Assembly: GCA_005191425.1 (NCBI GenBank)
Contig: SUPR01000058.1
Span: 1-22,721 of the forward strand
Length of the DNA stretch: 22,721 nt
Direction: 5' to 3'
Source of the DNA: Candidatus Helarchaeota ASGARD archaeon Hel_GB_B
Lineage (GTDB): Archaea; Asgardarchaeota; Lokiarchaeia; Helarchaeales; HEL-GB-B
The position numbers were made by a program, and so were the translations under genes. The notes beneath the pieces are model-generated. The model was not told where the DNA came from. It searched no databases and saw only the letters and a list, made by a program, of their open reading frames with translations. This document shows, one piece after another, positions 1 through 22,721 of this stretch (position 1 is its first letter; every line of letters begins with the position of its first letter).

Positions 1-111
1 AACCTTTTAAACCTCTAGTTTTTAATATCCTTTTAATATTCTTAATCCTAATAACAATTCTTATCCGGTTCATCCACTCCCTAAAGGAAGTGGCTTTCTC
101 AGATGGATATG
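1..111 (-). mobile_element. Probable left end (LE) of an IS608-like IS200/IS605-family element or derived MITE; the element continues off the left edge of the window
   Basis: The minus strand reads TTAC|CATATCCATCTGAG-AAAG-CCACTTCC-TTTA-GGGAGTGG. That is a TTAC target (115-112), an AAAG guide (97-94) and an imperfect subterminal hairpin (93-74). This matches the known IS608 LE layout of TTAC cleavage site, AAAG guide at the foot of the hairpin, and a TTTA(G) loop. No transposase is visible in the window. Confidence 0.6.
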
Positions 112-157
112 GTAAAAAATTTATGGTAATTTAATCGAAAATTAATAAAATACAAAT

Positions 158-859
158 TTAATCAAGATAATCAAGAAGTTCTACGATATTATTTAGAATA
201 AATTCTGGTCTTACTTTTATCAGGTCGTCCTTAGAAGCAATACCAGATAAAACCCCTAATGTATGAATATTTGCATTTTTTCCTGATATTATATCATAAG
301 GGTGGTCTCCAATTATTAGGTATTTATCTGGGTTAAAATTATTATAATTCATAATTTTAATTATTCCTTCAGAAGAAGGTTTTGAATGTTCGGTATCTTC
401 TCTCGTAATTACAATTTTGAAAAATTTATTTAGTCCATTTTTTTCCAATAAAATCTTGGTGGATTTTTTTCCGCTACGTGTAAAAACTACCAGTTGATAA
501 CCTAATTTTTTTAATTTTTTTAATAAATCCTTTATACCATCAAATAATGTCGAATTTTTTGCAGCATTTATGTGTGTTTCTTCAATGATATTTAATGCGT
601 GTTCTTTAATTTGTTTGAGTTCGTTTATTGGTCTTTTTTTTGATAAAAGTTCTAAAGCTTCATCAATTTTTAAAAGGATCGGTTTAAATTCTAATTTAAT
701 ATTAAAATTCTCTAAGAAATAATCGCTAATCTTTTTTCTCATTTTTTCCCAATCTGCATCCATTTCTAAAATAGTACCTTCTAAATCAAAAATTATGACT
801 TTTATATTTGACAATACTTTTTTTAAGTTGTCCATTTTGTGTGATTTCTCTATTTCCAT
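158..859 (-). CDS. HAD-superfamily hydrolase, phosphoglycolate phosphatase-like
   Basis: Motif I FDLEGT, motif II FTRS, motif III SKP and motif IV IGDHPYDI are present. It overlaps the upstream ATP-grasp gene by 10 bp; an alternative ATG lies at 835. Confidence 0.9.
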   Translation of the reverse strand: MEIEKSHKMDNLKKVLSNIKVIIFDLEGTILEMDADWEKMRKKISDYFLENFNIKLEFKPILLKIDEALELLSKKRPINELKQIKEHALNIIEETHINAAKNSTLFDGIKDLLKKLKKLGYQLVVFTRSGKKSTKILLEKNGLNKFFKIVITREDTEHSKPSSEGIIKIMNYNNFNPDKYLIIGDHPYDIISGKNANIHTLGVLSGIASKDDLIKVRPEFILNNIVELLDYLD

Positions 860-1926
860 TTCAAATCCTTTTCAAAAATTAAATGATATCCACAATCTAT
901 ATGTCTAATCCAATAAAGTCCTTCAGGTAAAATATTATATTTTTTAATATTTGATGGCAAATATTCACCATAACCTAATTTTATATAAAGGTACTGCAAA
1001 TTTGCTTCTTGAATATTTAATTCCGAACCTGCAAATGCAAAGAATAAATTTGAAGTAAAAAATCTACCAGCATTAATTTCAGTAGGGCATGGTATATTTT
1101 CCTTATCTAGTTTTAAATCAACACAAAATATCCCTGTTGCATGTTTATCTATAGAAATAACTGATTTTGTAGCTATTTCATTTATTTTATTGTCATTAAT
1201 TGTTTTCTGCACAACAGGTGTACCAGTTATCCCGCTTGGTGCAAGATATGGATAAATATATTCTAGCCGCTCTCTTGCCTGAGATGTTATTAATTCTCCA
1301 TCTCTAAAAATACTATGAAACGCTATATTTCTTCCGGGTAAATATTCTTGAGCTATAAATTCCCAATCCATTCCTCTTGAATTCCAGTAGTTTATCCAGG
1401 AAATTGCAGTTTTAAAATTATACACTGGTGTACTCCCTCTACCTCCTGCACCCTTAGTCGCCCTAATCCAGAAAGGAAAGCCAAATTCTTTAATAGCTCT
1501 CTGAATATCATTTTCTAATGATTCTTTTCTCAATTTTATTGTACTATATTTGATTAATCCATTTTTTAACCAAATATTTGCACTTTTCTCTTTATCTTGA
1601 CAGATTTTGACCGTCTCTTTAGCTGGTAAATATGTCCTTGCTTTAACTTTTTCTCTATTTTCTGATAAATATTTGACCTCTATGTCCGGCTGCGCATGGA
1701 CAAATTCTATATCATTTTCCTCAATTATCTCATTAATCAAATCATAATAATTAGGGTCCGTACAACGAGGTACCAAATAATCTTTATCAACGTCCATTAA
1801 TTTCAAATGCCATTTATTAGCATCACTACCTACAAGAAAAAAATTTTCTCCTTTTACTAATCTTAATGCACTAATAAAATTATAAGCAGCTGGACCACCA
1901 GCTCCCAATATCAAAATCTTCTTCAT
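850..1926 (-). CDS. ATP-grasp carboxylate-amine ligase (carbamoyl-phosphate synthase-like family)
   Basis: N-terminal Rossmann-like ILILGAGG, Gly-rich loop KGAGGRGS, FIAQEYLPG, and metal-binding EINAGRF (ExN). Confidence 0.85.
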   Translation of the reverse strand: MKKILILGAGGPAAYNFISALRLVKGENFFLVGSDANKWHLKLMDVDKDYLVPRCTDPNYYDLINEIIEENDIEFVHAQPDIEVKYLSENREKVKARTYLPAKETVKICQDKEKSANIWLKNGLIKYSTIKLRKESLENDIQRAIKEFGFPFWIRATKGAGGRGSTPVYNFKTAISWINYWNSRGMDWEFIAQEYLPGRNIAFHSIFRDGELITSQARERLEYIYPYLAPSGITGTPVVQKTINDNKINEIATKSVISIDKHATGIFCVDLKLDKENIPCPTEINAGRFFTSNLFFAFAGSELNIQEANLQYLYIKLGYGEYLPSNIKKYNILPEGLYWIRHIDCGYHLIFEKDLKWK

Positions 1927-2098
1927 TTATAATGACCACATCTAAATCTCAGAAGTAATAAATAAATGTTTATTTTAAATCCATTATAAATTAAATATTT
2001 TAACTAATAAACATTTAAAGTAATTTAAAATACTTTTTATTCAAATTATTTTTGTAATAATTTAATGGTCGATTAAAATTAGAAAATTAAAAATTTGG

Positions 2099-3166
2099 AT
2101 GGACAGTTGCACAACTAAGCAAAGTAGAATAGCATGTAGTTTAACAACGGAATTTAACAAACTTAATTGGGACTATTTCATTACAGCTCGTGATATAGAT
2201 TACAATTATAGTTTTTTAAAAGAAGTTTTTAAAATCAATTTTTATCCAGTAGGAAAATTGGGTTATACCTTAGAGGAAAAACTTTTAAATTACGCTATTA
2301 GAGTAAAAGAGTTAACAGAAATAATTATTGATAAAGAGGGTAAACCAGATGTCTTAATATCTCAAGCTTCACCTGGTGGAGTCCGCGTTGCTTTTGGTCT
2401 AAAAATTCCAATTATAACCTTTGATAATTCACCACACGCAATACCTGTTTGGCGTTTGACATTTCCTCTAACAACATATGCAATTCTACCAACTTCTATT
2501 CCTAAAGATAAAGCATTAAAATGGGGCGTACTCCCTGAAAATTTGTATACATATGATGGAGTAGACGAATTAGCTTGGACAAAAAACGCCAAATTTGACC
2601 CAAATATCCTATCTGAACTTGGACTAACTTTGGATGACCGTTTTGCTGTATTCAGACCTGATGAAGCACATTCTTCATATTTTATGGACAATCCCGATTT
2701 AAATCCTAATCTTCCTATAAATGCTCTCATCGTTAAAAAGATAGTTGAAGAATTTCCTGAGATAAAAATAGTAGTTTTTCCGCGATATAAAGAGCAAGCT
2801 AAATATTTTCTTGACCAATGGGGCCCAGAAAAAATAATAATTCCAACAAAAGCTGTAGATTCTATAAGTCTTATGAAATTTGCAGATGTTGTTGTAAGTG
2901 GTGGTGCTACAATGACCCGGGAATCAGCATTAATAGGCACTCCCGCTGTAAATTGCGTCCAACTGGATTTGCTTGACCCTGATAGATATCTACAAGAACA
3001 TAATTTACCTCTATTTTATGAACGAAATATACCCAAAGCCGCTGAATTGACTAAAAAAATCTTAAAAAATGTAGACAATTATCGCTTAAAAGATACTTCT
3101 AACATTCTTGAAAAAATGGAAAGTGCAAATGATGTGATTCTAAAGATTCTTAAAGAAAAATTCTGA
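2099..3166 (+). CDS. DUF354 family protein (GT-B-like fold); the true start is probably upstream of 2099
   Basis: In-frame upstream KIWMD, ITARD, PIITFDNSPHA, YDGVDELAW, FRPDEAHSSY and VVSGGATMTRESALIGTPAV all resemble DUF354 motifs. Confidence 0.8.
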   Translation: MDSCTTKQSRIACSLTTEFNKLNWDYFITARDIDYNYSFLKEVFKINFYPVGKLGYTLEEKLLNYAIRVKELTEIIIDKEGKPDVLISQASPGGVRVAFGLKIPIITFDNSPHAIPVWRLTFPLTTYAILPTSIPKDKALKWGVLPENLYTYDGVDELAWTKNAKFDPNILSELGLTLDDRFAVFRPDEAHSSYFMDNPDLNPNLPINALIVKKIVEEFPEIKIVVFPRYKEQAKYFLDQWGPEKIIIPTKAVDSISLMKFADVVVSGGATMTRESALIGTPAVNCVQLDLLDPDRYLQEHNLPLFYERNIPKAAELTKKILKNVDNYRLKDTSNILEKMESANDVILKILKEKF

Positions 3167-3177
3167 AATTTGGAGTA

Positions 3178-3185
3178 TTTTTTTT
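3178..3185 (+). terminator. Oligo-T tract, candidate archaeal-type terminator of the DUF354 gene
   Basis: T8 run starting 12 nt after the stop at 3166. Confidence 0.35.
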
Positions 3186-3234
3186 CAATATTTTTTATTC
3201 TAATATTAAATAAATTAATAAACATAAAATTAAA

Positions 3235-3402
3235 CTATATCTTTGCCTTCTTACACTCTTCAAAAAAGTCGCACATAACACACTCAAATCTAGATGTTTT
3301 AAAAGTTTTACCATCTTGAAAACAAGCTGGGACGCTTTTTACTGTAATTGGTTCCGGGCGTTTTAAATTATCTATATTTTGTTCTATCCTATCTGAAACC
3401 AT
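3235..3402 (-). CDS. Small 55-aa four-cysteine protein, putative metal or Fe-S binding; absent from the ORF track
   Basis: Translated by hand as MVSDRIEQNIDNLKRPEPITVKSVPACFQDGKTFKTSRFECVMCDFFEECKKAKI*. It has an ATG start preceded by GTGATTTT (RBS-like), a C-x13-C-x2-C-x5-C pattern, and sits in a GC-richer patch of an AT-rich spacer. Confidence 0.75.
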   Translation of the reverse strand: MVSDRIEQNIDNLKRPEPITVKSVPACFQDGKTFKTSRFECVMCDFFEECKKAKI

Positions 3403-3494
3403 AAAATCACAAAACTTAATTTATTCTCTAAATTACTTTTAATTACAATTCCATTTAAACGTTTTGTTGATTTCTTTAAATTTTTTTAAAAAAT

Positions 3495-3509
3495 TGTGAT
3501 TCTCACAAG
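3495..3509. promoter_or_regulatory. Inverted repeat TTGTGA-TTC-TCACAA, possible operator upstream of the small Cys protein
   Basis: Perfect 6-bp arms with a 3-nt spacer, about 90 bp upstream of the 3402 start. Confidence 0.3.
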
Positions 3510-3687
3510 GGCTATTGATTTATAATCATAAAATATTTTAAGATGTCCATTTTTTAAAATTGGAAATTATCTCTATAATATGTATTTTTTAAAATAATTT
3601 TGGTTATCTTCTGTAATAAAGAGAAATGATAAATTTACTAGATCTAAAACAATAAAAAAAGGTAAGAATTAATGTATTAGAAGATTT

Positions 3688-6063
3688 CTATGTAAAATAT
3701 CTCCAATAAATGTATATACCTGCTATAACGATTATTACAATCACTATAATTAATATAATAGTTGTCCAATCAAAAAAGTATCCCGCGCTAACTGAAACTT
3801 CCATTGAAAATGATCCAGAACCTGAATAAGCACTTAAAATGATATAATGAACTCCTGATGTTTCGGCTCTATATGCTGTTCGTTCAGGGTAATAGCTCGA
3901 TGTCGATGAATCGACCGAAGTAAAAGAACTATCTAATATATATATGTCAAAATCAGTCCCTGCATCTCCTGTCAATGATAGGATTAAGACTTGTCCTGCT
4001 AATAAAACTATTCTAAAAATTAGATACCCATTAGAATTTCCAGAATTGGGCAAACTTCCATATACTACTGCATCAGTTGGCAAATTAATTTCGAAAGAAG
4101 TTCCAATACTATTTCCATCTTCACAGGTTTGGTTTTTTACAAGGTTTAAAATAAAAAGCCCTTCTCCTGTATAAGGGTGGACTTTTATTCTATATTCTCC
4201 TGTTTCGGTGGTTGTTACACTTGTTAAATCTGGAAAGCTAGATGAAACCGCAGCTGTTATAAAAATTCCCGAGGGCGAATAAATATATAGATCAAAATCA
4301 GCAGCTGGAACTGGACTTGTCAGATTGAATAATATTGTAGAAACACTTTTTGAAATGTTAATCTTATACCAACTTGACCTATCATTAGCAGGCCCCGGCA
4401 AAATTCCAATAGATTCGCCCCAAGAAATTGATACCGCTGAATTAAACGAATCTCCACCCATAACCGTGTCTACTCCTACTATAAAATATAATGAGATATT
4501 TCGATGAATTATTCTAGTTATACCTGAAAATTTAGTATTCATGATAAAATACAATACAAACATTGACCTGTTTATTATAGTAGGACTTACATTAAAGATA
4601 AATGTCCCTGTTTTATATGAATTTATTGAAATTGAGCCATAATTACAAAAATTATTGGCCGGATTAACTGTGATATTTGGATTATTTGATTGTAATGACC
4701 CATTCACACATGATGCAAGAACTTCACCAGTATTCTTTAATGTAACTGAGAGTTTTAATGTTTTACCTTGCTTTATTGTTTCATTTGTGTAATAATTTGA
4801 TATGTCCACTGATACTTTTGGTACTGTATAATAGTAATTTAAAAAATTGTCCCAATTGGTCGATGTAGAAATTAATTGAGACCCATAAGATGACCTATAA
4901 TCTGAGCTGGTTTTTGGAAAATAAATACTAATCCCTTTAGCTCTACTTGTCCCTGTAGCTGCATAATTTATTACTACCTTATTTATTACAGTCTTTAAAG
5001 CACTAGCATTTGAGCTTATATAAGATAAACCCATTGGTGTAAGAAAATCACAAAAATCATATAAATCAATAAAAGATGGATAATAAAATTCTTGAGTCTG
5101 TTCTCTTGCAGATTGGACTTGTGAACTTTGTCCTAACAGGTTATTATAAAGACTATCTGCAAAATGACTAAAAGTCGTAGTTAGGTCATTATATGAAGTA
5201 CTGGACAAATTTACAGCGGACAGTGTGCAACCACTATAACTATTATAATAAGTCTCATAATCATCGACCATCATACTTGAAATTTGGTATGTAGTGTGTG
5301 TATCTCCATACAGGCACAAATCACCAATAATAGTTTTATATGGATATCCTGGAGCATAAATTGTCTCTTCTGAGGAAACAAGGACATCACATAAACCCTG
5401 AAGATAATACATTACTTCTAACATACCCATTAAGCAAGCGTCCATTGAAATGATATCTATTTTATCTTCACCCGCATCTGCGAGGGCTCCAGAAATTGCA
5501 TCTCTTACCTCAGATAATGATAGACCATCTTGTCCTGAATGATCATCGAAACTAATTCCAAACCACCCGCCACCATGATCCCATAGGTCTAAAACATATT
5601 TTTCAGCAGGATAATTTTGAAATACCCATTTTAAAAAAGTCCTCAGTGTTGTCCCATCACCCATGTTTGGTTCGCTCGGAATTCCTGTTGGATGGACTAT
5701 TGGAGAGGTTATTGCGGACGAAGTATCATGTTGAATTCTATAGGTCGTTGCACCTGAATGATATCGGTCAATTATAGTTATTATTGAAATATTTGCTGAA
5801 TTGTCCATTCCCGTTTCTATTTCATTAATATCATCTACCCCATACTCGTCAAGATTATTGTCAGCACAAAAATATCCAATATATGTCCACTTATATTTTG
5901 TAGCACTTTTATGTAATGTTTCTCCCGAATTAGAGTGTTGGATTGAAGAATTATATTGAATAAGATTCATTAGACTAGGAGCTACAAGCTGTAAAAATAA
6001 GACATTTACTATTAAAATTGAAAGGAATAGATTTCTTTTGTTCAATTCTTTTTGCCTCCCCAT
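3688..6063 (-). CDS. Membrane-anchored clostripain-family (C11) cysteine peptidase with an Ig/CARDB-like domain and two PPC-like domains
   Basis: N-terminal hydrophobic signal; WTYIGYFCADNNL; EPNMGD; catalytic His in WDHGGGW and Cys in MDACLMG; SEET; DLYDF; GISIYFP; PPC-like DFDLYIYSPSG and DFDIYILDSS; C-terminal TM helix. Confidence 0.9.
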   Translation of the reverse strand: MGRQKELNKRNLFLSILIVNVLFLQLVAPSLMNLIQYNSSIQHSNSGETLHKSATKYKWTYIGYFCADNNLDEYGVDDINEIETGMDNSANISIITIIDRYHSGATTYRIQHDTSSAITSPIVHPTGIPSEPNMGDGTTLRTFLKWVFQNYPAEKYVLDLWDHGGGWFGISFDDHSGQDGLSLSEVRDAISGALADAGEDKIDIISMDACLMGMLEVMYYLQGLCDVLVSSEETIYAPGYPYKTIIGDLCLYGDTHTTYQISSMMVDDYETYYNSYSGCTLSAVNLSSTSYNDLTTTFSHFADSLYNNLLGQSSQVQSAREQTQEFYYPSFIDLYDFCDFLTPMGLSYISSNASALKTVINKVVINYAATGTSRAKGISIYFPKTSSDYRSSYGSQLISTSTNWDNFLNYYYTVPKVSVDISNYYTNETIKQGKTLKLSVTLKNTGEVLASCVNGSLQSNNPNITVNPANNFCNYGSISINSYKTGTFIFNVSPTIINRSMFVLYFIMNTKFSGITRIIHRNISLYFIVGVDTVMGGDSFNSAVSISWGESIGILPGPANDRSSWYKINISKSVSTILFNLTSPVPAADFDLYIYSPSGIFITAAVSSSFPDLTSVTTTETGEYRIKVHPYTGEGLFILNLVKNQTCEDGNSIGTSFEINLPTDAVVYGSLPNSGNSNGYLIFRIVLLAGQVLILSLTGDAGTDFDIYILDSSFTSVDSSTSSYYPERTAYRAETSGVHYIILSAYSGSGSFSMEVSVSAGYFFDWTTIILIIVIVIIVIAGIYIYWRYFT

Positions 6064-6575
6064 GGATTCTTTATCTCTATAATATCAACTACATAAAGAA
6101 TAGTGAATATTAGTATTACAATGATTCCAAAATATATTGGTGTAAGTGAATATTCCATGTAATAGTTTCTCACCAATATTTTCAGAGGATTATCAGAAGC
6201 ATTAGAATAAGGATAAGTTACTGTTATATTTTCATTAACATATACTTTAATATAATATTCAAGTCCAGCAACTGTTACATTTTTTGCTGGAATAATTGTA
6301 TAATATGTATTTCCGAAACCATGGGTCATATTTGTAATATTATATTGCCAAACACCCGGTTTTCTAATCATTAATTGAGCTATAAAATTTCCAGAATATA
6401 TCACATCACATGATATCAATAAATCATAACCAATATTAGTTGTCTTCACTGGTATGTGTTTGATAATTGGAGTACCTGTTCCGTTTTTTGTTGTCATATA
6501 GCTGATATTAGATATATTTAATAATAAAATTCCCGATACTATGAGGGATATAATTAAATAATATTTTTTCTTCAA
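6042..6575 (-). CDS. Surface glycoprotein with one Ig-like domain, N-terminal signal and C-terminal TM helix
   Basis: TTG start with a GAGGCGA RBS overlapping the upstream TGA stop; PIIKHIP...YYTIIP...LEYYI Ig-like pattern; 8 N-x-S/T sequons; overlaps the protease gene by 22 bp. Confidence 0.75.
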   Translation of the reverse strand: MKKKYYLIISLIVSGILLLNISNISYMTTKNGTGTPIIKHIPVKTTNIGYDLLISCDVIYSGNFIAQLMIRKPGVWQYNITNMTHGFGNTYYTIIPAKNVTVAGLEYYIKVYVNENITVTYPYSNASDNPLKILVRNYYMEYSLTPIYFGIIVILIFTILYVVDIIEIKNPWGGKKN

Positions 6576-6584
6576 AAAATCGCC

Positions 6585-7061
6585 TCATGTATATTTTTTA
6601 AAATTTTTAATTATATATCCACATGCTATTGTTGAAAGAGCAAATATTGTGAATTCAAGTAATGTATTAAAAAATCCAAATAAATTATAACTGAAAATTA
6701 AATGCACTACCATATTTATACTAATTAATCCTGTTAATATTAAACTTATTCCTGCTGCCCATTCTTGTTGTTGATAGATCCCTACAAAACAAATAAATGA
6801 TACACCTGCAAAACTAATAGTTAATATGACCGTTTGAAGAAAAAAACCATATATCGCATTTACTAAATCCGGCGATCCACTTAAAATAGCCGGCAAATTG
6901 CCATAAGGAATTATCCCAAATGCACCTAAAACGGTTGTAGTCGCTTGGAAAAGAAGCAATAATGTATTAATTAAAAATAACAAAGCTGTTATCTTGTTCC
7001 CAAAAAACATCGGTAACTTTTTTTCATAACTTTCTTTTTCTGCCAATTTTATATTCACCAT
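6585..7061 (-). CDS. Hypothetical integral membrane protein (about 4 TM)
   Basis: 158-aa ORF with four hydrophobic segments; first gene of the apparent protease operon. Confidence 0.75.
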   Translation of the reverse strand: MVNIKLAEKESYEKKLPMFFGNKITALLFLINTLLLLFQATTTVLGAFGIIPYGNLPAILSGSPDLVNAIYGFFLQTVILTISFAGVSFICFVGIYQQQEWAAGISLILTGLISINMVVHLIFSYNLFGFFNTLLEFTIFALSTIACGYIIKNFKKYT

Positions 7062-7322
7062 TAATTTTATTGTTATTATTTAATATGTGTAGTAAATAAA
7101 AATTAAATAACTTTTATTTATTAATTTATTTAATTCATTTAAAAAATAATTATTTTAAAATCGATAAATTAAGTAGAATATTCTTTTATTATTATCCACA
7201 CCGTTTTTTTCTAATTTTAGTTAAAAAAATTTTACAATGACTACCTACAAAAATTTGAGATTAAAGAGAAAAAATTATGATAAAAAATATAGATAAAAAG
7301 AAGAAATTGGACAAATATAAAA

Positions 7323-8339
7323 TTATTTAACAACTTCAACCCAATTATATGAGTCATCAATTTCCATTCTTTGAATTCCTACTAATAGATCATATAATTT
7401 TTGTGTTACTGGGCCTACCTTAAAATCATTAAAAATGTATTCTTTTTCTTCAAAAGTAATAGACCCAATTGGTGTGATTACTGCAGCTGTGCCTGTACAA
7501 AATGCTTCTGATGATTTAAAGGTTTCCTCATACGGTATATCTTTTTCTTCGACTGTCATTCCTAATTTATCTTTTGCTAATTGTATCACTGATTTTCTTG
7601 TAATACCTGGCAAAATTGACCCGGTCAATCGAGGAGTTAATAAAACACCGTCTACAACACAGAAAAAGTTTGCAGTACCTACTTCCTCGATATATTTTTC
7701 ATTTTTCGCATCTAAATAGACTTCTTGAGCAAAACCTTTAGACTTCGTCAATTTTCCAGGTACTAGTGACCCCGCATAATTTCCGATAGCTTTAGCTGCG
7801 CCTGTTCCTTTTGGAGCTGCCCTGTGATAATTTTTAATAATTTCTAATTTAATAGGATTAAACCCTTCCTTGTAATATGGACCCACTGGGACCACAAATA
7901 CGATAAATGTATATTCTGGTGAAGGTGCTACGCCTAAAATTGCTCCAGAACCAAAAAGAATTGGTCTAATGTATAATGAACCTTTTTTATAAGGCGGTAT
8001 ATAATCTTTATTTGCTAAAACCGTGGCTTTTACCGCTTCAACAAATTTTTCTGGATCATAAGGTGGAATTGCCAATCGTTCTGCCGACTCCTTCATTCTT
8101 TTCCCGTTCTCAAGGGGCCTAAATAACACTATTTTTCCGTCCTTCGTCCGTTGCGCCTTCATCCCTTCAAATACGCCTTGACCATAATTCAGTACACACG
8201 CAGCAGGAGATAATTCTATATTACCAAATGGCACTACCTTTCCTTCATCATAATTACCAGATGCATCAGCTTTTGATATGAACATTTTGTCAGTAGGAAT
8301 AAAATCAAATCCAAGTTCATCCCAATTTATATCGACCAT
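7323..8339 (-). CDS. ilvE: Branched-chain amino acid aminotransferase (PLP fold type IV, ilvE type II)
   Basis: LNYGQGVFEGMKA, LYIRP, GTGAAKAIGNY (PLP lysine), EEVGTANFF, ILPGITRKS and FCTGTAAVITP. Confidence 0.95.
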   Translation of the reverse strand: MVDINWDELGFDFIPTDKMFISKADASGNYDEGKVVPFGNIELSPAACVLNYGQGVFEGMKAQRTKDGKIVLFRPLENGKRMKESAERLAIPPYDPEKFVEAVKATVLANKDYIPPYKKGSLYIRPILFGSGAILGVAPSPEYTFIVFVVPVGPYYKEGFNPIKLEIIKNYHRAAPKGTGAAKAIGNYAGSLVPGKLTKSKGFAQEVYLDAKNEKYIEEVGTANFFCVVDGVLLTPRLTGSILPGITRKSVIQLAKDKLGMTVEEKDIPYEETFKSSEAFCTGTAAVITPIGSITFEEKEYIFNDFKVGPVTQKLYDLLVGIQRMEIDDSYNWVEVVK

Positions 8340-8456
8340 TTTACTTCACATTTTCGTTTTAATTGATACTGGCTTTTATTCTTTATCTTATTAAGTGTTT
8401 TTTTAATTATGAAAAATTCTTAAATTAATGTCATATTTGGACATCTTCAAATTAAT

Positions 8457-8490
8457 ATCTTTCTTATAAATCAATCTTTCTTATAAATCA
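8457..8490. repeat. Perfect 17-bp tandem duplication (ATCTTTCTTATAAATCA x2)
   Basis: Read directly: 8457-8473 equals 8474-8490. It lies between the 8530-8961 gene and ilvE. Confidence 0.9.
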
Positions 8491-8529
8491 AATAATTTTT
8501 AAAAATTAATAATAATTCAATTAAATTCT

Positions 8530-8961
8530 TTAAGATTTACCGAATTCCTCCTTAATATCAGATTTTAGGAGATACCAAACAAATATAATCCCCAATAATA
8601 CTATAATTGCAATAATTGATAGCAATACAGCTAAGGAATGCGCCCATTTCTTTAATTTAAAAAGTCCAATTGAATCAATCGCTAAAATAATCCCTAAAAT
8701 TATCAATACGATACCCAAAATCTGCATATATGAAATTAAAAATGGTGTCAATTTGTTTAAATAGGAACCTAAATATGGTAAGTTAACAATGTAATTTTGC
8801 CATATTTCTCCAATAATTGACGTAGATGGGATCTTAACCGATGGTATTTGGCATAAAATTCCTACAATAAAAAAGACTATTGCAACTAACATAAATAAAA
8901 AGCCAATAATTTTTATACCTATTTTATCTCCCTTTTTAATCATTTTATCTCTCTCTTCCAT
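8530..8961 (-). CDS. Hypothetical membrane protein (3-4 TM)
   Basis: 143-aa ORF with hydrophobic helices and a GLFKLKKWA loop typical of small archaeal membrane proteins. Confidence 0.75.
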   Translation of the reverse strand: MEERDKMIKKGDKIGIKIIGFLFMLVAIVFFIVGILCQIPSVKIPSTSIIGEIWQNYIVNLPYLGSYLNKLTPFLISYMQILGIVLIILGIILAIDSIGLFKLKKWAHSLAVLLSIIAIIVLLGIIFVWYLLKSDIKEEFGKS

Positions 8962-9424
8962 TAAATAAATCTTTTAATATTTTCTAATTTTTTTTATGAT
9001 TTATAAATTCTGCCTTTAATGACTTATGTTTTAATTTCTTTTAAAAAATTTTTAACTTTTCTATTGTTAATCTAATATTTAAATAATTGTTATTTGATAA
9101 ATGGTTATTATTTAATGTCTAATATTTTAATTGGAGTAGAATTCTCTTTATAATGATTATTTGGATTATGTATAAAAAATAAAATAAGTAAATGAAAATT
9201 TTTCATAAAAATATTACCTAAAACTATTACTATTAATAAATTTTGTTTTTAAAATAATTTAAATTCAGTTCTATTTAAAATATTTAATAGAAAAAAATAT
9301 GGGAAATAGTTTTCAGCAAATTATATAAGAAGGAATTTCCTTATTATTTATTATTGATGTATTTAAAAATCAAAAAATTAAATTTAGATTTTGAAAAAGA
9401 GATTCTTGTTAGGGGTTCGATATT

Positions 9425-10264
9425 TTGAATGAAATTCAAAATCTACTTAAAGAATATGAAATTTTGATAAGTAGAATTAGTGATTTAGAAGAAGCTTTAA
9501 GCATTGGAAGGAAACCAAATGCGTTTATATCTCTTCTTAAAAAAGAACAACCCAAACCAGCCCAAAAGCTAAAAATGAATTTACCTGACCCAAGATTAAT
9601 TGAATTCAAAAAAGATAGATTTGTAGAGCAGCTATCTGAAATTAAAAAGAAATTATTTGATATTTTTATAAAGTTAATCGAAAAAATTTCGGCAAATTTA
9701 GATGATTTACTTAGTAAAAAAGAAGATTTAGTTATAAAATTAGAAAAAGACTTTCAAATTGATAAGGATCTCTGGCTTTTCATTTCTGAATTATTTCATA
9801 TTAATTACCCCCTAAAAATTTTTGATTGTATTTTTACATTTAATGAAATAAGAATCTCCACCAACAAGGATATTAAAAAATCTTTGTACAGGGCTTTAGA
9901 ATTTTTAAAATTTGCTTCCAAGGCAGAATGCAATGAAATTGAAGAGATTTCAATCATGCGAATGAATTGGGAACTGTTAATGCGGACTACTATTAAAAAT
10001 AATATGTATGCAAAAATTTTTAGAAAAGTAGGTATGTCGGAAAAACCAATAAATATCCAAGATTTTTGTACATCTGAAAACTTAGAAATTAACGAAATTA
10101 AAAAAACTATTGATGAATTGAGTATTTTCTCCCCCCATGCTGGTCTAAAATTTCCAGTTATAGAAAAATTAGAAAGTGGTTATTTCACATTAAATTGCTA
10201 TGGAAAATTCTTATGGGAAAAATTTGGATTTATATTAAATGAAAAAATAGCTGCTTTAGTTTAA
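9425..10264 (+). CDS. Hypothetical helical protein with a possible C-terminal winged helix
   Basis: 279-aa ORF with a TTG start. The N-terminal half is coiled-coil-like. The C-terminal 75 aa end in a wing-like IEKLESGYFTLNCYGKFL. Confidence 0.65.
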   Translation: MNEIQNLLKEYEILISRISDLEEALSIGRKPNAFISLLKKEQPKPAQKLKMNLPDPRLIEFKKDRFVEQLSEIKKKLFDIFIKLIEKISANLDDLLSKKEDLVIKLEKDFQIDKDLWLFISELFHINYPLKIFDCIFTFNEIRISTNKDIKKSLYRALEFLKFASKAECNEIEEISIMRMNWELLMRTTIKNNMYAKIFRKVGMSEKPINIQDFCTSENLEINEIKKTIDELSIFSPHAGLKFPVIEKLESGYFTLNCYGKFLWEKFGFILNEKIAALV

Positions 10265-10309
10265 GTAATTGTGTTTCTTTCTTTTTTTTATTTTATTTTT
10301 CATTATATT

Positions 10310-11668
10310 TTATTTGTTAAGTTCTTCTTTATATTTGACCTTTCTTAAGAATAAATAACTTATGAAGTAACTTATGGAAGCGATCAAAAGAAGTAATGCA
10401 TAAGCAAAATCATGTCCCGGATATTCTCCTGTCCTATAAATCCAGAAATTTAATATAGGTGGTCCATTGATAAAAACATCATTGATCAAACCTACCAGTC
10501 CACTAGCAACGGGCATTCCAATCACTGAAACAAATAGCCAAATCCCTGAATATGTTGCTTCTTTATCTGGAGGTGCTATATCCATTAAAATTGCGTTCTG
10601 AAATGTAAGTACCGCTAGTAATACAAATAGTAGTATAGCAAAAACAATGATTAATTGAATTATTAATGATAATGGACTACCTGCTATGCCCAAAAAAATC
10701 ATAAAAGGTTGGACTAAAAATCCAATATAAAGCGCAATCTTAAAAGTTGGTATTTTTCCTCTTTTTTTAGACATTTTTGAATAAAACCAAAAACCAAAAA
10801 CAGCTACTATTAATAAAACTAAAAATATATTCCAAAATTCAACAGGAATATATGTCTGTTTAAATTTTAAAAAGTCCATAAATACCGTAGTCATTAATGA
10901 ATATGCTAATACAAAAAAGAATGAAGCACTTAAATAATATTTGAAATTATAATCTGTAATACTATCTTTAAATGACTTAAAAAATCCTGGAATTTTCTCT
11001 TTTAAATCTATCTTATTTATTTTTTCGAGGTCTTCTTTAGGCCCTAAAAAAAATACGAATAACATCAACAATAAATAAATACTTCCAACTAATGCCGTTA
11101 TTTCTAAAAATGAAGACATACCTTCAAAAACAAGCGGTATTATAAATGTAGCTATTGTCCCAATCATTCCAAATAAATTAATTGAAATTGAGGCTGAAAC
11201 CCGCTGATTTGGTGGCGTTAAGTCTACGTATAGCGCAATATAATTACAATATAATATTCTATATAAAGAAACATATAATGTCCCGAGTATCAACAATAAA
11301 ATATAATTCTGGGGAAAGCCCATTGATATTAAAATATTTGGTGGTAGTCCAAGAAAAATAAAACATGCTGCCGATGGAATAACAAGGAGTAAATAAGGTC
11401 TCCTCCGTCCAAACCTTGTCCTTGTCTTATCAGAAATATGACCTGAAAATATGTAGACTAATGCGCTTATTGCAAATGGTATTGTAATCATAGAAAAAGA
11501 TACTGTATTTAATATATTATCAAGCCCCAATAATGACAAAGACGGCTTAAATACATATTCTTTATAAAAAACTGGTAATAGAAAATAAAAAATCATATAT
11601 GCAAATGAATTACCAATCATTCCCACTGATAATTTAATTAATTCTAACTTGTTAATCAGTATCACCAA
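10310..11668 (-). CDS. MFS transporter, GPH (MelB/Na+-galactoside symporter-like) family
   Basis: About 12 TM segments; GHISDKTRTRFGRRRPYLL signature; second-half motif MSKKRGK. Confidence 0.9.
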   Translation of the reverse strand: MVILINKLELIKLSVGMIGNSFAYMIFYFLLPVFYKEYVFKPSLSLLGLDNILNTVSFSMITIPFAISALVYIFSGHISDKTRTRFGRRRPYLLLVIPSAACFIFLGLPPNILISMGFPQNYILLLILGTLYVSLYRILYCNYIALYVDLTPPNQRVSASISINLFGMIGTIATFIIPLVFEGMSSFLEITALVGSIYLLLMLFVFFLGPKEDLEKINKIDLKEKIPGFFKSFKDSITDYNFKYYLSASFFFVLAYSLMTTVFMDFLKFKQTYIPVEFWNIFLVLLIVAVFGFWFYSKMSKKRGKIPTFKIALYIGFLVQPFMIFLGIAGSPLSLIIQLIIVFAILLFVLLAVLTFQNAILMDIAPPDKEATYSGIWLFVSVIGMPVASGLVGLINDVFINGPPILNFWIYRTGEYPGHDFAYALLLLIASISYFISYLFLRKVKYKEELNK

Positions 11669-12226
11669 AAAAAATTCTAGGTTATTTAATTATATCCCAT
11701 TTATAAAAATTATCCTTCTGAATAAGTTATTATCAATTTAAAATAATTTGATTAAAAATTAAAACATAAAAATTTAATTAATTTCCGTTTGTTTTTTTGA
11801 CTAGAATTCCTTATTACATTATAAATTTCTTAAATAAAAGTCCTTATTATCTTTTATGAATTGTTCTTTTATTTCATAAGAAGGATTTTAATTTTCTATT
11901 ACTCTTGTAATTAAGATATTTTCCATTTTCATCTAATGTATGTTTTTTATTCTATTATGTAGTTATTATATTACAATTAAAATCAACAAAATTCGGCAAA
12001 AATTTAATTAGTCAAATATTATTTCTTTATGATTCTTATAATCTCGTGCATTGAAATTAAAAAAGAACCATTAATAATTAAGCAATAACTCTAATTTAGC
12101 AAATTCAATATTTAAATGAAGAATAAAGGAAAATAAATAAATATTTACACAGATTACCTTCAAATAAATTTTATATTAATCATTTCTTTATTAAATTAAC
12201 ATTAGAACTTGGAATAGGAAAATAAA

Positions 12227-13012
12227 ATGTCTAAAGTATATTATTCTAAATCTGAGGATAGAATAAAATTTGTAGACTTAATCATTAAAGAATTTAAAAA
12301 GGAATTGAAAGGTAGAATATTTATAAAGCCAAATATCGTTTCTTATGAAAAATATCCTACCACGACAAATTTAAAATTATTTGAAGCATTAATAAAAGCA
12401 TTAAATAGTTATGAACTTGCTGTTGGTGATGCTTCGGCTGTAGATTGTGTTGGATTTTCGGTTAATAAATCTGAAATAAAGAAAATTTGTGATAAATATT
12501 CAATTCCAATGTTTAATCTTTACAATAATATGAAAATAATAGAAAGCCGTTCCGGGTTTAAATTAAAAGTGGCACAGGAGCCATTAAATTATGATACAAT
12601 AATTTCACTACCTATTTTAAAAGTCCATGGACATTGTCAAATGACCGGGGCATTAAAAAATGCTTTTGGGTATTTATCAAAAGGAGAAAGAATAAAATGT
12701 CATACTAAAATAAAAGATATAAACCGAACTATTGCTGAATTAAACACTTTTTTTAAACCCACATTAACTATTATGGATGGAATAGAAACCTTATTAAAAA
12801 CAAACGAGATTAGACATGGAGGAAAACAGTATCATCTTGGTATACTTTGTGCAAGTTCTGACCCGGTTGCTTTAGATATATATGGGTTAAGTATTTTAAA
12901 GAACGTCGAGAAAAAATTAAGAAATAAGAGTCCAAAAGATATTAAATACATTAAACTTGCTATTGATTTAAATGTTGGTAATGAAGATTTTGAGCTAATT
13001 GAAATATGTTAA
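12227..13012 (+). CDS. DUF362 domain protein
   Basis: IFIKPNIV, AVGD, IISLPILKVHG, MTGALKNAFG, TIMDGI and DPVALD are the DUF362 motif series. Confidence 0.85.
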   Translation: MSKVYYSKSEDRIKFVDLIIKEFKKELKGRIFIKPNIVSYEKYPTTTNLKLFEALIKALNSYELAVGDASAVDCVGFSVNKSEIKKICDKYSIPMFNLYNNMKIIESRSGFKLKVAQEPLNYDTIISLPILKVHGHCQMTGALKNAFGYLSKGERIKCHTKIKDINRTIAELNTFFKPTLTIMDGIETLLKTNEIRHGGKQYHLGILCASSDPVALDIYGLSILKNVEKKLRNKSPKDIKYIKLAIDLNVGNEDFELIEIC

Positions 13013-13020
13013 TTTTTTTT
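13013..13020 (+). terminator. Oligo-T tract, candidate terminator of the DUF362 gene
   Basis: T8 immediately after the TAA stop. Confidence 0.35.
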
Positions 13021-13147
13021 ATTTTGATATTTGTAAATAATCTCTATATTTTAATTTTTAAAGTATCGACTGACTTACTAAATTTTTAAATAAATTCAAT
13101 TCAATTTTATAAATAAGAATATAAATCATATTAATTTAACGAGAGGA

Positions 13148-14359
13148 ATGTTTGTAATGGAATTGATGGAAACCCCTAGTGTTTTAAGGTCGCCAAATGC
13201 AGAAAAAAAAGAAAAAACAGTTGTCGCAATTGGTGGCGATGGTATTGGACCATTAGTTGTTAATGGGACTGTTCATGTATTAAAAGGTATGAAAATCCCG
13301 GGACTAACAATAAAAGAAATGCCTGCCGGAGAATCTGCAATAAAAACTCACGGTTCTGCGTTTCCCCCTGAAACTAAAGAAGCAATTGATAAATGCGATG
13401 CGATTCTTTTTGGAGCAACTGAGGAGAAAGCACTACAAGTTATTGCGTATTTACGATGGGGTCTACAAAACTTTGCTAATATCCGTCCCATTAAATACTT
13501 TAAAGGAATGGAAACGGTTATGAAAACTGAACTTGTTGAAAATGTAGATTATACTTTTGTCAGGGAAGGAACTGAAGGAATGTATGCCGCTGCAGGAAAG
13601 GAAGGCAAAGTTAAAGCTCTTTTTAGAAAAGGCGTTATTACAAAAGCTGATTTAGAAAAATGGGGCGAAAAAGCAAAATATGCATTCCGTATAGTTTCTC
13701 CACAAGGTACTGATAGAATTGGTAAAGTAGCATGCGAAATTTGTATGAAACGAAAAGAAAAGGGTATCGGCAAAGGTCTACTGGAAATTGTCTGTAAACC
13801 AAACGTCCTAAGAGACCAAGATAGGATGTTTATTAATAGAATTAAAAAAATAGCTGAAAATTATTTCCCGGAAATTACAGTTGAAACATATATTGTTGAC
13901 GATTTCGCAAGAAGATTATTAAGATATCCTGATTATCATGATACTATAGTAATTCCCAATATGCTTGGCGATATTCTTTCTGATGAAGCTGCCGAAATTG
14001 TGGGTGGACTTGGTGTTGCCGGATCTGGTGTATATGGACCAAAAGCCTCTTATTTCGAACCTACTCACGGGTCTGCACCTGCAGTATTAGCCCGCAAAAA
14101 TTATAAAGGTGAACCTGTAGCAAATCCAACTGCCACACTACTTTCTGCTGTAATGATGTTAGATTACCTCGGCTACGAAACAGAATCAGAAAAATTATAT
14201 TCCGCTATTGCAAAAATGATTGAAGGCGGGTTAGATGTTGAGTCTAACTGGAAGACATTACCAAGAGACGCAGTACCAGAAAAATACCGCAAGGAAGGAA
14301 AGTTCGGCAGCACTATGGACGTTTCAGAAAAAGTCTTGGAAGAATACAAAAAACTCTAA
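13148..14359 (+). CDS. Isocitrate/isopropylmalate (beta-decarboxylating) dehydrogenase family protein; substrate not determined
   Basis: GGDGIGP, ANIRP, FVREGTEGMY, KPNVL, PNMLGDILSDEAA and FEPTHGSAP; GAGAGG RBS upstream. Confidence 0.92.
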   Translation: MFVMELMETPSVLRSPNAEKKEKTVVAIGGDGIGPLVVNGTVHVLKGMKIPGLTIKEMPAGESAIKTHGSAFPPETKEAIDKCDAILFGATEEKALQVIAYLRWGLQNFANIRPIKYFKGMETVMKTELVENVDYTFVREGTEGMYAAAGKEGKVKALFRKGVITKADLEKWGEKAKYAFRIVSPQGTDRIGKVACEICMKRKEKGIGKGLLEIVCKPNVLRDQDRMFINRIKKIAENYFPEITVETYIVDDFARRLLRYPDYHDTIVIPNMLGDILSDEAAEIVGGLGVAGSGVYGPKASYFEPTHGSAPAVLARKNYKGEPVANPTATLLSAVMMLDYLGYETESEKLYSAIAKMIEGGLDVESNWKTLPRDAVPEKYRKEGKFGSTMDVSEKVLEEYKKL

Positions 14360-14631
14360 TTTATTTTCTAATTATTTTTATACCTAATATTTTATTATAT
14401 TTTTATTTTAATTTCTTTCCCATTTATTTTTAATTAGTACAAAACTCCTATCTAAAATAATCTTACATTTTTAACATAACTTATATTCCAAATTTTAGAA
14501 ATTAGTCAAACTTGATTTCTTTTTTAAAATGTAATTTTATAAAAAGATATTTACTTATTATTATTTATATTTAATATTAACCAAATTAAACCAAATGAAC
14601 TAATCATATAAAATTTAAATATTAATTTGGG

Positions 14632-16314
14632 ATGATCATAGTGTCGGAAAATTCTGATGATAATGTTTCCAACCTTTTACAACAAAAGGAAACGAGGATG
14701 TCTGAATTAAGAAAAGAAATACAAAAAATTACAAATGAAAGAAATGAATTAAATTTGAAAAATCAACGATTAACTGAAGACATCGAAGATTTGAAAAAAG
14801 AGATTGAAAAAATTAAAGAATTAAATACCGAAAAAATTAAAGAATTAAATAATAAATTGAATGAAACTACTCAATTATTATCTCAAAAAGATTCCACAAT
14901 TGAAGAGAAATCAAGAAAATTAAACGAAGCACAAGTTGATTTAAAAAGGTTAAAATCTCAAAATGAAGAGAAAAAGAATAGAATTGAAGAATTAAACAAT
15001 AATATCACCCTTTTAACCCAGCAAAAAAAAGAACTTGAAAGAAAAGTTGATTCCCTTAACTCGAAATTAAGAGAACTTGAAACTGAAAAAATAACATTAC
15101 AAAACAATTTGAAACAAGCTCAAGATAAAATCAATCTTTTAGACGAAGAACTTGAAAAATTAAAAACATCTAAAACTGAGAATGAACGTATCATTAATAA
15201 TTATTCAAATGAACTTGAAAAATTAAGAAACGAACTAACTCTAGAAACTCAAAAAGTTGATGAATTAAATACAAAAATTGAAAAAATTAATAAAGAAAAA
15301 AGCGATGAAATAAAAAAATTAAAACAAGATTTAGAAGAAGAAAAAAGGAAGGTATCACAATTAAGCGAATATAATGACCGAAAATCCGATGAATTAATCC
15401 TAAAAAACAATGAAATCACTGAATTGAAACAAAAAATTGAAAATATTAAATTACAGAATACGAGCAATAGGGAACAAACATTTAAATTAGAACAAGAAAT
15501 TAACGCAAAAAATAAAATAAATCAGGTACTAAAAAACGAGTTGGAAACTCTAAAAAATGATTATAAGAATGCTCTAAATGTAATTAAAAGGCAATTAATT
15601 GAAAATTTTAAGCCTAATCTTGATTCTAATTTTAAACGTGCAATTTCAGCAGCTGAAGATGTACAATATAAAGAACTAAAAGAATTAGAAGAAATTTATA
15701 ATAATACTATGACTTTTGTTAAAGAATTACAAAAGGGCCAAATTCAAACACTTCAAAATTATTATTCTAAACAGATGGTATTAATTGAAGAACAAATAAA
15801 CAGTATATCTAAGGCAATAATAGATATTGATGAAAAAAAGAAATTGGACGAATCTAAACTTGAAAAAATAGAATCTGAATTCAAATCCAAAATTGAAAAA
15901 GAAGTAATAAAACCTCAAGAGCCTGTAAAGACTTCCAGTGGTTCTCCATTTGAAAAAATCCAAACTGTAATTACTCCAAGAGGTGAATCAATTTCAATTT
16001 CAATGGAACCAACTGTTGAAAAGAAGCAAAATTGTTTTTTGGTATTTTCAGGTAAAATATTCACTCGTATTTCCGAACCCGCAGAGTCAGGCATAAGAAT
16101 GATATTGGACGAAAAAGAAAAAAAGTGGTTACTTTATTTTGATGAAGATACACAATTAATAGACCAAAGAACTGCTGAGAGGCAAGCTAGGTCAATCTCT
16201 AAAGCTGGATTTGGAACTGAAACTGGAGAACGACTAGGTATTGGTTATGAGCTTAAAATTATCGGAGAAAAAGATGTACCTCCACGTCTATTAAAAGACC
16301 AACATGAATATTAA
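14632..16314 (+). CDS. Long coiled-coil protein with a Pro/Ser linker and a small globular C-terminal domain
   Basis: About 420 aa of E/K/L/N/Q-rich heptad sequence without Pro or Walker motifs, then KPQEPVKTSSGSP, then a roughly 95-aa mixed alpha/beta domain ending PPRLLKDQHEY. Confidence 0.8.
   Translation: MIIVSENSDDNVSNLLQQKETRMSELRKEIQKITNERNELNLKNQRLTEDIEDLKKEIEKIKELNTEKIKELNNKLNETTQLLSQKDSTIEEKSRKLNEAQVDLKRLKSQNEEKKNRIEELNNNITLLTQQKKELERKVDSLNSKLRELETEKITLQNNLKQAQDKINLLDEELEKLKTSKTENERIINNYSNELEKLRNELTLETQKVDELNTKIEKINKEKSDEIKKLKQDLEEEKRKVSQLSEYNDRKSDELILKNNEITELKQKIENIKLQNTSNREQTFKLEQEINAKNKINQVLKNELETLKNDYKNALNVIKRQLIENFKPNLDSNFKRAISAAEDVQYKELKELEEIYNNTMTFVKELQKGQIQTLQNYYSKQMVLIEEQINSISKAIIDIDEKKKLDESKLEKIESEFKSKIEKEVIKPQEPVKTSSGSPFEKIQTVITPRGESISISMEPTVEKKQNCFLVFSGKIFTRISEPAESGIRMILDEKEKKWLLYFDEDTQLIDQRTAERQARSISKAGFGTETGERLGIGYELKIIGEKDVPPRLLKDQHEY
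14806..14851 (+). repeat. In-frame 22-bp direct repeat with a 24-bp period (EKIKELNT-EKIKELNN)
   Basis: GAAAAAATTAAAGAATTAAATA occurs at 14806-14827 and 14830-14851. Confidence 0.8.
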
Positions 16315-16345
16315 ATTTTATTCTCTCTTATTTTTTATTATAAAA

Positions 16346-18112
16346 TTAAAAAAATAGATAATATGAATTTGCAAAAATATAGGCTATAAAAATTGTTTCA
16401 AAAAGAATACCTTCTATAATAGTCCGCGATTTTTCATATAGATAAATTGATGTAAGTGAAATTCCCGTCAAAAAAATAGCTCCTATTGTTGTTGGGATAT
16501 AATAATCCTTAGTTATTTGGAGCATCGGAAATAATACTCCTATACATATAAATCCTGTTGTCCATCGAATCAAAAGATTTGAAAAGAATTTCTTATGTTT
16601 ATTATGCTTCATTAATTCTTCTTGTATTATTTTTCTAAAAATCAATTCAATTCCAAATATTGGTATAGCTAAGAGAAGACTCTCTATGTAATAATAATAT
16701 GACCTCGGATAAATGAAAATAATTTTAAACGCATTACTGATAACGAAATAGATAACCGTAAGTAATATACCAAAAATAACCCCTAATGTAATACTTTTTA
16801 TATCTAATTCCTTTTTAATATTTCTTTTTATGAAATCAATGTTTACTTTTTCTCTATTTTTATACCAAAGAACGCCAATTGCATAAATAATGAATAAAAG
16901 TCCTCCAATTATCATAGTCAAAATAAAATTGTTTATTATCGGAAGTAAAAAATATAATACAACCCATATTCCAAATACTGGAATTAATACCATTGTTATA
17001 TATAAAGTTAATCTTCCTAATGTTTTTAATTTTTCAATTCTATTTTTAGTAAATTCTTGATTTTTCAATTTTTGATCTGAATTTAGCATTCTTGAACTTT
17101 TTATATTTCTATATATAAAAAACGCGAATATAGCTATGAGATATTGAATTAGCAGTAAGGTGACTATTTGGTTCATAAAGACTTGAACCCAAACTATTTC
17201 TTTCTCTAAAATACTTCGTGGTTCAGGGGAAATTCCCATTAATTTTTCTTCAAAATATTGGACAACTCGAATATTTGTATAGAATAAATCTGTATTCATT
17301 AAACTATGGTCTGCCCCAGGTAAGATTTCAAGTTGACATTTTTTTGAGTTATTAATTGTTTTATTTATATCCACTCCTTGTTGAGCAGGTACTAGCGTGT
17401 CTGCTCCGCCATAAATCAATAACAAGTCCTGTGGAATTATCCCGGGAAATGTCCCGTTCAAATAAAGAACTGCTGAAAGATTGCGCCTTAATTCTGGATT
17501 ATGCAGTATGTCTTCATTAAATGGTATTTTCATTAAATGGAATTGTCTATCAAAATCATGTCTCGTAGAAAAATATGTTAAATTACTTGGACCAGCCAAT
17601 GAAATCGAAGCGTTTATCCTAGGATCTATTACACTAGCCATTAATGTAGCCCAACCTCCTAAACTATGACCAAAACACCCAATTGCTGAGATATTAAATA
17701 TGTTTTTCCTTAAATAAATATAATCCAATGCTCCAATTACATTTTCCCAAAATAATGGCCCTAAAGTTTCTCGTTCGTATATCCCTCTACTTGTTTGTCC
17801 ATGCCCCTCTTGGTCTAATTGTAATACCATAAACCCTTTTTTTGTCAATTCAAGGGGAAATCTCACATCTAAATCTTTAGACCAAGATAATCCATGTAAA
17901 TAGATAATTACAGGACACGGCATTGAAAATGGCTTTTTTGGATAATACAAATTTGCACTTACAATGTCTCCATTCCGACTTGGAAATGTTATAGTTTCCA
18001 CTTTAATTATTGACTGTGAATATATGTAAATATTAGATGAAATCGTATAAAATAAAACTGAAATTGGTAATATTATTAAAATTAAAATCCTTAATATTAT
18101 CCATATCTTCAT
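16346..18112 (-). CDS. Alpha/beta hydrolase with an N-terminal anchor and a C-terminal multi-TM domain
   Basis: YLHG oxyanion region, nucleophile GHSLGG, Asp in GGADTLV, His in PGADHSL; the last ~280 aa are polytopic. Confidence 0.88.
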   Translation of the reverse strand: MKIWIILRILILIILPISVLFYTISSNIYIYSQSIIKVETITFPSRNGDIVSANLYYPKKPFSMPCPVIIYLHGLSWSKDLDVRFPLELTKKGFMVLQLDQEGHGQTSRGIYERETLGPLFWENVIGALDYIYLRKNIFNISAIGCFGHSLGGWATLMASVIDPRINASISLAGPSNLTYFSTRHDFDRQFHLMKIPFNEDILHNPELRRNLSAVLYLNGTFPGIIPQDLLLIYGGADTLVPAQQGVDINKTINNSKKCQLEILPGADHSLMNTDLFYTNIRVVQYFEEKLMGISPEPRSILEKEIVWVQVFMNQIVTLLLIQYLIAIFAFFIYRNIKSSRMLNSDQKLKNQEFTKNRIEKLKTLGRLTLYITMVLIPVFGIWVVLYFLLPIINNFILTMIIGGLLFIIYAIGVLWYKNREKVNIDFIKRNIKKELDIKSITLGVIFGILLTVIYFVISNAFKIIFIYPRSYYYYIESLLLAIPIFGIELIFRKIIQEELMKHNKHKKFFSNLLIRWTTGFICIGVLFPMLQITKDYYIPTTIGAIFLTGISLTSIYLYEKSRTIIEGILFETIFIAYIFANSYYLFF

Positions 18113-18134
18113 GAGTAATTAAAATAATATTAGA

Positions 18135-18142
18135 TATTTAAA
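18135..18142 (-). promoter_or_regulatory. Candidate TATA box (TTTAAATA) for a leaderless transcript of the alpha/beta hydrolase
   Basis: Lies 23-30 nt upstream of the ATG at 18112, the spacing expected for leaderless archaeal mRNAs. Confidence 0.45.
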
Positions 18143-18194
18143 TTTATTAGTGTTTAATCAAAATAAATAATGAAATAAATCGTTTATATTAACA

Positions 18195-18956
18195 TTAATT
18201 CTTCTTATCTTTATACCATCCTGTTTTAAAAAATCGACGTTTAAATTTTGGATTTTTCCGTAAAAAATCGTTTATCGATTTATGAAATGCAGCATAATCT
18301 ATTTTTCTCGGATTTACATCTAAAATATTTTTTGGAATTCCAATTGATTCTAAATACTGTAAAAACCGCGTTTCAGCTAAAATGTGTGCAATTCCATCTG
18401 CTTTTGTTGTTATAATATTATAACCATTTTTCCACAAATAATCAATAGAAGTAGTAAAAATATCACCCGGACAGATTTTAATAAATGCATCTCGAGTGAT
18501 ATTAAGTTCTCTAAAAGCCCATTGTAATCTTTTTAATACTTCAATATTATATTGTTTACTCGAAAAAAGCGGTTTTTGAAAAAATCGAAGTCCAATAATT
18601 TTTAATGCTGCCATATCTCGCTCTTTAGAATAAATACAGATTACAATTCCTCCAACAGGACACCCAATGCCTGCATCATCAATTTCGACAGATTTTTTCC
18701 CATTGAATTGGTGTAAAAAACTTTTTAATCTTTCCATATCATTAAATTTATTTATATAACTAAAGTACGGCAAAGAATTATAATATACTTTAAATTGTTT
18801 ATTTGTAGGGTATTTGTAAATCTTAATTATGTTCCCATCATGAGTAAAACCTGCAACAAATTTCTCACTATTTTCTTGTAATTTACTCCATTCAAGTTTT
18901 GCAAGTTTATCAATTAATTCTTTTACTTTATCCTCATCCCAATAAACAAATTTCAT
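18195..18956 (-). CDS. RNase H type 2-like protein with an ~85-aa N-terminal extra domain
   Basis: VEIDDAGIGCPVGGIVI resembles the RNase HII/HIII GxDEAGxGPxxGPLV strand. TKADG...ILAE resembles the KAD...ILAK motif. The C-terminal KTGW resembles an uncharacterised archaeal/firmicute family as I recall it. Confidence 0.7.
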   Translation of the reverse strand: MKFVYWDEDKVKELIDKLAKLEWSKLQENSEKFVAGFTHDGNIIKIYKYPTNKQFKVYYNSLPYFSYINKFNDMERLKSFLHQFNGKKSVEIDDAGIGCPVGGIVICIYSKERDMAALKIIGLRFFQKPLFSSKQYNIEVLKRLQWAFRELNITRDAFIKICPGDIFTTSIDYLWKNGYNIITTKADGIAHILAETRFLQYLESIGIPKNILDVNPRKIDYAAFHKSINDFLRKNPKFKRRFFKTGWYKDKKN

Positions 18957-18995
18957 TATTTCAACCGAAAATACTTTTACTTTTTATTCTATTTG

Positions 18996-19166
18996 TTAAA
19001 CTTTTTTTCTTTTCCAAAACTTAAGCAAATAGACTAAAATAATTTCAATTATGACCCACATAACTAATAGAACTATCCAAAAGTTCGGAAATATCAAGAA
19101 TGTTAATATAATTCCGCCAATAATTACCAATAGAGAAAGCAATACTTTAATTGGATATAAATTCAA
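18996..19166 (-). CDS. Small 56-aa two-helix membrane protein; absent from the ORF track
   Basis: TTG start; translated by hand as (M)NLYPIKVLLSLLVIIGGIILTFLIFPNFWIVLLVMWVIIEIILVYLLKFWKRKKV*. It has two TM helices and a basic C-tail, GGTATGGTG upstream, and ends 39 bp before the RNase H-like gene. Confidence 0.7.
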   Translation of the reverse strand: MNLYPIKVLLSLLVIIGGIILTFLIFPNFWIVLLVMWVIIEIILVYLLKFWKRKKV

Positions 19167-19237
19167 GTTTTTTAAACACCATACCTTTTAAAGATTAATG
19201 TTAATTTAAAATATAATTTATTATTTTAATTTTTCTA

Positions 19238-19274
19238 AGATATTTAAATTTTGAAAGATCGCCTTTAAATATCT
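19238..19274. promoter_or_regulatory. Perfect 11-bp inverted repeat AGATATTTAAA-N15-TTTAAATATCT in a divergent intergenic region
   Basis: Arms at 19238-19248 and 19264-19274. Each arm contains a TTTAAATA TATA-like box facing outward. Confidence 0.5.
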
Positions 19275-19443
19275 AAATTGTTAAATTATTTTATTAAATT
19301 ATAGATTCTTTTTTAATTAAATTATCTATTTTTCAATATAATTAATTATTTCTATTTATATTTCCCAATCTTATTTTTATTAAAAATATTAAGTTTATTA
19401 AATTAGATAACTTTATTAACTTTTTTCAAAAATAACTCACCAA

Positions 19444-20124
19444 ATGAAAACATTAATTTCGAAGGAAGACATGCTAGATTATTTAAAAAATAAAAGAGAT
19501 AATACAAAAATTCAATATATTGTATTTGATATTGATGACACTATAATGGATACAGCGGAAAGAAAAAAAATTATTTATAATAGATTAAAAAAAATGTATG
19601 ATTTACCAACTATTTCTTCCGAAGAATTTGAAAAAGCATATAATATTGCTCAAATATTAGTCAAATATAATTTTCAAGAAGATGAAATCTTAAAAATTAA
19701 TCAAAAATTTGTAAAATTATTTCTTTCTAATAAATATATTTTAAAAGACCGCCCATTTCCAGGTATAAAGGATATAATTAATGAATTACTAAAAATGAAT
19801 TATTATATTATTTATCTAACGGGCAGGACTATCAATTTACGTAAAAAAACCATAAAATCTTTTAAAATGAATGAAATTCCAATTCAAAAACCTAATATTG
19901 ATTTAGTCATGAAAAAAGATAATGATTGCCCTGATTTGACTTTTAAATTGGAATATATTAAAAATTTTAGGGAAAAAGAAAATATAGTTTGTTTTATAGA
20001 TAATGATTCAGAGACTTGTAATGAACTCAAACGAATTCTCAATAGTAATTTAATTATTAAATTTTATTCTACACAGAAAGATAATTTAATTTATAATGGT
20101 CCTTATATTTCAAAATGGACTTAA
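19444..20124 (+). CDS. HAD-superfamily phosphatase resembling the T4 Pnk 3'-phosphatase / acid phosphatase class
   Basis: FDIDDT (DxD), YLTGR, LVMKKDNDCPDLTFK and FIDND. Confidence 0.8.
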   Translation: MKTLISKEDMLDYLKNKRDNTKIQYIVFDIDDTIMDTAERKKIIYNRLKKMYDLPTISSEEFEKAYNIAQILVKYNFQEDEILKINQKFVKLFLSNKYILKDRPFPGIKDIINELLKMNYYIIYLTGRTINLRKKTIKSFKMNEIPIQKPNIDLVMKKDNDCPDLTFKLEYIKNFREKENIVCFIDNDSETCNELKRILNSNLIIKFYSTQKDNLIYNGPYISKWT

Positions 20125-20139
20125 TTTCACGAGGTTTAA

Positions 20140-21291
20140 ATGATGTATAGTAAATTTAGGCATGATGAAATTCATATTGCATTTAATGGAGATGAAATAG
20201 AACGCGTTACAGACCCGATTATAAAAAGCAAAGCAGATAAAGTTTACATTTTTACTTTTTATAAAGAATGGACTGACCCCGAAACTGGAGAAAAAAAATT
20301 TCAAGTAGACCAAAACTTAGATAAGTACCAAGAAGTGAAAAAACAGCTAGAATCAGCGGGAATTGAAGTAGTTAAAAATGTACCCAAATCCTTACAAAAT
20401 ATCCAAGACCCTATGGGTAATTATCTTGATGGTATACCTGTATCATATCATGATTATGTTGAAATTATGCAAAAAATTTCTGAAATAATTATTAATGAAC
20501 GAATTAAAGACAAAAATGTGAACATTAGCTTAAATCTTGCTGTTGGCTCAAAAATTACCGCAATTGCGGGACTTGATTGTGCTCGTTTTTGGAATATTAA
20601 TGTCTATTATGTAATTCCCGAATTTTGGGATCAAAGAAAAAATATGGACGAACCACTTAGTTCTGGCAAAATGGTCTGTATATCCCCACCACATTTCGAA
20701 ATGAAACGTCCATCTAATAAATTAATCCGGGCTCTAAAAGTTATAAACGATATTTTTGAAGAAAACAAAAAAATAATCAATGACAATTATAAGAAAATTG
20801 AAAAAATAACTGGATTAGAATTAACAGATAATGAATTAAACACCAAGAATGTTCTCGATTATGAACCACTTTACGAACAAATAAATAAAGTAAAAGAAGG
20901 GTTATCGTCAAATCAAAAGAAGATCATTGATCAATTACACCAAGAAATTATCGTTAAATTGCAAGAAAATCAAATGGGAGTAAAAAAATCAAAGCTATTA
21001 AAGCATTTAAGGTTAGCTCACTTAGTTTCATCAAACAAATATGATAATATTCCTATTTCTTCCAAATTAGCAGGTAAAGAATTATCAACTTTTTATGGTG
21101 CTATGAATAAACAAATCATTCATCCTCTAAAAGAATGGAATTTAATTAAAGAAAATGATACTCATAAAAATAAGTCCATCCAAATAACTGAATATGGCAA
21201 GCTTTTTTTGAAAATATTCAAGTACATTTTGATCTATGAAGATTTAAATAATAAACACATTAATAATTATAAAAAATCGAATGGGGTCTAA
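20140..21291 (+). CDS. DUF6293/HFX_2341-like protein: CARF-like Rossmann domain plus C-terminal winged HTH (Csa3-like architecture)
   Basis: HIAFNGDEIERVTDP...ADKVYIF, LNLAVGSKITAIAG, YYVIPE; C-terminal KKSKLLKHL...IIHPLKEWNLI...IQITEYGK wHTH; GAGGT RBS. Confidence 0.75.
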   Translation: MMYSKFRHDEIHIAFNGDEIERVTDPIIKSKADKVYIFTFYKEWTDPETGEKKFQVDQNLDKYQEVKKQLESAGIEVVKNVPKSLQNIQDPMGNYLDGIPVSYHDYVEIMQKISEIIINERIKDKNVNISLNLAVGSKITAIAGLDCARFWNINVYYVIPEFWDQRKNMDEPLSSGKMVCISPPHFEMKRPSNKLIRALKVINDIFEENKKIINDNYKKIEKITGLELTDNELNTKNVLDYEPLYEQINKVKEGLSSNQKKIIDQLHQEIIVKLQENQMGVKKSKLLKHLRLAHLVSSNKYDNIPISSKLAGKELSTFYGAMNKQIIHPLKEWNLIKENDTHKNKSIQITEYGKLFLKIFKYILIYEDLNNKHINNYKKSNGV

Positions 21292-21292
21292 G

Positions 21293-22721
21293 ATGTCAAA
21301 ATTAAAGTTTTATGGTGGTGTTAATTGCATAGGGGGAAATATAGTATTACTAGAAGACAAAAACACCCGGATACTAATTGATTTTGGTATGAGTTTCTCT
21401 AATGAAAATAAATATTACAGTGATTTTCTAAAAAATCGCCAAGGAAACGGCATAAGAGACCATTTATCTCTAAATTTAATACCAAAAATCCCTGGATTAT
21501 ATAGAGAAGACCTATTAAATATTGAAAAAGCCGATGAATTAATGAAGGAATTAGGTCTGAGAGGTAAATATTTATTCAAATCGGACCTTGAGAGCTATGA
21601 AAAATATATCGAAGAAAACAATAGACCTTATATTGATGCAATTTTAATTTCTCACGTTCATTTAGACCATTGTGGGTATATCTGGATGGTCGGAAAAGAT
21701 ATACCTATTTATCTTTCAGACGTATCCGTCCAGTTTTTAAATATTATTGATGAAATATCAAAGAATAATAAATTGAGTATAGTGAAATACAGAATATTAG
21801 ACCGAGCTTCTTCTGGGTATTTTAAAGGTGAAAAAAAAATAAAAAAATCTAATACACCTCTTCCTAGAAATATTTTGGAATATCATGATGAAACTGAATT
21901 TACAATTGGTAATTTGAAAATTACTCCTTATTATGTTGACCATTCAATTCTCGGTGCTTCTGCATTTTTAATAGTGGATTCGGATAATAAAAAAATATTT
22001 TATACCGGTGACTTTAGATTTCATGGTAGACAGACAAATTTAACCAAGAAATTCAAACAGGCAATGACTGATCTTCGTCCTGACGTAATGATTACAGAAG
22101 GTACTAAAATAACAGAAACTAAACGTGATGATGAAATTGAAGTAGAAAATAAAATTTATGAAATAGCAAAAAATACCAACAAATTGATATTTATCACATT
22201 TGCTTGGAAAGATATTACGAGATTCCAAACAGTAAGGAATGTTTGTGCAAGGACTGGTCGAAAATTTATAATACCTGGAAAAATGGCTTATTTACTAAGA
22301 AAAATGAAGTCTTATTTAGATTTTAATTTTTCAGATCCATTAACTGATCCTTATATATTGGTTTATTTGCCTAGAAAAGGCGGAATGATCTATCTAAAAA
22401 CTGACTATTCATATAATAAATTAGATGTGGGCTTGAACCCTGATTGGACTAATTCTCCTAATATTGAAATTTATGAGAATGGAATTAAGGCTTACGAAAT
22501 CCATGAAAATCAATCAAAATATATTGTCTATTTAAATGATTATATGCTAAATGAGATCATTGATATTAATCCTAGTGCAGGTGCATTATATATAAGAGCT
22601 CTTAGTGAACCTTTTGATTTAGAAGGTGAAATAGATGAACAAAGAATTAAAAATTGGCTGAAATTTTTTAAAATAAATCTTCCTTCTAGCGAAATAATAA
22701 ATATACATGCATCTGGGCATA
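21293..22721 (+). CDS. Metallo-beta-lactamase/beta-CASP nuclease (archaeal RNase J-like); 3'-partial, runs off the window
   Basis: ATG 1 nt after the previous stop and an open frame to the end of the window. Translated by hand: FYGGVNCIGGN, LIDFG, SHVHLDHCGY (HxHxDH), VDHS, YTGDFRFHG, ITEGT and IHASGH. Confidence 0.92.
   Translation, partial: MSKLKFYGGVNCIGGNIVLLEDKNTRILIDFGMSFSNENKYYSDFLKNRQGNGIRDHLSLNLIPKIPGLYREDLLNIEKADELMKELGLRGKYLFKSDLESYEKYIEENNRPYIDAILISHVHLDHCGYIWMVGKDIPIYLSDVSVQFLNIIDEISKNNKLSIVKYRILDRASSGYFKGEKKIKKSNTPLPRNILEYHDETEFTIGNLKITPYYVDHSILGASAFLIVDSDNKKIFYTGDFRFHGRQTNLTKKFKQAMTDLRPDVMITEGTKITETKRDDEIEVENKIYEIAKNTNKLIFITFAWKDITRFQTVRNVCARTGRKFIIPGKMAYLLRKMKSYLDFNFSDPLTDPYILVYLPRKGGMIYLKTDYSYNKLDVGLNPDWTNSPNIEIYENGIKAYEIHENQSKYIVYLNDYMLNEIIDINPSAGALYIRALSEPFDLEGEIDEQRIKNWLKFFKINLPSSEIINIHASGH

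Follow-up and report, generated by a model that had tools for sequence, protein, structure and literature searches.

A CARF and winged-helix regulator at the head of a putative DNA-end resection operon in a Helarchaeota genome

The window, a stretch of 22,721 nucleotides that makes up the entire contig C138 of the Candidatus Helarchaeota genome Hel_GB_B (G000), ends inside the gene of a beta-CASP metallo-beta-lactamase (MBL) nuclease (21293..22721, + strand). The contig end cuts this gene 47 codons before its stop and thereby hides four downstream genes. Another, longer assembly (L045) is 99.99% identical to positions 10140-22721 of the window and continues into contig C158 of the same genome at 99.8% identity. 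The full cluster comprises seven tightly packed genes on one strand: HAD phosphatase, CARF/winged-helix (wHTH) regulator, beta-CASP nuclease, NurA, HerA, Mre11 and Rad50. The boundary of the three-gene system proposed in the original prediction is therefore an artefact of the contig end. The five open reading frames described there are all present, and their spacing is real: 15 nt separate the HAD and CARF genes, and 1 nt separates the CARF and beta-CASP genes with the latter starting at ATG 21293. The longest reading frame, from ATG 21281, would overlap the CARF gene by 11 nt; beta-CASP homologues start at the position equivalent to ATG 21293 (alignment A1), and the same start is called on the longer contig. 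Along L045, the gaps between the MBL, NurA, HerA, Mre11 and Rad50 genes are 43, 19, 2 and -4 nt, in that order, and the four downstream products match NurA (72.8 bits), HerA/DUF87 (141.8 bits), Mre11/Metallophos (57.8 bits) and, for Rad50, AAA_23 and SMC_N. A conserved AT-rich box at 19388..19415 (+), seen in a three-genome intergenic alignment (A5), contains TTTATTAA (19394-19401) 43-50 nt 5' of the HAD start and is a candidate TATA/BRE promoter of the operon. No Rfam family was matched in the window.

The first gene of the cluster (19444..20124, +) encodes a HAD-superfamily phosphatase of 226 aa, with Pfam matches to HAD_2 (36.6 bits) and Acid_phosphat_B (32 bits). Its catalytic motifs are intact (D29/D31/T33, T126, K157/K168, D186), and the motif residues are invariant across nine orthologues (alignment A4). 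The AF2 model (pLDDT 91.5) displays a five-helix C1 cap, the cap helices spanning residues 38-101, and its closest folds are capped small-molecule and nucleotide phosphatases. The original prediction had assigned the protein to the T4 Pnk-type end-healing phosphatases. A HAD_PNKP match is borderline (27.8 against a cut-off of 27.6) and PNKP is absent from the top 50 fold matches; given the cap, which is unlikely to admit a polynucleotide end, we reject this identity in favor of a small-molecule-type fold, the very outcome that the prediction had named as counting against it.

The second gene (20140..21291, +) encodes a 383 aa protein with a CARF domain (HFX_2341_N, 58.3 bits) and a C-terminal winged helix (DUF6293_C, 36.4 bits), also matched by the PADLOC 'CARF3' models (E 5.7e-39). 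The CARF-wHTH identity proposed earlier is thus borne out, and the motifs of the ligand pocket are kept: N132 and G136 are invariant, K138 is near-invariant, and 'HIAFN..E..R' is conserved after strand 1 (alignment A6). The protein shares the architecture of the Csa3 and HFX_2341 factors, and counterparts of the two cA4-pocket motifs of Csa3 are recognizable; it differs from both in its insertions in the CARF domain, which are lineage-specific, in its long linker, and in being encoded together with a HAD phosphatase and nucleases. The absence of cas genes also held: the window contains no CRISPR-like array, none of its scanned ORFs matches a cas family, and the models used detected neither Cas1 nor Cas10 in the genome, which is 93.7% complete; that Cas10 was not found is a further difference from the Csa3 setting. 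HFX_2341, the family prototype, likewise has no genomic association with CRISPR/cas genes, yet represses them when over-expressed; it is an experimentally shown transcriptional repressor that acts globally, mainly on transport and metabolism genes (PMC11434293). RtcR-like sensing, as envisaged before, finds no support in the locus genes (window and L045 extension), which include neither rtcAB nor a sigma-54 AAA+ domain. The resemblance to RtcR-RtcAB would lie in a CARF sensor controlling nucleic-acid end-processing genes without a CRISPR link; RtcR, however, carries the AAA+ domain and acts on the genes of an RNA ligase and a cyclase, whereas the window protein has a wHTH output and its proposed targets are DNA resection factors.

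On L045 the complete beta-CASP gene codes for 523 aa, or for 527 aa when read from the ATG at 21281. An alignment of 20 sequences (A1) shows no variation in MBL motifs 1-4 or in the beta-CASP motifs A (E273), B (H476) and C (H502). The best solved-structure match by sequence is Enterococcus EF2904 (PDB 2az4, E 7e-15), and the window protein shares the full motif set with the clade typified by it. In the tree, it falls into a large, uncharacterized clade of mixed archaeal and bacterial members, separate from the aCPSF1-like and aCPSF2-like copies of the same genome; a similarly mixed distribution is seen in the archaeal clusters that Phung et al. 2013 (PMC3553952) left unnamed and set aside, and these may be the same group. 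Among named proteins, INTS11, CPSF73 and RNase J are its closest relatives; its scores with the RNase J and Cas14 models fall far short of the cut-offs. It has a weak match to RMMBL ('RNA specificity') and none to DRMBL. Under the rule reportedly formulated by Callebaut in 2002, His at motif C marks the RNA-acting beta-CASP members and Val the DNA-repair group, which would place the window protein with the former.

The gene neighborhoods of the clade point elsewhere. The most frequent neighbor clusters of 84 beta-CASP loci, across phyla, include Rad50-like (11), Mre11-like (7) and HerA (7) proteins. The arrangements vary: Mre11-PD(D/E)XK-MBL-Rad50 in Dehalococcoidia, NurA-HerA-MBL in Nanoarchaeia, and in Altiarchaeales an MBL gene adjoining Rad50-Mre11-helicase-exonuclease-HerA. 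Of 86 loci, 18 have a Rad50, Mre11, HerA or NurA gene within 5 kb, and these are scattered over at least six places on the tree; mapping the label onto the tree takes 10 changes, at least six of them forced by well-supported branches. The remaining 68 loci have no break-repair neighbor within 5 kb. Since the window gene directly precedes NurA-HerA-Mre11-Rad50, and its clade recurs beside Rad50, Mre11 and HerA, the context is one of DNA-end resection and not of RNA ends.

On the opposite strand lies a further, divergently transcribed set of genes. The first of them encodes a 56 aa micro-protein with a TTG start (18996..19166, -), and conservation in the intergenic alignment is highest there. 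The micro-protein keeps a length of 55-56 aa and two hydrophobic segments, by eye two transmembrane helices, and in L047, L048, L049 and L050 (62-71% identity by tblastn) it is always found just 5' of the gene for a 253 aa RNase H-like protein (18195..18956, -). This protein has an extra N-terminal domain; its AF2 model (pLDDT 83.6) has RNase HIII as top Foldseek matches in both PDB and AFDB-SwissProt (probability 1.0), with TM-scores of only 0.3-0.4. It thus resembles bacterial RNase HIII by fold, in the N-terminal domain and type-2 RNase H core, but is archaeal, diverges in sequence, and matches neither Pfam models (RNase_HII included) nor PDB sequence profiles. The motif of RNase HII/HIII is DEAG; the window protein has DDAG at this position, and a 40-member alignment of its family, which comprises 163 clusters, shows no variation at D93, D94 and G98. 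An alpha/beta-hydrolase gene (S9/S33-like by Pfam; 16346..18112, -) follows directly downstream, here and in the same four loci. The genes and the fold-level identity proposed earlier hold, but not their membership in the HAD-CARF-MBL system: L048 and L049 retain the RNase H-like unit but have no HAD operon at that position, and the three genes form a separate conserved unit beside the operon.

The linkages within the operon recur in relatives. All seven genes are present in L047; L050 has the same order up to HerA, where the locus ends, and G002 and G003 have MBL-NurA-HerA-Mre11-Rad50, while the operon of G004 has no beta-CASP gene. Adjacency of HAD and CARF recurs in two Lokiarchaeial lineages, and that of CARF and beta-CASP in several Asgard lineages, so that both pairs of the proposed synteny stand. 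The HAD-CARF pair is upstream of and co-directional with the operon in G000, L047 and L050; in G004, where one contig carries both, and apparently in G002, it converges on the 3' end of the operon. The two arrangements fall in different families of one order. The archaeal operon for double-strand-break resection, herA-mre11-rad50-nurA of Sulfolobus and Pyrococcus, likewise holds all four resection families adjacent and co-directional. The window cluster differs in its order, nurA-herA-mre11-rad50, in the three extra genes ahead of it, and in being one of two in the genome, which additionally has a third HerA-NurA pair.

In our view, these observations are best accounted for by an accessory operon for DNA-end resection that is headed by a ligand-gated regulator module, a reading with about an even chance of being correct. 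The HAD and CARF genes could instead form an independent pair, an HFX_2341-like global metabolic repressor with a housekeeping phosphatase, that in a few close relatives merely happens to adjoin the resection operon. The known targets of HFX_2341 suit this, and all positive cases come from one order. In G001, of the same genus, the pair is followed on a short contig by an unrelated gene; in another genus its neighbors are an HTH_3 protein and RNase HII, and resection genes are absent. A further 29 Asgard CARF loci lack a HAD neighbor, and only one of these (G292) has a beta-CASP or resection-gene neighbor. We nevertheless judge a chance association unlikely: the linkage survives rearrangement between families, and gaps as short as 15 and 1 nt offer little space for promoters of their own. 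Moreover, both HFX_2341_N genes of G000 adjoin NurA-HerA-Mre11-Rad50 operons, the second being a distant paralog (24% identity) at the second operon (C98), and the operon of G003 is flanked by a divergent, weak CARF-HTH of a third type.

The entire cluster might also be a CRISPR-independent defence, its CARF protein sensing an infection signal and switching on DNA destruction by Mre11-Rad50, HerA-NurA and beta-CASP, with the HAD resetting the signal. CARF domains are best known from antiviral signaling, and the distribution of the three HerA loci of G000 is suggestive: the C139 type is common to nearly all Lokiarchaeia searched, whereas close orthologues of the C138/C158 type are confined to the order of G000 and 5 of 100 genomes of the class have the C98 type, a patchiness typical of accessory genes. 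A CHAT protease gene follows the operon, HEPN/NTase genes are near it in L047, MoxR-like AAA_5 and VWA genes follow Rad50 in G002 and G004, and in G292 a cas6-cas8b cluster begins with a CARF-MBL pair. We regard this explanation, too, as improbable. Cas10, the signal synthase searched for, was not found, ordinary metabolic genes flank the cluster, and in a PADLOC scan of the RNase H-like, HAD, CARF and beta-CASP proteins, only CARF models matched. In addition, the assembly yielded no Mre11 or Rad50 gene outside the two NurA-HerA-Mre11-Rad50 loci, and therefore at least one of these loci must be housekeeping.

The original prediction, a CRISPR-independent RNA-damage response in which CARF would sense cyclic oligoadenylate or 2',3'-cyclic-phosphate RNA ends, the HAD heal 3' ends, and the beta-CASP and RNase H-like proteins degrade RNA, is poorly supported and very improbable: its CARF-wHTH, CRISPR independence and recurring adjacencies stand, and the conserved pocket, the borderline HAD_PNKP match, the RNA-type features and RNase relatives of beta-CASP and the type-2 RNase H genes near HAD-CARF in two lineages favor it, but the HAD is capped, the operon runs on into four DNA-resection genes, the RNase H-like gene belongs to another unit, and neither RtcR-type components nor Cas10 were found.

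The reading as a ligand-gated resection operon has evidence against it as well. His at motif C and RMMBL would group the nuclease with RNA-acting proteins, and the prototype HFX_2341, by analogy, would suggest a global regulator; most loci of the beta-CASP clade lack break-repair neighbors, the nuclease is missing from the operon of G004, HAD-CARF occurs apart from resection genes, CARF-MBL heads cas genes in G292, and the C98-type operon has no CARF neighbor in other families. Under this reading, the seven genes are probably co-transcribed. The CARF-wHTH protein would be a Csa3/HFX_2341-type transcription factor whose Rossmann-like pocket binds a small nucleotide-type ligand and which sets transcription of its own operon. 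The HAD substrate would be a small phosphorylated compound, with a nucleotide the most plausible candidate; the enzyme would either turn over the ligand of the regulator or handle nucleotides released by resection. The beta-CASP protein would be an accessory end-processing nuclease alongside Mre11-Rad50 and HerA-NurA, acting on broken or foreign DNA ends, in repair or in defence. The EF2904-typified clade is here and in several phyla embedded in Mre11/Rad50/HerA/NurA loci, a placement with double-strand-break processing factors that recalls SNM1, Artemis and Apollo of eukaryotes. With no DRMBL match and with His instead of Val at motif C, the window protein is not a member of that group by sequence, but its gene context suggests that it may work similarly.

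The contig (C138, 22,721 bp) is entirely covered by the window, and three genes lie on the forward strand at its right end: a HAD phosphatase gene (19444-20124), a CARF-wHTH gene (20140-21291) and an MBL/beta-CASP nuclease gene that starts at 21281 or 21293 and runs to the contig end, all identified as ORFs with Pfam, NCBIfam and PADLOC family calls. The HAD and CARF genes are 15 nt apart. The CARF and beta-CASP genes are separated by 1 nt, counted from the ATG at 21293, at which homologues begin and the gene is called on a longer contig. ORFs of a 253-aa RNase H-like protein (18195-18956) and a 56-aa micro-protein (18996-19166) occupy the reverse strand. No CRISPR-like array, Rfam family or cas family was found in the window, and neither Cas1 nor Cas10 was found in the genome, a 93.7% complete assembly of 3.54 Mb with 28% G+C. 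The ORFs, their gaps and the lack of a CRISPR array or cas genes in the window are thus as described in the original prediction, which had joined these five genes into a CRISPR-independent system of RNA-end sensing and processing. The boundary of that system, and with it the apparent RNA system itself, is an artefact of the contig end. Searching for exact copies of the CARF protein retrieved a 42.7-kb contig from a different assembly (L045), which is 99.99% identical to window positions 10140-22721 and beyond them matches another contig of the same genome (C158) at 99.8%. The longer contig encodes the full-length beta-CASP protein (523 aa); NurA, HerA, Mre11 and Rad50 come next, at gaps of 43, 19, 2 and -4 nt. 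Pfam confirms these four genes, adjacent on one strand as in the archaeal HerA-NurA-Mre11-Rad50 operon; the HerA C-terminus, Mre11 and Rad50 are also carried on C158, and a CHAT-protease gene on the opposite strand closes the cluster. The full unit thus reads HAD-CARF-betaCASP-NurA-HerA-Mre11-Rad50. The names of the organisms from which the nearest homologues come, Helarchaeota and Lokiarchaeota, put the genome among Asgard archaea of the Lokiarchaeia type. DNA contigs of the locus are present in hydrothermal-vent and marine-sediment metagenomes, and no RNA run is listed among the sequencing runs that contain it.

Several other features surround the operon. On C158 (L173, 4817-8077) the CHAT-domain protease gene, of 1086 aa, converges on the rad50 end and is followed by a gene for a 596-aa DUF72 protein. 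Within the window, positions 14632-16314 encode a coiled-coil protein (560 aa) that shows weak SMC/Rad50-like and JetC/LmuB-like matches, has no ATPase domain and is syntenic in L047-L050. Positions 3688-6063 encode a peptidase of the clostripain family (C11; 791 aa), after which come two small ORFs without a family match. A repeat search of the intergenic region 18957-19443 returned no convincing operator palindrome and many weak AT-rich repeats. Usable conserved boxes came from cross-genome alignment only: two separate AT-rich boxes, one by each start.

The cluster is conserved in relatives. A 467-kb Helarchaeota contig (L047) holds all seven genes and the same divergent neighbours, with protein identities of 41-72%, and a 22-kb contig labelled Lokiarchaeota (L050) keeps the same gene order up to HerA, where the locus ends. 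Two other genomes of the order display HNH-MBL-NurA-HerA-Mre11-Rad50 (G003) and MBL-NurA-HerA-Mre11-Rad50 (G002). A third, G004, carries on one contig NurA-HerA-Mre11-Rad50 without beta-CASP, then MoxR-like AAA_5 and VWA genes, then convergent CARF and HAD genes. The same convergent layout in G002 spans two contig ends, both broken inside Rad50, whose join we infer. The link between the HAD-CARF pair and the operon thus holds across two different arrangements. The MoxR-like AAA_5 ATPase and VWA (CobT_C) genes directly after Rad50 (G004:C216, L169 2216-6630; L025 7101-11520) occur in two genomes of the order and are unusual in a resection operon. Small HNH endonuclease genes are located directly upstream of beta-CASP (G003; L170 8183-8671) or of HAD (G002; L025 5034-5453).

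The nuclease encoded after CARF belongs to the beta-CASP subfamily, defined by MBL motifs 1-4 (D, HxHxDH, H, D) and motifs A (D/E), B (H) and C (H/V). All of these are present, and D34, H125/H127/D129/H130, H221, D244, E273, H476 and H502 are invariant among 20 aligned sequences. Assignment to the named families failed. Cas14, the type VII CRISPR effector, scores 34.5 bits over residues 7-44 only, against 800 bits for NF045584; it is also defined by a C-terminal Cas10-like domain and cas7/cas5 neighbours, whereas the 523-aa protein is set against a 612-position model and neighbours NurA and HerA. RNase J reaches 51.2 bits over a partial region against the curated NCBIfam cut-off of 400 bits (TIGR00649), and solved bacterial RNase J structures give weak matches only. 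For aCPSF1 the score is 56.7 bits against 580 bits or more (TIGR03675), and the N-terminal KH domains are absent. The genome moreover has separate aCPSF1-like (open frame of 634 aa) and aCPSF2-like (431 aa) genes, the latter family being delimited by orthology to the ~420-aa COG1236 group, and the tree places both outside the beta-CASP clade with 100% support. The SNM1/Artemis type of DNA-repair beta-CASP was rejected as well: there is no DRMBL match, motif C is His and not Val, and the RMMBL match is weak (23.4 bits). Under the classical rule, His at motif C and an RMMBL match would predict an RNA substrate. Among solved structures, the uncharacterised EF2904 (2az4) is the best relative by sequence; INTS11, CPSF73 and RNase J come next.

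The family comprises more than 2,295 clusters at E below 1e-10, from many archaeal phyla and Chloroflexota. Further archaeal beta-CASP clusters, not monophyletic, were noted but set aside by Phung et al. (PMC3553952), and the clade described here may be one of these. We grouped 84 loci of the clade by the content of their neighbourhoods; Rad50-like (11 loci), Mre11-like (7) and HerA (7) genes are among the neighbour families seen most often. The arrangements range from Mre11-PD(D/E)XK-MBL-Rad50 in Dehalococcoidia and NurA-HerA-MBL in Nanoarchaeia to Altiarchaeales, where MBL adjoins Rad50-Mre11-MrfA-like helicase-exonuclease-HerA, and Hadesarchaea, with Rad50-like...methylpurine glycosylase-MBL. 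A break-repair neighbour (Rad50, Mre11, HerA or NurA) lies at a distance of up to 5 kb in 18 of the 86 tree rows, and the resection-neighbour label requires 10 changes on the tree, at least six of which are imposed by branches with strong support. The link of the nuclease to break repair is guilt by association, not biochemistry. No paper linking beta-CASP with NurA, HerA or Rad50 was found in an incomplete coverage of the literature, which is therefore no proof of novelty.

The association of sensor and nuclease, also part of the original prediction, is real. The CARF-wHTH protein matches HFX_2341_N with 58.3 bits (cut-off 30), DUF6293_C with 36.4 bits (cut-off 27) and the PADLOC model CARF3 with an E-value of 5.7e-39, the meaning of 'CARF3' resting on PADLOC model names only. 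It shows the Csa3/HFX_2341-like architecture, a Rossmann-like CARF domain fused to a wHTH, and the motifs of the pocket loops after strands 1 and 4 are conserved in the family alignment. HFX_2341, the prototype of this family, is a repressor of the Csa3 kind whose effects are global and whose gene is not associated with CRISPR in genomes (PMC11434293). In Csa3 two motifs hold cA4 (PMC8699464), and the counterparts of both are recognisable and conserved here; the predicted ligand is possibly a cyclic oligoadenylate or another nucleotide. RtcR, which combines CARF with a sigma-54-interacting AAA+ domain and an HTH beside rtcBA, was rejected: the protein is without the AAA+ domain and the locus without rtc genes.

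The CARF-wHTH family is represented in 94 of the 301 Asgard genomes searched. The adjacency of CARF and beta-CASP recurs in L035, L060 and the Asgard genome G292. The HAD-CARF-MBL synteny recurs in L047 and L050. HAD as a neighbour of CARF is limited to this order and one other genus. In that Lokiarchaeial genus (L042 4778-8365; L041; L176), all three genomes encode HAD, CARF-wHTH, a 341-355-aa HTH_3 protein and a canonical RNase HII, so that a type-2 RNase H gene lies near HAD-CARF in two lineages. The G292 pair, from another Asgard family (L174, G292:C181 1405-5869), consists of a 283-aa CARF-wHTH and a 470-aa beta-CASP of the same clade; Cas6 and Cas8b (Cas_TM1802) genes come directly after it, and it heads a type I-B-like cas cluster. 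The sole other HFX_2341_N gene of the window's own genome, on contig C98, encodes a protein 24% identical to the window CARF. The genes for this 300-aa CARF-wHTH-Zn-ribbon and the PIN-ATPase-KH protein that follows share a strand and run divergently to a second NurA-HerA-Mre11-Rad50 operon (L043 3786-13000); therefore both HFX_2341_N genes of the genome flank resection operons. A CARF neighbour was not found beside orthologues of this second operon in other families.

The HAD protein carries motifs I (DxDxT), II (S/T), III (K) and IV (DD/DN) of its superfamily, with D29, D31, T33, T126, K157/K168 and D186-N187 invariant among nine orthologues. Since a word-based homologue search gave only three proteins, the fold was built from these nine orthologues, taken from the loci. 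In the AF2 model (pLDDT 91.5) five helices form a cap inserted after motif I (cap helices 38-101), and the nearest folds are capped small-molecule phosphatases: SP0104, BT2127 pyrophosphatase, AphA, pseudouridine-5'-phosphatase, YqfW-type nucleotidases and phosphoglycolate phosphatases. In the cap classification of Burroughs et al. (2006), the T4 Pnk/PNKP type reportedly has a capless (C0) core open to polynucleotide ends. No PNKP appears among the top 50 PDB or top 30 SwissProt fold matches, which are capped small-molecule and nucleotide phosphatases, and the HAD_PNKP Pfam match is borderline (27.8 against a cut-off of 27.6) and covers the C-terminal half only. The capped fold and this partial match therefore do not support a T4 Pnk-type, end-healing 3'-phosphatase; the substrate is likely a nucleotide or other small phosphoester.

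The divergent genes form a neighbouring unit and are not a component of the operon. The 253-aa protein is real and RNase HIII-like by fold, with an N-terminal domain and a type-2 RNase H core (RNase HIII probability 1.0, but TM 0.3-0.4); it has no Pfam or PDB-profile match. It keeps a DDAG motif. Compared with the DEDD catalytic set of type-2 RNases H, D93 and D94 are invariant and E195 is near-invariant, but D165 varies across the wider family. This unannotated family, without a Pfam model, counts 163 clusters at 50% identity; most members are about 170 aa long, the catalytic domain alone, with D93, D94, G98 and C162 invariant. The micro-protein is conserved, and its gene lies immediately before the RNase H-like gene in every case. 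Two loci (L048 and L049) keep both genes and the downstream alpha/beta-hydrolase, with an unrelated small MBL gene on the other side and no HAD operon, so that the proposed membership of the pair in the system does not hold. The original prediction is partly supported overall, and its mechanism of RNA-end sensing and processing is not.

Our best reading, at about even odds, is that a CARF-wHTH/HAD regulator module heads an accessory operon for DNA-end resection, with an uncharacterised beta-CASP nuclease among its products. In a more far-reaching version, the regulator would read a small nucleotide signal, possibly a degradation product of DNA ends or an infection signal, and the capped HAD would act as a dedicated nucleotidase that erases it; together they would switch on an accessory resection machine. 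Within this machine beta-CASP might act on DNA ends as a prokaryotic functional analogue of Artemis/SNM1, in the service of inducible break repair or of CRISPR-independent destruction of foreign DNA. That second-messenger-type sensing is wired in full to Mre11-Rad50/HerA-NurA resection and to beta-CASP on DNA ends in this one Asgard order strikes us as quite improbable. Defence as the role of the cluster is a rival explanation that we rate as unlikely. An accessory or defence role fits the presence of CARF sensors, some of the neighbours (CHAT, MoxR/VWA, HEPN-NTase) and the patchiness of HerA types: of three HerA loci in the genome, the C139 type is common to almost all Lokiarchaeia searched, the type of the present operon (C138/C158) has close orthologues in its own order only, and the C98 type is sporadic. 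Against such a role, no Mre11 or Rad50 gene was found in the assembly outside the C138/C158 and C98 loci.

To our knowledge, little has been established about how archaea control break resection, or about nucleases beyond Mre11 and NurA that trim DNA ends. An uncharacterised and very widespread beta-CASP clade, usually annotated as 'RNase J', is found repeatedly inside Mre11/Rad50/HerA/NurA loci of archaea and bacteria, and may be a missing end-processing nuclease. If true, the CARF link to resection would extend nucleotide-ligand control to genome maintenance, or would represent a new defence built from repair parts.
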